Shown here: positions 1-64,000 of the stretch, piece by piece
Layout of the letters: every line of letters begins with the position of its first letter
How positions within the stretch are numbered: position 1 is the first letter of the stretch
NCBI GenBank assembly: GCA_965202625.1
Contig: CBDBBI010000010.1
Span: forward strand, 576,001-640,000
Direction of reading: 5' to 3'
From: a bacterium
Lineage (GTDB): Bacteria; UBA8248
Length of the DNA stretch: 64,000 bases
Made by a program: the position numbers and the translations under genes
Notes under the pieces: generated by a model
Told to the model about the DNA's origin: nothing
Databases searched by the model: none
Seen by the model: the letters and a program-made list of their open reading frames with translations, nothing else

Positions 1-1846
1 CGACGTAGCCCAGACGTATTATCGCGAGGTGGAAAGAAACGCCCTGTCCGACGCGAACCGACTTGCTCGTATGCTGGAGGGGACGCGCTCGGACATAATG
101 CGAAACCCTGCAGAAATCGCAAAAATATTAGAAACGGCAAGAAAGAACGCCGGAGCGGACATCATTCAGCTCTACGACAAAGGTCGGAAGGAAATCGTCT
201 CTGTAAAGCGGCCGAGTTTAGCACAATCTACCGGATTCTCGCCTTTGGTGGGATACGTGGATCAGGTGATTGACGGGGAGTCGCGCTCAAGCGTGGAGAA
301 TTGGGAGAAGGGAGACGCCGTCTATGGCGTGGAACCGCTGAGGGCGCAAAAAAAAGTAGTGGGATTTGTTGTCGTAACTAAATACATGTCCGGCCAGCTC
401 GTTGACCGGATCAGAGCCATATCAGATTCCTTTGTGGATTATAAAGAATTGGAACTGTCCAGAAACCCAATCAAGGCGAGCTATATCGTCACTTTTTTGG
501 TGATTACTTTGCTTATCCTGTTCGCTGCTATTTGGTTAGGCTTCTACCTCGCTCGCGGCATCACGGTTCCTATCGAAAAACTAGCAGAAGCCACTCGAGC
601 GGTCTCAGGTGGTAACCTCGAGCATCGCGTGGACGTGAAGGCAGATGGCGAGCTGGGCATCCTGATCGACGCATTCAACAGCATGACGGAAGAATTGTTG
701 GACAACAAAAAGAGAATTGAGCAATCTTCCGAAAACCTTCGCCGCTCCAATTTAGAAATCGATAGGAGACGCAGGTACATGGAGGCGATGCTCGAAAACA
801 TACGAACCGGCGTAATATCGACCGATCAGCGGGGGCGGGTCACCATTCTAAACAAAGCGGCCGGAGAGTTGCTGAACATCTCTCCACGGCATGCCGTCGG
901 GCAGATATTCAGCGAAGTTTTCGAAAGCGCACATCTCGAACCCATTCGCGAGTTGATGCGCTACATGAGAGGCCGGAAAGATGAAAATGTCTCGAAAAAA
1001 ATAGAGATGATGGCAAACAGCCGCGTGCTCACCCTGCAAACGAGCCTGACCCTCCTCAAAAACGCGAAAGGTGTCAGGCTCGGTGCGGTCATCGTGTTTG
1101 ACGACATGACAGCCCTGATACGCGCACAGAAGGTCGCTACGTGGCGGGAAGTCGCCCAAGGTATTGCGCATGAGATTAAAAATCCACTGACGCCGATTCA
1201 ACTCTCTACCCAGAGAATGAGAAAGAAATTTGAAAACGAAGCGTATGATTTCGCGGACATATTTGAAACGTGCACAAACACCATCATCCATCAAGTGACA
1301 AACCTGAAAGAAATGGTGAATAAATTCAGCCGGTTTGCGCGGATGCCCGATCCGATGCTCAGCCTTTGCGAGTTTGTTCCTCTTATCGAAGAGGTGGTAA
1401 ATTTATATCGCGGCGGGCAGGGAGACATGGCATTCTCCGCTCAAATCAGTGCCGAGAATGCATTCGTCATGGCGGACCCCGAGGAATTGCAACGCGTATT
1501 CATCAATTTGCTCAAAAATGCTTTCGAATCCCAAGAGGCCGAAGGCGGGGTAAACTTACAAGCTTGGGTAGAGCAGGACGGAAACATAATAGTTGTGGAA
1601 ATCGCCGACCAAGGCAAGGGGATATCAGAAGATATGAAAAGCCATGTGTTCGCGCCCTATTTTTCCACGAAGGCCAGAGGCTCCGGTTTGGGCCTGGCCA
1701 TTTGTTATCGCACCGTGGCTGATCACAATGGAACGATAAGCGTGCGCGACAACCATCCAGCAGGTTCCGTTTTTCGTGTAACGCTCCCTCTGGCGTCCGC
1801 CGTGAACGTCACGCCTAAAAAGCAAAGGGCGACCGCCATTGGATAG
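1..1846 (+). CDS. ntrY: NtrY-like HAMP/PAS sensor histidine kinase (5' end lies before the window)
   Basis: TM helix, HAMP and PAS regions; WREVAQGIAHEIKNPLTPIQLS H-box; NLLKNA, DQGKG, PYFSTK and GSGLGL boxes; frame open from position 2. Confidence 0.9.
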   Translation, partial: DVAQTYYREVERNALSDANRLARMLEGTRSDIMRNPAEIAKILETARKNAGADIIQLYDKGRKEIVSVKRPSLAQSTGFSPLVGYVDQVIDGESRSSVENWEKGDAVYGVEPLRAQKKVVGFVVVTKYMSGQLVDRIRAISDSFVDYKELELSRNPIKASYIVTFLVITLLILFAAIWLGFYLARGITVPIEKLAEATRAVSGGNLEHRVDVKADGELGILIDAFNSMTEELLDNKKRIEQSSENLRRSNLEIDRRRRYMEAMLENIRTGVISTDQRGRVTILNKAAGELLNISPRHAVGQIFSEVFESAHLEPIRELMRYMRGRKDENVSKKIEMMANSRVLTLQTSLTLLKNAKGVRLGAVIVFDDMTALIRAQKVATWREVAQGIAHEIKNPLTPIQLSTQRMRKKFENEAYDFADIFETCTNTIIHQVTNLKEMVNKFSRFARMPDPMLSLCEFVPLIEEVVNLYRGGQGDMAFSAQISAENAFVMADPEELQRVFINLLKNAFESQEAEGGVNLQAWVEQDGNIIVVEIADQGKGISEDMKSHVFAPYFSTKARGSGLGLAICYRTVADHNGTISVRDNHPAGSVFRVTLPLASAVNVTPKKQRATAIG

Positions 1847-3215
1847 GGGATATGTCCTCATCGTCGACGATGAGAGTGAAATACGCCTGAGCCTGGAGGC
1901 TGTCTTGCAGGATGAGGGCTATCGCGTAGAGAAGGCCGAGTCCGGCTCCGCCGCGCTCCAGTTGATTCAAGCAGAAGCCCCGGATGTGGTTTTGGTTGAC
2001 GTGTGGATGCCGGAGATGGACGGAATCAAAGCTCTGAAGGCGGTCAAGGGGCGCAACTCGGCTATTGAGGTCGTTGTCATGTCGGGGCACGGCAACATTG
2101 ATGCCGCCGTCGCCGCCACGAAACTAGGCGCTTTTCATTTTATTGAAAAACCCCTCTCCATCGATACGGTTTTGGGTGTTGTCGACTCCGCCGTTAAAGC
2201 GCGAAGAACAAAGGAGAGCCAGGCGGATGCTTCCCCTAACGCGAGACATAGCGACGACGCCGAAAGGACGCGAGGGGCCCGGACGGACATTTCAGATTCT
2301 GGCACAGGCGTGTCGGCTACTCACTTAAGACAAAAGATCAAAGCATATGATATAGAGGCACCGCCTGTGTCCACGAAGGTTGAGGGTGCAAATCAGCGGA
2401 GTATATCGAAGAGCGTCGTACTGCATGGCAGAGGTCTGCACTCAGGGCTGAAGACTGGATTGCTCATTGAACCCCTGCCGCCGGGGAGCGGAATACATTT
2501 TGGCAGCCTGACGAGCCCGGAGACCGTAAGAGCGAGCGTCGATTTCGTGGATGATACGAATCATGCGACAAACTTGCGCAACGGGTTGGTGGAGGCGCGC
2601 ACAATAGAGCATCTCATGAGTGCACTGCACGCATACGAGGTGAGCAACATCCTCATTAAAGTTGGCGAGGAAGTACCCGTCATGGATGGTTCGGCGGTGG
2701 AGTTTTGCCGCTTGCTCGAAGAGGCGGGTATAGAGGAGCAAGAGGAGAAACGCCAGGAATTGTGGGTGGACAAAGCCTATGAGGTGGGAGGGCCGGGGGG
2801 GGATGGGGGCTATATACGTATCGAGCCGGCGATCTCGTTTTCGATTTCCTGTCTCGTGGAATATCCCCAGCCCATTGGGAGGCAAGCCTATCTCTATGAA
2901 CACAAGAACGTGCTGGGTTTTCAGGAAAAAATTGCGCGAGCCCGCACGTTTGGCTTCGTATCTGAACTGGGTGCACTCGAAGAGATGGGCTTGGCCGAAG
3001 GTGGTCGTTGGGACAACGCGATTCTCGTGGACGAGGAGCGCATCGTGAATACGGAATTGCGATTCCCCGACGAGTTCGTCCGCCATAAAATTCTCGACGT
3101 TATGGGGGACCTTTATTTGGCCGGGTGGCCTATTCGAGGAAAAGTGACCGCCGAAAGAAGCGGGCACCGGCACAATGTCGCCTTGGTGAAAAAATTGGTG
3201 GAGGCCCAGGGCTGA
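1839..3215 (+). CDS. lpxC: Fusion of an NtrX-type receiver domain and UDP-3-O-acyl-GlcNAc deacetylase LpxC
   Basis: N-terminal VLIVDDE/VDVWMP/SGHG/FIEKP receiver; ~65-aa linker; LpxC motifs GRGLHSG, TIEHLMSAL, ARTFGF, RHKILD, SGH. Confidence 0.92.
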   Translation: MDRGYVLIVDDESEIRLSLEAVLQDEGYRVEKAESGSAALQLIQAEAPDVVLVDVWMPEMDGIKALKAVKGRNSAIEVVVMSGHGNIDAAVAATKLGAFHFIEKPLSIDTVLGVVDSAVKARRTKESQADASPNARHSDDAERTRGARTDISDSGTGVSATHLRQKIKAYDIEAPPVSTKVEGANQRSISKSVVLHGRGLHSGLKTGLLIEPLPPGSGIHFGSLTSPETVRASVDFVDDTNHATNLRNGLVEARTIEHLMSALHAYEVSNILIKVGEEVPVMDGSAVEFCRLLEEAGIEEQEEKRQELWVDKAYEVGGPGGDGGYIRIEPAISFSISCLVEYPQPIGRQAYLYEHKNVLGFQEKIARARTFGFVSELGALEEMGLAEGGRWDNAILVDEERIVNTELRFPDEFVRHKILDVMGDLYLAGWPIRGKVTAERSGHRHNVALVKKLVEAQG

Positions 3216-3257
3216 TTCTGTTTTTACGCCCGGTGATTCCGCCCGCCGCTTCATGGA

Positions 3258-4319
3258 ATGTCTCTTTTGGATGCGCATCATATTACATACAAAGGCTCGG
3301 GCGTTGACGTAAGCGCAGGAGAGAACTTCGTTCGCGCCATCGTCCAGACGGTAAAGTCCACCCATGAGAGCCAAAGCGGCCGCGTCCTGAAAGGGACGGG
3401 GGACTTTGCCGGCTTGTTCCACCTAGGCAAGGATTACGAAGACCCCGTTCTCGTTTCAGGTGCCGACGGCGTTGGGACGAAATTGCTTCTGGCCCAACGA
3501 CTCGACCGCCATGGCTCGATCGGGGTTGATTTAGTCGCCATGTGCGTCAACGACGTCCTGACCACGGGAGCGATTCCTCTTTTTTTTCTGGACTATATTG
3601 CGGCGGGCAAGATGGACCAAAGGATATTGGTCGAGGTTGTATCCGGCATCGCCCAAGGCTGTCGAGAGGCGCAGTGTGCCCTCCTCGGGGGCGAGATGGC
3701 TGAGATGCCCGATCTATATCCGCCCGGTACATATGACCTTGCGGGCTTTGCCGTAGGCGTGGTTGAGCGAAGGCGATTAGACGGCGCCGCGCCCGTGGAA
3801 GCGGGCGACGCCATCCTCGCCCTCCCTTCGTCAGGAGTCCATAGCAACGGGTATTCCTTGCTACGGAAGATATTCGATTCCAAGGGAAAACGAGAGGCTG
3901 CGACACAAAGGCTCGCCGCTCCGGTTGAAGACGCTCTCTTGGAGCCGACCCGCATTTACGTCAACGGGTCGGAGGTCATTCGAAGAGAGGAAGGGATCAG
4001 CGGAATCGCGCACATCACGGGCGGGGGGATCGCAGGAAACGTGAGCCGCATGATGCGAGATGGTCTGCAAGCGAGGCTTTATCCGGAAAAATGGCCCATG
4101 CCGGAGATATTCTCACTGATTCAGGAGTTCGGCCCACTCGAGGCGGCGGAGATGTATCGCACTTTCAACATGGGGCTGGGTTTCGTTTTTCTCGTAAAGG
4201 CGGAACGGGCCGAACCTTTGCTCGAGCGTCTCAGAAACACGGGCGAAGAGGCCATGGTGGTCGGAGAGGTAGTCAAAAGACCGAAAGGCGGCCAAGCCGT
4301 CGTCGTCAAGGGTAGATGA
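3258..4319 (+). CDS. purM: Phosphoribosylformylglycinamidine cyclo-ligase
   Basis: DGVGTK, DLVAMCVND, GVHSNGYSL, HITGGG, RTFNMG motifs. Confidence 0.97.
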   Translation: MSLLDAHHITYKGSGVDVSAGENFVRAIVQTVKSTHESQSGRVLKGTGDFAGLFHLGKDYEDPVLVSGADGVGTKLLLAQRLDRHGSIGVDLVAMCVNDVLTTGAIPLFFLDYIAAGKMDQRILVEVVSGIAQGCREAQCALLGGEMAEMPDLYPPGTYDLAGFAVGVVERRRLDGAAPVEAGDAILALPSSGVHSNGYSLLRKIFDSKGKREAATQRLAAPVEDALLEPTRIYVNGSEVIRREEGISGIAHITGGGIAGNVSRMMRDGLQARLYPEKWPMPEIFSLIQEFGPLEAAEMYRTFNMGLGFVFLVKAERAEPLLERLRNTGEEAMVVGEVVKRPKGGQAVVVKGR

Positions 4320-4321
4320 AC

Positions 4322-4972
4322 ATGTCTCTAAAAACGCGATTGCGCGTGGGCGTTTTGGCTTCCGGACGGGGGTCGAATCTACAATCTCTCATCAAGGCGT
4401 GTCGGGATGCGGATTTTCCGGCAAGAGTCGCTTTAGTGTTGAGCGACAAGAAAAAGGCGCACGCGCTTAGGCGTGCGGCGGACGCGGGGATACAGAATCA
4501 ACTCATGGAGCCGAAGGAGGATAATTTTTATCCGAGAATCGGCGATGAAATGGAGCGTTGCGGAATCGATCTCATCTGTTGCGCTGGCTTCATGCGAATT
4601 TTGCCTCCGGCGTTCGTGGAACGTTTTGCGGGAAAAATCATCAACATTCATCCCTCGCTTCTACCGAGCTTCCCTGGCCTTCGCGCGCAAAAACAAGCTC
4701 TGGACGCTGGTGTTAGAGTATCTGGCTGCACGGTCCACTTTGTGGATGAGGGAGTGGATACGGGACCGATTGTTTTGCAGGCTGCCGTGCCGGTGTATCC
4801 CCAAGATGACGAGAAAACCTTGTCAGAGAGAATTCTCGCCTATGAACACCGCGCGTATCCATTGGCTGTGCGACTCATCGCCGAGGGATGCGCTCAATAC
4901 GCAAGGGGCGCACTTGTGGATGAGGGCGGTTTCATCTCGCCCGTCTCCGAATCATCACCCACAAAAGGATAA
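4322..4972 (+). CDS. purN: Phosphoribosylglycinamide formyltransferase
   Basis: SGRGSNLQ, INIHPSLLP, GCTVHFV, DTGPI; follows purM. Confidence 0.97.
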   Translation: MSLKTRLRVGVLASGRGSNLQSLIKACRDADFPARVALVLSDKKKAHALRRAADAGIQNQLMEPKEDNFYPRIGDEMERCGIDLICCAGFMRILPPAFVERFAGKIINIHPSLLPSFPGLRAQKQALDAGVRVSGCTVHFVDEGVDTGPIVLQAAVPVYPQDDEKTLSERILAYEHRAYPLAVRLIAEGCAQYARGALVDEGGFISPVSESSPTKG

Positions 4973-4980
4973 ATAACGCT

Positions 4981-5712
4981 TTGCGAAGACGGTTTTTTTT
5001 GACGCTCGTATTTGGTTTTTCATTTCTGGCGCTTTCCAAAATGTTCTTCCTCTCCGCGCCGGCGGCCGAAGAGTCATCGCGCCTGAGTGAAGAGCGAATC
5101 ATCGGGGCGCTCCAGAAAAAATATGAGGCGCTCGCGTCTTTGCGAGCCTCCTTTGAACAAGAAAACGAATTCAAGTCCCTTGGACAAACGACACGCTCTA
5201 GCGGGCAGCTTCTGTTGAGCAAGCCGAGCAAGCTGCGTGTGGAGTATACCAGTCCCGACAAGCAGATTCTGGTCTCTGACGGCATTACGCTTTGGCTCTA
5301 CACAGCTCGTTTCAATCAAGTGGTGGTCTCGAAGATTGAGCGCATTGGGCTTGGGGCCACTCCTTTACTATTCTTGGCGGGAAGGGGGAATTTGAGGAAA
5401 AATTTTAATATCCTCGTCGAAGAAGTCGGAGTCGCCAAGCGAAGCGAAGGAATTTGGAGGGCGGGGCAACCGCATCGCATTCGCTTGGAGCCCAAATTTC
5501 CGGGTGCTTCGTTTCGACGGATGTGGATGGAGGTAGAGCCCGAGAGTTTCCGAATTCTCGCTTTGGCGTATGTCGATGCCCTCGGCAACAAGAGCCGCCT
5601 GCGGTTTTCAAACGTGAAAGAAGATATCAGCGTAACTGGAGGGGAATTTAGTTTTGTCGCGCCGCCTCAGGTCGAAGTTCTTCATATGCCGCTCCGAGAG
5701 GAGCACCAGTAA
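4981..5712 (+). CDS. lolA: Outer-membrane lipoprotein carrier LolA family protein
   Basis: Signal peptide, ASFEQ, KPSKLRVEY, ILVSDG..LWLY, C-terminal FSFVAP. Confidence 0.85.
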   Translation: MRRRFFLTLVFGFSFLALSKMFFLSAPAAEESSRLSEERIIGALQKKYEALASLRASFEQENEFKSLGQTTRSSGQLLLSKPSKLRVEYTSPDKQILVSDGITLWLYTARFNQVVVSKIERIGLGATPLLFLAGRGNLRKNFNILVEEVGVAKRSEGIWRAGQPHRIRLEPKFPGASFRRMWMEVEPESFRILALAYVDALGNKSRLRFSNVKEDISVTGGEFSFVAPPQVEVLHMPLREEHQ

Positions 5713-5730
5713 ATAAGGATTTATTCGATA

Positions 5731-6930
5731 ATGGCGATGCAAATCATCAACTGGGTGATGGGTTTTGGACAGACAATTTTTTGGGCCGTTCTGGTACTTG
5801 GGCTGCTCATTTTCATCCATGAATTGGGACACCATCTCTTAGCCAAGTGGCTCAAGATCGGTGTCGTCACGTTTTCGCTGGGCTTTGGACGGCGTATTTG
5901 GGGTTTTCAAAAGGGAGAGACGGAATATCGCGTATCACTCATCCCTTTGGGCGGTTATGTCAAGCTCTTAGGCGAAGACCCGGAGGCACATCCCGATGAC
6001 GCCAGCCAGCCCAAAACGCCGGATGAGCCGGAGAAGTCTTTTTACCTGCGTCCCGTAAGCCATAGGCTGGCGGTCATCTCTGCGGGGCCGATATTCAACA
6101 TCATGCTGGCGATACTGCTGAGCTGGGGGCTGCACCTTGGCGGCATTCCGGTGCCTGGCACTTGGGTGGGGGAAGTTTTGCCCGACACGCCGGCCCAAAG
6201 GGCGAACCTCAAAGCCGGAGATCACATCGTGGCCATTGACGGACGGCCAGTTCAAAAATGGTCTGAACTCGTAGAAATTGTCCGTAAAAGTGCTGGCAAA
6301 AAACTCGTGCTAAAGATCGAGCGCGGCCGTAAAACATCCTTCGAGACGACCATCGTTCCGATGTCGAAGAGCGCAACAGGAGAATATCTGGACCATGGCC
6401 GAATCGGCATCCGCATCGGCCAAGGCGCTTATACCGAGCGGTTCGGATTCGTCGAGGCATTGGGGAGGGGTTTCGAGCAAAGCTACCACATCGCCAAGCT
6501 GACGGTCGTGACTCTGTATTCGATGCTCATGAAGACAGTGCCCGCAGATATCGGCGGGCCGATTCGCATCTCCATCGTGGCCGCCGAACAAGCCCAGCGC
6601 GGACTCCGCTACCTCGTGATGTTCACGATTTTGCTCAGCGTAAACCTAGCGATTCTGAACTTGCTGCCCATTCCGGTTCTCGATGGCGGACACATTTTTT
6701 TCCTGTTCATCGAAGGCTTGCGGGGAAAACCCGTCAGTTTAAGAATTCGGGAGATGGCCATGCAGCTGGGCACAGTCTTGCTCATCGGTTTGATGATCTT
6801 TGCCACTTATAAGGATAGCGTGTATTATCTCTTTAGAGGAGAAGTGCCATCCATCACGCAAGAGAAGCCGAGTGCGGAAAGGAAAGAAGCGTCAGAATTG
6901 ACTCTTGAGAAAAAAAAGGGCCAACAATAG
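5731..6930 (+). CDS. rseP: RIP metalloprotease RseP (M50 + PDZ)
   Basis: HELGH, IPLGGYVK, AGPIFN, NLLPIPVLDGG. Confidence 0.95.
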   Translation: MAMQIINWVMGFGQTIFWAVLVLGLLIFIHELGHHLLAKWLKIGVVTFSLGFGRRIWGFQKGETEYRVSLIPLGGYVKLLGEDPEAHPDDASQPKTPDEPEKSFYLRPVSHRLAVISAGPIFNIMLAILLSWGLHLGGIPVPGTWVGEVLPDTPAQRANLKAGDHIVAIDGRPVQKWSELVEIVRKSAGKKLVLKIERGRKTSFETTIVPMSKSATGEYLDHGRIGIRIGQGAYTERFGFVEALGRGFEQSYHIAKLTVVTLYSMLMKTVPADIGGPIRISIVAAEQAQRGLRYLVMFTILLSVNLAILNLLPIPVLDGGHIFFLFIEGLRGKPVSLRIREMAMQLGTVLLIGLMIFATYKDSVYYLFRGEVPSITQEKPSAERKEASELTLEKKKGQQ

Positions 6931-7096
6931 GGGTTTGAGAGTAGTGTTTCAACCATTTACAGACGATGTATTTCACGCAAAACACATTCCGGGCGTCGGC
7001 CTTGCGCTTCACGGGTCTACCAGTCCGGCCCTGCCGATGGTGGGCACGGAGGCAGCTGGCGAAGCATTACCCTGTGCGAATCCCTCCTCATTTCCC

Positions 7097-8188
7097 ATGA
7101 ACCGACGAAAAAGCACTCAGGTCGAGGTGCGCGGCGTTCGGATTGGCGGCGACGCTCCCATCGTCGTGCAGTCGATGTGCAACACCTACACGCACGACGT
7201 GGAGGAAACCGTCGGCCAAATCGAGCGACTCGAAGAGGCCGGGTGTGAGATTGCGCGTCTGGCCGTTCCTGACGAGAGAGCGGCGAATGCGCTGCCTCAG
7301 ATCAGAAAGCGCACTTCGATGCCCCTAGTGGCGGACGTCCATTTTGACTACCGCTACGCCTTGATGGCAGCGGACGCCGGAATTGATTGCCTGCGCATCA
7401 ACCCTGGCAACATCAATGGGGAACACAGGGTGAGCGAGGTGGTCGCCGCGGCCAAGTACCACGGATTGCCCATCCGCGTGGGCGTGAACGCAGGCTCCCT
7501 GGAAAAGCATTTGCTCGATCGCTTTGGCGGTGCCACGCCCGAGGCGATGGTGGAGAGCGGGTTGCGCCATGTCGCTATGCTAGAGAAGCGCGGGTTTTAT
7601 GATACGAAAATCTCTCTGAAGGCATCGGACGTCGGAAGGACGGTGCAAGCCTATCGCTTGATGGCGAAGCGCGTCGAATACCCACTCCACCTAGGTATCA
7701 CGGAGAGCGGAAGTCTGCATACAGGCAGCGTTAAAAGCGCGGTTGGTCTGGGTATCTTGCTCTCCGAAGGCATTGGCGACACCATCCGCGTCTCTTTGGC
7801 AGCGGACCCGGTGGAGGAGGTGCGCGTAGGCTACGAAATCCTCAAGAGCCTCAATTTGCGCAAAAAGGGCGTGAACGTCGTGGCGTGCCCATCTTGCGGT
7901 CGCGTCCAGATTGACGTAGATAAGCTCACGATGGAAGTAGAACGGGAGCTCGCCCATATCGACGTCCCTATCACGGTGGCCGTCATGGGTTGTGAGGTAA
8001 ACGGTCCGGGCGAGGCGAGGGAAGCCGACATCGGTGTGGCCGGCGGCCACAAGCGCGCCCTGATTTTCATGAAAGGGGAAAAGGTGGGACTAGTGGCGTA
8101 TCAGGACATCAAGAAAAACTTGGTGGAGCACGTAGAGGTGCTCGCCGCGCAATATGAACAAAAACGATACGAGGCGTTTCTCTCCTAA
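7097..8188 (+). CDS. ispG: 4-hydroxy-3-methylbut-2-en-1-yl diphosphate synthase (start codon uncertain)
   Basis: PIVVQSM, RINPGN, GVNAGSL, CPSCGR, MGCEVNGPGE. Confidence 0.96.
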   Translation: MNRRKSTQVEVRGVRIGGDAPIVVQSMCNTYTHDVEETVGQIERLEEAGCEIARLAVPDERAANALPQIRKRTSMPLVADVHFDYRYALMAADAGIDCLRINPGNINGEHRVSEVVAAAKYHGLPIRVGVNAGSLEKHLLDRFGGATPEAMVESGLRHVAMLEKRGFYDTKISLKASDVGRTVQAYRLMAKRVEYPLHLGITESGSLHTGSVKSAVGLGILLSEGIGDTIRVSLAADPVEEVRVGYEILKSLNLRKKGVNVVACPSCGRVQIDVDKLTMEVERELAHIDVPITVAVMGCEVNGPGEAREADIGVAGGHKRALIFMKGEKVGLVAYQDIKKNLVEHVEVLAAQYEQKRYEAFLS

Positions 8189-8202
8189 GAAAATTCTGAT
8201 CT

Positions 8203-9915
8203 ATGCGATTTTCACGAGGGTTTTTCCCCACATTAAAAGAAGCACCCGCCGAGGCAGAAGTCGTCAGCCATAAGCTGATGGTGCGCTCGGGCATGATTCG
8301 CCGTTTGGCGGCGGGGGTGTATACGCTGTTGCCCCTCGGCGTGCGCGTGCAGCGCAAGGTGGAGCAAATTCTGCGTGAGGAGCTCGACCGCGCGGGCGCG
8401 CAGGAGGTTTTCCTGCCCGCGTTGAATCCCGCCGAGCTTTGGCGAAAAACGGGACGCTGGGAAGTGTATGGCAAAGAGTTGATTCGGCTGAAAGATCGCC
8501 ATGAACGTGATTTTTGCCTGGGTCCCACACATGAGGAGGTCATCACCGATCTCGTAGCGCGCGAGGTGAGGAGCTATCGGGACCTGCCGCTTAATCTCTA
8601 TCAGATTCAAACGAAATTCAGAGACGAGATCAGGCCGCGTTTTGGCGTGATGCGCGGGCGGGAATTTACGATGAAGGACGGCTACAGCTTTGATCGCGAC
8701 GAGGAAGGAGCTGAACGAAGCTACGATGAAATGATGCGAGCCTATGAGCGGATATTCCGGCGTTGCGGGCTGAGTTTCAGCAAGGTGGAGGCGGATTCCG
8801 GGACCATCGGAGGGAGTTTTTCGCATGAGTTCATGGTAATGGCCGACACGGGCGAGGAAGCGATTACCACGTGTGATGCGTGCGGCTACGCGGCGAACGT
8901 GGAAAAATCGCCGGTCCGTCTGACGCTTCCCGACAACGAGGGGGGGGAGATCGAGAAAGTACACACGCCGAGCACTCATACAATAGAAGAGGTGGTGAAA
9001 TTTTTCTCCTTGCCGCCGCATCGAATAGCCAAAACCCTTTTGTATTTGGCAGACGGCGCGCCCGTGGCTGCGCTGATTCCCGGGCACAGGGAGTTGAACG
9101 AGACCAAACTCAAGAATGCACTTGACGCAGTGGATATCGCCCTCGCTGACCCCGATACGGTCGAGAGGCTCACCCGCTCTGAGGTGGGTTTTGCCGGCCC
9201 CGTTGGTTTGTCGGACGTTCGACTCATCGCAGACCACGCCCTCGAGGGCAGTGGCGGGCTCATCGTTGGCGCGAACGAGACAGACTATCACTACGCGCGC
9301 GTGAGAGAGGGTCGTGATTTCAAAGCGAGCGAATTTGCGGATCTCACGGTGTCTAGCGCGGGAGACGCTTGTCCAGAATGCAACGAGGCACTCCGCATCA
9401 GGCGCGGCATTGAGGTAGGGCACGTCTTCAAACTGGGATGCAAGTATTCTGAATCTCTGGGTGCCGCCTATCAGGATGAAAATGGCGAGGCGCGCACTAT
9501 CTTCATGGGGTGCTACGGCATCGGCGTGGGCCGCACGGTGGCGGCAGCCATAGAACAGAACCATGACGCGGACGGGATCCTCTGGCCGACTCCCATCGCC
9601 CCATATCATGTGGCGATCATTCCGGTGGAAGGGACTGAGGAGACCCTGAAAGCTTGCCGACGTATGTACGACTCGCTCGCATCCACAGGATTGGAAGCTG
9701 TCCTTGATGATAGGAACGAGCGTGCAGGCGTGAAGTTCAAGGACGCCGACCTTATAGGTTTTCCCTATAAAATAGTTGTCGGCCCCAGATGCCTCAAAGA
9801 GGGAAAAATCGAGATAAAATCAAGGAGGACAGGAGAAATGCGGCTTGTAGCGATGGAGGAAGCGGTGTCTTTTCTGGAAGACCTGATCTCCGAGGAGATG
9901 AGCACCGCTGAGTGA
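8203..9915 (+). CDS. proS: Proline--tRNA ligase
   Basis: LGPTHEE, FRDEIRPRFGVMRGREF, editing insertion, MGCYGIG. Confidence 0.98.
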   Translation: MRFSRGFFPTLKEAPAEAEVVSHKLMVRSGMIRRLAAGVYTLLPLGVRVQRKVEQILREELDRAGAQEVFLPALNPAELWRKTGRWEVYGKELIRLKDRHERDFCLGPTHEEVITDLVAREVRSYRDLPLNLYQIQTKFRDEIRPRFGVMRGREFTMKDGYSFDRDEEGAERSYDEMMRAYERIFRRCGLSFSKVEADSGTIGGSFSHEFMVMADTGEEAITTCDACGYAANVEKSPVRLTLPDNEGGEIEKVHTPSTHTIEEVVKFFSLPPHRIAKTLLYLADGAPVAALIPGHRELNETKLKNALDAVDIALADPDTVERLTRSEVGFAGPVGLSDVRLIADHALEGSGGLIVGANETDYHYARVREGRDFKASEFADLTVSSAGDACPECNEALRIRRGIEVGHVFKLGCKYSESLGAAYQDENGEARTIFMGCYGIGVGRTVAAAIEQNHDADGILWPTPIAPYHVAIIPVEGTEETLKACRRMYDSLASTGLEAVLDDRNERAGVKFKDADLIGFPYKIVVGPRCLKEGKIEIKSRRTGEMRLVAMEEAVSFLEDLISEEMSTAE

Positions 9916-10019
9916 CTCGGAGAGGTTTCTGCATTTGCACCGAAACGATTTACCGGTTTTCCTTGAAGCACCCATCGTGCCGGAAGATTCAAGGAAGGAG
10001 GGGTTGAAAAATAGAAAAC

Positions 10020-10049
10020 TTGACGTTTCCACGCCTAGGCATTTATATT
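10020..10049 (+). promoter_or_regulatory. Candidate sigma70 promoter
   Basis: TTGACG-18 nt-TATATT upstream of the 10094 ORF / tRNA / tilS run. Confidence 0.45.
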
Positions 10050-10093
10050 CTGCCGCTGTAGCGAGGCGGCACCAGGGGAGGAGGCGTTTACTC

Positions 10094-10285
10094 ATGGCCT
10101 ATACCGAAGTTCGTGAGTGCGCCGTTTGCGCCTGGCGAGAGGCTTGTCGTCTCAAGTATCGCAACGAGCCGAAGGGGGCACTCTTTTGTCCGGAGTTTTC
10201 TGTGGACTTGAGATTGCGCCAAGAGAAATGGAAGGGGGCGCCACCTTCATCCAAAGGCGTCCAGCAGGGAGCAAATAACAAATGA
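10094..10285 (+). CDS. Small Cys-rich hypothetical protein (63 aa), putative metal binding
   Basis: GGAGG upstream; CAVCAWREAC...CPEF with four Cys. Confidence 0.7.
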   Translation: MAYTEVRECAVCAWREACRLKYRNEPKGALFCPEFSVDLRLRQEKWKGAPPSSKGVQQGANNK

Positions 10286-10437
10286 GACGTGAAATCGAGA
10301 TTCTGATCTTGGTCTTTCTGGGATACTTGTGCTTGATGATTGGTTTTCGCGTAGAAGACATTGGCATAGAAGTGTTTTTCTATATTCTTTCGGCTATGTT
10401 TTTTTTGGCGATTTTTCGACCCAAGCAGTCCCCCTGA
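10282..10437 (+). CDS. Small two-TM membrane protein (51 aa, below the ORF-track cut-off)
   Basis: ATGA overlap with the upstream stop; MRREIEILILVFLGYLCLMIGFRVEDIGIEVFFYILSAMFFLAIFRPKQSP. Confidence 0.55.
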   Translation: MRREIEILILVFLGYLCLMIGFRVEDIGIEVFFYILSAMFFLAIFRPKQSP

Positions 10438-10451
10438 CAGAGATGCATTCT

Positions 10452-10528
10452 GGCGGCGTAGCTCAACCGGTTAGAGCATACGGCTCATATCCGTAGTGTT
10501 GGGGGTTCAAGTCCCTCCGCCGCTACCA
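10452..10528 (+). tRNA. tRNA with CAT anticodon (elongator Met most likely; Ile2 not excluded)
   Basis: GGCGGCG/CGCCGCT acceptor stem, TACGG-CTCATAT-CCGTA anticodon arm, GGTTCAAGTCC T-loop, encoded CCA. Confidence 0.95.
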
Positions 10529-10558
10529 TTTCCTCGCCGTCCAGGCAGGACGTTCTCA

Positions 10559-12046
10559 ATGGCGACGAACGCCGTGCAAACTTCTCTATTGAAAGCCAGA
10601 AAAGCGTTTGAGGCTAAGGTGCGGAAAGGTCTCAAAAAATCCGCTCACGAGTCGAATGCCTCGCCCTTACTCGTTGGCTTTTCGGGTGGGGCGGATTCCA
10701 CCGCTCTTTTGGTGTCCCTCAAATCGCTTTTGCCGGAATCCCAGCCCCTGTGCGCGGTTCACGTTGAGCACGGGCTCCGAGGCTATCGCTCTGTGCGAGA
10801 CGCCGCTCATTCCGAGAATGTATGCCGAGAATATGGCATTCATTTCCGCTGTGAGCGTGTTGAAGTGTCTCGGGTGGCGCAATGTGGTCTAGAGAGGGCC
10901 GCTCGAGAATCGAGACGCTCGGCTTTTCTGGCCGTCGCCGAAGAAATGGGTGCCGATACGCTCGCCTTGGCTCACAACAGGGATGAGCAAGCCGAAACCG
11001 TGCTCATGCGCTTGTTCGAGGGCGCTGGCGCGCGAGGTATTTCAGGCATGAAATGGTGGGTCCCTCTTTCGTCAAAAGAGACGGAGGGGTTGCGCATCAT
11101 CCGGCCCTTGCTTGATGCGTCGCGCGCTGAAATTTTAACCTATCTGGATGCGCGAGGAGTTCGCTGGATCGAAGATGAGACGAACGAGGACGAGGGCCGC
11201 TTGAGAAACCGGATACGCAAACAGATCATGCCGGCGATTCGAGAGAATTTTGGGGATGCAGCTATCTGCGGAATCGCGAAGAGTGCGGAAATCTCAACGA
11301 CTCTCGCCTTTTTGGCAGAGGAGCTGAGTGTGGATGCGAGTACAAAGTTCGTTCATGAAGATGACGGGAAACTGATCGTTTTTCCGCTGCGGGAGGTAAG
11401 GAGCCTCAAGCAGGCGATCAGGGCCGGAGTGTGGCGCGCGGTGTTGGAAATGCACAGAGACGGCGCGCGTGTGCGCGTCCGAAGGCACGCCCTCAGAAAG
11501 TGGATCGAGGCACTAGATGGCCTCGCAACCGGGGATAATCCCTCGGGCGCTTTGCGCTTGCCGGGTGGATTGGAGGCGAGAAGGGAGTATGACCGACTCT
11601 TTTTGGGGCCTCTTCAGCACGACTTAAAATTGTCCGAGGAGCAAAGGCTTCGGGTTCCCGGAAAAACGGTTCACCTCTCATTGGGTCTTGAAATCGAAGC
11701 TTCTCTTGGCTTCGGGCATCGTTGCGTGGGGCCGTGGGAGGCGCGTCTTAACCTAGAAAATCTGGGTGTGGATGCCCGCGTCCGCACCCGGCGCGATGGG
11801 GATCGCTTCCATCCTTTAGGCCGCAAAAAGGAGCGGAAGTTGAAAGATTACTTCATGGAACAAAAGATACCGAAATTCACGAGAAACAAAATGCCTCTGC
11901 TTGCCGTGGAAGGGAAAGTGGCTTGGATAATCGGACATCAGATTTCAGCGGAATTCGCACTCGATGAGAATGCGAAGGGGGGGGTAACACTCAAGACGTT
12001 GCCCAGAAAGGAGGACGACAAACCTCTCGCTTCTCTGAGCGAGTGA
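10559..12046 (+). CDS. tilS: tRNA(Ile)-lysidine synthetase
   Basis: SGGADS PP-loop, HGLR, AHNRDEQAET, IIRPLL, RNRIR, TilS-C domain. Confidence 0.95.
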   Translation: MATNAVQTSLLKARKAFEAKVRKGLKKSAHESNASPLLVGFSGGADSTALLVSLKSLLPESQPLCAVHVEHGLRGYRSVRDAAHSENVCREYGIHFRCERVEVSRVAQCGLERAARESRRSAFLAVAEEMGADTLALAHNRDEQAETVLMRLFEGAGARGISGMKWWVPLSSKETEGLRIIRPLLDASRAEILTYLDARGVRWIEDETNEDEGRLRNRIRKQIMPAIRENFGDAAICGIAKSAEISTTLAFLAEELSVDASTKFVHEDDGKLIVFPLREVRSLKQAIRAGVWRAVLEMHRDGARVRVRRHALRKWIEALDGLATGDNPSGALRLPGGLEARREYDRLFLGPLQHDLKLSEEQRLRVPGKTVHLSLGLEIEASLGFGHRCVGPWEARLNLENLGVDARVRTRRDGDRFHPLGRKKERKLKDYFMEQKIPKFTRNKMPLLAVEGKVAWIIGHQISAEFALDENAKGGVTLKTLPRKEDDKPLASLSE

Positions 12047-12201
12047 GCTTTTGAAGCCCCTCGTTTTTCTTTCGCTGGCCGGGCGACTTTGACGTTGACA
12101 CACTGATATAAGGCTGATGTTTATAGACGGATGAAAAAAATCCTGATACCTTATTCTTAATGGATCAAGGAGGCACTTATCCGAAAGAGAAGGGACGTAT
12201 T

Positions 12202-14121
12202 TTGAACCAATTTTACAAAAATTTGGCTCTTTGGCTAATCATAGGCCTGATAATGGTAGGTTTGTTCCAGGCTTTCAATGGCCCGCACTCAATGGACAGG
12301 ACGGTCGTCTATAGCGATTTTCTGAAAGCGGTCGCTGACGGCCAAGTGAGCGAAGTGGTCGTTCAGGGAGACGATATCCGTGGCCGCTACCTCAGCGGAA
12401 GGGCGTTTCACACCTATGCCCCCAAGGATCCGAAACTCATTGACACCCTCAGGGCCAAGGGCGTCCGCATCACGGCACAACCCGTGGGACAAAACGCCTG
12501 GTACATGAACGTGCTCCTCAGCTGGCTACCCATGCTGGTGATGCTGGGTGTCTGGATTTTCTTCATGCGTCAAATGCAAATGGGCGGCTCTAAAGCTCTA
12601 TCCTTTGGAAAGAGCAAGGCACGCATGATGCCGGATTCCGCGAAGAAGAAGATTACGTTCAAGGACGTGGCCGGCATTCAGGAGGCGAAGGAAGAGCTGG
12701 AGGAGTTGGTTGATTTTCTTCGCGATCCGCAAAAATTCACGCGCTTGGGTGCGCGGATTCCAAAGGGCGTTCTCATGGTCGGCCCCCCGGGAACGGGAAA
12801 AACCCTTCTCGCACGCGCCATCGCCGGCGAGGCCGACGTGCCGTTTTTCTCCATCAGTGGGTCGAGTTTCGTGGAGATGTTCGTCGGTGTCGGGGCGTCG
12901 AGAGTTCGAGATTTATTCGAACAGGGCAAGTCAAACGCGCCGTGCATTATTTTCATCGATGAGATTGACGCCGTGGGGCGGCACAGGGGTGCTGGCCTTG
13001 GTGGCGGCCACGATGAGCGCGAACAGACGCTCAATCAACTCCTCGTCGAGATGGACGGCTTTGAGTCGAACGACGGCGTTATCTTGATGGCGGCGACGAA
13101 CCGCCCGGACGTGCTGGATCCGGCCCTCCTCAGGCCGGGCCGCTTCGATCGCCAGATAGTCGTCTCCTTGCCCGACATCAAGGGACGTTTGGCGATTTTG
13201 AAGGTGCACGCCAAGAAAGTCCCACTGGATGAATCCGTCGATCTGAATCTCATCGCGCGAGGTACGCCTCGATTCGCTGGTGCCGATCTGGCGAACCTTT
13301 TAAACGAATCCGCGCTTTTAGCCGCGCGCCGGGGAAAACGTTCCGTTCAAAATGAAGATTTGATGGAGGCGAAAGACAAGGTTTTGATGGGCAAGGAGCG
13401 GCGCAGCATCGCACTCAGCGAAAAGGAAAAAAGGAGCACGGCCTACCATGAGGCGGGGCACGCCCTCGTTTCGTTGCTAATACCCGGGACGGACCCCGTC
13501 GAGAAGGTGACCATCATCCCGAGAGGTTTCTCGTTGGGGAGCACATGGTCCTCGCCCCTTGAAGATCGCTACAGCAACGACAAGACGTTTCTGACGAACC
13601 AGCTCGCCTGCTTGATGGGCGGGCGGGCGGCGGAGATGCTCGTCTTCAAGGAGTTAACGACCGGAGCGAAAGCCGACATCCAGACGTCGACCGATCTGGC
13701 CAGAAGCATGATTTGCGAATGGGGGATGAGCGATAAACTTGGTCCCTTGGCCTATGGTAAAAAACATGAGCAAATTTTCTTGGGCCGGGAGATATCCCAG
13801 CACAGGGATTATAGCGATCAAGTGGCCCTAGAGATCGACAACGAAGTGAAGCACATGGTCACCTCAAACTACGATAAGGCGTATAAATTGCTCGAGCAGA
13901 ACCGGGATAAGCTCGATTTGCTCGCCAATGCCCTGCTTGAATATGAAACCATCGATCTCGAAGACATTGAGTCTTTGATGGAAACCGGAAAAATCATCAG
14001 GCCCCGGAAACGAAAAGACGGAATGAATAAAGGAAGAGCCTCGGTCTCTCCCCAACCTAGGGACCCCCCCCATGAGGATCCGCAGGCGTCGCCGACGGAC
14101 CTGGCACCCGGCCAAGCCTAG
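12202..14121 (+). CDS. ftsH: ATP-dependent zinc metalloprotease FtsH
   Basis: Two TMs, [28 protein letters not shown]. Confidence 0.98.
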
Positions 14122-14201
14122 TTCGTTCCCGAATTTTGATTTGTTCGGATGGGGTGACGTTTGTCCTCATCCGAGATTTCTTATCTTCCAAGAGGGGAGG
14201 T

Positions 14202-14930
14202 ATGTCTAAGCTCTGCGTGAACGTAGATCACGTCGCCACCATTCGAGAAGCGCGAAAGACGAACGAGCCCGACCCGGTAGCAGCCGCGCTCATTGCCGAG
14301 CGAGCGGGCGCGATTGGCGTCACTGTCCACCTTCGTGAGGATAGACGGCACGTCCAGGACAGGGACTTAAGGTTGATGCGCCAGGTAGTTCGTGGCAAGC
14401 TTAATCTAGAGATGGCGCCAGTATCTGAGATGCGGGACATCGCCCTTGACGTGCGGCCGGAGCAGGTGACCCTTGTTCCAGAGCGACGCGAGGAGATAAC
14501 AACCGAGGGTGGCTTGGATGCAGAGGGCAACATTGAGCAGCTCGCCGCCTTTACGAAGCCCCTGAGAGACGCAGGCGTTCTGCTGAGCCTCTTCGTCGAT
14601 CCCCATCCCTCGCAAATTGAGGCGGTAAAGGCACTAAATGTGGATTTTATCGAATTGAATACGGCAGCCTATTCCGAGGCCAAAAACCATGTTTCCCAAG
14701 AGAAAGAGTTGGACGCGCTTCGTGGTGCGACCGCGTGCGCCCACGGCCTTAACCTTGGCGTGCACGCCGGCCACGGACTCAATTATATCAACGTGCGCGC
14801 CGTGGCCTCTCTCCCCCGTCTCCAGGAGCTAAACATCGGCCACAGCATCGTCTCGCATTCGGTTTTCGTCGGCTTTGAGAGCGCCGTGCGTGAGATGGCC
14901 GGTATCATCGAACGTGTCAGCGGTGCCTGA
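14202..14930 (+). CDS. pdxJ: Pyridoxine 5'-phosphate synthase
   Basis: NVDHVATIREAR, HLREDRRH, TTEGGLD, HAGHGL, ELNIGH. Confidence 0.97.
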   Translation: MSKLCVNVDHVATIREARKTNEPDPVAAALIAERAGAIGVTVHLREDRRHVQDRDLRLMRQVVRGKLNLEMAPVSEMRDIALDVRPEQVTLVPERREEITTEGGLDAEGNIEQLAAFTKPLRDAGVLLSLFVDPHPSQIEAVKALNVDFIELNTAAYSEAKNHVSQEKELDALRGATACAHGLNLGVHAGHGLNYINVRAVASLPRLQELNIGHSIVSHSVFVGFESAVREMAGIIERVSGA

Positions 14931-14932
14931 AT

Positions 14933-16519
14933 ATGCCAATTCCCGTCGTCACCGCCCATGAAATGTCCAATATCGACGACCGGGCGATCCATGAATACGG
15001 AATTCCCTCTGCGTGTTTGATGGAAACGGTGGGGGCGAAATCTGCCCAAAGGATCTGGGAAACGTATGGAAAGGCGGGACTTCGTGTTTTAGTCGTGTGC
15101 GGGAAGGGAAATAATGGCGGAGATGGATTTGTCATCGCCAGACACTTGTGCAACGCCGGGGCAGACGTGGAGGTCGCCACCCTCTTCCCCTTACGCGATG
15201 CGGCGGGCGATGCGGCCGTTTTTCTCAACGTTCTCGGAAAAATGGAAATTCTCGTCTTTGAGGTGGACGAGGCAAGCGCCTCGTCTTTCGAGATGACGCT
15301 GAAAGATGCGGACATCATCGTGGACGCCATTCTGGGGACGGGTTTTCGACCCCCCGCCCGGGGCCTGCCGGCGGAGGCGATTCGCATCCTCTCCAGGTGT
15401 GGGACCCCTATCGTGGCGGTCGACGTGCCGTCCGGCCTCGACGCCACCTCTGGAGGGGCCACGCCTCCACACCTTGAAGCGGAACTCACCCTGGCATTGG
15501 GCGCGCTGAAGAGGGGGCATATTCTCATGCCGGCCGCTGGGCACGTCGGTGAGTTGGCGTCACTCGATATCGGGATTCCGCAAAAGTGCATGGACGAGGA
15601 AAACGTTTCGTTCCATATGATCGAACGTTCCGACGTAGCAGAGAACTTGCCGCGAAGGTTTCCCGATGCCCACAAAGGGGATGCTGGCCATGTTTTTTTG
15701 ATAGCCGGCGCGCCGGGCATGTCGGGAGCCGCCCTGATGGCGGCCATGGCGGCTCTGCGTTCCGGAGCAGGCCGGGTGACACTCGGCGTTCCGGAAAGCA
15801 TTTATCCACTTCTTGAGAACGGATATCCGGAAATCATGACGCTGTCGCTACCCGCCACAAAATCAGGCTCCGTCGATGCTACAGCGTTTGACGTTATCGT
15901 TGAGCGCTCAGAGGAGATGAGTGCCTTAGTCGTAGGTCCCGGACTTGGAACGAATCCTAGAATGCTCGAACTCGTTCATCTGCTTGTCCAACACGTTGAC
16001 GGCCCGATCGTGCTGGACGCGGATGGACTAAACGCGCTTTCGCAAGACTTGACCATCCTGGACGGCAGACTCGCACAACTGATACTGACGCCCCATCCAG
16101 GCGAAATGGCAAGGTTGCTGGGCGTCTCGCCCGGAGAAGTGCAAGAAGCTCGCGTCGCGCACGCGAGCCGCTTCGCCGTGGATCATCGGCTGGATCTCGC
16201 GCTGAAAGGTTGGGGGACGATTGTGGCCACGGCGGAGGGAGAAACCTGGTACAACCCCACCGGAAATTCGGACATGGCCACCGCGGGCAGCGGAGACGTG
16301 CTGGCTGGCGTCATTGGCTCCCTGCTCGCCCAAGGGCTTTCCCACAAATGGGCACTGTTATCCGGAGTCTATTGGCATGGCTTGTCTGGAGAACTGGCGT
16401 CCTCGGAGGTGGGAGGACTCGGCATCACGGCGACCGACATTCTACGTGCGCTTCCCATGGGGAGGAGGAAAATTATCTTGGACGCAGGAGGTTCAGACAC
16501 TGCTCGAATTTCCCTTTGA
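14933..16519 (+). CDS. nnr: Bifunctional NAD(P)H-hydrate epimerase/dehydratase
   Basis: GKGNNGGDG, DAILGTG, DVPSG, HKG..G, GPGLG, LTPHPGE, ATAGSGDVL. Confidence 0.95.
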   Translation: MPIPVVTAHEMSNIDDRAIHEYGIPSACLMETVGAKSAQRIWETYGKAGLRVLVVCGKGNNGGDGFVIARHLCNAGADVEVATLFPLRDAAGDAAVFLNVLGKMEILVFEVDEASASSFEMTLKDADIIVDAILGTGFRPPARGLPAEAIRILSRCGTPIVAVDVPSGLDATSGGATPPHLEAELTLALGALKRGHILMPAAGHVGELASLDIGIPQKCMDEENVSFHMIERSDVAENLPRRFPDAHKGDAGHVFLIAGAPGMSGAALMAAMAALRSGAGRVTLGVPESIYPLLENGYPEIMTLSLPATKSGSVDATAFDVIVERSEEMSALVVGPGLGTNPRMLELVHLLVQHVDGPIVLDADGLNALSQDLTILDGRLAQLILTPHPGEMARLLGVSPGEVQEARVAHASRFAVDHRLDLALKGWGTIVATAEGETWYNPTGNSDMATAGSGDVLAGVIGSLLAQGLSHKWALLSGVYWHGLSGELASSEVGGLGITATDILRALPMGRRKIILDAGGSDTARISL

Positions 16520-16934
16520 AGCGCAAAGCAATTCCGTCGAGCAGACCGCCGTGCTCGGTGCGCGCTTAGCGAACACATCGAGGCCCGGCGAGGCTGTTTT
16601 GCTTGATGGCGACTTGGGATCTGGCAAGACCGTGTTTGCTAGAGGCTTCATAGAGTCGATGCCGGGGGGAGAGAAGAGAATCGTCAGGAGCCCCACCTTC
16701 ACCTATGTTTACCACTACCCGACAATTCCACCCGTTCACCATATCGACCTGTATCGACTTCCCAAAAGTTCCAACTTCAGGGAAATCGGATTGTGGGAAC
16801 ATATTGGAGAGAGCGACTTCGTGCTGATTGAGTGGCCCAGCCATGTGGAGAAATGGTGTTTTCCCGTGCGCACTCATGTGAGGTTCGAGATTTTGGGGGA
16901 AGGGAATAGACGTCTCTCTATCACCCGTTCCTGA
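16500..16934 (+). CDS. tsaE: tRNA t6A biosynthesis ATPase TsaE (probable CTG start)
   Basis: GDLGSGKT, SPTF, HIDLYRL, IEWP; AGGAGGT 7 nt before the in-frame CTG at 16500. Confidence 0.9.
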   Translation: MLEFPFEAQSNSVEQTAVLGARLANTSRPGEAVLLDGDLGSGKTVFARGFIESMPGGEKRIVRSPTFTYVYHYPTIPPVHHIDLYRLPKSSNFREIGLWEHIGESDFVLIEWPSHVEKWCFPVRTHVRFEILGEGNRRLSITRS

Positions 16935-17128
16935 TACATTCGTCTTTACAAAGAAAGAAAAGGATGGCAATCTGGTGGAGCATTGTTCTGTCTTATACGC
17001 TCTGTTGAGAAGAGGCACATTGTGGCTCCTGCGAGTTTCGGCGTTTCTTGTAGCCAATGTGGCGTCTATAGAACGTTCCGAGCCGCTGGACACTTCAAAA
17101 GGCGCTTACGATCCTTTTCCGTAAGGTA

Positions 17129-17719
17129 GTGAAAATCCTGCTACTTGGCTTACTGGTCGCCATTGGCGGGACCATTTCCTATTTCTTCATAGGGTCTTCG
17201 AATTATGAGTTCCGCATTGGAGGCGTTTCGTTCACGGGAATGGATGCGAACCTCAATATGGACGAAGTGCACGTCGTTCAAAACGAAAAAGGCGTGAAGG
17301 AATGGGAGCTTTGGGCGGATTCCGCCAAGGTGTATCGCAAAAAAGATGTGACGATTTTGAAGAACTTGCGCCTGCGTTTTTATCCACGAGATGGCGAACC
17401 AGCGGACGTGAGCGCGCAGAGAGGAGCCATGGAGAATAAAAGCCGAAACATGAAGATCAGCGGCAACGTCGTTATCTTAGCGTCGAACGGCGTGTCCATG
17501 AAAACTGACTCTTTGAATTTTCATCCCGAGAAAAAACGTATTGACTCGGATGCGCGAGTTCTGATGGAAGGCGCGCGTTTCCGTCTAAGCGGCACAGGTC
17601 TGTGGGGACGCACCGATTTAGGGCGTTATAAATTGAAGCATAAAGTGAGTGCCACTATATACAAAGTGAACGAGACATCTCGATATCGACGGCGAGAAAA
17701 TCAGCCTGTCCACAACTGA
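17129..17719 (+). CDS. lptC: LPS export protein LptC
   Basis: N-terminal TM, beta-jellyroll pattern (WELWADSA, ISGNV, KTDSL); first gene of the lptCAB run. Confidence 0.85.
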   Translation: MKILLLGLLVAIGGTISYFFIGSSNYEFRIGGVSFTGMDANLNMDEVHVVQNEKGVKEWELWADSAKVYRKKDVTILKNLRLRFYPRDGEPADVSAQRGAMENKSRNMKISGNVVILASNGVSMKTDSLNFHPEKKRIDSDARVLMEGARFRLSGTGLWGRTDLGRYKLKHKVSATIYKVNETSRYRRRENQPVHN

Positions 17720-17727
17720 GTTGGCAA

Positions 17728-18351
17728 ATGCTGATCGGAACGGAACAACTTATCATGAGAACGAAAATCTATTCCATTGGGCATCTTCGTTTCGTTTGTG
17801 CGGTATTGTGTACTGGGTTTTTGCTGTGGAGCGGGGCGAGCACGCACGGACAGGAGGCAGACCACAAAAGCCAGCCAAACAGTGGGAAGCCGCTTCACAT
17901 CACCTCCGATAAAATGGAAGTGGACAACCCGAAGAACTTCATCGTCTTTATCGGAAACGTGAAGGCAAACCAGGGAGATATGCGTATTCAGGCCAAGCGT
18001 CTTGAGGTGTATACAAAGCAGGCCAAGCGAAAAACAGGAGCGGAACCCCGGGCGAGTGCAGCGGACAGAGCAGGGGAGATCGATAGAATTGTGGCCATCG
18101 GGAATGTGCTGATGGAGCAAGAGAAAAGAAGGTTTGCCACTGCGGATCGCCTTGAATACCACGAATCCACCGGCGTTGCCGTCCTGACGGGCAACCCTCG
18201 CGCCTGGGAAGGAAACAACCAGTTGGTTGGCGACAAAATAGAGTTGAACATGAGAAAAGATACAACAATCGTTCACGGTTCGCCTCGCCAGAGAGTCAGC
18301 GTTACCCTTTTTCCTTCCAGCGAGGCGCTTCCCCGCAAGAAATCGAAATAG
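17728..18351 (+). CDS. lptA: LPS transport periplasmic protein LptA
   Basis: ITSDKME, FIGNVKANQG, AIGNV, LTGNP. Confidence 0.88.
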   Translation: MLIGTEQLIMRTKIYSIGHLRFVCAVLCTGFLLWSGASTHGQEADHKSQPNSGKPLHITSDKMEVDNPKNFIVFIGNVKANQGDMRIQAKRLEVYTKQAKRKTGAEPRASAADRAGEIDRIVAIGNVLMEQEKRRFATADRLEYHESTGVAVLTGNPRAWEGNNQLVGDKIELNMRKDTTIVHGSPRQRVSVTLFPSSEALPRKKSK

Positions 18352-18353
18352 CC

Positions 18354-19118
18354 ATGGCTGCGCTCGCCGGCCTTAGATTAGCGGGACGCGCCGGTTCTTC
18401 TTCCATTCTCACCACTGGATTGACGAAAATCTATTCCGGTCGAGAGGTTGTCTGCGGAGTGGATCTCGAGTTGCGTCCTAGAGAAATCGTGGGATTGCTT
18501 GGGCCGAACGGGGCCGGCAAGACGACGATATTTTATATGATCGTTGGCCTAGTCGCTCCGGATGCGGGAAAAGTTTTGTTGAACGGCATTGATATCACCG
18601 AGCTGCCCATGTATGTGCGCGCTAGGAGGGGAGTCAGTTACTTGCCGCAGGAAGCGTCTGTATTTCGTCGCCTTTCCGTGAGAGACAACATTATGGCGGT
18701 ACTCGAGTTAGGTCTTGACGATTCGAGGCGCCGCAAGGAGCGCCTGCATGAAATTCTTGAGGATCTGCGCATCCAGGACATCCAATCCCTAAAAGGATAC
18801 GCCCTCTCAGGTGGTGAGCGTAGGCGCGTAGAAATTGCGCGGGCCTTGGCTACCAATCCCACTTTCATGTTGCTTGACGAACCTTTCGCTGGTATCGACC
18901 CCATCGTGGTCCACGATGTGCAAGAAATCGTGGTGGATTTAAAAAACCGTGGAATCGGAATCGTAATTACAGACCACAATGTGCAGGAAACGCTTCGGAT
19001 ATCTGACAGGGCGTATGTCATTAACGAAGGTCGGATACTGAAGTCCGGCATACCCGAGGAAATCGCCGTGAGCGATGAAGTCCGCGCGGCCTATCTGGGC
19101 GAGAAATTTCGGCTCTAA
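18354..19118 (+). CDS. lptB: LPS export ABC ATPase LptB
   Basis: GPNGAGKTT, YLPQEASVFR, LSGGERRRVEIAR, DEPFAGIDP, ITDHNV. Confidence 0.97.
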   Translation: MAALAGLRLAGRAGSSSILTTGLTKIYSGREVVCGVDLELRPREIVGLLGPNGAGKTTIFYMIVGLVAPDAGKVLLNGIDITELPMYVRARRGVSYLPQEASVFRRLSVRDNIMAVLELGLDDSRRRKERLHEILEDLRIQDIQSLKGYALSGGERRRVEIARALATNPTFMLLDEPFAGIDPIVVHDVQEIVVDLKNRGIGIVITDHNVQETLRISDRAYVINEGRILKSGIPEEIAVSDEVRAAYLGEKFRL

Positions 19119-19135
19119 AGGCGAGAGAAACGGGC

Positions 19136-20578
19136 ATGGCTTTGCGACATGAAATGCAGATGAGGACAGAACAGCGCCTTGTCATGACGGCCATGTTGCG
19201 GCAGGCGATCAACCTCTTGCCCTTGAGCCGCATGGAAATGCAGCAGGCCGTTCAGCAGGAAATGCTGGAAAACCCCTTGCTCGAAGAGGTCCAGGACGAA
19301 ATGAGAGAAGTCGCCGATGGTGAGATGCCAGAGATGAGAGGCGATGTTCCCGAGAGAGGGAACGATGAGAGAGGAGAGATGGAAATTGAGTGGGAAAACA
19401 TCGTGCAGAATGATTATGCTGATCTTTCGCCGACGCCAGCCGATGAGGATTTTCCCTCCTATGAACAGACGCTGGTCCGGTCGGATACTCTACATGAGCA
19501 CTTGAAATGGCAGCTGGGTCTCTCGATGATTCCCAAGCCGATAGCCCGAGTCGCCGAGCAAATTATCTGGAACGTTAACGAGCAGGGTTATCTCGAGGCA
19601 GAGGCAGAGGAGCTGGCGACTAGCCTGGCTCTGGGGCCTCGTGAAGCCAATAGGGCGTTGACGCTGGTGCAGGGCTTTGATCCGCCGGGCGTTGGTGCGA
19701 GAACACTTCGAGAATGCCTGCTTATCCAGTTGAAAAATTATGCGTTTTCGGTGAATGGCAATGGCCGTTTCGTGGATTTGGCGCGCGTTTTGGTGCTTGA
19801 GGATATTGAGAGGCTAGACGAGCGCCAGTATGCGAAACTCGCCAAAGCCAACGGCGTGGAGATAGAAGACATCGCTCGGGCCATTCTCATCATCCGGAGC
19901 CTCGACCCCTATCCGGGTTTACGCTTCTCCGACCAAAGGGTCGAAGTGGTGATTCCGGACGTCAGCATCGCCAAGAGAGGGGATGATTACGAGGTGACCC
20001 TCAATGACGATGGCCTTCCGCCCTTGCGCGTCAACGCATCTTATGCGGCCATGGCCGCTGATAAGGCGCGAACGCCTCCCGACACGTGGAAGTATTTGAA
20101 TGAAAAGCTCAAGTCCGCCGTCTGGTTTCTCAAAAGCATAGAGCAAAGAAGGCGGACGATCCTGAACGTTTCCCGCAGCATCGCCCGTTTTCAAAGGGAT
20201 TTTCTGGAGCATGGCGTGGGGCACCTAAAGCCCCTGGTTTTGAAGGATGTGGCTGAAAATATCGGGATGCACGAATCGACCGTGAGCCGTGTGACGACGG
20301 GCAAGTATGTGGATACGCCGCAAGGCGTTTTGAATTTGAAGTATTTTTTCCACAGCGGGTTGGCCTCAGAGAGGGGAGAGAGCACCTCTTCGGTGGCTGT
20401 GAAGGAAATTATCAAGAAAATGGTGAAGGAGGAAAATCTCCGCAAACCGCTCACTGACCAGCAAATTGCGGATAGGCTCAAACGGGAAGGCGTAGTGATA
20501 GCGAGGCGTACGGTGACAAAATATCGTAAGGAGACGCGCATCCCTCCTGCGAGCAAAAGGCGCGTGATAGCTCGATGA
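19136..20578 (+). CDS. rpoN: RNA polymerase sigma-54 factor
   Basis: DPPGVGAR, HESTVSR, RpoN box ARRTVTKYR. Confidence 0.97.
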   Translation: MALRHEMQMRTEQRLVMTAMLRQAINLLPLSRMEMQQAVQQEMLENPLLEEVQDEMREVADGEMPEMRGDVPERGNDERGEMEIEWENIVQNDYADLSPTPADEDFPSYEQTLVRSDTLHEHLKWQLGLSMIPKPIARVAEQIIWNVNEQGYLEAEAEELATSLALGPREANRALTLVQGFDPPGVGARTLRECLLIQLKNYAFSVNGNGRFVDLARVLVLEDIERLDERQYAKLAKANGVEIEDIARAILIIRSLDPYPGLRFSDQRVEVVIPDVSIAKRGDDYEVTLNDDGLPPLRVNASYAAMAADKARTPPDTWKYLNEKLKSAVWFLKSIEQRRRTILNVSRSIARFQRDFLEHGVGHLKPLVLKDVAENIGMHESTVSRVTTGKYVDTPQGVLNLKYFFHSGLASERGESTSSVAVKEIIKKMVKEENLRKPLTDQQIADRLKREGVVIARRTVTKYRKETRIPPASKRRVIAR

Positions 20579-20823
20579 CGTTTGGGACGAAGATGCGCAC
20601 TTCGCGCGTTCGTGGTGATGGGAAAAAAACTATACCGACCAAGCGATTCTTACTCCACCTAAACAGCATGGGGAATTTTTGCTATAATTTATTTATATAT
20701 TAAGGTATCCATTCCTTGGGGCCGCCGACTTTTGGATTTTTTCGGGCATGTTCATTGTCATCGTCATCTGCGGGTGAGGGGGGTTTCATCACCCAGGCGC
20801 GGTCTGAATTATCGAGGAGGACG

Positions 20824-21762
20824 ATGAGTAAAATATCAGTCTCCCAATTATACAAAGACCTGCGCGAGGAATTGAAATTATCCATTATCTCGGGTGGATC
20901 TGGTGCGGAGCGCCAGATCGGACATACGCGCTTTCAAAAAAACGGCTTGCCCCTCGCCGGGTTTTTGAAAGTCGTCCATCCGGACAGGGTCCAATTATGG
21001 GGCAGGACCGAACTGGACTTTTTGGCGAGTTTGGAGGAGGAGGCGCGTATCAAGGCTGTGCGCAGATATTTTCACCTCCCGTTGTGCGCCATCTTGGTGA
21101 TGGGAGGGCAATATATCTCTCCAGGGGTCGTGGAGGCGTCTGATGAATCCGACGTCCCAATTATCATATCGGGGTTGGCCGGTAAGGATCTCGTGCCGAG
21201 ATTGTCTGAGTATCTCGCAGAGCATCTCTCCCCTCACGCACGGCTGCATGGAGTGCTGGTTGACTTATATGGCGTCGGCGTCCTCATTCAAGGGAAAAGC
21301 GGCATCGGAAAAAGCGAATGTGCACTGCATCTCGTTACGAGGGGGCATCGACTGGTCGCCGACGACGTGGTGGACATCCAGTTGCGCGGGAACGAATTGG
21401 TCGGAAAAAGCACGGAACTGCTCAAGCACCACATCGAGGTGAGGGGGCTTGGAATCCTGAACTTGAAGGATCTTTTCGGAGTCGTGGCGATTCGTTATGA
21501 GAAAAACGTCGACATCATCATAGAGTTGGGACAATGGAGCCCGGATTTGTCGTTCGATCGTCTCGGAATCGATATCGAGACGCAAAACATTTTGGACAAA
21601 CATTTGCCGCACGTGAAGATTCCCGTCGCCCCGGGAAGGAATATCCCCACGCTCATAGAAGTGGCGGCCAGGAATCTGTTGCTCCAAAGGATGGGCTATT
21701 TCTCCGCAGAGGAATTCAGCCGCGCTCTCTCCGCCCGGATTGCGCTCGAATCAACGGGCTAG
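20824..21762 (+). CDS. hprK: HPr kinase/phosphorylase
   Basis: HGVLVD, GKSGIGKSE, GHRLVADD, EVRGLGI, PVAPGRN. Confidence 0.96.
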   Translation: MSKISVSQLYKDLREELKLSIISGGSGAERQIGHTRFQKNGLPLAGFLKVVHPDRVQLWGRTELDFLASLEEEARIKAVRRYFHLPLCAILVMGGQYISPGVVEASDESDVPIIISGLAGKDLVPRLSEYLAEHLSPHARLHGVLVDLYGVGVLIQGKSGIGKSECALHLVTRGHRLVADDVVDIQLRGNELVGKSTELLKHHIEVRGLGILNLKDLFGVVAIRYEKNVDIIIELGQWSPDLSFDRLGIDIETQNILDKHLPHVKIPVAPGRNIPTLIEVAARNLLLQRMGYFSAEEFSRALSARIALESTG

Positions 21763-21797
21763 CCGGACAAAAAAAGAAAAAAACGAAGAGGCCGGGC

Positions 21798-22220
21798 ATG
21801 ATTGGTTTGGTGATTGTTGGTCATGGAGATTATCCGGACGCACTACTGCACGCGGCGAAGTCCATTTTAGACGGCGTAACCCATATGAAAGCAATTGCGT
21901 TGCAGCTTGACGCCAACCCCGCCGGATTTACGGAAAAAATAGAAAGTGCGGTTGCGGAGGTAGAGGCGGGCGAAGGGGTGATCGTCATGACGGATATGAT
22001 GGGCGGCGCTCCTACGAATGCAGCTCTCGCCATGCTGAACCATCCCAAGGTGGAGGTGGTGACGGGGGTGAATTTGCCGATGTTGCTAAAATTGTCTTTC
22101 ATCAAGGGCAAGACCGTCTCCGAGGCGGCTCGTTTCTTGGTGGAATACGGGAGGCGCAATTTGGCACAGCCAAGCGAAATGCTCAATTCTGCAAAACAAC
22201 GCTCAGTCGAGGAGGAATGA
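21798..22220 (+). CDS. PTS EIIA, mannose/fructose family
   Basis: VIVGHG, DMMGGAP, TGVNLPML. Confidence 0.9.
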   Translation: MIGLVIVGHGDYPDALLHAAKSILDGVTHMKAIALQLDANPAGFTEKIESAVAEVEAGEGVIVMTDMMGGAPTNAALAMLNHPKVEVVTGVNLPMLLKLSFIKGKTVSEAARFLVEYGRRNLAQPSEMLNSAKQRSVEEE

Positions 22221-22507
22221 GTACGGGTATGGAAGAGCGCAGAGTCGCCATCTGTAATCCAATGGGAATTCACGCCAGGGCTGCGGCTCAATTCGCGAGT
22301 CTTTCCAGTAAATTCGAGAGCGAAATTCTCGTTCGCTTCCGCGACATGGAAGTGGATGGCAAAAGCATTATGGGCGTTATGATGCTTGCCGCGGCTCTTG
22401 ACTCGGAACTCCTGATCACAGCGATCGGAATAGATGCGGATGCCGCGGTGATGGAACTTGCCAGTCTGGTTCAAAGCGGTTTTGGAGAGATCGTAGAGAT
22501 TCAGTGA
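22217..22507 (+). CDS. ptsH: Phosphocarrier protein HPr
   Basis: GIHARAA (His15) and DGKSIMG (Ser46). Confidence 0.93.
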   Translation: MSTGMEERRVAICNPMGIHARAAAQFASLSSKFESEILVRFRDMEVDGKSIMGVMMLAAALDSELLITAIGIDADAAVMELASLVQSGFGEIVEIQ

Positions 22508-22718
22508 AGATACCTGGAGATTTAAGGGCGCATATTCATAACCTAAGAAAAACATTCGTTCATACGCGCGATCTCAGAGATTTCTCTATAGGAACCTTCA
22601 TTGGGGAAAAAGTAATACTTTCTTTCCCTGGGCTTCTACCCAGACGCGAGAAATGCTAAAACACGCGCAGTCTAGGAGGCGTTTTGTTAGATGCGAGGAT
22701 GCCCTCAACTCATGGGAG

Positions 22719-23903
22719 ATGATGATGAGTTCCAATCATAAGGGAAATTGCATTTTTGCTTCCGAGTCTGTTTCGGAGGGACATCCTGACAAGATTGCCG
22801 ACCAGATTAGCGACTCCGTTTTGGACGCCATTTTTCGTGAGGATCCAAACGGGCGCGTCGCCTGCGAGACGCTTGTCACGACGGGCATCGTGTTTGTGGC
22901 CGGTGAGATTACGACGACGGCGCGTTACGATGCGCGCGAGATCGCGCGCGAAACTGTGCGTCAAATCGGCTACGACGACGCGGCATACGGTTTCGACTGC
23001 AACACGTGTTCCGTCGTCGTGTCGGTCGATCAGCAGTCTCCCAACATCTCTCAAGGGGTGACGGAAGGAGAGGGGCTTTTCCAGGAACAAGGCGCGGGCG
23101 ATCAGGGGATGATGTTCGGGTTCGCCTGTCGGGAATCCGAGGTGTTGATGCCCTTGCCCATCATGCTGGCCCACAGGCTCGTTCGTAGAACCTCGGAGAT
23201 GAGGAGAAACGGCTCCCTGAACTATTTGAGACCCGACAGCAAAAGCCAGGTATCTGTTCGTTATGAAGGCGGAAAGCCAGTGGGAATCGACAATGTCGTC
23301 ATATCCGCCCAGCATTCTCCCGAGGTGAGCCTAAGGCAGGTCCGCGAAGACATCATTCGGGAGGTGATACGTCCCATTGTGCCGGGCGGCATGATGGGAG
23401 GAGATACGGAACTTTATGTGAACCCGACCGGACTTTTCATCATCGGCGGGCCGATGGCCGACACGGGGCTTACGGGACGAAAGATCATCGTGGACACATA
23501 TGGGGGATACAGCAGGCACGGGGGAGGCGCGTTCTCAGGTAAAGACCCCTCAAAGGTGGACCGCTCGGCTGCGTACATGGCGCGCTATATCGCCAAAAAC
23601 ATCGTCGCCTCGGGGGTTGCGGATAAGGTGGAAGTCCAACTTGCCTACGCCATTGGCGTGGCGGACCCGGTCTCCGTCCTAGTGGAGGATTTTGGAACGA
23701 GCCGGGTGGATCCAGATCTCCTCTCATCCGCCGTTCGCGACGTATTTGGTCTGAAGCCCCAGGAGATTATCAAACACCTTGAACTGCGGCGCCCCATATT
23801 CAAGAAAACGGCCGCTTATGGTCATTTCGGCCGAAACGAACCCGAGTTCACGTGGGAAAAGACAGACAAAATAGATGACTTGAAGACCGCCGTCGGGGCG
23901 TGA
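22719..23903 (+). CDS. metK: S-adenosylmethionine synthetase (start approximate)
   Basis: [26 protein letters not shown]. Confidence 0.98.
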
Positions 23904-25211
<1,308 letters not shown>

Positions 25212-25256
25212 GAAGCACCTCTCATCAAATACGCCGCCCGTCGCGGGAGAGGTTTT

Positions 25257-26600
25257 GTGGCAGGGACCTTTTTCACGCTGCGCCACGCTAAAAAACAGAA
25301 CAGACGACTAGTTGGAAATCCATCTCTCATCCTTCTCGTATTGCTCATCTTCTGGGTGGGGAACGGGTGTGTCACTCTTGGTGCGCCAGGTCTGGGCGCT
25401 ACAAGTGTCCTTGGGGTTCGAGAGTTTTCCACTGAGGACTATGCGCGAATCGTTTTGATACTCGACCGCGAGACGTTTGACTTCGAATCCGGTGTCTTGG
25501 GCCGGCCGACGCGAATTTTTATCGACATCCCCCAAGGACGCGTCAGAGGGGGGGTGCGGATTCCGGAAATCCGGTCGGAAAAAAGCATCATATCCCGACT
25601 TCGGTTCGGCAACCCCCAGAAGAACATCCTGCGCTTTGTGATTGACGTCTCGGGAAAACGCGACCTTACACGCCGAGTTTTCACCCTACCGAGCCCGCAT
25701 CGCATCGTGATTGACGTGAGGGCGAAACGCGCGCGCTCATCGAAATCTCGAAAAGGAAAAGAGGGAGACTCTCATACTAAGCGCGTGAAGCGGGAAAGTC
25801 TCGCCCGTCCGCGGAGAGATCGCCCGCGTGCGACTTCCAAGGGGAGATTGAAGCGCCGCAATCTGAGCCTAGCCCAAAGGTTCCGCTACGGCCTCGGTAA
25901 AATTGTGCTGGACCCGGCGCACGGTGGCAAGGATCCGGGCGCCGTCGGTTTGGGTGGCCTCAAGGAGAAAGACGTCGCACTGGATATCGCGTTCCGGATG
26001 AGAAAGGCGCTGAGGAGAGGCTTGCCCGGAAACGCGATCCATCTCACCAGAACTTCTGACAAATACGTTTCCCTTCCCGACAGGACGGCACTCGCCAATG
26101 AGCATGACGCGGATATGTTCGTATCGATTCATGCGAACAGCGCACCCTCGCGGCGCATCCATGGAGTTGAGACCTATCTTTTGAGCGAGGCGTCATCTAA
26201 GAGGGCACTTGCATTATCGGCCAGAGAAAGCGGAACGACTGTCGCGCGTATGAGCGATTTGCAGAAGATACTGCGTGACTTGACGCTGCGGTCGAAGGTG
26301 GATGAATCGCGGAAGCTAGCGCAGCTAGTCCAAAAAGCGATCCTCTTGCGCTTAAGACGAACCTACCGAGGCATTCGGGATTTGGGCGTGAAGCGAGGGC
26401 CATTCTACGTCCTTCTCGGCGCCCAGGAGATGCCAAGCATATTGGTTGAAGTCGCCTTCATATCAAACCCGATAGAAGCACGAAGGCTGAGGCGTCCCGC
26501 ATATCGCCAGGCGCTTGCGGAAGGAATTGCGAAAGGTATGATGCGCTTCGTATGGGCGTCGGGCTACGGAAAGGCCAGAAGAGATGCCCTAAAGCGCTGA
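25257..26600 (+). CDS. N-acetylmuramoyl-L-alanine amidase (AMIN + Amidase_3)
   Basis: AMIN-like repeats (PTRIFID, PHRIVID); LDPAHGG, EKD, SIHAN, LVEVAF. Confidence 0.92.
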   Translation: MAGTFFTLRHAKKQNRRLVGNPSLILLVLLIFWVGNGCVTLGAPGLGATSVLGVREFSTEDYARIVLILDRETFDFESGVLGRPTRIFIDIPQGRVRGGVRIPEIRSEKSIISRLRFGNPQKNILRFVIDVSGKRDLTRRVFTLPSPHRIVIDVRAKRARSSKSRKGKEGDSHTKRVKRESLARPRRDRPRATSKGRLKRRNLSLAQRFRYGLGKIVLDPAHGGKDPGAVGLGGLKEKDVALDIAFRMRKALRRGLPGNAIHLTRTSDKYVSLPDRTALANEHDADMFVSIHANSAPSRRIHGVETYLLSEASSKRALALSARESGTTVARMSDLQKILRDLTLRSKVDESRKLAQLVQKAILLRLRRTYRGIRDLGVKRGPFYVLLGAQEMPSILVEVAFISNPIEARRLRRPAYRQALAEGIAKGMMRFVWASGYGKARRDALKR

Positions 26601-26631
26601 AGCGCGTTTTCTCGCCTGGAAGCGAGTCTCT

Positions 26632-28008
26632 ATGTCTTCGCCTCTGTTCGTCATCGTCGGTCGCCCGAACGTGGGCAAATCCACCTTATTCAATCGTCTC
26701 ATCGGCAGGCGGGCCGCCATTGTGCAGCCGGAACCGGGAGTAACGCGGGACAGGCGCTACGGAGAGGGGCAATGGGGAAATAAAAATTTTCTGATTGTCG
26801 ACACAGGCGGCATCGCCGCATCCGAAGAGGATCCGTTCTTGCTGAAAATTCAAGAACAGACGGTAGTCGCGATTGAGGAAAGCGACCTCGTCCTGTTTTT
26901 GGTCGACGGGATCGAGGGTCTCCTGCCCGGGGATCAAGAGGTCGCGCAAATGATTCGCACATCTCAAAAACCTGCCCTCCTCATCGTGAATAAATCGGAC
27001 GCTAAGCGCGCGAGAGAGACGAAATGGGATTTTTACCAGCTGGGCCTTGGCGAGATTTGGCCCGTCTCGACTGAACATGGCACCGGCGTGTCCGACGTGA
27101 TAGATGAGGCGATTCGCATCGTTTCGCCCGGAAAAACGCAAATCGAAGGGGCCGAAAGAACAGAAGAGCGGCGCATCGCCGTTGTTGGACGCCCGAACGT
27201 GGGTAAATCCTCTTTCGTGAACCAGATTCTCGGAAGGAAACGAAACCTAGTGAGTTCCGTTCCGGGGACGACGAGAGACCCGGTGGATTCCCTCTGCCGG
27301 CGGGGAGAGAAGTCCTATCGAATCGTGGATACGGCCGGTATCAGGAGGCGTGGGAAGATAGGGGCGCGCCAAGTGGAAGCGGTGAGCATGATGATGGCGT
27401 ATCGCAGCATCGAGCGCGCTCAAGTCGCGTTACTCCTCATTGACGCGACCGAAGGCCCAAGAGCGATGGACGCGCAGATAGCCCGCCACATCAAAGAGTC
27501 TGGCCGCGCCTGCGCAATTTTGCTGAACAAATGGGACCTCCTAGCAAAGGAGACCGAAACGTTTGATGCCAAGGTGCTCGAGATCAGAGAGAAACTGGTT
27601 CACGTCCACTTCGCCCCTGTTCTTTCCATTTCCGCCCTAACAGGACAGAGGTGCGAGCGTGTTTTCGAGCTAGTGGAAAAAATATATGCGTCTCACCTGC
27701 GGCGCGTACCCACCGCTCAGATGAATCGAGCGATAGCGGAAATCGTTCGCGCGCATCCTCCGCCCGCCGCTCCGGGGGGTAGGCGTCCCAAGGTGTATTA
27801 TTCCACCCAAAGCGCCGTCTCTCCCCCCCAAGTTATGCTGTTCGCAAGTCTTGCAAGCCACATCCCCGTCGAGCAATATGGGCGATACGTGGAGAACAGG
27901 CTGAGAGAGCGGTTTGACTTCGAGGGAACCCCGCTGCGGATCGGTTTTCGCCAAAGGGGGAGAAGTTCTCCACGAAAGCGGGGTAGAGGTAGGAACGCAG
28001 ACCGATAG
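26632..28008 (+). CDS. der: Ribosome biogenesis GTPase Der (EngA)
   Basis: Two GRPNVGKS P-loops, DTGG/DTAG, NKSD/NKWD, FEGTP. Confidence 0.97.
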   Translation: MSSPLFVIVGRPNVGKSTLFNRLIGRRAAIVQPEPGVTRDRRYGEGQWGNKNFLIVDTGGIAASEEDPFLLKIQEQTVVAIEESDLVLFLVDGIEGLLPGDQEVAQMIRTSQKPALLIVNKSDAKRARETKWDFYQLGLGEIWPVSTEHGTGVSDVIDEAIRIVSPGKTQIEGAERTEERRIAVVGRPNVGKSSFVNQILGRKRNLVSSVPGTTRDPVDSLCRRGEKSYRIVDTAGIRRRGKIGARQVEAVSMMMAYRSIERAQVALLLIDATEGPRAMDAQIARHIKESGRACAILLNKWDLLAKETETFDAKVLEIREKLVHVHFAPVLSISALTGQRCERVFELVEKIYASHLRRVPTAQMNRAIAEIVRAHPPPAAPGGRRPKVYYSTQSAVSPPQVMLFASLASHIPVEQYGRYVENRLRERFDFEGTPLRIGFRQRGRSSPRKRGRGRNADR

Positions 28009-28097
28009 CCTCAAAATTTTTCGAGAGTCTTGAGAAATAGATGGACATATAGTTCATGCCCAGCTTTAATTATATCATCACAAGCATTTCATTATGA

Positions 28098-28126
28098 TTG
28101 ACAAATCTATTTTTGCTTGGCAGAAT
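28098..28126 (+). promoter_or_regulatory. Candidate sigma70 promoter for the EF-G paralogue
   Basis: TTGACA-17 nt-CAGAAT with TG extended -10, in AT-rich intergenic DNA. Confidence 0.6.
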
Positions 28127-28227
28127 TACCCTAAATTAGTATTTTCAAGTTCTTCATTGAGCTAAGCGTGATGCTTTTTCACGAGATTGAGATGACCAAA
28201 AGGCTGATATTAGAGGAGTTAAGGTAA

Positions 28228-30315
28228 ATGGCGGCGCAAGAAACAGAACGGATCCGAAACGTTGCTTTTGTGGGAGAGGGCGGAAACGGAAAAACTTCTC
28301 TCGTGGAAGCCTGTCTCTTCACCGCCGGAAGCACGGACAGGCAAGGAAATGTGTACGCAGGAAGCACGATACTCGACTTCGAGCCTGAGGAAGTGAAGAG
28401 AACCTCCTCCATCTTCGGAGCGGTGGCCTACGCCGACTGGAACAAGCGTCGCTTCAATCTTCTCGATACGCCGGGATATTCAAACTTCATATCCGATGCC
28501 CTAGCCGCCATCCGCGCGTGCGACAACGCGGTCGTCGTCTTGAATTCTCACTCAGATCTGAAAGTGATTACCGAAAAAGTCTTGGGCTGGGCCGAGGATG
28601 AGGGTCTGTGCGCGTTCATATATCTCAACCAGATGGATCATGAACAAGCGGATTTGAGTCGCGTACTGGAACATGCGGGAAAGGTGATCAACAAGCGTCT
28701 CGTGGTTTTACAACTACCCATTAACCCCGGTGTCGGCTTCAACGGGATTCTCGATCTCATTATGGGCAAGACCTACACCTATGAAGTGGGGGGAAGCGGA
28801 AAGGGCGAGGAGGGCGATATTCCGGCGGAACTTGTCGATGCCTATGAAGAGCATCGCGCGCGGCTCATTGAGTTCGCCGCGGAATCGGACGAAGAGGTGC
28901 TCGAAAAATATCTCGAAGGAGAGGAACTCTCTCCGGATGAGATCGTTCAAGGACTGCGCCAGGGGATCCAGGAGGGTTCCTTCTTGCCGGTGTTATGCGG
29001 GTGCGGTCTCACGAACGTGGGCACGGACCTTCTACTTGATGCGCTCGATCAGTTTGGCGCCTCGCCCCTCGTTCATGAGTTCAAGGCAAGAAACGACGGC
29101 GGGGGGGAGGTGAACGTCAAGGCCGATTCAGGCGCGCCTTTCCGCGCCCTGGTGTTCAAAACGGTCATAGATGCTTTCGCCGGCAAGCTAAACTACTTTC
29201 GGGTAGTTTCGGGCGAAATTTCCTCCGACGCCAGCGTTCTCAACACCACACGATCGGAGAAAGAGAGAATCGGCGCCTTGTTCTTCGTCCAGGGGAAAGG
29301 GCAATCTCCCGTCTCCGATAAGCTCGTGCCAGGAGACATTGCTGCGGTCGCAAAACTGAAAATCACCAGAACCGGGGATACGCTTTGTGCCGAAGCGGGC
29401 GCCGTCGTGTTTGAACCCATCAACTTTCCTTCTCCTGTCATCTCCTACGCCGTAGCGCCCAAGAGCAAGGGAGATGAGGAGAAGCTCAGCACCGCCATCG
29501 CGCGCTCGCGCGATGAGGATCCCGTTCTCACCGTCAGCCGCGATCCGCAGACGAAGGAGATGCTTCTCTCGGGGCTGGGTGTTTTGCACATCAAAGTGAT
29601 GGTGGAGCGCATCAAGCGCAAATATGGCGTGGAAGTCGATATGAAAACCCCCCGCGTACCCTACAAGGAAACGATTAAAGGCAGAACTAAGGTGCAGGGC
29701 CGCTACAAGAAGCAAACGGGCGGGCGCGGACAATTCGGAGACACATGGCTTGAGATCGAGCCGCTACAGCGCGGAAGCGGCTTCGAGTTCGTAGATAAGA
29801 TTGTCGGCGGCGTGATCCCGAAAACGTTCATTCCGGCCGTGGAGAAGGGGATCGTAGAGGCAATGGATTCCGGTACCCTAGCTGGCTACCCAGTGACGGA
29901 TTTGAGGATCACGCTTTATGACGGCAGTTTTCACAACGTAGACAGCTCTGAGATGGCCTTCAAAATAGCCGGTTCTCTTGGCTTCAAAAAGGGCTTGCGG
30001 GAATGTAAGCCCACCCTCCTGGAACCCATCATGAACATGAACGTCGTCGTTCCGGAAGAGTATATGGGCGACATCATCGGGGACATGAACTCACGCAGGG
30101 GCAGGGTGCTCGGTATGGATCCGGGTGCTGGCGGCAAACAGGTCATCAAATCGCAGGTTCCCATGGCCGAGGTGTTGAACTACGCACCCGTGCTTCGCTC
30201 GCTTACCGCGGATCGGGGTGATTTCTCCATAGAGTTTTCACACTACGAGGAAGTACCAGGACAGATTTCTGAAAAAATTATATCCGAAGTGACACTTGCC
30301 GGTGAGAGCGAATGA
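28228..30315 (+). CDS. fusA: Elongation factor G paralogue (EF-G2-like)
   Basis: Full EF-G architecture (KKQTGGRGQFG, DGSFHNVDSSEMAF, LLEPIM) with divergent G motifs; not in an rpsL-rpsG-tuf operon. Confidence 0.9.
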   Translation: MAAQETERIRNVAFVGEGGNGKTSLVEACLFTAGSTDRQGNVYAGSTILDFEPEEVKRTSSIFGAVAYADWNKRRFNLLDTPGYSNFISDALAAIRACDNAVVVLNSHSDLKVITEKVLGWAEDEGLCAFIYLNQMDHEQADLSRVLEHAGKVINKRLVVLQLPINPGVGFNGILDLIMGKTYTYEVGGSGKGEEGDIPAELVDAYEEHRARLIEFAAESDEEVLEKYLEGEELSPDEIVQGLRQGIQEGSFLPVLCGCGLTNVGTDLLLDALDQFGASPLVHEFKARNDGGGEVNVKADSGAPFRALVFKTVIDAFAGKLNYFRVVSGEISSDASVLNTTRSEKERIGALFFVQGKGQSPVSDKLVPGDIAAVAKLKITRTGDTLCAEAGAVVFEPINFPSPVISYAVAPKSKGDEEKLSTAIARSRDEDPVLTVSRDPQTKEMLLSGLGVLHIKVMVERIKRKYGVEVDMKTPRVPYKETIKGRTKVQGRYKKQTGGRGQFGDTWLEIEPLQRGSGFEFVDKIVGGVIPKTFIPAVEKGIVEAMDSGTLAGYPVTDLRITLYDGSFHNVDSSEMAFKIAGSLGFKKGLRECKPTLLEPIMNMNVVVPEEYMGDIIGDMNSRRGRVLGMDPGAGGKQVIKSQVPMAEVLNYAPVLRSLTADRGDFSIEFSHYEEVPGQISEKIISEVTLAGESE

Positions 30316-30416
30316 CTTCGCCCTCACACATAGAGGGTTCGAATCATGGTCCAAAAAAGAGGGCGACTCGGGGGAGAATTACGGAGACTGCGAAGAAAAG
30401 GATGAGTGTCGTGGTG

Positions 30417-30792
30417 GTGGTCTTCTAAGACACCTTGATGGTCGCCCTGTTCTCGTTTGTCATGCTGGGTGGCGTAGGTGGGATATCAGTTTTGGTGGAT
30501 ACCCAAGATCGCGAAAAAAGAAAGAATCAAAGAAGCCCAGCAGAAGCAGAAAGAGCAAAGAAAGATGCGGCTGGCCCGAATTGAGCGCGAGACCGAGCTC
30601 ACGAAACAAGCACTCACGATCCTTGAACAGGTCAAGACGGACGGCGCGCGGGAGCGAGGACAGCCCGTTGTGTGGCCCGTTTCCCCCAAAGAGCAAAGGA
30701 GAGCAAATGCGGTGCCGAACGCAGTGGTAATGAAGAAATCCTCCGCACCACAAGGCCAACTTCTGAAAGACAGTCGGCATCAAACGCGATGA
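30417..30792 (+). pseudogene. Probable decayed membrane-anchored coiled-coil protein
   Basis: Hydrophobic LMVALFSFVMLGGV lies in a different frame just before GYQFWWIPKIAKKERIKEAQQKQKEQR; boundaries approximate. Confidence 0.35.
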
Positions 30793-31191
30793 TTACGGAA
30801 AAATCTATCGCCTCTCACCAGGGAGCAAAAGGTAAAACCAAGGGTTCGGGCAAACCCAAAGACACAAAAACCTAAAGCGAGAGCGCAGGAAAGCCTAGAC
30901 GTCCGTAGGCCGCGCCAAGGTATATCGGCACCAAAAGCAGTGGAGAGTATCCGTGGGAAGTTTTAAGTATCTGGAAGATACGGCCATCCTTTTGGATTGC
31001 ATCAAGGATTCTGGGTTTCGTGGCGAGCTTGCTTTCCGGCTTCAAGTCAAGACGACGCGGTTTTATGGAATACAGACGGGCAAATTTGAGAGATTTCGTG
31101 GGGCGATGGCGTTTAGAAGAAAAATCATCGGCGCTGGATTTTCTGATGCCACCGTAGTTCGTCAAAGGTTGAAAAAATAGAGGATCGATTC

Positions 31192-31614
31192 ATGTCCCAA
31201 GTTGCCCAGGAACAGCGGATACCCGACAAGTTGTTCTTCAAGATTGGTCAAGTGGCACAGTTGACGGGTACAAAACCCCATGTGCTTCGTTATTGGGAGA
31301 GTGAGTTTCAAATGCTCCGGCCCGCTAAGGGCGACTCGGGCCAGCGCGTCTACCGCCGCAAGGATGTGGAAATCGTTTTTTCCATCAAGAAATTATTACA
31401 CGAAGAGAATTTTACCATTGCGGGAGCCAAGAAGCAGCTGCAAAAGCGAAGAGGGGCGAAATCCGAAGCCAGCAAAGCGCAAAAACCCATCGAAGCCCAG
31501 CCGGAAGCTACCCCCGCGCCGTCCTCTAGCGGCGAGAGCAAGGAAGGGGTCGATCTCGCGTGGGTGCAGAAAGAACTCCAAGAGATACTCAAGATTTTTG
31601 GCGGGAGCGGCTGA
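31192..31614 (+). CDS. MerR-family HTH regulator (type usually found after ihfA)
   Basis: [38 protein letters not shown]. Confidence 0.92.
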
Positions 31615-31670
31615 GAGCCGTCCGGATGTGTTTTAAAAGCCCCGTGCAGCACATATTCTTTCTCTCATCT

Positions 31671-31706
31671 TCTGAGGAGCAAACGTATGGACGCTTGCTC
31701 CTCAGA
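31671..31706. other. Strong intergenic hairpin
   Basis: TCTGAGGAGCAA...TTGCTCCTCAGA perfect 12-bp stem plus inner CGT/ACG. Confidence 0.7.
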
Positions 31707-31781
31707 TGGAAAAACCCGCGCCAGTGCTTCTCAAAGGTGTCGGCGTTCTCGCTTGGACGAAGCACTCGTCTAGGGAAGTGA

Positions 31782-31810
31782 TTGACTGATCAGCGCGCGC
31801 CACTTATCGT
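31782..31810 (+). promoter_or_regulatory. Candidate sigma70 promoter
   Basis: TTGACT-17 nt-TATCGT upstream of the TPR gene. Confidence 0.45.
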
Positions 31811-31940
31811 TGGGCTTGGTGATTGTCGAAAAACGACTTGAAGTCTAAAATGTGTGAAAGGGCCAGTGCCATCAATGGTTGATAGACGAGCCTTAGATCA
31901 AATCGCGTCCGCAGATTCAACGATTGTAGGACTCTGAGAG

Positions 31941-32609
31941 ATGGCTAGAACTTTTCGGAAAGAAATTCGGCAGCCAGACGCCTTGCAAATCTACGGACGG
32001 AAGACGCTTTCTTGGTTCGTCGCGCATCACCGGGTCTTGTACGCGGGTCTGGCGGGTGTTGTCGTGCTAGCAGCCGTTTTCGTAGGATACCACATGTGGG
32101 ATCAACGTGCTCGGGAAAAAGCGTCCTTGGCGTATGGCCTCGCCAAAATCGCATCTCCGGACGGCAAGGGCGAAGCGGTAGAGGCTGCGCTTCAAAAGGT
32201 GGCCGCCGATTATCCTCGCTCACGTCCAGGGCTTTTAGCGCGCTTGCGTCTGGCGGCCTTGTTGCGCGAGAGAAAGGAGTATCAGGGTGCGCAGGCACAG
32301 TATGAGCTCGTGGCCAAGAGCGGCACCTCAGAGAGCGATAAAGAACTGGCCAAGCGCGGAGCGGCGTCTGTCTTGATGCTACAGGGGGCCTGCGACGACG
32401 CTGTATCGATCTGGAAGTCGATTCTCGAAAAAGGGAGTCTCTTCGCGCCTGACGATCTGTATTTGTCCATCGCCGCTTGCCAGGAGAAGCTCGGCAAACT
32501 TGAGGAAGCCAGAAAAACTTATGAGGAATTAAGCAAAAAACATCCCGATAGTCCATTCCTGAATGAAGTATATTATCCGCCCAAGTCCCCTAAACATGAT
32601 TCATCGTAA
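31941..32609 (+). CDS. YfgM-like membrane-anchored tetratricopeptide repeat protein
   Basis: KEIRQPD N-terminus, single TM, TPR-like helices, HPDSPF. Confidence 0.85.
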   Translation: MARTFRKEIRQPDALQIYGRKTLSWFVAHHRVLYAGLAGVVVLAAVFVGYHMWDQRAREKASLAYGLAKIASPDGKGEAVEAALQKVAADYPRSRPGLLARLRLAALLRERKEYQGAQAQYELVAKSGTSESDKELAKRGAASVLMLQGACDDAVSIWKSILEKGSLFAPDDLYLSIAACQEKLGKLEEARKTYEELSKKHPDSPFLNEVYYPPKSPKHDSS

Positions 32610-32749
32610 GGCTGAGTTGACGAGTAGCCTGAGCCTTCTTCGACGAGCCATGCCGCGAAGAAGAAGAACCCGGCGCCTCTAAGTTGACAATAGACTTCAT
32701 AACGACGACGACCACGACCCATACGCATATCAACCTCCTGTCAGCCAGA

Positions 32750-32777
32750 GAAAAGCCGAAGGTATGTTATGATCAAG
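32750..32777 (+). other. Degenerate dif-like (att-like) site
   Basis: GAAAAGCCGAA-GGTATG-TTATGATCAAG; shares the AAGGTAT.TTATG core and orientation with 33159-33186. Confidence 0.55.
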
Positions 32778-32779
32778 AG

Positions 32780-32881
32780 TCAACTACCAAAATACCAAGC
32801 CAAGAAACCACCTAAAAAACCACACAAAATACCAAGAGAAACATAAAACAAACAAGAATCAAACCAATGACGACCACGCAT
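32780..32881 (-). CDS. 33-aa single-TM peptide MRGRHWFDSCLFYVSLGILCGFLGGFLAWYFGS
   Basis: Intact ATG..TGA; 25 of 33 codons end in T; deleted paralogous copy at about 33066-33128. Confidence 0.5.
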   Translation of the reverse strand: MRGRHWFDSCLFYVSLGILCGFLGGFLAWYFGS

Positions 32882-33158
32882 ACTAAACTTCTTTCAGACT
32901 TAGACGAGCCAGCATGACGAGAAGAAGTATGAGATGAAGCCAGACGCCCACGAGCGCCGGGACGCTCATGGTCAATCGAATACGCTCCTCACAGCCGAGT
33001 ACCTTTCAACTTGAAAACCTTAATCATTTTCTGGCCACGACGACAGACCCATACGCATATCGATGTCAATCAAAATACCACGTCAAAGTAGCGGCCAAGA
33101 AACCACCCAAAAAAGCAAGAGAAACATACTAAACTTCTTTCAGAGAAAGAAATTCAGT

Positions 33159-33186
33159 TTAGATGATAAGGTATATTATGTAAAAT
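33159..33186 (+). other. dif: Chromosomal dif site (XerC/XerD recombination site)
   Basis: TTAGATGATAA-GGTATA-TTATGTAAAAT vs E. coli GGTGCGCATAA-TGTATA-TTATGTTAAAT; intergenic between convergent genes; polarity switch here. Confidence 0.88.
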
Positions 33187-33209
33187 AGCAAAAATTTACG
33201 GGTTTGTTG

Positions 33210-34217
33210 TCACGCCTCGCGCCGTGAGAGGTCCGGGTCGGCGTGACCTTCGACATCGATTTCAAACCCCGCGTTTCGAATCATTTGATGTGCTGCTTCA
33301 GGCTTCTGGCCAGGCGTGGTGAGATAGCCGTCCACGAAAATGGAATTAGCGGGGAAGAGCGCTAGAGGCTGCAATTCCCTCAGCTGCGCCTCCCTTCCCC
33401 CAGCGACCCGAATTTCGGAGCGGGGATTGTAAAAGCGCATCAGGCACAAAAGTTTGAGGCAGGTCGTCGGTCCAAGTAGAGGCGTTCCTTCGAGCGGCGT
33501 GCCACCAATGGGATTGAGAAAATTGACGGGGATGGATTCTGGGCCGAGCGCGCGTAGCACCCGGCAAACGGAAATCACGTCATCGACCCTCTCCCCTTGC
33601 CCGAAGATCACGCCGGAGCATAGCTCGAGATTCGCCCGACGCGCCGTGTTCAGGGTGTCCAGCCGATCGTTGTAGGTGTGCGTGCCGCAAATTTCTGAAT
33701 AATAGCGAGCACTCGTGTTGAGGTTGTGGTTGAGGCGGCTAACGCCTGCCTCGCTGAGTCTCTCGGCTTGCTGAGGGGCGAGCAGGCCGAGGGAGCAACA
33801 TATGGAGAGACTATGGCGCGATTTGATCTTGGAGACGGCGCGGCAGATTTTTTCAATTTCCTCATCTGCTGGCCCCCGCGCGCTGATGACGATGCAGTAG
33901 CGTCTCGAGCCCGCCGCCTCGGCTCGCGCTGCTCCCGCAAGGAGTTGAGCCTCATTCACCAAAGCATATCTCTCGATTTGAGCACCGGAAACGGCCGACT
34001 GCGAGCAATACGCGCAATCTTCTGGGCAAATGCCGCTCTTGGCGTTGATGAGGTAGTGAATCTGCACCTTTTTCCCAAAATGGGCGCGACGAACGGAAAA
34101 AGCGGCATCGAGAAGTTTAAGAATGTCGTCGTCCGGCGCATGAATAACGGAAAGCGCATCCTTCCGGCTGAGGTCTTCATCCGTAAGGCTGCGCCGCGCC
34201 AGCGCATGGTAATTCAA
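33210..34217 (-). CDS. bioB: Biotin synthase
   Basis: CPEDCAYCSQS radical-SAM motif, NHNLNT, CSGVIFG, SIPVNFL, YLTT. Confidence 0.96.
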   Translation of the reverse strand: MNYHALARRSLTDEDLSRKDALSVIHAPDDDILKLLDAAFSVRRAHFGKKVQIHYLINAKSGICPEDCAYCSQSAVSGAQIERYALVNEAQLLAGAARAEAAGSRRYCIVISARGPADEEIEKICRAVSKIKSRHSLSICCSLGLLAPQQAERLSEAGVSRLNHNLNTSARYYSEICGTHTYNDRLDTLNTARRANLELCSGVIFGQGERVDDVISVCRVLRALGPESIPVNFLNPIGGTPLEGTPLLGPTTCLKLLCLMRFYNPRSEIRVAGGREAQLRELQPLALFPANSIFVDGYLTTPGQKPEAAHQMIRNAGFEIDVEGHADPDLSRREA

Positions 34218-34423
34218 GGCGTTTTCCCTCTCCTGGGCGTGGGCCTTGCACCATAGCGTGCACCCCGTTCTTTAGCAAATGAGGACATAGAACATCGTCG
34301 CAAAATCAAGGTTTCCCTTGTCTTGAACCCCTGCCTGCCCTTATTATGAATGCGAGTACGCAAAACTTAAAGTAACTTATAAACATATACCAACTCCAAC
34401 TTTTTAGATCAAAGAATTATGAT

Positions 34424-37318
34424 ATGAAACCTTATGGAAAACTTGAAGATGAATTGCGCAACGCCATTCAGGGTGATGTGCAATTTGACGTTTTCACCCG
34501 AAAAATATACAGCACAGACGCGAGCATGTACCAGATAGAACCCGTGGGCGTCGTCCTGCCCAAGACGAACGCTGACGTGCGAGAGGCGCTCAAAATCGCC
34601 AAGCACCACCGCGCTGCCATCTTGCCCCGGGGGGGCGGCACCAGCCTTGCTGGCCAGACGGTGGGCGAGGCATTGATTCTCGATTTCTCCAAATATATGA
34701 ACCGGGCACTTGAACTCAACGCCGAGGAGGGATGGGCGCGCGTCCAGCCGGGACTGGTGCAGGATCATTTCAACAATTACCTGAAGCCGCACGGCCTTGT
34801 TTTTGGCCCGAATACGTCCACAAGCAGCCGCGCCACCATCGGCGGCATGATGGGGAACAATTCCTCTGGTTCACGTTCCATCGTTTACGGGAAGACGGTG
34901 GACCACGTCATCGAGGTGGCCGGTTATTTCGCCGATGCTGAGCCTTTCTCCTTCGGTCCAAAGGATACGCGTTCTCTCGAATCTCTCATGAATGAGGATT
35001 CGCGTGTCGGCGCGCTTCATAAGGCGATTAAAGATATAGTGGACGCGCATCGAAGCGAGATTGAAGACCGATACCCTAGGATCATGCGCCGCGTGAGCGG
35101 ATACAACCTTGATGAACTCGCCAAGGAGACGCAGCTCTTTAACCTCGCTAAGCTCATGGTGGGCGCCGAGGGCACGCTGGCCGTGACGACGGAAGCCAAA
35201 GTGCGCGTGTGTCCTCTTCCGAAGGCGCTCGGCGTTCTAGTCGTTCACTTCCAAAACATTGAGGAAGCCCTCGCCGCGAGCACGACGATTCTCGCCCACG
35301 ACGTGGCGGCGATAGAGCTCATCGACAGGGTGATCATCGATCTCGCGAAAAAAAATCTCGAAGCCCAGCGCCTCATGCGCAGCTTTGTTGTGGGTGATCC
35401 GGATTGTTTTCTGACTATAGAGTTTTTCGCCGAGAACGACGTTGAAGCGAGGGAAAAGGTCAGACGCCTTCAAGATGAACTGGAGGTGAAAAACGTCGGC
35501 TACGCGCGTGTTCCTCTGGATAACCCCGCACATCAGCAAGATTGCCTGAACATGCGAAAGGCGGGACTAGGCTTTCTCCTCGGACGGCGTGGCGACTGGA
35601 AGCCCTACGCCTTCGTGGAGGATTGTGCGGTGGCACCCGAGCGTCTTTTGTCCTATTACCAGCGCTTCGAGGCTATCCTGAAAAAGTATGGCACGGCTAC
35701 CTCCTACTACGGGCATACGAGCGTGGGCTTGCTTCACCTACGCCCGCTCATCAACATTAAAAACGACGTGGAGGTCAAAAAAATGGCATCCATCGCCGAG
35801 GAGGTTTCCGAGCTTGTGCTCGAATACGACGGGGCCATGAGCGGGGAACACGGGGACGGGCTGGCAAGAAGCCAGTGGGTGCCCAAATTCTTTGGCGAGA
35901 AGCTCTATGACGCATTCTTAGAGGTGAAACGGCTCTTTGACCCGGAGAACCGTATGAACCCGGGAAAAATCGTGAACGCGCTCCCCTTCACCCAGAATCT
36001 GCGCTTTGACGGCTCTTACCAAACCCCTGAGATACCGACCATCATGGATTTTTCGGGCGACGGCGGATTTGCGCGTGCGGTGGAGCTTTGCAACGGGGTG
36101 GGGGCCTGCCGAAAGCGAGACGGCACGATGTGTCCCTCCTATCAGGCGACGCTAGAGGAGGAGCACTCAACGCGCGGGCGGGCGAACGCGCTTCGGGAAG
36201 TCATCGCGAACGGAATCCCCGGAGAGGATTTGGGCAGCGAGCGCCTTTATGAGGTGCTGGACCTTTGCCTGTCCTGCAAGGGCTGCAAGGCGGAGTGCCC
36301 ATCGAGCGTGGACATGGCGAAAATCAAGGCAGAAGTGCTTCAGGCCCACTACGACAAGAATGGGACCCCACTCCGTGCGCGGTTGATGGGACGCATCGCG
36401 CGCGTCAATCGCCTGAGTGCCCCCGTGGCGCCTATCGTGAACTGGACGCTCGCCAACCGCTTCATGCGTTCCCTGCTCGACAGGTTCTTAGGCATAGACA
36501 AGCGCAGGATGCTCCCTCCCCTGGCGACACCCACATTTGAGGAATGGTTTCGAAGCCGCCCCACCGCTCGAAACGCGACCCGCAGAGGAGAGGTTTTGTT
36601 CTTGAACGATACCTTTACGAACTTTCATTACCCGGAGATCGGCAAAGCCGCGGTCAAGGTGCTGGAGGCGGCCGGCTTCGAGGTGGCGCTCGCCGAGACG
36701 GGCTGCTGTGGACGGCCCATGATATCGCACGGCCTTCTGCGCGAGGGCCAAAAGCTGGCGCAGGAGAACGTCGCCCGTCTCTCTCCTGCCATAGAAGCGG
36801 GTTTGCCAATCGTCGGCGTCGAGCCAAGCTGCCTGTTGACTTTTCGGGATGAATATCCAGATCTCGTGGCGGGCGACATGGCCAGGCGCCTGGCGAAAAA
36901 TTCCTGGATGCTCGAGGATTTTTTGCAGAACCTCCATCAAAGGGGCGCGCTCGCCCTGAAATTCAAGGCCCAGCAGCGAGATGAACCGATGAAAGCCTTG
37001 TTTCATGGGCATTGCCATCAAAAGGCTTTGGTCGGCATGGGGGCCTCCCTTGAAGCTCTGGAGATGATCCCCGGTTTGGAGGTGAGCCAGATTCCTTCCG
37101 GCTGTTGCGGCATGGCGGGCTCGTTCGGCTACGAGAAAGAACACTTCGATATCTCCCTCGCCATCGGCGAGACGAAGCTCTTCCCCGCCCTGAGAGAAAG
37201 CGAGGCGAACGCCACGGCGATTGCGAACGGCGTCTCCTGCCGACAGCAGATCGCCGCCGGCACGGGAAAAAAGGCGCTTCACCTCGCCGAAGTGCTGGCG
37301 AACGCACTGGATGAGTGA
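34424..37318 (+). CDS. FAD-linked oxidase fused to 4Fe-4S dicluster and CCG domains (YdiJ/GlcD-F-like)
   Basis: PRGGGTSLAGQ, SGEHGDG, NPGK, CNGVGAC, CLSCKGCKAECP, CCGRP, CCGMAGSFG. Confidence 0.92.
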   Translation: MKPYGKLEDELRNAIQGDVQFDVFTRKIYSTDASMYQIEPVGVVLPKTNADVREALKIAKHHRAAILPRGGGTSLAGQTVGEALILDFSKYMNRALELNAEEGWARVQPGLVQDHFNNYLKPHGLVFGPNTSTSSRATIGGMMGNNSSGSRSIVYGKTVDHVIEVAGYFADAEPFSFGPKDTRSLESLMNEDSRVGALHKAIKDIVDAHRSEIEDRYPRIMRRVSGYNLDELAKETQLFNLAKLMVGAEGTLAVTTEAKVRVCPLPKALGVLVVHFQNIEEALAASTTILAHDVAAIELIDRVIIDLAKKNLEAQRLMRSFVVGDPDCFLTIEFFAENDVEAREKVRRLQDELEVKNVGYARVPLDNPAHQQDCLNMRKAGLGFLLGRRGDWKPYAFVEDCAVAPERLLSYYQRFEAILKKYGTATSYYGHTSVGLLHLRPLINIKNDVEVKKMASIAEEVSELVLEYDGAMSGEHGDGLARSQWVPKFFGEKLYDAFLEVKRLFDPENRMNPGKIVNALPFTQNLRFDGSYQTPEIPTIMDFSGDGGFARAVELCNGVGACRKRDGTMCPSYQATLEEEHSTRGRANALREVIANGIPGEDLGSERLYEVLDLCLSCKGCKAECPSSVDMAKIKAEVLQAHYDKNGTPLRARLMGRIARVNRLSAPVAPIVNWTLANRFMRSLLDRFLGIDKRRMLPPLATPTFEEWFRSRPTARNATRRGEVLFLNDTFTNFHYPEIGKAAVKVLEAAGFEVALAETGCCGRPMISHGLLREGQKLAQENVARLSPAIEAGLPIVGVEPSCLLTFRDEYPDLVAGDMARRLAKNSWMLEDFLQNLHQRGALALKFKAQQRDEPMKALFHGHCHQKALVGMGASLEALEMIPGLEVSQIPSGCCGMAGSFGYEKEHFDISLAIGETKLFPALRESEANATAIANGVSCRQQIAAGTGKKALHLAEVLANALDE

Positions 37319-37365
37319 TAAATAATCACCAAGAACTTGCCCTACCAGAACAGGAGACCGTCGTC

Positions 37366-39053
37366 ATGTCGCAAACAATCGAGGCTGAGCAACGAAGACT
37401 GGGGCAGATATTCAGCGATGCTTATGATTTTATTATACCTCCATATCAACGCCCTTACGCATGGGCAACGGAACAAACATCCGCTCTGCTTGATGACCTC
37501 CAGACAGCTTCCGAAGCTAAAGAGATAGAGGATATGCCACCCTATTTCCTGGGAAGTATTGTTATTATCAAGAAAAAAGAGAAAGCATTATCCGAAGTCA
37601 TTGATGGCCAACAACGTCTCACGACTCTCACAATCCTACTTTGTGTCCTGCGCGAGCTCATTGAAGACGATGGAGTGCGAGATGCTCTTGATGAGCGCGT
37701 GGTTGCAAAAGGAGACGCTCTTAGGAACGTTGAGGATAGGATGAGATTGCAGTTGCGAGACCGGGACGAGATGTTCTTCAGGGAAAAGATACAGTCCAAG
37801 GGGCATCTGAAAAATTCTTGTTTGAAAGCTCACAGAAGAAGTTGTCGGATAGCCAGAAAGGAATATGCGAAAACGCCCGCTATTTGTGGGATAAACTTAA
37901 GAAAATTTCGAATTCTGACCAATCAAGCCTTGAGAAGTTGGCAAGGTTTCTTGACCAGCGTTGCTATCTGGTTGTCGTTTCCTCCTCAGACATAGATTCC
38001 GCATATCGCATATTTTCCGTGATGAACGATCGGGGCCTCAATCTTTCTCCTACCGACATCCTCAAGGCCGAAATTATTGGCCTGTTACCTGAGAATAGGC
38101 GTTCCACCTACACAAAAAAATGGGATGACCTCGAGGAAGGATTGGGACGCGAGAATTTCAGAAATCTCTTTGCGCATATCCGGATGATCTATATGCAGAG
38201 CAAACAGCAACAAACCTTGGCTCAAGAATTTCGAGAAAGCATCCTAACTCAGACGGAAACGAAAGGCGGAAAATTTATTGACGATGTGCTTATACCGTCC
38301 TCAGAGTCATACCTCATAGTTTTAAACGGGATTGCTCAAGACACCAAAAATGCCGAGGAGGTCAACAAGTATCTTAGGTATCTTCGTCGTCTCGACAATT
38401 CCGATTGGGTCCCGCCCGCAATCGCTTTCTTCAAGCGTTATGAGAATAATTTTGATGCGATTCTTAAGTTTGCACGCGATCTTGAACGTTTGGCTTATGC
38501 GTTATTTATCCGAAGAGCTCGCATCAACGAACGTATCAGCCGCTATGTGGATGTCCTACGCTCGATTGAGAAGGGATACGATCTTTATGAAGAAGCGTCA
38601 CTCCAATTGCAAGATCAGGAAAAGTCTGAGGTTCTTGAAGCACTCGGCGGCCCCATCTATAAGACCCGTTTTTGCAAGCCGTTACTCCTCCGCCTGGATA
38701 GTTTATTGGCCGATGCAGGAGCCAGATATGATCACAAGATAATCAGCGTCGAACATGTCCTTCCGCAAGACCCAAGCCCAGGGTCGAAATGGTTGGAATT
38801 GTTCCCCTGTGAGGAGGAGAGGAAAAACTGGACACACAAGATAGCCAATCTTCTTCTCCTATCGCGGTCAACAAACACGAAAGCGCAAAACTACGAATTC
38901 GAGCGTAAAAAACGAGAGTATTTTGAAAAAAGGGTCGTCACTACCTTTGCTCTCACATCCCAGGTGTTAAACGAATCCGAGTGGACAGTGGATGTCCTGG
39001 AAAAACGCCAACGAGAACTCTTGGAAAAATTGAAAAAAGAATGGCGTCTCTAG
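37366..39053 (+). pseudogene. DUF262/DUF1524 (GmrSD/SspE-like) nuclease, frameshifted near 37810
   Basis: PYQRPYAW, IDGQQRLTT in the first frame; MNDRG..L..DILK, EHVLPQ, ANLLLL..N in the second; the shift maps to an A5 run at 37810-37814; lower GC. Confidence 0.85.
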
Positions 39054-39114
39054 CTGAGGGACTCACCGAAAGAGTTTGGAAGATCCCCCCAGAGCACCAA
39101 TCATTTCTCCTATA

Positions 39115-40210
39115 CTAATCCGGATTCCGGATGACGGAGCGCAGCGTTTCGCCGCGCTCCATGGCCTCAAAGGCAGGCTCCACGTCCTCCAGCCCGATGA
39201 CTTTTGTGACCATGCGATCGAGGTCCAGCTCCCCCTTCTCATACCAGTCGGCGAGGAGCGGGAAATCCCTTGAAGGCAGGCAATCCCCATACCAGGACAC
39301 GCGCAGCGCACCGCCCAAGCCGAAGAACTGGAGCATGGGCAACTCCATCATCATGTCGGGAGCCGGCACACCGATGAGCGTGCAGGCACCGGATAAGTCG
39401 CGCGACCAGAGGGCTTGAAGAAGCGTCTGGGGCGTGCCCACGGCCTCAAAGGAATAATCGACGCCCCGCCCGCCGGTGAAGTCCTTTATCGCCTCTACCG
39501 GATCGGATTTCCGAGGCGTTGACGGTGGCGGTGGCACCGAACTCCCTTGCCCAGGCGAGTTTGTTCTCGGCGACGTCGACACCGATGATCTGAAACGCGC
39601 GCGACATCTTCGCCCCCATAATGACGCTGCATCCGACGCCGCCGCATCCATACACTGCCACGCTGCTTCCGCGTCTGACCTGGGCGGTGTAGAGTGATGC
39701 GCCCACGCCCGTCATCACCCCGCAGCCGATCAGACAGGCTTGCTCCGGCGTGCAGACGGTGGGCACCTTGATTGCCTGCTTCGCCGAGACGAGGGTGTGC
39801 GTGCAGAACGTGCCGATGCCGATGGAGGGGTTTAAGGCTTGTCCGTCTTTCTTCGCCCGCATCCTGGAGACCGCATTCAGACTCGCGGCACAAAGGTGAG
39901 GCTGACCGATGGCGCAGAACCGGCAAACGCCACAGGGTGCGCGCCAGGCGAGAACGACGTAATCCCCGACGCCCAGGTCGGACACGCCCTCCCCCACCTC
40001 CTGAATGACGCCCGCCCCCTCATGACCGAGGAGGTAAGGAAACTCATCCCCGATCTTTCCGAGCTTATAATGTAAGTCCGTGTGGCAGACGCCGCTTGCC
40101 TGGATTTTCACGAGAACCTCACCGGCCCCCGGGGAATCCAGTTCGATCTCCTCCACTTCCGTGCGCTCGCCAGCCTTCCTTGAAATCACGCCGTGGCCGA
40201 TGATGCTCAT
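39115..40210 (-). pseudogene. Zn-dependent alcohol dehydrogenase, S-(hydroxymethyl)mycothiol dehydrogenase-like, frameshifted near 39510
   Basis: GVCHTD, GHEGAG, CGVCRFC..C, GCGGVG in one frame; DPVEAIK..GVDYSFEAVG and SWYGDCLPSRDFP in the next. Confidence 0.85.
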
Positions 40211-40313
40211 GCGCTCCCTCCTGGTTCGCGTATTGTCCATGCACCCGCTACAATAAAATTTTTCTTAATGGGGTTATTCTCTCCTAGAAGGGGGGCTCAC
40301 ACAAGGAGGCGAT

Positions 40314-40800
40314 ATGACCGAGGAGTGGTATCCGCGTTTCTCGAAAGAAGGAGATAAGCTGGCGAGAGTTCTGACAAAAGCGGAAGGTCTCGACGCCTTT
40401 TTGTTCTTCAGACTTGGGGGACAAACTGCAACGCCCAAGCGAACATCTATTGGCTCTTCTGCTACAGGGATTTCAACCACTGCTCCCTCATTTTCCGAAA
40501 GAAGGTTCCCCTTCCCTATTCACGGGCCTTTACAACCATCTACACAACGCGCAGGTGTAATGCATCTTCGAGGACATGGGAAGCGATTCGGTTCGACGGA
40601 TGATACAGTCGCGCCTCATCGCCCCTCAGGGGATCTCATAATGAATGGGCACCGAGCGCGCGGAGCGATAGACGGAGGCCGACGCACGATATAACATCGC
40701 GCATGAATCGGGAGTGCATCCCGCAATCGAGAGCTCCGAGGACGCGGACACCCTCGCCGCCATCACGCTCGACGACCTGCTTGAGCGACTTTTTCAGCGC
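40314..40800 (+). pseudogene. Degraded gene fragment, possibly the N-terminus of an M24/creatinase-family peptidase
   Basis: AAGGAGG RBS then MTEEWYPRFSKE...GLDAFLFF, after which the sequence no longer reads as protein-like. Confidence 0.35.
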
Positions 40801-41067
40801 CCTTTCACAGCGTTTTGCCAGGGCGTTTCACCCCGGAAAATCCGCTGTTTTTCTAGGCCATTCGTAATTATTTTTACTTGGATATACTCATGCGTTTCCC
40901 CCTTCTCCGATCATGTACGCACATCCTCGTATTTCGCCCTCAACCGGATGCGGCTCTACTCTGGCGATGCGCACCACCCGCTCCGCTCGTTGCGTGAGGG
41001 CGCATTCAAGCGTAGTTTAGGGAAGTTAGGCGCGGCAGTCGGACGACAAAGCTAGAGGGAAAATTTT

Positions 41068-41685
41068 ATGGAATTCGCCATCAAGATTTACGATAGATCA
41101 GAGGCCGGCGCCTTGCGGGACGCGCATCGAAAAGCACACCTCGATTATCTGAAGCGCTTCGAGGGCGTCACCCGTTTCGCGGGTCCATTTCTCACCGATG
41201 ATGGGGAAGGTGAGCTAGGTAGTTTTCGCATTCTGAATTTAGCGGATCGCGCCGCCGCGGAGAGGCACGTGGCGGATGAGCCTTTCATCATCGAAGGGGT
41301 TCAGGAGCTCCCCTCAATTCATCGCTGGCGCGGTACCACGCCCCATTCATGGCGCGACTGTCCGCGAAAAAAGGGAAACCTTCAATTTTATATCCATGCA
41401 ATGGACAAACCGGATGGCGTCGTGATTCGGGAGGCGCACTATGAAGCGCACGTGGCTTACCTAAGCGAGAACGGCGATTCCGTGATGGCGCGCGGCCCGC
41501 TTCTCAGCGATGACGGACAGACGAGAAACGGCAGCGCGCTGTTGCTCGATTTTCCCGATATCGGATCGGCACGGGCGTTTTGGGCGGAGGAGCCTTACCA
41601 TAAGGCGGGCTTGTACGAGAGGGTGGAATTCTACGCTTGGCGCTTCGGGCGGGTGTTCGATCGGTTCAAGGTCCCTGCGCGGTGA
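41068..41685 (+). CDS. Tandem double YciI-domain protein
   Basis: Two repeats of D...R..HR/Y.AH..YL...GP.L.DDG...GS....(D/E)EP[FY]. Confidence 0.88.
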   Translation: MEFAIKIYDRSEAGALRDAHRKAHLDYLKRFEGVTRFAGPFLTDDGEGELGSFRILNLADRAAAERHVADEPFIIEGVQELPSIHRWRGTTPHSWRDCPRKKGNLQFYIHAMDKPDGVVIREAHYEAHVAYLSENGDSVMARGPLLSDDGQTRNGSALLLDFPDIGSARAFWAEEPYHKAGLYERVEFYAWRFGRVFDRFKVPAR

Positions 41686-41706
41686 TGCGCGATGCATCGG
41701 CCATTC

Positions 41707-43164
41707 TCAAAAAACCTCGGCTGTGAATTCCATGCGCACCCTATCCTGAAGAGAACGAATAGCCTTGAGCGACATTCGAAGAATGTGTTTTTCTCTTCTG
41801 GATATTTCCGATTTTCTGACGTAGGGCGTCGCCTTTTGAAATCGCTTGAAATCCCTTAGCTGCTGGCGCAGCAATATGGTTGCGAGATGTTCGAGGGCGG
41901 CGAGATATTCATCCGCCTCATCGTCGCTGAATACACCCGCCTCATGCAACAGCCCGATGCGTTTGTGGGTGGAGGTCGCCTTCAGTCCCTCCTTGAGGGC
42001 GAGCAGCCTCACAGCTCCCGCAAGGGGAAGGATGCCCCCGTGCTTGAGGTTTATCTTCAAAATCCCCTCCTGCGTTCTCTCCGAGTGCAGCCTGCCTAAC
42101 AGGCCGAGGGCGACGCGCCTGTCGGCCTCGGTTTGCAACATGGCATGAAACAGGACGCGTTCTCTTTGAACGAACCGCATGATGTGATCCCGCAATTCCC
42201 GTCCAAACGACAAAACGCCATAGGCGGTGTCAAAATCGAAGAAGACATCGCTCAACGGGACCTGGAACATGCTGCGTTTCTGAAACCACCGCAGGGTCTG
42301 GTGCTTCCACTCCGAGAGCGATTTGCGCCAGAGCGGGTTTGTCGCCATAACTTAGCCCGCACACAGAGGGAAACCGATGACCTCTAGGGTCTGGGTAAGC
42401 AGTTCTGAGAATCTTATGAAATACGCATTAACTTCGTCGTGCCGCCCCAAGGGGTAGTCTTCGAGGATCATACCGTTGTCCTGATCCGGATTGATGAAGT
42501 TTTCCCCCCGACCGGAGGAACCCATGACGATTACCGAGAAGCGAACGGGCGGATCGCCTCCCCTCTCCTCCTTGATGAACGCAATCGCTCTCACACACAC
42601 CCTTCGGTAGATGTCGTTATTCACGTGGGTGAGCAACGCCAAAATTCCGGGTGCCGGAAGGTTATCCTCAAGCAAGCCTTGCGCGACATCCACCTGTGCG
42701 GCTTTCACCTCATGCAGCCCGTAAAGGTCAGAGTCCTGCGTGAAAGCGTCGATGTGTCCCATTATCTGCTCCGCCGCTACAGCCATGGCGTCTTGAAGAT
42801 CGAGCAAGCCAAGAGGGCGGTTCGCCTCATCCACTACGGGCATGTGGCGGTGGCCGAGACGCCGCATACTCGCCATCGCGCGGTAGAGATAGTCCTCTCT
42901 CGTGGAGACATGGACGGGGGTCGTCATGACTTGCTGAATCGTCTCCGCGCCATCGCATCTCAAGGCGACACGGCGGGTCACGTCCTTTTCCGTAAAAATG
43001 CCGGCTAATGCGTCATCCTCATCGGTGATGAGAACGCAGGCGGCATTCTTCTCCGCCATCTGGGCGATGACGTTCTCAAGATTCTCCGAAGCCGGAAATA
43101 TGAGCGGATCCGATCGCAGGAAATCATTCACAAAGCAAGAGAAAATTCTCGTCTGAGATTGCAT
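41707..43164 (-). pseudogene. CBS-pair + DUF294/DUF294_C nucleotidyltransferase-like protein interrupted by an in-frame TAA at 42352-42354
   Basis: CBS pair, MGSSGRGE..DQDNG, PLCAG*VMATNPLWR read in a single frame, INLKHGG. Confidence 0.88.
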
Positions 43165-43227
43165 GAGATTCTGAACCCATATTCACTGCGCCCGCTCAAG
43201 GGCACGGCACCCTACCCCTAGCGTCCT

Positions 43228-44204
43228 TCAATCTTTCAGGTATTTGGCCAAATAGGCGATGCTCGTCTCAATCGCCGCTTCTTGGATTTCATCGACGATG
43301 TATTCTCCATCCCCTCCCCTTTCAGGAAAGACGTATCCGTGCATTCGATGATCGTAGGAAACCCACTCGACCTCGTTTCCCGCTTCACGCATCAGATCAT
43401 ACGTGACCCTGAATACGCCTTGGAGGTGGTCCCCATCCCTTCCCATGAAGAGAATCGGGGTGCGAATGCGCGCCATCCTCTCAAGCGCGAGGTTTTCGTT
43501 GACGCGTGTCCTGACTTTTTCGACCTCCCGCATCATCATTCCTTCTATGTTCCTCAGGCGCGTCTCCTTTTTGACGAACGCGGTCGCGTCCGGCAAGAGG
43601 TCCAAAAACTCATGAGCGGCCGGCTCGCAGGCCACGCAGGCGCGGACACCCCCATATTCGGAGGTGATTTTGAGGATCATCTCACCTGCGTGGCTCACAC
43701 CTATAAGAGCGATGCGGGACGCATCCACCTCGGGCAGACTTTTCAGGTGCTCGATAATCGAAATCTCATCCTCATATTCCAGAGGAGAGCGATTCAGGAG
43801 CTGTCGGCCCTGTCGCACGTCCTCGACCAAGCGTCCCCCGTTGTTGTAGCCGAGTTCCACTTCCGATCGGTACCTCAGCCAAGCGCAGGCGTAGCGCGCC
43901 TCCAGTAGGCATTCCTGAATATAGCTCTTGTTACGGGTCGCCTCACGCACCCAAGCCATGCCGCCGCCGCCATTTCCACTTGCGAGCAGCACGACGGGAT
44001 GCGGCCCCTCGCCCTCAGGTATTCTGAGCCCTATCGGAGCGTATACGCCATCAAGAAGCTCGACGTACATGAGGTGAACCGGATACTCAGAGCCCGCCAC
44101 CTGTTCCGTGATGACGACGCGCTCGGGGTCGATTCCGCCTTTCAAGAGACACTCCTCGCTCGTTTTCCACAATCGGCAATAGTATTCATCATCCCACAGG
44201 ATCA
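43228..44204 (-). CDS. Alpha/beta hydrolase fold protein (start uncertain)
   Basis: GNGGGG, VDASRIALIGVSHAG nucleophile elbow, C-terminal HG. Confidence 0.75.
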
Positions 44205-45029
44205 TTGAAAACAAAAAGGACGAAGCGTCAGGTTGAGCCCCTTTAAGATTTAGGATATCACCCTGTTTTCTTGACTGGATTGGTTCAGGGGCGAGACGAT
44301 TCTTTGTTTGTTTCTTCTTATGAAATCTCAATCACATGAAATTAGGAAGCCGATGGTGTTATTTCAATCCCCCATCATCTTGAATTGGTTAGCTCGCTCA
44401 AAACGAGACACCGTTAGACCCAGCATGGCAACTTGCTTATGCCGAATCCGTAGGCTCGCAGGCACTGTTGGGCCTACCCGCATTGAAACGCCTAGTTGAG
44501 GACCCGCAGACTCAAAATTGCGCCGTTGTTTGTCCCCTCCAAACAAGTTTGCGAGTGCCTAATGTGCCAGTTGTCATCGCCGAAATCTATCTTTCCCTTC
44601 TCAAGACAGAAAGGCAGAGATAAAAAGTCACAAGGGAAATGATGAGGAGCTCGACTCCGCCCAGGTTCGCGTGAACGCAGAGGCGTTTGCACGACTGGAC
44701 GCTCTAGGACTAGAAGGCTTGGTGCCACTTCTCAAAGGTGCGCCGGGGCCTCACATCTGACAAACGCAGGCTCATTGAAACCGAAGAAGCCTGGATATTC
44801 AGCCTCGCATGGAGATGCGATCCGCCATGTTTTGGGCTTGCGCTAGCGACGCCTGCAGAAAGAAGGAATTCGTGGAATCTCTGCGCTCTACCTCGCCCCT
44901 TGAGTGCGAATTCCATGCAGTGAGATGAACTCTCAGCACTTTTTCCCCTCCCTATAGTATGAGAAAATACTATCATGTGAGAGTAAACTTCCTCCTAGAT
45001 TGTCGGTTTTTTGAGTCGTGAGCGAAGAG

Positions 45030-45311
45030 ATGTCCGAGACCCAGTGTCCGAAATGCGGCGTAAAAACTTCCGGCGCAGGCCCCTGTCCTATCTGTGGCAG
45101 CACGCTCAACGCGAAAGTTGGGGACGATAGGTCCTTGAACATCGTAGACGCCAAGGAGATCGTCGTGAAAGTCATGTGGGGGACGGGTGCTCTGATGATT
45201 TGCGGAGGCCTGGGCGCTCTCTCTGCGGGCGCGACGAAGCCTGCGGTCGGTCTGCTGGGCTTGGGCGGCTTCCTCTTCGCAGGCTCCTACGCGCTTGATT
45301 GGTGGACGTGA
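45030..45311 (+). CDS. Small zinc-ribbon membrane protein
   Basis: CPKCG...CPICG followed by two hydrophobic helices. Confidence 0.65.
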   Translation: MSETQCPKCGVKTSGAGPCPICGSTLNAKVGDDRSLNIVDAKEIVVKVMWGTGALMICGGLGALSAGATKPAVGLLGLGGFLFAGSYALDWWT

Positions 45312-45328
45312 CCCTCAGCACATCGGGT

Positions 45329-45405
45329 TGGTGCCCCCGGCAGGATTCGAACCTGCGGCCTACGGATTAGGAATCCGGCGCTCTATCCTGCTGAGCTACG
45401 GGGGC
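45329..45405 (-). tRNA. tRNA-Arg(CCT)
   Basis: Reverse complement GCCCCCGTAGCTCAG...GATTCCTAATC...GGTTCGAATCC..GGGGGCACCA. Confidence 0.95.
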
Positions 45406-45433
45406 TTGTGAGCCGGGGCGCGGCGTTTTTCAC

Positions 45434-45958
45434 TCAATATCGTATCAGGGACTTCACGGAGTGCGGAGCGAGACGCTCCCGTCCTTTTAAAAAAGCAAGC
45501 TCGACGAGGAACGAGAGGCCGTGGACGCGCCCGCCGAGAGATTCGACGAGCGCCACGCAAGCGGATGCGGTGCCCCCTGTAGCGAGTAGATCGTCAGCGA
45601 TGAGCACCTTCATACCGGGCTTGATGGCGTCGTTGTGAATCTCCAGAGCGTCGGCGCCGTACTCGAGTTCATAGGCGGCTTGGGTCTTCTCCCAGGGGAG
45701 TTTTCCCGGTTTTCTCACCAAGGCGAAGCCCGCTCCGATCTTGTAGGCAAGGGGCGCTCCAATGACGAAACCGCGCGCCTCCGCGGCCAGGACGACGTCG
45801 ATCCCCTGACCAAGCAAAGGCTCCGCCGCCAAGTCCACCGCCGTTTGAAAAGCCTCGGCATCTTGGAGCATGGGGGTGATGTCCTTGAACATGATGCCTT
45901 CCTTGGGGAAATCAGGTACATCCCGAATATGTGGCAGAAGCCGGCTAACTTTGGACAT
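45434..45958 (-). CDS. apt: Adenine phosphoribosyltransferase
   Basis: PDFPKEGIMFKDIT, EARGF, RKPGKLP, YELEYG, DDLLATGGT. Confidence 0.97.
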   Translation of the reverse strand: MSKVSRLLPHIRDVPDFPKEGIMFKDITPMLQDAEAFQTAVDLAAEPLLGQGIDVVLAAEARGFVIGAPLAYKIGAGFALVRKPGKLPWEKTQAAYELEYGADALEIHNDAIKPGMKVLIADDLLATGGTASACVALVESLGGRVHGLSFLVELAFLKGRERLAPHSVKSLIRY

Positions 45959-46144
45959 GAAAACCCTCTCTCGCCGGACGAAGGCACCGTTGACGTTTTA
46001 TCGTGCCCCTATCTTGGCGATTCTCCGGAACATGAAATGAAATGCCCCCGACGGGCAAGACCATTCCAGGTTTTCTCTCCTCACCTTGCTTTTATGTGCG
46101 ATCGTTGTTCATCATAAAAATCTCTTAGAGGATAGGGAAACCTC

Positions 46145-46981
46145 TCACGGCAGATAGGATAGCGGGTTTTGGGGTTGCGTGCGATGCCTGATCTCGAAAT
46201 GAACGTGCGGCCTCTTAAAGCCCCTCGTGCGGCCCGCCAAGGCGATGGGTGTTCCACGCGAGACCTGCTGGCCCTTGCGTACGAGATTCTTGGCTATGCG
46301 GGCGTAGACAGAATGATACTCGCCTTCCTGGTGTCTGAGAATGATGAGACGACCTAGTCTTCCAGGGCCAAAGTCGGAGAATATGACGCGGCCCTCGGCG
46401 GCGGCGCGCACTTTCGCGCGCTCGCGAGTGGCGATCAAGATACCATCCGTCTTTTTGCCTCCGCGCGTGCCGAAGCGGCGAACCACGCGCCCGCGCAGAG
46501 GCCATGAGAATTTGGGTCGATTCTTGTTTCTCGTCCTCCATTTTACGTGGCGTGTCCGGTCAGAGCTTTTGGGTTTCGGGGGCGCGCTCCAGTGCACACG
46601 GCGTTTGGGTGGTTGATGGTCGCCGTCGCCGCTCGTTTGGGCACGACGCAGGTTCCTCGCGCCCAGAATGAAGATGCGGGAGCCCGCTCGCAGTCGATCC
46701 GGATCCGCGATGCCATTCAGGACAGCGATCTGTTCGACCTCCACCCCGTAGGCACGTCCAATACGCCAAAGGTTCTCGCCGCGCTGCACGGTGTGATATA
46801 CGCCGCCCAAATCGCGGCGAGTTTTATTCGGCCAAAGCGCCTCAAGCGGCGCACAGCCGGTCGCCAAAATCAGGGAGAATACACATACCCCGCACCACGC
46901 CGCGCGTCCCCTCCACGAACGCTGAAGGGACGAGAAGTCACGTGTGAAAGCGCGCGTCCATATTCTATCCTCATCAGGCAT
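46145..46981 (-). CDS. LysM/M23 NlpD-like lipoprotein (degenerate M23)
   Basis: LATGC lipobox, HTVQRGENLWRI LysM, WPLRG, HFEIR; KTDG and YAR replace the Zn-ligand His residues. Confidence 0.85.
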   Translation of the reverse strand: MPDEDRIWTRAFTRDFSSLQRSWRGRAAWCGVCVFSLILATGCAPLEALWPNKTRRDLGGVYHTVQRGENLWRIGRAYGVEVEQIAVLNGIADPDRLRAGSRIFILGARNLRRAQTSGDGDHQPPKRRVHWSAPPKPKSSDRTRHVKWRTRNKNRPKFSWPLRGRVVRRFGTRGGKKTDGILIATRERAKVRAAAEGRVIFSDFGPGRLGRLIILRHQEGEYHSVYARIAKNLVRKGQQVSRGTPIALAGRTRGFKRPHVHFEIRHRTQPQNPLSYLP

Positions 46982-47018
46982 CGGAAAGCATTCCTGCGAA
47001 TCCAAGATGATCGAGAGG

Positions 47019-47501
47019 CTACGAGTGGGCGTGTCCATGCCGTGCGCGTCCAAGCTGGGAATCAAGCGCCATCCTAACGGCCTCCTCGGGGCTGGAGACG
47101 AGAATCACACCCTCTGGGTTGCTTTCACGTCCCAAGGCGATCACCCTCCTTCCGAGTTTGAGTCCTAAAGCGATTTCAGAGAGCGTTCCGTGCGATCCCG
47201 GCAGGGCGACGAGCGCTTGGGCCGTGGCCGCGATAATAGCGTTTCGGGCGTGGCCCATACCGGTGACAACAGGAATGTCGATGAAGGGATTCGCGGATTT
47301 CGCGTCATAGGAGGGCAGGACACCAACGGTAAGGCCGTCCGCCTCCTTCGCCCCCCGTGCGGCGGCGCACATGACACCACCCAGCCCTCCACAGACGAGC
47401 ACAGCCCCCGCCCGCGCGATGGCAGCACCCGTCGCCTCGGCCAGAAGGGATATTTCCGGCCCGGGGTCAGAATCTCCAACCACGCCGATTATGATTTTCA
47501 T
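47019..47501 (-). CDS. LOG/SLOG family protein (TIGR00725-like)
   Basis: CGGLGGVM.AAARGA, TGMGHARN, GTLSE. Confidence 0.88.
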   Translation of the reverse strand: MKIIIGVVGDSDPGPEISLLAEATGAAIARAGAVLVCGGLGGVMCAAARGAKEADGLTVGVLPSYDAKSANPFIDIPVVTGMGHARNAIIAATAQALVALPGSHGTLSEIALGLKLGRRVIALGRESNPEGVILVSSPEEAVRMALDSQLGRARHGHAHS

Positions 47502-47709
47502 CAGATGATCCTGGGTCGAAGTCTCCTGCCTGATCTTATAGAGCGCGGGCGCCATGTCAAGTCTTTTATGTGGCCAGCCCGCTGACGCTATTCTTTGAGG
47601 AGAGGGGGTTCTCACTGCACCGCCTTGTCCGAGGCTTCATACGGCCCAAGCCTTATCGCCGCGTCTTTTGCCTAATCCTCTTGCAAAAGGCGCTTTAACG
47701 CCTCCTCCC

Positions 47710-48897
47710 CTACCCCCCATCGGGAACGCTCACCTTCTTGTTGTACTCCGCCGGCAACCCATTGTTCAACGTGTGAAGGATCCAGTCCGCTATGGCGGGG
47801 TACATGTCGGCCGCCACCTCGCCCATGGGATGGAATACACCTTCATAGAGCCACAGCTCGCGCGGGCAAGTGAGGTGCGCGAAAAACACCTCAATGTCGT
47901 CCGGCGTGCAAAGCTCGTCCATGTCGCCGGCCACGAGCAGATAATTCGACTTCATCTTGCTCACCATGGGGAGCCAGATGCTGTCACGCTCCTCGACGAA
48001 GGCGTCGAAAGCATCCTCGTCCAGGATGTTTGTCATATACATGTAGATTCTCTTGAAGTTGGGCTGGGCCTGGTTGAAGATGATGTCCGATGGCCCCACA
48101 TTCGCCATCTGCCCGACTACGGTATGAACGCGCTCGTCATGGGCGGCGATCTCCACAGTCCAGCGGCTTCCCATGCTCATGCCCATGAGGCCGATCTTGG
48201 AGGAATCCACCTCTTTTCGAGCGACGAGCCAGTCGATGACCCGGCTGCCCGCGTGCGCGTAGTTGGAGTGATCCACCCATACTTGGTTGAGGTTGCACTC
48301 ACCCTGTCCCGGGCCGTCCATGATCGCGAAGTTCATGCCGCGCTCCCGGAACCAGTTGTTATAGGGTAAAAGCCCGTCTTCCTTGATCATGTCCATGCCG
48401 GGGATGAGCAGGACGGTAGGTTTGGGACCTTCGCCGTCCGCCGGCCAGAAATAGAAATACGCGCTCTTGCCTGGCTCGAATTCCACCTGGCGCTTTTGGA
48501 TGCCGCCGCCCATGAGTTCGCGCATCCTGTCGAAGCAACGCGACACGCCTGCGTAATATTCCTTCTTGCGAGGATGCCCGTCCACGGGGATGAGATGCTG
48601 GCCACGCCCGTAGCAAAGTCCCGCGCGGTTGTAGTGCATCGCGGCGGTCACATGGTTCCCGACCTCGGCCGCCGCTACAGCCTTTTTCTCCTGAAGGGCA
48701 GCCTGCTTCCCCCATAAAAGGGGGATGGAGCGCCTTCCGGAGACCTTTGCGTAGACCGCCTGCAGGTCCTGGTGCCGGAAACCTCTCTCGTAGCGCGTGC
48801 CCATGATGCCAGGATGGAGAACGTCCTCGTTCTCCGAAAGTTTGAGGAAATTGTCGAAAATCCAGTTTTGATTCGCGCGCGACGCCTGTCGTCTCAT
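47710..48897 (-). CDS. Alpha/beta hydrolase (FrsA / C-C hydrolase-like)
   Basis: PGMD..KED, DGPGQGE, GMSMG, GDMDEL, GVFH. Confidence 0.85.
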   Translation of the reverse strand: MRRQASRANQNWIFDNFLKLSENEDVLHPGIMGTRYERGFRHQDLQAVYAKVSGRRSIPLLWGKQAALQEKKAVAAAEVGNHVTAAMHYNRAGLCYGRGQHLIPVDGHPRKKEYYAGVSRCFDRMRELMGGGIQKRQVEFEPGKSAYFYFWPADGEGPKPTVLLIPGMDMIKEDGLLPYNNWFRERGMNFAIMDGPGQGECNLNQVWVDHSNYAHAGSRVIDWLVARKEVDSSKIGLMGMSMGSRWTVEIAAHDERVHTVVGQMANVGPSDIIFNQAQPNFKRIYMYMTNILDEDAFDAFVEERDSIWLPMVSKMKSNYLLVAGDMDELCTPDDIEVFFAHLTCPRELWLYEGVFHPMGEVAADMYPAIADWILHTLNNGLPAEYNKKVSVPDGG

Positions 48898-49052
48898 GCC
48901 ACTACCTTCTCCTTTCCCGTCCGATGAATGGGGGCGAGGGCCTCATCCTCGCCGCTCACAGAAGACAAAAAAACAATTCAGCCCGCATCTTCCAGCCCTT
49001 AGCCGCTCAGGTCAACCGCTCATCGCCGTGAGGATGATTTTATGGCCCCACC

Positions 49053-49081
49053 TTGACAAGTCCGTCGCTCTTGCGTAGGTT
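49053..49081 (+). promoter_or_regulatory. Candidate sigma70 promoter of metY
   Basis: TTGACA-17 nt-TAGGTT. Confidence 0.5.
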
Positions 49082-49184
49082 TAGCCTCTTTTTTGGAAAT
49101 ATGGAGGATGGTAAACTTCAAGACATAGGAGCGATGTGTCTTCCGTCTCAAACATCTTTTTTAATGAGGAATGAGGAGCTGACA

Positions 49185-50477
49185 ATGGCAGTCGAATCAC
49201 GCAAAAAGGAAACAATCGTCCTTCATGCCGGACACCGAAAGGATGACGCTACGAACTCCGTAGCCGTACCAATTTACCAGACGTCTTCCTACCAGTTTGA
49301 CAGCACGGAGCATGCCGCCAGTCTGTTCGCGCTCAAAGAGTTCGGCAACATCTACACCCGCATCATGAATCCCACGAACGACGTTCTGGAGAAGCGGCTG
49401 GCCGCTCTCGAGGGCGGCGTCAGTGCCCTCGCCGTCTCCTCGGGCCAGTCGGCCTCAATGATGGCCGTGATGAACGTGGCGCGCACCGGCGACAACATTG
49501 TGAGCTCGACCGATCTCTACGGCGGCACGTGGAATCTCTTCGCCAATCAGTTGAAGGACGTCGGCATCGAATGCCGTTTCGTCGACCCGGAAGAGCCGGA
49601 GAATTTTGCAAAAGCGACCGACAAGAAAACGCGCGCCTATTACGCCGAGACGCTGCCGAATCCGAAGCTGCACGTTTTTCCCGTCAAGGAGGTCGCCGAC
49701 ATCGGATGCGAGATGGGGATTCCCCTCATAATGGACAACACGGCGGCGCACGGCCTCTGCAAGCCCTTTGAGCATGGCGCGGCCGTCATCGCTTCATCGT
49801 GCACGAAATACATCGGCGGGCACGGCAACTCCATCGGCGGCATCATCATCGACGGTGGAAACTTCGACTGGGCAGCACACCCCGAAAGGCAGCCCTACCT
49901 GAACCAGCCGGACGCAAGCTACCACGGCGCGGTGTGGACGGAGGCCGTCAAGCCGCTTGGCCCCATCGCCTACATCATCAAGGCGCGCGTCACTCTCTTG
50001 CGCGACTCTGGTCAGGCGATGAGTCCCTTCAACACCTTCTTGTTTCTCCAGGGGCTGGAGACTCTGCCCCTGAGGATGGAACGCCACTGCGAGAATGCCG
50101 CAGCCGTGGCGGATTTTCTGAGCACCCATCCAAAGGTAAGTGCCACGATCTACCCCGGTCTCATGGAAGGGGAGTATAAACGCCGCGCCGACGTGTACCT
50201 CAAGGGCGGCTACGGCGGCCTGTGCGGCTTCGAGCTGAAAGGCGGAAACGAGGCGGGTCAGAATTTCATCAACGCCCTCCAGATGTTCTACCACGTGGCG
50301 AACATCGGAGACACGAGAAGCCTCGCCATCCACCCAGCGAGCACCACACACTCCCAGCTGAGCGCGGAGGAGCAGGCACAGACGGGCGCCACACCGGGCT
50401 ATGTGCGCCTGTCTATCGGCATCGAGCACATTGACGACATCATCGCCGACCTCTCCCAGGCACTGGACGCAGCCTAA
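49185..50477 (+). CDS. metY: O-acetylhomoserine aminocarboxypropyltransferase
   Basis: VPIYQTSSY, GNIYTRIMNPT, SCTKYIGGHG (PLP Lys), ANIGD, HPASTTHSQL. Confidence 0.95.
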   Translation: MAVESRKKETIVLHAGHRKDDATNSVAVPIYQTSSYQFDSTEHAASLFALKEFGNIYTRIMNPTNDVLEKRLAALEGGVSALAVSSGQSASMMAVMNVARTGDNIVSSTDLYGGTWNLFANQLKDVGIECRFVDPEEPENFAKATDKKTRAYYAETLPNPKLHVFPVKEVADIGCEMGIPLIMDNTAAHGLCKPFEHGAAVIASSCTKYIGGHGNSIGGIIIDGGNFDWAAHPERQPYLNQPDASYHGAVWTEAVKPLGPIAYIIKARVTLLRDSGQAMSPFNTFLFLQGLETLPLRMERHCENAAAVADFLSTHPKVSATIYPGLMEGEYKRRADVYLKGGYGGLCGFELKGGNEAGQNFINALQMFYHVANIGDTRSLAIHPASTTHSQLSAEEQAQTGATPGYVRLSIGIEHIDDIIADLSQALDAA

Positions 50478-50486
50478 GGCTGAGAG

Positions 50487-50528
50487 CGCAAAGAAAGGGC
50501 ACCCCGTCTGGGGCGCCCTTTCTTTGCG
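50487..50528. terminator. Bidirectional intrinsic terminator after metY
   Basis: CGCAAAGAAAGGGCACCCC-GTCT-GGGGCGCCCTTTCTTTGCG. Confidence 0.85.
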
Positions 50529-50932
50529 TCGAAATAAATACCTGAAGTAGCCTATGACATATTCCTTATACCACACTAAAAATATGAAGTGAACGAGAAA
50601 ATTCAATTGGCAATCCACATCGGATCATGAAAGCATCAAATGAAGTATTTGTTGGGGCCCCGAGCGCAACTTCCCGATATTCTCGACGCTTCCCGACGGT
50701 TGTTTTTAGGTTTTCTATCTTGACCCATCTGCCGTGTCGAGGGGGAGGGGTCTTTCTCCCCTCTTTCAAAACCGCAGTTTGGATTATTCTTATGACGCAC
50801 GAAGCCTCGCCCCTTCAGGTCTCGCGCAAGATCGCCTTTACACTCTGGACATACTATAGTTGTAGCGTTCAGCAGTAGAGGTTCGTAGCAATTTTATTCC
50901 TTTTGACTTTTGATCAATATGCAGAGAAAAAA

Positions 50933-51009
<77 letters not shown>

Positions 51010-51049
51010 ACACGGGCGATTCAGACGGGATGACGGACTCCCCCGCCCC

Positions 51050-51736
51050 CTACGGCTTCTCCCATCCGTACTTGCCCACCAATTTCACAAAAACACAGTT
51101 CACCAACTCCTCCGGCGTGAGCATCTCTCCCGTTTCCGAGGCGCGATATCGAACAAGAGTTTGTTTCTTCCCTTCTCCCAAAGGCATGACGATGCGGCCA
51201 CCAGGGGCTAATTGCCCAATCCACGGCACCGGAACGCGAGGCGCCGACGCCGCGCTGACGATGACATCAAAGGGTGCCTCTTGCGGCCAGCCGTACGTAC
51301 CATCCGCCGTCCAGAGCATATAGTTCGTCACGCCAAAAGAGTCCAGACGCTCCCTGGCCTTCATCGACAGCTCGACCACCCTCTCAATCGCGCGGACTAC
51401 GCCTGCGAGCCTCGCCAGAAGCGCGGTAAGGTAACCTGAACCCACTCCAATCTCAAGCACCTTCTCGCCGCCCCTCAGCTCAAGGGCCTCAAGGGTGGCC
51501 GCCACCATGTAGGGCTGGGAGATCGTCTGTCCGTGTCCGATGGGCAGAGCCTTATCGGCGTAGGCGTTCTCCTTGAATATATCGGGGGCAAAATGATGCC
51601 TCGGCACATCCCGCAGCGCTTCGAGCACGCGGGCGTCCCCGATGCCCCTGGCGACGATTTGCTTCTCCACCATCTCATCACGCGCGCGCCGCCAAGGACT
51701 TCTCGCGTCCTCGCGCCCGTTTAATGGAACCGCCAT
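51050..51736 (-). CDS. pcm: Protein-L-isoaspartate O-methyltransferase
   Basis: [37 protein letters not shown]. Confidence 0.95.
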
Positions 51737-52476
51737 CCTTCAAGCCCTTTCATCGCATCATAATCTGTCAAGTCAAGTCGAAGGGGCGTTATGGAGACTT
51801 TGTTCTTCGCTATCGCCTCAAAATCGGTGTCGGGCTCATCCTCCCACCGCAAGCTGTTTCCCCCTATCCAGAAATACTCACGGCCGCGCGGGTCGATCTT
51901 CTCCACGATCGATTCTTCATAAACGCGCTTGCCTTGGCGGGTGATTTTCTCTCCTAGGCATTGGTCCGGCGAGACGTTCGGGATGTTGATGTTCAACAAA
52001 ACACCCGGCACCAGCCCTCGAGATAATACTTGTCTTGCACTGACGCGCGCAACTTTTTGTGCCAATTCGTAGCCGAGCGCCTCCCCTTCCTCGTGGACGA
52101 GGGAAAGAGCCGCCGCTGGAAGTCCCAGGAGCGTAGCCTCCATCGCGGCGGCCACGGTTCCCGAATAGGTGATATCATCGCCTAGATTTCCGCCTCGGTT
52201 GATGCCGGAGAGCAGAATATCCGGCCGATTGTCCTTCAAAAGACCATTAAGGGCCAAGTTGACGCAATCCGTAGGCGTTCCATCCACGGCAAACCAGTTT
52301 TGTTCCACCTCGTTGACGCGTAGGGGGCGGTGCAGGCTCAAGGAATGACCTGCTGCGCTTTGTTCCCTGTCCGGGGCGACGACGATTAATTCTCCTAGGG
52401 GAATGAGAGCCGCGTGCAGGGCGCGCAACCCCTCTGAGTCGATCCCGTCGTCATTGGAAAGCAGTATTCGAACCAT
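51721..52476 (-). CDS. surE: 5'/3'-nucleotidase SurE
   Basis: ILLSNDDG, APDREQSA, GTPTDCV, SGINRG.N, YSGTVAAA. Confidence 0.97.
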   Translation of the reverse strand: MVRILLSNDDGIDSEGLRALHAALIPLGELIVVAPDREQSAAGHSLSLHRPLRVNEVEQNWFAVDGTPTDCVNLALNGLLKDNRPDILLSGINRGGNLGDDITYSGTVAAAMEATLLGLPAAALSLVHEEGEALGYELAQKVARVSARQVLSRGLVPGVLLNINIPNVSPDQCLGEKITRQGKRVYEESIVEKIDPRGREYFWIGGNSLRWEDEPDTDFEAIAKNKVSITPLRLDLTDYDAMKGLEGWRFH

Positions 52477-52760
52477 CGTTCTTTCATGCCGCGCGTCCCG
52501 GGGCAAGGAGGCGCATTATTACGTGAGGGGCGAGGAATCATTATGGCGCGATCTCGGCTATAAAATCAACACCCCGGGGTGGAGTTGACGGACGTTCTTG
52601 AGGCGAGTGATGAGAGAAATGGCGTGAGGGAATGAACGTCGACGCCTCTCGCCACACATGGAGTGTGCTGAATCGGCAGTTTCTCACCACCGTTTACGCC
52701 CTTACATAGTCTCCGTCTTATAGCCCGCCACATGGTAGGAGGGGGGCGTGGAAACCCAGG

Positions 52761-53267
52761 ATGGCTTCGAGTGCTTCGCTTGCTTTCATGAGTGTTGAGG
52801 AGAGGATTCCTCCCCCCCAAGAAGCGTCCCCAGAGCATTTCACTTCAATACGAATGCCCTCCGTGCGGGTGCGCGGCCCGACACCGCCACTGGCGCCCGA
52901 ACGGTTCCGATCTGTGGCATATTATCTGCCAAGGATAGGTTTCGATGTCATCCCCGTGAAAACGAGATACGAGCGGATACTGATCAGAAAATCCTATCCC
53001 GACGTCAAGTCGGTACCCGATCCTCCGGAAGTGGTGGACGTTTTCGCAACCGGAGGTCTGCTGGTCGGGGCCAAATCCATTTGGCTGCAATTTGGCGTGG
53101 TGAACGAAGCGGAAGCCAAGTCCGCGAAAACCGGGGGCCTCATCGTCGTCATAGACAGGTATATGAAAATCGAGCACGGTCGTCTGGGAGGTAGTCTGCA
53201 TTCGGCGGGTATGATTGGCCGGCTTTATCACGACGCGCCGAAGCCTGCTCGCCCCTTTGGTCCGTGA
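52761..53267 (+). pseudogene. CoA-binding (YccU-like) protein, apparently degenerate or internally deleted
   Basis: GFDVIPV, SYPDVKSVP..VVDVF, AKSIWLQFGV, VVIDRYMKIEH; the segment expected between VDVF and IWLQ looks shortened. Confidence 0.6.
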
Positions 53268-53378
53268 TGCGGCGGGCACCAATTTTTCCGCCGTTTCGAG
53301 ACGCTTGCAAAGCTTTGAAATATCCTTTACAAAATGTTCTGGGGTTTGGGAACTTCGGCACCTCCTCTCAGGAAGAAC

Positions 53379-54077
53379 ATGAACAACCTCAGAATCCTAC
53401 TTATCGGCCTTCCCCTCCTCCCCGTATGGATAACGACATCCGCCCAGGCGGAAAGCACCTTTCTCGTGTATACGAAGACGCTATCCGGCCAGCCCCGTAT
53501 CGTTCTCCCACACGGAGAGAAAATTTTTCTCCAAGGCAAACGCTTGATACGTCCGGGCGAGCGTGTCGTCACGAGCGAGGGTTCGCGAGTGCTCATCCAT
53601 TTTTTGCGGCGACCAGGTTGTCGGCTCGTCCTGGAGCCGAATAGCTCCTTCCAATTGATGGACATGAAACCGGGCAACACGTATTTCACAAAACTGCACC
53701 GGGGAGTCGTGAAATGCGAGAAATCCACTTGCGGGCTCAACCTGAGCGTCGCAACGCCGACGGGAATGCTGCGCGGCAAGGGCGCGGAATTCGCCCTGCA
53801 AGCCTATCGCCATTCCACCACCGTGATACTGAAAAGGGGACAAATGCGTTTGCTCGTCGGCGGCCAGGCTATCGCGCTGCGCGAAATGACGCGCACCACG
53901 GTTTCAAGGACGGGGGGACACCGAATCGCCACAATGTACAGCGGTGATTTTCGGATATATCGCCCGCGCGACGCCTTCCCCTCCCCGCCTCCAAAATCTC
54001 GCTCGTTTTCCACCAATCGCCGGCTTCCTAAAAACCGTATCTCGCCAGTCTCAACGCCAACAACGCGCAGCCCTTGA
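53379..54077 (+). CDS. Exported FecR-like domain protein
   Basis: Signal peptide; GERVVT...SRV, VATPTG...KGAEF pattern. Confidence 0.55.
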   Translation: MNNLRILLIGLPLLPVWITTSAQAESTFLVYTKTLSGQPRIVLPHGEKIFLQGKRLIRPGERVVTSEGSRVLIHFLRRPGCRLVLEPNSSFQLMDMKPGNTYFTKLHRGVVKCEKSTCGLNLSVATPTGMLRGKGAEFALQAYRHSTTVILKRGQMRLLVGGQAIALREMTRTTVSRTGGHRIATMYSGDFRIYRPRDAFPSPPPKSRSFSTNRRLPKNRISPVSTPTTRSP

Positions 54078-54183
54078 CGAAAAACTGCTTTACCTCTACT
54101 AAATGGTGGAAACTAGCTTTTCTGCCTTCGGACCGATGTAATCGTCGGTCGTCAGTTTTTTTGAGAAACGCCATATTTTAGGT

Positions 54184-54260
<77 letters not shown>

Positions 54261-54351
54261 TCTTATCTCGCAACATTGCTCGCAGTCGGCCGTCTCCCGC
54301 ACCCAAATCGAGAGAGATGAACAAATCGCACGTTCGGTCAGGTCTCAGCAG

Positions 54352-55263
54352 GTGGAGCTCGGTTTCATTGGCCTAGGAAGAATGGGGGGCGAGATTTGCG
54401 GCCACCTGCTTCGGGCCGGTCATACGGTGACCGCCTACGATGTGCGCGAGCAGGCCGTCTCGGAAGCAGAAAAAAAGGGGGCGCGCCCCGGAAAAAGTGC
54501 AGCAGATGTCGCCTCCCACTCCGATGTCATCTTCACATCTCTGCCCCATCCAAGAATATCGCGCGAGGTGATTCTCTGCGAAGAAGGCGTTCTGGCGGGC
54601 GCGCGTGAGGGTGCTCTCCTAGCGGAGACGAGCACTGTCTCCCCTTCTCTCATCAAGGAATTGGCTCCCCGGACGAAGGCGCGAGGAGTCGAGTTGATAG
54701 ACGCCGCTGTGAGCGGCGGCGTGCAGGGGGCCCGTGCCGGAACTCTCACGCTGATGGTAGGCGGGAGCCAGGCGGGTTTCGAGAAGCTTAAGCCCCTCCT
54801 CGCGCACTTCGGGAGGAACCTCTTTCATTGCGGCGCACCGGGCATGGGCATGTTGTTCAAGGTGGTAAACAACATGCTCTCTCACGTGAACCTCGTGGCG
54901 TTGGCGGAAGCCATGTCTTTGGGCGTCGCGGCGGGGGCCGATCCCGATTTGCTCTGCGACGTCATCGCCGTCAGTTCGGGCCGCAGTCGCCAAGTGGAGG
55001 ACAGGCTCAGAAAGCACATATTGCCGGGAGAATTCACTCCGGGGATGACGACCGACCTCGCAACGAAGGATTCTGAGCTGTGCCTTGAACTGGCGCGCGA
55101 GTTACGCGTTCCCACCTTCATCGCCAGTGCATCCCATCACGTCTATGAAATGGCAATTCAGAAAGGATACGGGGAGGAAGAATACGCCGCACTCATCAAA
55201 CTCTGGGAAGAATGGCTGGATATTGAAGTGCGCTCTTCGAAAAGAGAACGAGACACCACATAG
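54352..55263 (+). CDS. NAD(P)-dependent oxidoreductase, 3-hydroxyisobutyrate dehydrogenase family
   Basis: GFIGLGRMG, DAAVSGG..GA..GTL..MVGG, KVVNN, KD. Confidence 0.92.
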   Translation: MELGFIGLGRMGGEICGHLLRAGHTVTAYDVREQAVSEAEKKGARPGKSAADVASHSDVIFTSLPHPRISREVILCEEGVLAGAREGALLAETSTVSPSLIKELAPRTKARGVELIDAAVSGGVQGARAGTLTLMVGGSQAGFEKLKPLLAHFGRNLFHCGAPGMGMLFKVVNNMLSHVNLVALAEAMSLGVAAGADPDLLCDVIAVSSGRSRQVEDRLRKHILPGEFTPGMTTDLATKDSELCLELARELRVPTFIASASHHVYEMAIQKGYGEEEYAALIKLWEEWLDIEVRSSKRERDTT

Positions 55264-55853
55264 GAGGCGTTCGATGACACCCGGCTTTTCAGGCGAGACC
55301 TTGGCGTGAAGGATTCCTGAAATGGACCCAGAGGAAATGGCGGCTCCCACATGCGCTGAGACCGCGGATCTCGCCTTGGCCGCGATTTGTGGCATGGATA
55401 CGGGCGGCTCTTATGGGGCTCGGCGGATATCAAGCCCACGAACGGTCTCATGGAAACGGCGACGGGACGATGGCACCCTCCTGGACGCTGATTCACAACC
55501 CTTTGCAACGGCTAAAATATCCCGTTAAAAGCCCTTGAAAACGGGTGAAAAACGCTCTGTTTTGTCTTTTCATCGCAAAATTCGTAATTATCTTGTTCCT
55601 ACACAACCTTCCCAACGGCACCACTCTCAAGTTTGAGGTAAGCGTCCGGCATCAGAACTGCAATGCCTCCTTTCTCCGCTTGAAACAGCCGAAGAATTGT
55701 AACGCGCTTAGATGAGAATTTCAGATCATTTTCATTGCAGGAATGAGTGAATAAGATATTGATATCTAATAAAAATATATCTATCCGATGCTATCGGAAA
55801 AGTTGTAAAAATTGGACGGAAGGCCCTATGCAGAGTTGAGACAGAAAGGAACG

Positions 55854-57719
55854 TTATGATGCGTCCTCTTCGTTTTCCTCCTCTTTCTCCCAGCTTTCCA
55901 CCGATTTAGGGAGGTTATCCTCGTTGAATCCCTTCTTCATGCGGTAAATTTTTCCGCCTTCTCTCACATAAATAAATGGCGACCCCGCCTTCCGAGCGAA
56001 TATGAACGGCCCCCATCGCTCATGGCGAATGTCCTTGCCGGACAGCTCGACGATGAAGTTCTTGAAGTCAGGCACCTCACCCAGCTCTGCCTCCCCTTCT
56101 TTTTCAAAATCTCTAAGAGCACCTATCAGGTTGTCCACCTTGCTGAATTCGATCTTCTTCCCTTCTGGAGCGAGGAATTTCCATTTCTCGCCAAAACGCT
56201 CTAGTCTCATAGAGGATTCGTCAGGAAAGCGGGCCATAACCTGCGTTATTTCCTCATCTTTCTCATAAACCACGAGTCGCCGTTCGCTTAAAAAATAAGG
56301 TGTTTTTGTAATTTTATCATAATCCTCTTTCCTGATGGCGAATAAACGTTTCTCATCGTCGATGCGGCCATAAGCCCGATTCTTATCTTTCAAGAATCGC
56401 CCGACGATAAAGGACTTTTTTTTAATTCGCCCATCTTTTATCTCTTTGAGCCACAAAGTATACCGAAGTGGCGCGTCCCCCCCCTCGCCTCGGGTTAGCG
56501 CGTATTTCGACAAATCCTCACCCGGAGCATCCACATATTCTATTGACGTGATCCATTTGATATCCCACAAGAGATCATCCACATGCTTATGGCGGCCAAC
56601 AAACTGCTTTTTTTGCGTTCCATTGGGCGTGGTGAGGTCGAGGTCCCACTTCTTTTTTGCTTTCCGGTGAATGTTGAGCCCTTGGGATTTCGATTCAATC
56701 AAAAGGCGCGTGATGTGGTCTACGTCATAGTCGATGACGCTCTTGTGTCTTAAGGAGAACACGGACTTTGGCAGATCTTTGAACGTCTTCTCGTTGATCA
56801 ACATCACGGGACCGCCAGAGAGCCGCCTGGCATAATAATAGACCTTTGCCTTTTTGTCAGGGTTTTTAGGGGCGGGCACTTCCATTTTTTGTTTTCCTAG
56901 GATGACGCCGTCTTCCGCCTTCTTATTGTCCTTAGTGAATATGCGCACAGTTATTATGGGTTGATCGAGGCCATAAGGAGCCAGCTTCTCTGGGTTTTCA
57001 TCCACAAATCTTTGCACCTTGTCCCATCTCAAAGTCGATACGATGCCCTCAGAATCAATCGCGTCGGCCCTGTCCTCGATCGGATTCACCAATTCCCATT
57101 CATCTTTTCCTCTTCGGACGACGGTAAAGTCACCGCCATCCAGAGGTTCGACGATTACCTTTTGGGCGCGCTCGGGCATGATGGGAACAATCGACCTGTC
57201 CCGAATGCTGAACACCGTCTTGTCGAATTTAGCGACATCGGAAAGCTGAAGAGTGAAAATACCAGGGGTTTTTCCCAATTCTGCATATCGAAATTCACGT
57301 GTGGGGGTCCTGTCCCCAATGTGAACCGAAACGTCCCCCTTATCTTTCAGCCCAAATGTGATTTTCATCTTTGGTTTGTCCATTCCGAATTCGGATTTAT
57401 TAGTTACGCTCCCAATACGCCGACGCTCCCTCAGATGGGCCGCCGCCTTCAAAAGTTTTTCCGTTTCCTCCTCATCTAGAGCAGCGTCCACAGGCTTGAC
57501 GAAACGCCAACCCTCCTCCGTTCGGATGATCTGATAGGGCTCTTCCTCTTTCAATACGTCAATGCGTATGAGTGCCTTCTCGTCGATTCCTTTGAGAAGT
57601 TTCACTTCCCGCTCCTTGGCGGCTTGCTCTTGCGCGGCCCATTTCACATCGTAGAAGTAGTACGCACCACCCATGAGCACCAAAACGAGAAGCAATATGA
57701 GGTTTTTCCTAGGGTTCAC
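55854..57719 (-). CDS. DUF4340-repeat membrane-anchored protein
   Basis: N-terminal TM; repeated W..V.P...AD and YGLD.P units; GTG start overlaps the upstream TGA. Confidence 0.85.
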   Translation of the reverse strand: MNPRKNLILLLVLVLMGGAYYFYDVKWAAQEQAAKEREVKLLKGIDEKALIRIDVLKEEEPYQIIRTEEGWRFVKPVDAALDEEETEKLLKAAAHLRERRRIGSVTNKSEFGMDKPKMKITFGLKDKGDVSVHIGDRTPTREFRYAELGKTPGIFTLQLSDVAKFDKTVFSIRDRSIVPIMPERAQKVIVEPLDGGDFTVVRRGKDEWELVNPIEDRADAIDSEGIVSTLRWDKVQRFVDENPEKLAPYGLDQPIITVRIFTKDNKKAEDGVILGKQKMEVPAPKNPDKKAKVYYYARRLSGGPVMLINEKTFKDLPKSVFSLRHKSVIDYDVDHITRLLIESKSQGLNIHRKAKKKWDLDLTTPNGTQKKQFVGRHKHVDDLLWDIKWITSIEYVDAPGEDLSKYALTRGEGGDAPLRYTLWLKEIKDGRIKKKSFIVGRFLKDKNRAYGRIDDEKRLFAIRKEDYDKITKTPYFLSERRLVVYEKDEEITQVMARFPDESSMRLERFGEKWKFLAPEGKKIEFSKVDNLIGALRDFEKEGEAELGEVPDFKNFIVELSGKDIRHERWGPFIFARKAGSPFIYVREGGKIYRMKKGFNEDNLPKSVESWEKEEENEEDAS

Positions 57720-60262
57720 CGCAGTCGCCTTCTCCTGACATAGACGGCGGCTCCGGCGAGAACGATGAACAAGGGCATCATCCAGACGGTGAATATGTGA
57801 ACGAATCTGCCCTCTCCTCCGGCCAGCACGAGAGGTTCGCCTGTGCGGCGTTTGGGGCGAATTGTGATCAGGTCTTTCTCGCCACCGAGCCAATTTACAG
57901 TATTGAACACGAGATTCGCGTTGCCCTGGGCGCCAATGAAAGCGTCGCTCGCAAAATCGGTATCCCCGAACACAACAATTCTGGCTTCGGTTTTCTCATC
58001 GCCGCTGTTTCTCTTCTCAGCCCCACTCGTCCGCCCATCGTTTTGTGCATCTTGCCCTTGCCCGAGCTTGTACAGATCCAAGGTGACGGTGACAGCTGCC
58101 CCTACCGGGACGGGGCCTTCTTTCTTGGTTTTCGGATCAAAGACGAGCTCGCCATCCTTGAGAGATACACTCTCGACGGTAAAACTTCCCGGGCCTGTTT
58201 TCACTAAATCCTCGGAGTGTAGTCCCGCCTTGGGCATGCCTATAGCAGATACGTGCCGAGCGGTAGGGAACACCGTCGCCAGTCCCCTAAGCTGTTTGGT
58301 AATGTCGTGTAATCCATAGTCCACGGCAAACGGAGTGATGACGTTTCCACCAGCTAGGGCGAAGCGCACCGCTTGGGGATCGACGACAAAGGATGTGGGA
58401 ATTTTGAACCCGTATTTTTCCAAGAGCACGGTCAGGCGGCCCCGCTTCATGTCAGGCTCCAGGAACACGAGAAGACGTCCGCCAGATTTGATGTAACCGT
58501 CAATATATTCGATTTCAATTTCTTCTAATTCTTTTTTTGGGGCAGAGATAATCAGCAAGTTGGCGTTTTCAGGCACACCTTTTTTTCTTAAGAGCAGAAG
58601 TTCATCCACTTGGTAATTGTCATCTCTCATGCCAATAGCCAGCGTTCTCATCACCTCGCGCCCTTGGCCGGAGAAGAGGCGCTCTCCATGACCAGTGAGG
58701 TAATATACGCGTTTTTGTGCGGTTTGAATGGTTTTCAATATCGCGTTGGCAAACGAGTTTTCCGAAAGATCGAAGATTTTTTCCGATCGAAAGAGCTTTG
58801 TTTGCTCCGCGTCCCCGGAGCTTGCCTTGTTCAACCGTTCCATTTCTTCTTTGCCTTTGCTGAAATGATGAATCACTACCAGCGTACCATAGGCATCCAC
58901 ATCATATTTTCGAGCGGCCCGCGGGGAGGCGTCCAAATCCAGGAAGCGAAAAGTGAGTTGTTTAGACGCTTGCGCGTATTGCTCTAAGATTTCCGTAATC
59001 GCGGGTTGTTCGAGCTTTCGGGTAAAAGCGATGATCTCGATGCGCCTTTTCTCTCTATCCAGTTTGTTCAGCAAATTCCTGGTTTTCGCAGATAGGCTAA
59101 AAAAATTTCCTGGGGTGATGTCCCATCGCTTGAAGTGCTTCACGCTCACAAGTTCAACGACGATCAAAATAGCTACGACTACGATAATCATCAAGCCAAC
59201 TTGTATGTTTGTGCTTGTGGAACGGAGTCCTATCCCACCTTGGAATTTTCGGCGCGAAATCCAAGTCGTGTACACAAAGCAGATTATTCCCAAGGCGATG
59301 GTGGCATAAGCCCATTTGGGGGGGGGGGAGAATTGGTCATTCCCGGCCCAGCCAGAGATGCCAATCATCAGTAATGCGGCCGAGGCGATGAACAGATAAA
59401 GGCTTCTGCTTTCCCAATCTCTTCTCCCTTCGCCTGCAACACTCAAGGGGACTGGGCGTCCCGCTGGTTCTTTCGTCGTTGAGACAACCTCTTTCCATTT
59501 ATAGTACTCTAGGGATCTGAGCACAAAAAAAACGCACAAGATATTGACGTTCAAGAGATAAATAATATCGCGGGTGTCTATGATGCCGCGTATGAAATTT
59601 CGCAAGTGCATTCCGAAGGAAATATGCCTGAGAATCGTGTTTATCGGCGCACTCGCCGACGCCGCAAGAAAATCGACTAAGAAAGTCGCGAGAAGCACCA
59701 TAAAAGCGACCATAGCGGCGACAATCTGATTTGAAGTCCAAGAGCTAGCCAGCAATCCAACGGATAGAAACGCCGCACCAAGCAATAGCATTCCAAGATA
59801 GGCGGAGGAGACTATGGACCACTCTACTTTGACGAAAGCACTCAGAATGACGGGATAGATGAGCGTTATCGCTAGCATCACCAAATAGAAGGACAAAACA
59901 GAGAGGTATTTCCCAGCGAACATCTGCCCGTTGCGCAATGGAAAAGTGAGCATCAACTCCATCGTCCCCTGCTTTTTCTCCTCGCTGAACAGGCGCATCG
60001 TGAGCAATGGCGCGACGAACAAAAGGATGACGGTGACACTGGAGAACACGGGTTCGAGGATGGCGGAGGTAGGGGTGATGTTGTATTGCGCAGCTGCCTG
60101 AGGGTTCCTAGCCAGCTGCATCGAAACGGCGGCATACGTCAGAAACGCGCCAGAATAGAATATGCCCATCAATACCGCCCACGCCGAGAGAATCACGTAA
60201 GCGATAGGCGAGAAAAAAAACGAGGCGATCTCGCGTCGGCATATCCAAAAAGCATTATGCAT
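57716..60262 (-). CDS. Fused ABC-2 permease (GldF-like) + GldG-like extracytoplasmic protein
   Basis: RREIASFFFSPIAY, LTMRLFSEEKKQGTMEL; then FSLSAKT, YYLTGHGE, GGRLLVFLEP, VFGDTDF, NWL. Confidence 0.88.
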   Translation of the reverse strand: MHNAFWICRREIASFFFSPIAYVILSAWAVLMGIFYSGAFLTYAAVSMQLARNPQAAAQYNITPTSAILEPVFSSVTVILLFVAPLLTMRLFSEEKKQGTMELMLTFPLRNGQMFAGKYLSVLSFYLVMLAITLIYPVILSAFVKVEWSIVSSAYLGMLLLGAAFLSVGLLASSWTSNQIVAAMVAFMVLLATFLVDFLAASASAPINTILRHISFGMHLRNFIRGIIDTRDIIYLLNVNILCVFFVLRSLEYYKWKEVVSTTKEPAGRPVPLSVAGEGRRDWESRSLYLFIASAALLMIGISGWAGNDQFSPPPKWAYATIALGIICFVYTTWISRRKFQGGIGLRSTSTNIQVGLMIIVVVAILIVVELVSVKHFKRWDITPGNFFSLSAKTRNLLNKLDREKRRIEIIAFTRKLEQPAITEILEQYAQASKQLTFRFLDLDASPRAARKYDVDAYGTLVVIHHFSKGKEEMERLNKASSGDAEQTKLFRSEKIFDLSENSFANAILKTIQTAQKRVYYLTGHGERLFSGQGREVMRTLAIGMRDDNYQVDELLLLRKKGVPENANLLIISAPKKELEEIEIEYIDGYIKSGGRLLVFLEPDMKRGRLTVLLEKYGFKIPTSFVVDPQAVRFALAGGNVITPFAVDYGLHDITKQLRGLATVFPTARHVSAIGMPKAGLHSEDLVKTGPGSFTVESVSLKDGELVFDPKTKKEGPVPVGAAVTVTLDLYKLGQGQDAQNDGRTSGAEKRNSGDEKTEARIVVFGDTDFASDAFIGAQGNANLVFNTVNWLGGEKDLITIRPKRRTGEPLVLAGGEGRFVHIFTVWMMPLFIVLAGAAVYVRRRRLR

Positions 60263-61238
60263 TTATGATAGTTTCCTCAGAAATTTCCTCATCATGCTTC
60301 TGCTCTCCGCTGACGATCCGGACGAAAATATCTTCCAGCGTGAGTCTTATTTGGCGGAGTTCAGTGAGATTTCCCCCCGCCGCGGACACGGCGGCCACGA
60401 GATCGGGGCGAACATCGTCCCCACCTTTTGCGTGAACCTCGAAATGCACCTCTTCTCCCGTGGACGTGCCGAGCAATTCCACACTCTCTACTCTCGATAC
60501 GGCTCGCATCTTGCTGAATAAGGCGTCCGCCCTCCCGATGGCCGAAATGCGGATAGTCGAATCCGCCTGCATATCTACCGCAAGCGTATCAAGCGCGCCC
60601 TCGGCCGCCACTTTTCCGTGATGGACGATAACAACGCGGTCGCAAACCATGGTAACTTCCGGGAGAATGTGCGTGCTCAAGATGATTGTTCGATCGCCCT
60701 TGAGCTCCGAGATTAGGTTTCTGATTTCCACGATCTGGGCCGGATCCAGCCCCGACGTAGGCTCATCAAGAATCAATACGGGCGGGTCGTTCACCATGGC
60801 TTGGGCAAGACCGACCCGCTGACGATATCCTTTGGAGAGATGGCCAATAATGCGATGGGCGACGTCATCTAGGCCGCAACTGCCGACGACTTTCTGGATT
60901 CCGGCGTCCTTATCCGCCCCACTCATGCCTTTCATGGACGCCACGAAGCCCAGATATGATTTTACAGTCATATCGGCGTACAAAGGATTGTTTTCAGGAA
61001 GATAGCCCAAGCGTTTTTGCACCTCCAAAGGTTCTTGGGAAATGCTGAAATTCGCCACCCAGGCCGAGCCGGAGCTCGGAGGCATATAGCCTGTCAAAAT
61101 ACGCATGGTGGTGGACTTCCCGGCACCATTTGGGCCAAGAAAGCCCAACACCTCTCCTGCTTCGACGTGAAACGATACATCAACCACGCCTCGAAGGTTG
61201 CCGTAGTATTTTGTGAGGTTTTCAACTCGTATCAACAA
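60255..61238 (-). CDS. ABC transporter ATP-binding protein (GldA-like)
   Basis: GPNGAGKSTT, LSKGYRQRVGLAQA, LDEPT, STHIL. Confidence 0.93.
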   Translation of the reverse strand: MLIRVENLTKYYGNLRGVVDVSFHVEAGEVLGFLGPNGAGKSTTMRILTGYMPPSSGSAWVANFSISQEPLEVQKRLGYLPENNPLYADMTVKSYLGFVASMKGMSGADKDAGIQKVVGSCGLDDVAHRIIGHLSKGYRQRVGLAQAMVNDPPVLILDEPTSGLDPAQIVEIRNLISELKGDRTIILSTHILPEVTMVCDRVVIVHHGKVAAEGALDTLAVDMQADSTIRISAIGRADALFSKMRAVSRVESVELLGTSTGEEVHFEVHAKGGDDVRPDLVAAVSAAGGNLTELRQIRLTLEDIFVRIVSGEQKHDEEISEETIINA

Positions 61239-61407
61239 AAAATTCCTTGAGAGAGCTTATTTGCCGGAAAATGATACACTGACTTCCAAGCCGCTATTAT
61301 ACTCTGAAAAATCAAGTTGCTGAGGTCTCTTGATGATTGAAAACACCTAATGAAAATTCAAGAGACACTAATAGATCAAAAAAATAAACCTTTTATTTAT
61401 CAATATG

Positions 61408-61434
61408 TTGGCACTCAATGTCCTAGAATGCCAG
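61408..61434 (-). promoter_or_regulatory. CIRCE-like HrcA operator
   Basis: TTGGCACTC-N9-GAATGCCAG vs consensus TTAGCACTC-N9-GAGTGCTAA. Confidence 0.65.
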
Positions 61435-61438
61435 TGTC

Positions 61439-61467
61439 AAAATAGTCACTTGCCCCTTTTTTGTCAA
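61439..61467 (-). promoter_or_regulatory. Candidate sigma70 promoter directly upstream of the CIRCE
   Basis: Minus strand TTGACA-17 nt-TATTTT. Confidence 0.6.
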
Positions 61468-61520
61468 CTGAATTTGAAAACATTTTTTTCTCTCGGAAAT
61501 CGGTGGGAGTTTTTGACCCC

Positions 61521-62525
61521 TTAATTTTTCGTCCGCAGGTCCCCTCGAGTAGCCGCATTTTTCAAGATAGCGGGAACGTTCAGTATCGTCGGCCCATCCA
61601 AGCGCAACGATATTTCTATATCCTCCCCCTTGCCCAGAAGGTCTTCCCGCTCCCCATCAAAGGCAAGGATACTATCCTCAGAGGCTTGATAATGAACGCA
61701 TTCTCCAACTTTGATTATCTCATGTCTTTCCACAAGCGCGGAGACAACCTGACCAGGGCCAATAGGAGATAAAATAAGATGTCCACTTTTTTTCTTCATT
61801 CCCAGCTTCAGCCAAAGCCCTATGGGGTCGCTCGAATCAATAGGGCACAAACTCGCGCCCAAAGAGGAAAGTCCCAAACGTCCAGGCTCGCTTCTCGTCA
61901 ATGCGATTGAATCCACCCGCCTTACGTCCCAAATCGCGCGCGACCCAGAAAATGATTCCTTGATGATGGCAATATCCACCAAAGCGTTTTCAAAGCGACC
62001 GCGAAGATTCACGTGAAGCTGTTTTGTCGCTTTTTTCTCACTTTCATACGGTTTTGGATGAAGGGCATACAAGCCAGCGGCCATGCCCGCCACGGTGCCT
62101 TCCCAGGTAAAGGGAAAGGCGTTGTTTGTTCCGGTCGATAAGGGGATCAGGGACGTTTTTCCGCATCCTTTGGCAACGGCTCGACATGTGCCGTCGCCTC
62201 CAAGGACAATGATGCACCGGACACCCAGTCCAGCAAGTTTTTGAGCCGCTTTCGTGGAGTCGGCCGTCTCCCCTCTCGCGTCGACTTCAAAGAGCTTCGC
62301 GTTCACGGTTTTGTTCTCATGTCGGGACCCATCAAGTGCGGCAGCCCCCAGAGAGCCGAGATCGTTAAACATCCATATTTCATCCACGCCTATGGAGACG
62401 AGACCTGCTATCACGCGGCGAAGCATCAAGACCTTCTCGTTATTGCTAAAAGAGCTTGCCAGTGCGACCAGCCTTCGAATGTCCTTGCCCGATTGTGGAT
62501 TCGCTATTATTCCAACACTCGCCAC
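61521..62525 (-). CDS. ATP-NAD kinase family protein (AcoX-like)
   Basis: VGIIANPQSGKDIRRLV, LGGDGT, STGTNNAFP, DGERE. Confidence 0.88.
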   Translation of the reverse strand: MASVGIIANPQSGKDIRRLVALASSFSNNEKVLMLRRVIAGLVSIGVDEIWMFNDLGSLGAAALDGSRHENKTVNAKLFEVDARGETADSTKAAQKLAGLGVRCIIVLGGDGTCRAVAKGCGKTSLIPLSTGTNNAFPFTWEGTVAGMAAGLYALHPKPYESEKKATKQLHVNLRGRFENALVDIAIIKESFSGSRAIWDVRRVDSIALTRSEPGRLGLSSLGASLCPIDSSDPIGLWLKLGMKKKSGHLILSPIGPGQVVSALVERHEIIKVGECVHYQASEDSILAFDGEREDLLGKGEDIEISLRLDGPTILNVPAILKNAATRGDLRTKN

Positions 62526-62677
62526 CGTTTCCCCCTCATTTTCCCACCATGAGAAAGTTTTCTCACGATGAGAAAGAATGCGCGTATTCATGTAACATAA
62601 AGGGTACATGGAATCGACGAAAAGGGCGATGCGTCGGCCACGTTTCCCTTTCCCCATCAAATGCGCTGAGCCGCAAT

Positions 62678-64000
62678 ATGAAATCGACACGCCAAAGAGC
62701 GCTGAAAAAAGAGGCGCGCGCCATATTCAGGGCCGGACTCGGTGCCGTTCATGCTGGGGAAGCCGTTTATCAATATGTGAAAACCGAAAAGAAACATGGT
62801 GAAGAAATTCTGGTTTGCGGCGGACAAAAAATATCTTTGGAGGAAAAAAAGCGAATCATCGTTCTGGGAGCGGGCAAAGCGAGTTCTCAGATGGCGCGCG
62901 CGCTTGAGCGGCGTCTCGGAAATCGAATTGATGGCGGCGCTGTCGTCACCCAATATGGCTACGCGGAAAAATGTAAGCGCCTTGAAATCTTAGAAGCCGC
63001 GCACCCTGTTCCCGACAGCTCTGGAGTAGAGGCTTCCAAGAAAATAGAAAAGTGGGCTGCTCGCGCCCGGAAAGAAGATTTAGTGATGCTCTTGCTCTCC
63101 GGCGGAGGCTCCGCTCTGATGACCGCACCCGCGTCCGGAATTTCTCTTGAAGACAAACAATACGTCACGGCCTCGCTGCTCCAAGCGGGTGCTCCCATAG
63201 AAGCTCTTAATTGTGTGCGAAAGCATTTGTCCGCTTTGAAGGGTGGGAATTTGGCCCGAACAGTCTTTCCTGCGCGCATTCTCGTTCTTCTCATCTCCGA
63301 CGTGATTGGCGATCCTCTCAATGTCATTGCTTCGGGCCCTGCCATAGGGGATTCGTCCACCTTTGCCCAAGCGAAAGCGTATTTACAGCGCTACGACGTG
63401 TTTCGCAGAATGCCGGCATCCATCAAAAAAAGGCTCAAGGCTGGTTGCCGCCACACTATTCCAGACACTCCTGCTCCCGGCAACAAGATATTCAGCCGTG
63501 TAAGCCACCATATCGTGGCAAACAATAAAATTGCCCTTGAGGCGGCGCGTCGAAAGGCGCAATCAGTGGGCTATCGCGTTCAAATACAAACCCATTCATT
63601 GAGCGGCGAAGCCAGTAAGGTAGGAAAATCGCTAGCCGAATACGCGAAGAAGATTGCGCGCGATTCTCGTAAAAAAAAGCCACCGAAATGCCTGTTATAC
63701 GGCGGCGAAACGACGGTGAGGGTGCTAGGAGATGGGTTAGGAGGCAGGTGCCAGGAACTTGCGCTTTCATTTGCCATTCAGATTAGAGGTCACGAGAACA
63801 TCTGCTTGCTTGCGGCGGGGACCGATGGGAAGGACGGTCCTACAGAAGCCGCAGGCGCGATTGTCGATGGAATGACGGTTGAGACCGCCCAAAATCAAGA
63901 GATTGACCCGGATACCTATTTACGAGATAATAATAGTCATAGTTTTTTCCAGCCCCGAGGCGCATGTATGATTACTGGACCTACAGGCACTAACGTGATG
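62678..64000 (+). CDS. Glycerate kinase type 2 (DUF4147/MOFRL), runs off the window end; absent from the ORF track
   Basis: Read manually: MKSTRQ...LGAGKAS, AAHPVP, LSGGGSAL, SDVIGD, ASGP, GGETTV, GGRCQE, GTDGKDG, TGPTGTNVM. Confidence 0.93.
   Translation, partial: MKSTRQRALKKEARAIFRAGLGAVHAGEAVYQYVKTEKKHGEEILVCGGQKISLEEKKRIIVLGAGKASSQMARALERRLGNRIDGGAVVTQYGYAEKCKRLEILEAAHPVPDSSGVEASKKIEKWAARARKEDLVMLLLSGGGSALMTAPASGISLEDKQYVTASLLQAGAPIEALNCVRKHLSALKGGNLARTVFPARILVLLISDVIGDPLNVIASGPAIGDSSTFAQAKAYLQRYDVFRRMPASIKKRLKAGCRHTIPDTPAPGNKIFSRVSHHIVANNKIALEAARRKAQSVGYRVQIQTHSLSGEASKVGKSLAEYAKKIARDSRKKKPPKCLLYGGETTVRVLGDGLGGRCQELALSFAIQIRGHENICLLAAGTDGKDGPTEAAGAIVDGMTVETAQNQEIDPDTYLRDNNSHSFFQPRGACMITGPTGTNVM

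Follow-up and report, generated by a model that had tools for sequence, protein, structure and literature searches.

A receiver domain fused to LpxC beside the kinase gene ntrY: a candidate response regulator with an enzyme of lipid A synthesis as its output

Genes and features of the locus

The window, that is, the whole stretch of 64,000 nt analysed here, opens within the kinase gene ntrY, which is followed by a frame coding for a receiver (REC) fused to LpxC. The genes and features to which we refer are listed below.

L002:4949-5578, just upstream of ntrY and outside the window: DUF4390 (PlrP-like) gene, 88 bits
1..1846, + strand: 3′ part of ntrY; the whole gene (L002:5582-7846, 754 aa) begins 419 nt before the window
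1839..3215, + strand: REC-LpxC fusion ORF, 458 aa, its TTG start overlapping the ntrY stop codon TAG (1844-1846)
1854..2174, + strand: receiver of the NtrX type, aa 6-112 (Pfam; NtrX is the best NCBIfam model)
2175..2393, + strand: charged/polar linker, aa 113-185 (alignment to 710-aa relatives)
2367..2369, + strand: in-frame GTG (Val177), a putative internal start, 8 nt after AGAGG (2354-2358)
2394..3200, + strand: LpxC domain, aa 186-454 (Pfam, NCBIfam, alignment to solved chains)
3258..4972, + strand: purM and purN, directly 3′ of REC-lpxC
4981-5712, co-oriented: lolA
5731-6930, co-oriented: rseP
12160-14121, co-oriented: ftsH, 9 kb downstream of the fusion
17129-19118, co-oriented: lptC/A/B
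Co-oriented neighbour: rpoN

In the ORF list, positions 1839-3215 (+) form a single frame of 458 aa with a TTG start, uninterrupted and overlapping the ntrY stop, as a preliminary description of this DNA had stated; the frame shares 8 nt with the 3′ end of the kinase ORF, whose last nucleotide is 1846. The TTG is the first possible start of a 469-aa stop-to-stop frame, and strand beta-1 of the receiver (YVLIVDDE) is retained with this start alone. The kinase, initially called NtrY-like, is a true NtrY, with NtrY_N (37 bits, cut-off 23.2), HAMP, PAS, HisKA and HATPase_c all matched in its 754 aa, and it gave the single NtrY_N match in the whole genome. Gene annotation of the locus also reproduced the described co-oriented cluster of ftsH, lolA, rseP and lptCAB.

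There is a weak hint that the genes from ntrY to purM are co-transcribed. A scan of the + strand found no terminator-like sites between ntrY, REC-lpxC and purM, and no sigma-70-like promoter was found in 1-5000 using a consensus that is perhaps ill suited to this phylum. In RNA run X7, contig coverage is limited to 1700-1845, 1897-2081 and 3047-3269.

The two domains of the fusion protein

Pfam searches of the 458-aa protein returned Response_reg at aa 6-112 (E 6.6e-30, 104 bits; cut-off 30.2) and LpxC (PF03331) at aa 186-454 (E 3.9e-81, 272.9 bits; cut-off 27), the latter covering profile positions 1-267 of 268. The AAA+ and HTH families PF00158, PF25601 and PF02954 gave zero Pfam matches at E≤0.01. 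These results agree with the preliminary account of a complete LpxC and of missing NtrX AAA+ and HTH domains, and the motifs quoted there (VDVWMP, SGHG, EKP, TIEH, HKILD and SGH) are all present in the translation. Assignment of the receiver to the NtrX type held as well, since NtrX (NF051870) was the best receiver model, scoring 121.7 bits over profile positions 4-131 of 452 only. The protein does not classify as a full-length NtrX, for which the curated cut-off is 600 bits, a value above all NtrX-model scores that we obtained, including those of the unfused regulator L059 and of the long fusion forms.

Every phospho-site residue is retained in the REC-LpxC receiver: the acidic pair D10/D11, the phospho-acceptor Asp54 (codon 1998-2000), S82 and K104. 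In an alignment of short-form fusions, D10, D11, D54 and K104 were invariant in 58/58 sequences, and S82 was present in at least 90%. The receiver is 72–74% identical to those of most congeners, with the functional residues all retained, and shares 60 of 121 residues (50%) with that of an unfused NtrX-like regulator. Within the genome, the closest counterpart to the REC-LpxC receiver shows only 35% identity and lies in an intact regulator of REC-AAA-HTH architecture that has a kinase of its own and best fits the NCBIfam models AtoC and NtrC. Checking the genome for a full ntrX, as had been proposed, revealed no other NtrX-type partner of NtrY; the fusion is therefore the only evident NtrY output.

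The LpxC part scored 236.5 bits against the NCBIfam model TIGR00325 (cut-off 187.25). Alignment to solved Pseudomonas-type LpxC chains placed the metal and catalytic residues at E257, H258, T370, H416, K417, D420, D424 and H443. We take the zinc ligands of LpxC to be His, His and Asp, and its catalytic residues to be Glu and His (E77/H78, H237/D241 and H264 in Pseudomonas numbering). All of the aligned positions other than T370 were invariant in 58/58 short forms, and the motif residues E257-H258 (TIEH), H416...D420 (HKILD) and H443 (SGH) were invariant in 13/13 and 58/58 fusions. With all aligned catalytic residues retained, the LpxC part is a predicted deacetylase. A search for a further lpxC, also proposed earlier, returned REC-LpxC as the sole LpxC match of the genome, which is 99.69% complete and also encodes LpxD and LpxB as well as lptCAB. 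REC-LpxC ends 4 aa past the Pfam domain, whereas solved Pseudomonas- and E. coli-type chains extend ~20–25 aa more. Positions specific to the fusions are V194, T206, G207, T240, H264, L272, K274, C290, G347, L396, Y426 and N446, together with residue 367, which is Pro in most fusions and Arg in the window's protein; the position of K274 is Glu in 92% of 25 stand-alone relatives.

A deletion scar in the linker

The linker is ~60–73 aa long, depending on where the end of the receiver is placed, which matches the charged linker of ~65 aa first described. Alignment to ~710-aa relatives, which carry both AAA+ and a Fis-type HTH, placed the site of a ~250-aa deletion inside the linker, at about nt 2232 (aa 131/132). 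The linker also contains a remnant of a Fis-type HTH (about aa 141-174, nt 2259-2360, ...GVSATHLRQKIKAYDIE). A home-made HTH profile from long forms scored 18.1 bits on the linker, compared with a maximum of 5.8 in 1420 shuffles, and Pfam HTH_8 had no match in the linker. The linker is a diverged remnant bearing a second small deletion, with no clean join, and among short forms the deletion scar is still visible in the window's protein alone. We conclude that the 458-aa form arose, as judged from these alignments, when a ~710-aa gene that was already a fusion underwent an in-frame deletion specific to this lineage, by which AAA+ and most of the HTH were lost. Among short forms generally, linkers are 22–62 aa long and unconserved, which fits a loose tether and gives no pointer to a fixed allosteric interface.

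Spread and evolution of the fusion

In a sample of 51 genomes of the phylum, LpxC was found in 50. All 45 full-length matches lay in frames longer than a stand-alone LpxC would need (356–755 aa), of which 35 measured 646–755 aa, nine 432–538 aa and one 356 aa; for genomes G041-G057 (apart from G023), fusion was judged by frame length alone. No second intact LpxC copy was found in any genome of the sample. NtrX-LpxC or REC-LpxC thus appears to be the only LpxC across the sampled phylum, where the fusion looks fixed. Of the 22 congeners, none has a short frame and 20 have an intact long one (REC-AAA+-HTH-LpxC), making the short form unique to the window's species among 23 species of the genus, and the exact protein sequence forms a cluster with one member. 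REC-LpxC short forms also occur in records labelled Binatia, Acidobacteriota, Thermodesulfobacteriota, Myxococcota and Thermodesulfovibrionia (for the ESM Atlas, homologue P0047 served as the query). A search for the spread of the Response_reg plus LpxC architecture, as the preliminary description had recommended, thus places it in several other phyla and, as it appears, throughout the sampled phylum. The 208 sequences that we classified included 71 short and 104 long fusion forms. Two of five other genomes (those of L043 and L041) additionally encode a stand-alone LpxC, and hence the fusion there need not carry essential flux. On this distribution, we consider the fusion to be old.

In the fused forms, AAA+ is degenerate by the measures of profile score and motif: Sigma54_activat scored 242.6 bits in the unfused L059 and 130, 107, 105, 38.9 and 25.6 bits in fused forms, a GAFTGA-like loop was seen in 0/104 long fusions, and a Walker-B ‘DE’ pattern in only four of them. 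Presence of AAA+/HTH changed six times on a 30-row tree, with at least four changes forced, a single origin was recovered in 0/200 bootstrap trees, and a topology test rejected one clade (p-AU about 1e-56). We conclude that there have been several independent transitions between long and short forms, as reconstructed on these trees, and that selection evidently preserves receiver and enzyme while the transcription-factor part decays. The long-to-short direction is supported for the window's own protein alone; in an unrooted 125-row tree whose deep branches are weak, the stand-alone LpxC clade adjoins the short forms.

The gene order ntrY, fusion, purM, purN was found in 11/11 related loci. The suggested check of ntrY synteny gave a divided answer: ntrY lies directly upstream of the fusion in 11/11 close loci, but elsewhere in only 11/38 short-form and 1/10 long-form loci, being non-adjacent in 27/38 short-form loci (contig ends truncate some of these) and in L036, L038, L042 and L052. 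In L059, L067 and L075 the genes are unfused and follow the order lpxC-DUF4390-ntrY-ntrX.

Relation to known systems

The locus shares with NtrY/NtrX systems that include DUF4390 (PlrP) the gene order DUF4390-ntrY-regulator, the full set of kinase domains from NtrY_N to HATPase_c, and a receiver that best fits the NtrX model, which likewise ranks first for the N-terminal 420–440 aa of P0002 and L032, two long relatives. It differs in its regulator, which lacks AAA+ and a working HTH and has LpxC in their place. PlrP is reported to keep the phosphatase activity of PlrS, an NtrY-type kinase, in check (PMC13001219). NtrYX has been linked to the envelope and to lpxC expression in R. sphaeroides, where deletion of ntrYX raised lpxC mRNA 8.8-fold and increased LPS (PMC7240162), and lpxC is given as the single target of the D. 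vulgaris regulator DVU2934 (PMC3333781). Together with the unfused gene order, these published cases indicate a link between NtrYX and lpxC that is independent of the fusion; the published links are transcriptional or indirect, and DVU2934 is a candidate counterpart only.

Regulators that join a receiver to an enzyme include CheB, in which the enzyme is a methylesterase, and also PleD/WspR (GGDEF) and RpfG (HD-GYP). REC-LpxC resembles them in that a flexible linker joins a receiver at the N-terminus to a catalytic domain at the C-terminus, and by analogy the output of the phosphorelay would be enzyme activity. However, the catalytic domain of REC-LpxC is unrelated to theirs and comes from central envelope biosynthesis, not from signalling.

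Stand-alone E. coli-type lpxC sits at the end of a cell-division gene cluster, whereas REC-lpxC follows ntrY. The protein belongs to the same family as E. coli-type LpxC, has the complete catalytic equipment and is likewise the single LpxC of its genome, but it carries a receiver at its N-terminus and lacks a C-terminal tail. Of the traits of an FtsH/LapB-regulated LpxC, neither a C-terminal degradation tail in REC-LpxC nor a LapB partner in the genome was found, the LapB zinc ribbon PF18073 giving 0 matches with a short, weak model that in a control matched 10/14 genomes, including Gram-positives. LpxC-FabZ (NF009667) is another natural LpxC fusion, and its existence indicates that LpxC tolerates fusion partners. 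Its partner is C-terminal and metabolic, whereas that of REC-LpxC is N-terminal and signalling, and the LpxC-FabZ model matched REC-LpxC in the LpxC part only, at 204.8 bits against a cut-off of 465, which places REC-LpxC outside that family. Full-text literature searches found no description of a receiver-LpxC fusion, in keeping with the earlier remark that no characterised example was known, and a word search for ‘fused’ and ‘response regulator’ found neither in a review from 2025 on the regulation of lipid A (PMC12444477).

Proposed control of LpxC and alternative explanations

We propose that NtrY controls LpxC directly through the receiver, the fusion being a response regulator with the enzyme LpxC as its output domain, and we give this reading, drawn from sequence comparison, a probability of roughly 0.6. 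The module would have three parts: a periplasmic protein (DUF4390), a membrane kinase (NtrY) and REC-LpxC. NtrY would phosphorylate or dephosphorylate Asp54, and the state of the receiver would set the amount of LpxC activity in the cell. By analogy, the most likely mechanics would be either docking of the unphosphorylated receiver on the catalytic domain, which phosphorylation would release as in CheB, or dimerisation driven by phosphorylation. The sequence cannot tell which state, phosphorylated or unphosphorylated, is the active one. That DUF4390, NtrY and REC-LpxC form a self-contained envelope-sensing circuit with LpxC catalytic activity as its sole output is a more tentative proposal, to which we give slightly less than even odds.

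The preliminary description was right about the anatomy of the protein; the age of the fusion and the origin of this short form by deletion were beyond its view. It had regarded its idea as refuted should the fusion be unique to this assembly, as a recent deletion or misassembly of ntrX-lpxC. A deletion did take place, whereas misassembly and uniqueness did not hold up, and the idea stands because what was lost is the transcription-factor part, with receiver and enzyme retained. The comparative data strengthen the suggestion that the output of the kinase may be the enzyme itself.

Adaptor-type regulators such as RssB set a precedent for regulated proteolysis, and the receiver might control the amount of LpxC rather than its activity, with phosphorylation exposing or hiding a signal for proteolysis by FtsH, Lon or ClpXP. 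This would be a variant of our main reading with a different last step. The level of E. coli LpxC is set by FtsH proteolysis (PMC6339880), ftsH lies 9 kb downstream of the fusion in the same orientation, and the long, variable and probably disordered linker could be a protease initiation site. However, the C-terminal tail required for degradation by E. coli FtsH (reference 22 of PMC3333781) is missing here, no LapB-type match was found in the genome with the short, unspecific PF18073 model, and eight unrelated genes and a tRNA gene separate the fusion from ftsH, so that the proximity of ftsH carries little weight; we consider control of amount unlikely. Somewhat less probable still is that LpxC is constitutively active and the fusion a historical accident that does no more than co-express or tether it, in which case the receiver might serve, for example, as a phosphate sink for NtrY, in dimerisation or in holding LpxC near the membrane kinase. 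Unconserved linkers, persistence of the fusion without an adjacent ntrY in several lineages and retention of a second, free LpxC in some genomes are all consistent with an absence of regulation. On the other hand, D10, D11, D54 and K104 are invariant in 58/58 diverged sequences while AAA+/HTH repeatedly decay or vanish, and a receiver without a role would not keep an invariant phospho-site; nor does NtrY have another NtrX-type partner in the genome.

Two further explanations concern the frame itself. LpxC could be made separately from the internal GTG at 2367 (Val177), which would yield a 282-aa stand-alone LpxC and leave the receiver as a decaying leftover of a deleted ntrX. The GTG is in frame, follows the Shine-Dalgarno-like AGAGG and lies nine codons ahead of the LpxC domain, in a linker that shows a former HTH in decay. 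Nevertheless, we regard this as very improbable, given that the GTG is unconserved, with Ala at the aligned position in the closest relative (a congener), that the receiver keeps its 72–74% identity to those of most congeners and a complete set of functional residues, and that the same two-domain frame is retained in the 71 short and 104 long forms. Faulty assembly or binning, by which two genes were joined or the AAA+ region was dropped, might be suspected from the lack of another short form in the genus and from the one-member sequence cluster, but the probability of this is close to nil. The junction is spanned, with 0 differences, by contigs from two sponge-metagenome runs of another study (X6, 1920-2292; X5, 2161-2376), which also answers an earlier call for a check of coverage across the linker; in addition, the frame is intact, and the linker remnant has diverged and carries a further small deletion. 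We therefore reject misassembly of the short form.

Significance

LpxC sets lipid A flux, and its excess or shortage is lethal in the model organisms studied. To our knowledge, how LpxC is balanced outside enterobacteria is largely open. If our reading of direct control by NtrY is true, the direct wiring of a receiver to LpxC would add a new principle of control to outer-membrane biogenesis, and LpxC would represent a new class of response-regulator output. The family offers a graded natural series, from unfused lpxC-DUF4390-ntrY-ntrX through NtrX-LpxC with a decaying AAA+ to REC-LpxC, which is useful for the study of output change in signalling proteins. Should the circuit reading also be true, the repeated shedding of AAA+/HTH would represent a transcription factor becoming a pure enzyme switch.

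Domain content of the fused protein

The fused gene directly follows a kinase gene:

begins shortly before the window: NtrY kinase, 754 aa (NtrY_N, HAMP, PAS, HisKA, HATPase_c)
1839-3215 (+): REC-LpxC fusion ORF, 458 aa, TTG start (ORF listing)

As reported in the preliminary description, this is one ORF overlapping the stop of an NtrY-like kinase, the TTG start lying within the final 8 nt of the kinase gene (stop TAG, 1844-1846), and every motif quoted there is found in the translation. A Pfam search of the 458-aa protein identified Response_reg at aa 6-112 (E 6.6e-30); LpxC follows at aa 186-454 and is complete (E 3.9e-81; profile positions 1-267 of 268). AAA+ and HTH families gave no match at E≤0.01, consistent with the described absence of both. 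The C-terminal part exceeds the NCBIfam lpxC equivalog cut-off (236.5 vs 187.25 bits), and NtrX is the best NCBIfam receiver model, in keeping with a receiver of NtrX type, covering just its positions 4-131 of 452. We conclude that the protein belongs fully to both the LpxC and the receiver family and lies outside NtrX as defined, because AAA+ and HTH are missing and the NtrX model gives 121.7, its cut-off being 600. Alignment to solved LpxC chains identified E257/H258, T370, H416/K417/D420/D424 and H443 as counterparts of zinc-ligand and catalytic residues. The polypeptide ends four residues past the LpxC domain and hence has no C-terminal tail. An opposite-strand 326-aa ORF (2442-3422, -) overlies the LpxC domain, most likely as a shadow frame, the coding strand being GC-rich.

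Origin by deletion

The preliminary description had raised the prospect of a recent deletion or a misassembly. The receiver is colinear with long relatives (REC-AAA+-HTH-LpxC) as far as ~aa 131, after which ~250 residues are gone, comprising the entire AAA+ domain and the beginning of the HTH; a second small deletion precedes the last HTH helix, which is still recognisable (LRQKIKAYDIE vs LKRKIKAYNIE in long relatives). The linker scores 18.1 bits against a profile of the long relatives' HTH region, the maximum of 1420 shuffled linkers being 5.8; against that profile, the other 70 short-form linkers all stay at or below the 99th percentile of shuffles. In a 30-row tree built on receiver and LpxC columns, the protein clusters with four long forms (support 100/100). 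The long/short label changes six times on this tree, at least four changes being forced by strongly supported branches, and has a single origin in 0/200 bootstrap trees. Holding together the short forms of the protein's clade was rejected (p-AU ~1e-56), the groups having been named after the tree was seen. On a larger tree the family's deep branches are weak, and we limit the claim of direction to the window's protein, for which alignment and phylogeny make a change from long to short clear. A deletion within the fused gene is supported.

Misassembly was ruled out using contigs from two sponge-metagenome runs of another study, which match 1920-2292 and 2161-2376 with 0 differences and span both deletion sites with >31 nt on either side. 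A run under the organism's own label matches the entire 1700-3300 stretch without difference; it may be the assembly source and is not independent.

Distribution of the fusion

The fusion is not unique to one assembly, as had been considered, and the architecture is widespread. Among the best 120 database clusters, 84 comprise proteins of ~686-741 aa with receiver, Sigma54_activat or AAA-lid (often HTH_8) and LpxC, 32 comprise proteins of 424-458 aa with receiver and LpxC only, and four are truncated at the N-terminus. The closest relatives in this set (70-78% identity) are long forms without exception, some with Nitrospinae or Tectomicrobia as source names. Of the best 150 representatives at 50% identity, 21 are complete short forms and 15 are complete long forms; fragments also occur. 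In a language-model atlas queried with the short homologue P0047, 17 clusters (≥50 members) carry both domains in 100% of members; the largest number 500, 128 and 83 members, Myxococcota, Binatota and Acidobacteriota being their most frequent phyla.

We classified 80 genome loci as 38 short fusions, 10 long fusions, 28 stand-alone LpxC and four broken or cut (L034, L049, L050, L060). Short fusions carry the labels Deltaproteobacteria, Syntrophobacter, Syntrophorhabdus, Binatia, Thermoanaerobaculia, Holophagae, Aminicenantes, Thermodesulfovibrionia, Desulfopila sp. IMCC35006, Myxococcota and others, several of which look like binning errors. Typical fusions labelled Promethearchaeota archaeon, Enterobacteriaceae and Patescibacteria (L033, L024, L046; one long, two short) likewise look like binning contamination rather than true hosts. 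In three MAG contigs a frameshift divides the fusion into adjacent frames (L034:3005-5670, L049:5977-7256, L050:5590-7365); these are probably assembly errors, not natural split genes.

Within the window's phylum, LpxC is present in 50 of 51 sampled genomes, none of which has a second intact copy. All 45 full-length matches lie in frames exceeding stand-alone LpxC length: 35 of 646-755 aa, nine of 432-538 aa and one of 356 aa, the last from a genome just 67% complete. The receiver was checked directly for the genus-survey genomes and inferred from frame length for G041-G057 (except G023). Intact 719-743-aa frames occur in 20 of the 22 other species of the genus, the gene being fragmented in G003 (contig ends) and G015 (break); none of the 22 has the short form. 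The order ntrY, fusion, purM, purN is found in 11/11 loci fetched from the genus and sister genus, confirming synteny with ntrY. In four Nitrospinota-labelled MAGs (L036, L038, L042, L052), no ntrY precedes the long fusion within the upstream 5-6 kb; the genes found there look like greA and a methyltransferase (N-termini, by eye), and purN and lolA are still downstream.

Decay of the AAA+ domain

Pfam Sigma54_activat scores form a gradient from unfused to fused proteins.

Sigma54_activat scores of unfused and fused proteins
L059, unfused NtrX-like regulator beside lpxC-DUF4390-ntrY: 242.6 bits
L032 (L032:3813-6017), fused: 130 bits
P0074, fused: 107 bits
P0077, fused: 105 bits
P0002, congener: 38.9 bits, profile positions 3-61 only
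P0046, fused: 25.6 bits

Of 104 long fusions, none has a GAFTGA-type loop and all keep the Walker A motif; by a crude regular expression, just four show the Walker-B 'DE' pattern and 28 have no pattern match. The AAA+ domain of long fusions is degenerate in graded steps. Receiver residues D10, D11, D54 and K104 and LpxC residues E257, H258, H416, K417, D420, D424 and H443 are invariant across 58 short forms, at identities down to 36%. These patterns suggest that the transcription-factor half is dispensable, whereas the phospho-acceptor and enzyme are not.

Links between NtrYX and lpxC outside the fusion

Three of the 28 stand-alone loci have the order lpxC-DUF4390-ntrY-ntrX, and another is cut short:

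L059:5875-11192; L067:5992-11108; L075:5944-11490: unfused lpxC, DUF4390, ntrY, NtrX-like regulator
L082:5107-6819: lpxC-DUF4390, then contig end

The regulator in the unfused loci is a full sigma-54-type NtrX-like protein, with GAFTGA and Walker B 'DE' in L059 and L075; the receiver of the L059 regulator is 50% identical to the window's. This arrangement looks like the pre-fusion state and ties NtrYX to lpxC independently of the fusion. Deletion of ntrYX in R. sphaeroides raises lpxC mRNA 8.8-fold and increases LPS, with no NtrX site at lpxC (PMC7240162). For the D. vulgaris regulator DVU2934, a candidate orthologue of the fusion's receiver, lpxC is the only mapped target, and the orthologous operon of S. 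fumaroxidans has lpxC directly upstream (PMC3333781).

Genomic context

DUF4390 and mutS genes precede ntrY. In Bordetella, genetics back the DUF4390 protein PlrP as a third component restraining PlrS, an NtrY-type kinase, in its phosphatase activity (PMC13001219). Downstream, all on the + strand, lie purM, purN, lolA, rseP, ispG, proS, tRNA(CAT), tilS, ftsH, pdxJ, an NAD(P)HX repair gene, lptC, lptA, lptB and rpoN, bearing out the described co-oriented envelope cluster. Scans found no terminator-like site on the + strand between ntrY, fusion and purM, and no sigma-70-like promoter in 1-5000; there is a weak hint that the three genes may be co-transcribed. The tRNA (10452-10528, +), named tRNA-Met by ARAGORN, comes immediately ahead of tilS and covers the start at which that ORF is listed (10496-12046, +); tilS probably begins further downstream in reality. 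Lysidine is made by TilS on tRNA-Ile2, another tRNA with a CAT anticodon, and the tRNA here may be the substrate of this TilS.

The genome (99.69% complete) has exactly one LpxC match, and hence no second copy, and one match each to LpxD, LpxB and NtrY_N. It encodes just one other receiver-AAA+-HTH regulator (L095:3796-5175), an intact protein with a PAS kinase of its own, a receiver 35% identical to the fusion's, and AtoC and NtrC, not NtrX, as best models. NtrY thus has no other evident partner.

Proposed mechanism

Beyond domain content, conservation, synteny and phylogeny, we infer function. We favour, with a probability of about 0.6, a response regulator in which LpxC serves as the output domain. 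An envelope or redox cue, perceived by DUF4390 and NtrY, would determine Asp54 phosphorylation, and the receiver state would then govern LpxC output. Mechanistic analogues are CheB-type and dimerising REC-enzyme regulators; by this analogy, relief of intramolecular occlusion or phosphorylation-driven dimerisation is likely. Adjacency to ntrY, the lone LpxC and the invariant phospho-site support the earlier proposal that the kinase's output is the enzyme itself, the gating of LpxC being the inferred part.

The main rival, in which the receiver controls LpxC stability, seems unlikely, given the missing C-terminal tail and the lack of a LapB match in the genome. We consider it less probable still that the receiver has no effect on the enzyme: short-form linkers are 22-62 aa and unconserved, and lineages without adjacent ntrY exist, but such a receiver fits poorly with the invariant phospho-site. 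Separate translation of LpxC from an in-frame GTG at 2367 is very improbable, as the codon is not conserved, despite an AGAGG 8 nt upstream.

Many such fusions are in databases under automatic names. A full-text search of open-access papers and preprints turned up no account of any receiver-LpxC or NtrX-LpxC fusion, in line with the earlier statement that no characterised example was known, and a word search of a 2025 review of lipid A regulation found neither 'fused' nor 'response regulator'. The fusion was the sole LpxC in three of five other genomes tested. The other two, those of L043 (the isolate Desulfopila sp. IMCC35006) and L041, also encode free LpxC (frames of 318-330 aa); their REC-LpxC is a divergent paralogue and sits on a long branch. 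As a culture that has both forms, the isolate could be a tractable system for learning what the fused copy adds. We conclude that the fusion is of the same general kind as other REC-enzyme response regulators and belongs among them, its own feature being the LpxC output, which is new and physiologically central.

Follow-up and report, generated by a model that had tools for sequence, protein, structure and literature searches.

The window, by which we mean the whole stretch of 64,000 nucleotides analysed here, is ordinary chromosome. It carries lptABC, rpoN, ftsH, proS, EF-G, bioB and others, and near 33-40 kb both the GC skew and the direction of its genes converge. Within it, a TPR_21-family gene and bioB face each other across the chromosomal dif site, and a foreign interval of about 550-600 nt (about 32567-33158) lies between the TPR_21-family gene and dif. 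The flanking features are:

31941..32609, plus strand, TPR_21-family gene (Pfam TPR_21 at 8.9e-15)
33128..33158, minus strand, 14-bp hairpin directly next to the XerC arm of dif (RNA fold of -15.8 kcal/mol, z = -2.45)
33159..33186, plus strand, canonical dif, TTAGATGATAA-GGTATA-TTATGTAAAAT, the sole 17/17 match to the dif arm consensus in the window
33210..34217, minus strand, bioB (NCBIfam bioB at 1e-112, also recognised by Pfam), its stop 23 nt from dif

Read along the minus strand, the bioB stop (33210) is followed by a 23-nt spacer, dif, the hairpin, two related units (unit 1 and then unit 2) and the convergent end of the TPR gene.

A foreign tract beside dif

Composition sets the interval apart from its surroundings. 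On the minus strand it contains 37.5% T against 16.9% A, so that the strand skew claimed by an earlier note on this DNA is present, and its GC content is 45.6% compared with 54.5% in the flanks. The AT skew of 0.36 is the highest among all 580-nt windows of the 64 kb, although a rival peak at 30301-30501 nearly reaches that level (0.33-0.35). The G/C skew of the tract runs opposite to that of the replichore. The same note saw no ORF here. The longest is indeed at most 54 aa, yet the minus strand holds small ORFs of 33, 51 and 30 aa, two of the three with Shine-Dalgarno-like sequences. Their codon style differs from that of the host: T3 is 0.74 in the 33-aa ORF (A') and 0.69 in the first 16 codons of the 51-aa ORF (B') compared with 0.17-0.22 in four host genes, and GC3 is about 0.2 (0.21 in A') compared with 0.58-0.71 in the same four genes. 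With such a foreign codon style the tract is not duplicated host DNA.

A BioB scan of a genome collection confirmed 577 of 585 candidate stretches, and the best 80 were kept. Among these, BioB identity reaches 79% in one locus (L002) and 75% in two more (L003 and L004) before falling to 54% in the next. L002-L004 keep the TPR/dif/bioB neighbourhood and have one canonical dif each, 37-50 nt past the TPR stop. At that spot the window holds about 550 nt extra, and the tract is absent from all three syntenic loci (75-79% BioB identity). Searches of the tract against 81 loci and the rest of the window (blastn and tblastx) returned only dif sites and one 25-nt phage match, and a second copy of the cassette was found neither in the 64-kb window nor in the 81 loci. 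Based on its composition, its codon style and its absence from the three syntenic relatives, the tract is an insertion of foreign DNA next to dif.

On the bioB side of dif, too, the genomes differ. L002 and L003 have a spacer and an RtcB-like gene there, L004 has 347 nt and the window 23 nt, and no RtcB-like match was found in the window. Both flanks of dif thus differ among all four genomes, and the TPR-dif-bioB interval at the terminus is a rearrangement hot spot. This variability, together with the fact that only three, distant relatives are available, weakens a simple argument about polarity.

Both neighbouring genes have altered ends. The foreign tract encodes the last 13-14 or so codons of the TPR gene, which begin at about 32567. 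Of 72 relatives of the TPR protein in a large protein collection none aligns past 94% of its length; the C-terminal tail ...SPFLxxxIR(A/S)K... occurs in 12 of 12 aligned relatives, while the protein in the window ends ...SPFLNEVYYPPKSPKHDSS. Relatives at 73-74% identity include NCBI entries named Nitrospinae bacterium. At the DNA level, homology to L002-L004 ends after the PFL(NE) codons, just before the 9-mer GTATATTAT. Lost from the TPR-side junction are the XerC arm, the spacer of the ancestral arrangement and some 13 terminal codons of the TPR gene. On the other side, the C-terminus of BioB is 2-3 residues longer than in relatives.

Two related units of small reading frames

On the minus strand the tract is built of two units, unit 1 running from 33144 down to 32899 and unit 2 from 32898 down to about 32600, with the micro-ORF order A, B, C common to both:

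33066..33144, minus strand, A of unit 1: the 20-nt exact block, then a 37-nt TATG-bounded deletion; the ATG is out of frame
33020..33061, minus strand, B of unit 1: the 16-nt exact block with an ATG, then a 2-nt deletion relative to B'; reads MRMGLSSWPEND-stop
32883..32975, minus strand, C of unit 1: hydrophobic 30-aa ORF ending in a stop 1 nt ahead of the A' start codon ATG
32879..32898, minus strand, copy 2 of the 20-nt exact block: an AAGAAG Shine-Dalgarno-like stretch and the ATG of A'; marks the boundary of units 1 and 2
32780..32881, minus strand, A' of unit 2: intact hydrophobic 33-aa ORF
32573..32728, minus strand, B'-C' of unit 2: 51-aa ORF starting MRMGRGRRR, with GGAGG 5 nt upstream of its ATG

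The order proposed earlier, dif - A (deleted) - B - C - A' - dif-like - B' - C', holds, and the five exact blocks on which it was built were all recovered at their coordinates: 16 nt at 32716/33046, 20 nt at 32879/33125, 14 nt at 32799/33094, 13 nt at 32833/33116 and 9 nt at 32642/32903. Counting these, there are seven repeat families in all. Tandem Repeats Finder reported only a 12-nt micro-repeat in the region. Gapped global alignment of the two minus-strand units scored 149.8, compared with a mean of 81.1 (sd 8.5, maximum 107.3) for 200 shuffles. With permissive gaps the alignment has 153 matches, 18 mismatches and 203 gap columns; the identity of 89% refers to the alignable columns, half of all columns being gaps. 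As evidenced by the excess of gap columns over mismatches, the copies diverged mostly through deletions.

The perfect 20-nt and 16-nt blocks are the two translation-start regions, of A and B respectively. The A frame is hydrophobic and intact in unit 2 only. The B frame is Arg-rich, starts MRMGRG and stays open for 51 aa in unit 2, where the 3' part of the B'-C' ORF overlaps the end of the TPR gene on the opposite strand. C has an alternative, Ser/Arg-rich frame, and its coding frame is either this one or the hydrophobic 30-aa one. In the dif-proximal copy, unit 1, the genes A and B are both broken. Its A derives from A' by deletion between TATG microhomologies, as had been suggested; the deletion measures 37 nt with TATG at both edges, and the residual frame reads YVSLAFLGGFLAATLTWYFD-stop and resembles the end of A'. 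Its B stops after 12 codons, and the sequence upstream has neither a Shine-Dalgarno sequence nor an att site. The A-B spacer of unit 1 is short by 28 nt plus 5 nt, exactly where unit 2 holds a dif-like site and a Shine-Dalgarno sequence.

Homology searches gave no match of significance for any part of the tract. Against phages, blastn of 32560-33200 returned a single record, 25 nt of Microviridae MW202445 at E = 0.7. This match covers the start of a 36-aa Arg-rich ORF, is CGT-rich and of low complexity, and is not significant. Against plasmids the same query gave only 3 records of 23-35 nt at E = 0.2-0.6. In tblastn searches of 50,697 phage records, the 51-aa ORF hit 9 records, all at E >= 3, and the 33-aa ORF and two 58-aa stop-to-stop frames had no match. 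Pfam returned nothing at E <= 0.1 for the three minus-strand small ORFs, toxin families included, and two chance-level matches (E 0.05-0.09) for two plus-strand small ORFs, while PHROGs returned none for six small ORFs. An index of 5.8 billion protein clusters held no candidate for the 51-aa ORF or for a 54-aa plus-strand ORF. For the 33-aa ORF, phmmer against 1.84 billion representative proteins found none, so short a query reaching close relatives only, and the best score in the protein Atlas was 0.79, which is not a lead. Since short peptides reach only close relatives, the absence of homologues is weak evidence.

Hallmark genes of Inoviridae and Microviridae (capsid and Rep; Zot/pI-like, coat and RCR Rep) were found neither by PHROGs or Pfam nor by phage tblastn, and none of the 58 ORFs in the window matched integrase, phage or transposase families in NCBIfam. 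Neither xerC nor xerD lies within the window. A link to single-stranded DNA phages, which the earlier note had drawn, has the T-rich foreign style in its favour and finds no homology to either family beyond the 25 nt at E = 0.7. With no homologue of any part, a phage origin is unproven. At gathering thresholds Rfam identified four tRNAs, all elsewhere in the window; over 32450-33300 it gave no match at E <= 1, that is, no known structured ncRNA.

Hydrophobic ORFs of 30-33 aa with Shine-Dalgarno-like sequences, the strong GGAGG at B' and tandem units at about 250-330 nt are also what a host locus for small membrane proteins or of the type I toxin-antitoxin kind might look like, kept in tandem diverged copies that lie beside dif by chance. 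Type I toxin loci such as Ldr and Ibs/Sib are frequently tandem repeats, with few-hundred-nt units that each contain a small hydrophobic ORF. We consider such a locus unlikely. The tract differs from Ldr and Ibs/Sib in having no family match (Pfam at E <= 0.1, Rfam at E <= 1), in its foreign codon usage, in being missing from all three syntenic relatives and in its dif-like cores, which a toxin locus would leave unexplained; moreover, one copy is broken.

It is very improbable that the tract is an artefact of assembly, or a chimeric join made at the terminus of this metagenome-assembled chromosome. The source, which appears to be one 2.9-Mb contig, is from an uncultured organism, and a nearby gene is split over three frames, which could point that way. 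However, the genes on either side are complete and syntenic with those of the relatives, the dif is a canonical one at the turn of the skew, and the tract has an internal logic of ORFs, Shine-Dalgarno sequences and in-frame relics.

dif and additional dif-like sites

The dif arm consensus was taken as the arms common to the window and the three relatives. In its XerD arm and inner XerC arm the dif of the window is the same as in L002-L004, whereas its central region is GGTATA compared with GATATG in two relatives and TATATG in one. It is located at the place, about 32-38 kb, where the cumulative GC skew levels off and changes direction. Two further sites resemble it:

32556..32583, plus strand, site3, a left vestigial dif-like site, 14/28 relative to dif, containing GTATATTAT
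32750..32777, plus strand, att2, an internal dif-like site, GAAAAGCCGAA-GGTATG-TTATGATCAAG, 16/28 relative to dif

att2 occupies part of the 51-nt spacer that separates ORFs A' and B'. Its similarity to dif is uneven, with 4/11 in the equivalent of the XerC arm, 5/6 in the centre and 7/11 in the equivalent of the XerD arm. Over 32759-32771 it agrees with the dif core at 12 of 13 bases, which makes it the only site with one mismatch or fewer in the 64 kb, and the centre GGTATG is close to the GGTATA of the genome's own dif. site3 lies at the breakpoint of TPR homology and shares the orientation of dif; its 9-mer equals central positions 2-6 of dif plus the first four bases of the XerD arm, and its XerC-arm equivalent matches at 5/11. 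The left junction falls within 0-3 nt of the expected XerC cleavage position, XerC cleaving at the border of arm and central region in the account of PMC4246890.

With up to 3 mismatches allowed, the 15-mer core of dif has three matches in the 64 kb besides dif itself (32563-32577, 32757-32771 and 48552). The two in the tract are in dif orientation and the one at 48552 is on the opposite strand. Among 20,000 shuffles of the 621-nt region, none contained two or more cores and 115 contained one or more. No such additional dif-like cores were found in the relatives' loci. Another dif-like match (14/17) at 34420-34442, overlapping the start of a ydiJ-like gene, was rejected as chance, since the intergenic region there aligns with the relatives and has no indel. 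The outer XerC arm and the end of block C are alike over 8 nt, which was likewise rated as chance, by estimate only.

The 3' arm of the hairpin beside dif belongs to the 20-nt block and a T-rich run follows the hairpin, which may serve as a terminator for bioB. Folding the A'-att2 region as single-stranded DNA did no better than shuffles (z = -0.39), and a CTX-like folded attP is not indicated there.

As bounds of an element the two dif-like sites are equivocal. Both run in the direction of dif, and no shuffle contained two such cores; yet they match dif at only about half their positions, their XerC-arm equivalents are weak and they do not lie at each unit's edge. This leaves some, rather small, chance that foreign or rearranged DNA arrived without Xer, the interval having been rebuilt by illegitimate or homologous recombination and the cores being leftovers of a dif-proximal duplication. 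Variation on both sides of dif across the four genomes, the altered ends of both neighbouring genes and another decayed gene 1.5 kb away would all suit such a history. It accounts less well for two same-orientation cores within 621 nt, for the neat position of att2 inside an intergenic spacer of the foreign cassette, and for the foreign codon style.

Origin of the tract

We consider, with a probability of roughly 0.55, that about 32567-33158 is the decayed remnant of an array that arose when a small foreign element integrated at dif in a Xer-dependent (IMEX-type) manner. The tract abuts the XerC arm of dif, contains cores in the same orientation, has no integrase, is absent from relatives and stacks related units; in combination these traits indicate the IMEX class. 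In such a scenario, the element would have been a circle with its dif-like attP in the spacer separating ORFs A and B, and would have recombined with dif through the host XerC and XerD. A working dif would be regenerated on the bioB side by joining the element's XerC arm and part of its centre to the host XerD arm, which would explain why the present dif has a central sequence of its own, and degenerate hybrid sites would be left on the TPR side. Copies may have been stacked because integration was repeated or involved multimers, or through a local duplication at a later time. Deletions would then have removed most of the element, one att, the ancestral TPR tail, the spacer and the host XerC arm. 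The donor is, as a best guess, a small ssDNA phage or satellite, with style (composition) as the only guide. The remains supply the last 13 or so codons of the TPR gene and the hairpin downstream of bioB, and probably also the XerC arm and centre of the present dif.

Several observations do not fit the simple model. Sequential integration predicts a good internal XerC arm, so the 4/11 match in att2 counts against it. Furthermore, the unit boundaries do not fall on att sites, and beside dif the array starts with A and not with B. The C-to-A adjacency in the array leaves two options: the element had no large body to begin with, or a remnant that was already eroded underwent local duplication. 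These misfits keep both the rearrangement without Xer and a miniature element alive, and confidence in the IMEX-type reading is only moderate for that reason.

The miniature element would be an active, non-autonomous mini-IMEX of about 0.3-0.4 kb (att-B-C-A), carried by a helper ssDNA phage and excised and reintegrated by XerCD; it would take the form of a 0.3-0.4-kb circle that lacks genes for replication or capsid and has a one-armed dif-like attP between its two micro-ORFs, multimerising at dif via XerCD. The C-to-A adjacency is alike in the array and shows no trace of a lost large body at that junction, A'-att2-B' looks like an intact circular junction, and the exact 16- and 20-nt blocks span the two translation starts. 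A unit of about 330 nt was the reading that the earlier note preferred, and parts of it stand, namely the foreign nature of the tract, its dif-like cores and its two cassettes. The element itself is quite improbable. No att is found at C|A' or between A and B of unit 1, so that only one unit has an att; neither A nor B of unit 1 is intact, erosion at the left junction reaches into the TPR gene, and no replication or packaging function is recognisable. No other copy was found in the window, the 81 loci or the phage and plasmid collections searched. The note's own alternative, eroded remains of integrations, is the better fit. As a mobile element, the remains of the proposed IMEX-type integration are probably inert today.

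Among known systems, IMEX are described as forming tandem arrays, with the canonical dif regenerated at one junction and a one-armed 17-bp attP (PMC12715192). The tract resembles them as foreign DNA beside the terminus dif that lacks an integrase, has the canonical dif at one end and degenerate direct sites on the other side, and consists of stacked related units. Unlike IMEX, which span kilobases and have recognisable replication, coat or regulator genes, it comprises orphan micro-ORFs within about 0.6 kb; att sites do not bound every one of its units, and its Xer dependence is putative.

Enterobacterial gokushovirus prophages are reported to lie between a bacterial dif that is conserved and a phage dif that varies more, and their integration needs XerC, XerD and both arms (PMC7062461). 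Bacteroidetes microvirus (BMV) proviruses, as described in PMC3091885, have an extra dif-like site close to one end. Like these Microviridae prophages at dif (PMC7062461, PMC3091885), the tract is compactly coded and combines a bacterial dif with a variable motif in a short non-coding spacer, and with the BMV proviruses (PMC3091885) it shares the additional dif-like site. The small Arg-rich ORF B' recalls small basic proteins of microviruses, e.g. the 36-aa ORF of MW202445. Unlike Microviridae prophages, the tract has no capsid, no Rep and no sequence homology, and it is about a tenth as long as a microvirus genome.

Acinetobacter pdif modules are flanked by Xer sites in inverted orientation. 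As presented in PMC7399989, these modules are similar to the tract in being small, with Xer sites and no recombinase gene; they differ in being plasmid-borne and in carrying resistance or toxin-antitoxin genes (PMC7399989), while the sites here are chromosomal and direct.

Overall, we lean towards regarding the feature as an IMEX-type scar, belonging to a known class of Xer-exploiting elements and of modest significance. Since the remains look inert and the donor is a guess from style, the finding by itself opens no long-standing question. To our knowledge, dif is a universal landing pad that requires no integrase, and most documented dif users are kilobase-sized phages from a few well-studied groups. 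A narrow word search of the literature returned no description of sub-kilobase Xer-flanked vestiges, of a mini-IMEX or of IMEX in a Nitrospinota-like lineage. What the locus adds, in an uncultured Nitrospinota-like lineage, is a scar of less than a kilobase that bears IMEX signatures, with an extra dif-like core, an altered dif centre and a rewritten C-terminus of a host protein. Were the less probable mini-IMEX true, it would be the Xer counterpart of a MITE or of a defective-interfering miniphage. If the IMEX-type reading is true, short T-rich cassettes between direct dif-like cores would offer a search image for the record of infection by ssDNA elements, Xer-exploiting elements would extend to a new lineage, and gene ends and dif itself would be remodelled by such events.

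The dif site and its surroundings

The chromosomal dimer-resolution site dif was compared between the window and three related loci with the same TPR-dif-bioB gene order (L002, L003 and L004). The sites and the hairpin next to the window copy are as follows:

33159-33186 (+), window: dif
33128-33158 (-), window: 14-bp hairpin followed by a T-rich run
8505-8527, L002: dif
8547-8569, L003: dif
7347-7369, L004: dif

The XerD arm has the same sequence in all four genomes. The central region of the window site (33170-33175) reads GGTATA and differs from those of all three relatives, two of which carry GATATG and one TATATG. The hairpin directly adjoins the XerC arm of dif; its 3' arm lies within the 20-nt block that occurs twice in the T-rich foreign tract between TPR_21 and dif, and the 5' arm repeats the same block imperfectly in inverted orientation. 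This candidate structure may be the bioB transcription terminator.

A further dif-like match at 34415-34442 (+) agrees at 14 of 17 arm positions and overlaps the ydiJ-like gene at its start codon; the first six codons of this gene are unlike those of the relatives. As the region aligns to the relatives without an indel, this match is probably due to chance.

Gene content near the terminus

Two of the relatives encode an RtcB-like protein (~410 aa) between dif and bioB:

7222-8460, L002: RtcB-like gene
7263-8489, L003: RtcB-like gene

The gene is absent from this interval in L004, and tblastn returned no match to it across the whole window. Between the EF-G and MerR-family genes, the window holds orthologue fragments (30423-31177) in three different reading frames. 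In L002 and L003 the corresponding protein is 416-429 aa long, and L004 has just ~145 nt at the matching place. Either the window gene has decayed or the assembly contains frameshift errors here.

A GmrSD-family restriction endonuclease gene (37818-39053 (+); Pfam GmrSD_C, 3.5e-24) lies near the terminus, where GC content is lower. Elsewhere, a single 458-aa ORF (1839-3215 (+)) joins a response-regulator receiver domain (residues 6-131) to LpxC (185-456). Either the two are fused in an unusual way or the ORF has been called too long.

The end of the TPR_21 gene

The foreign tract supplies the final ~13-14 codons of TPR_21 (32567-32609), and the C-terminal tail common to all 12 aligned TPR relatives is missing from the window protein. 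The end of this gene has therefore been rewritten by an insertion or deletion event.
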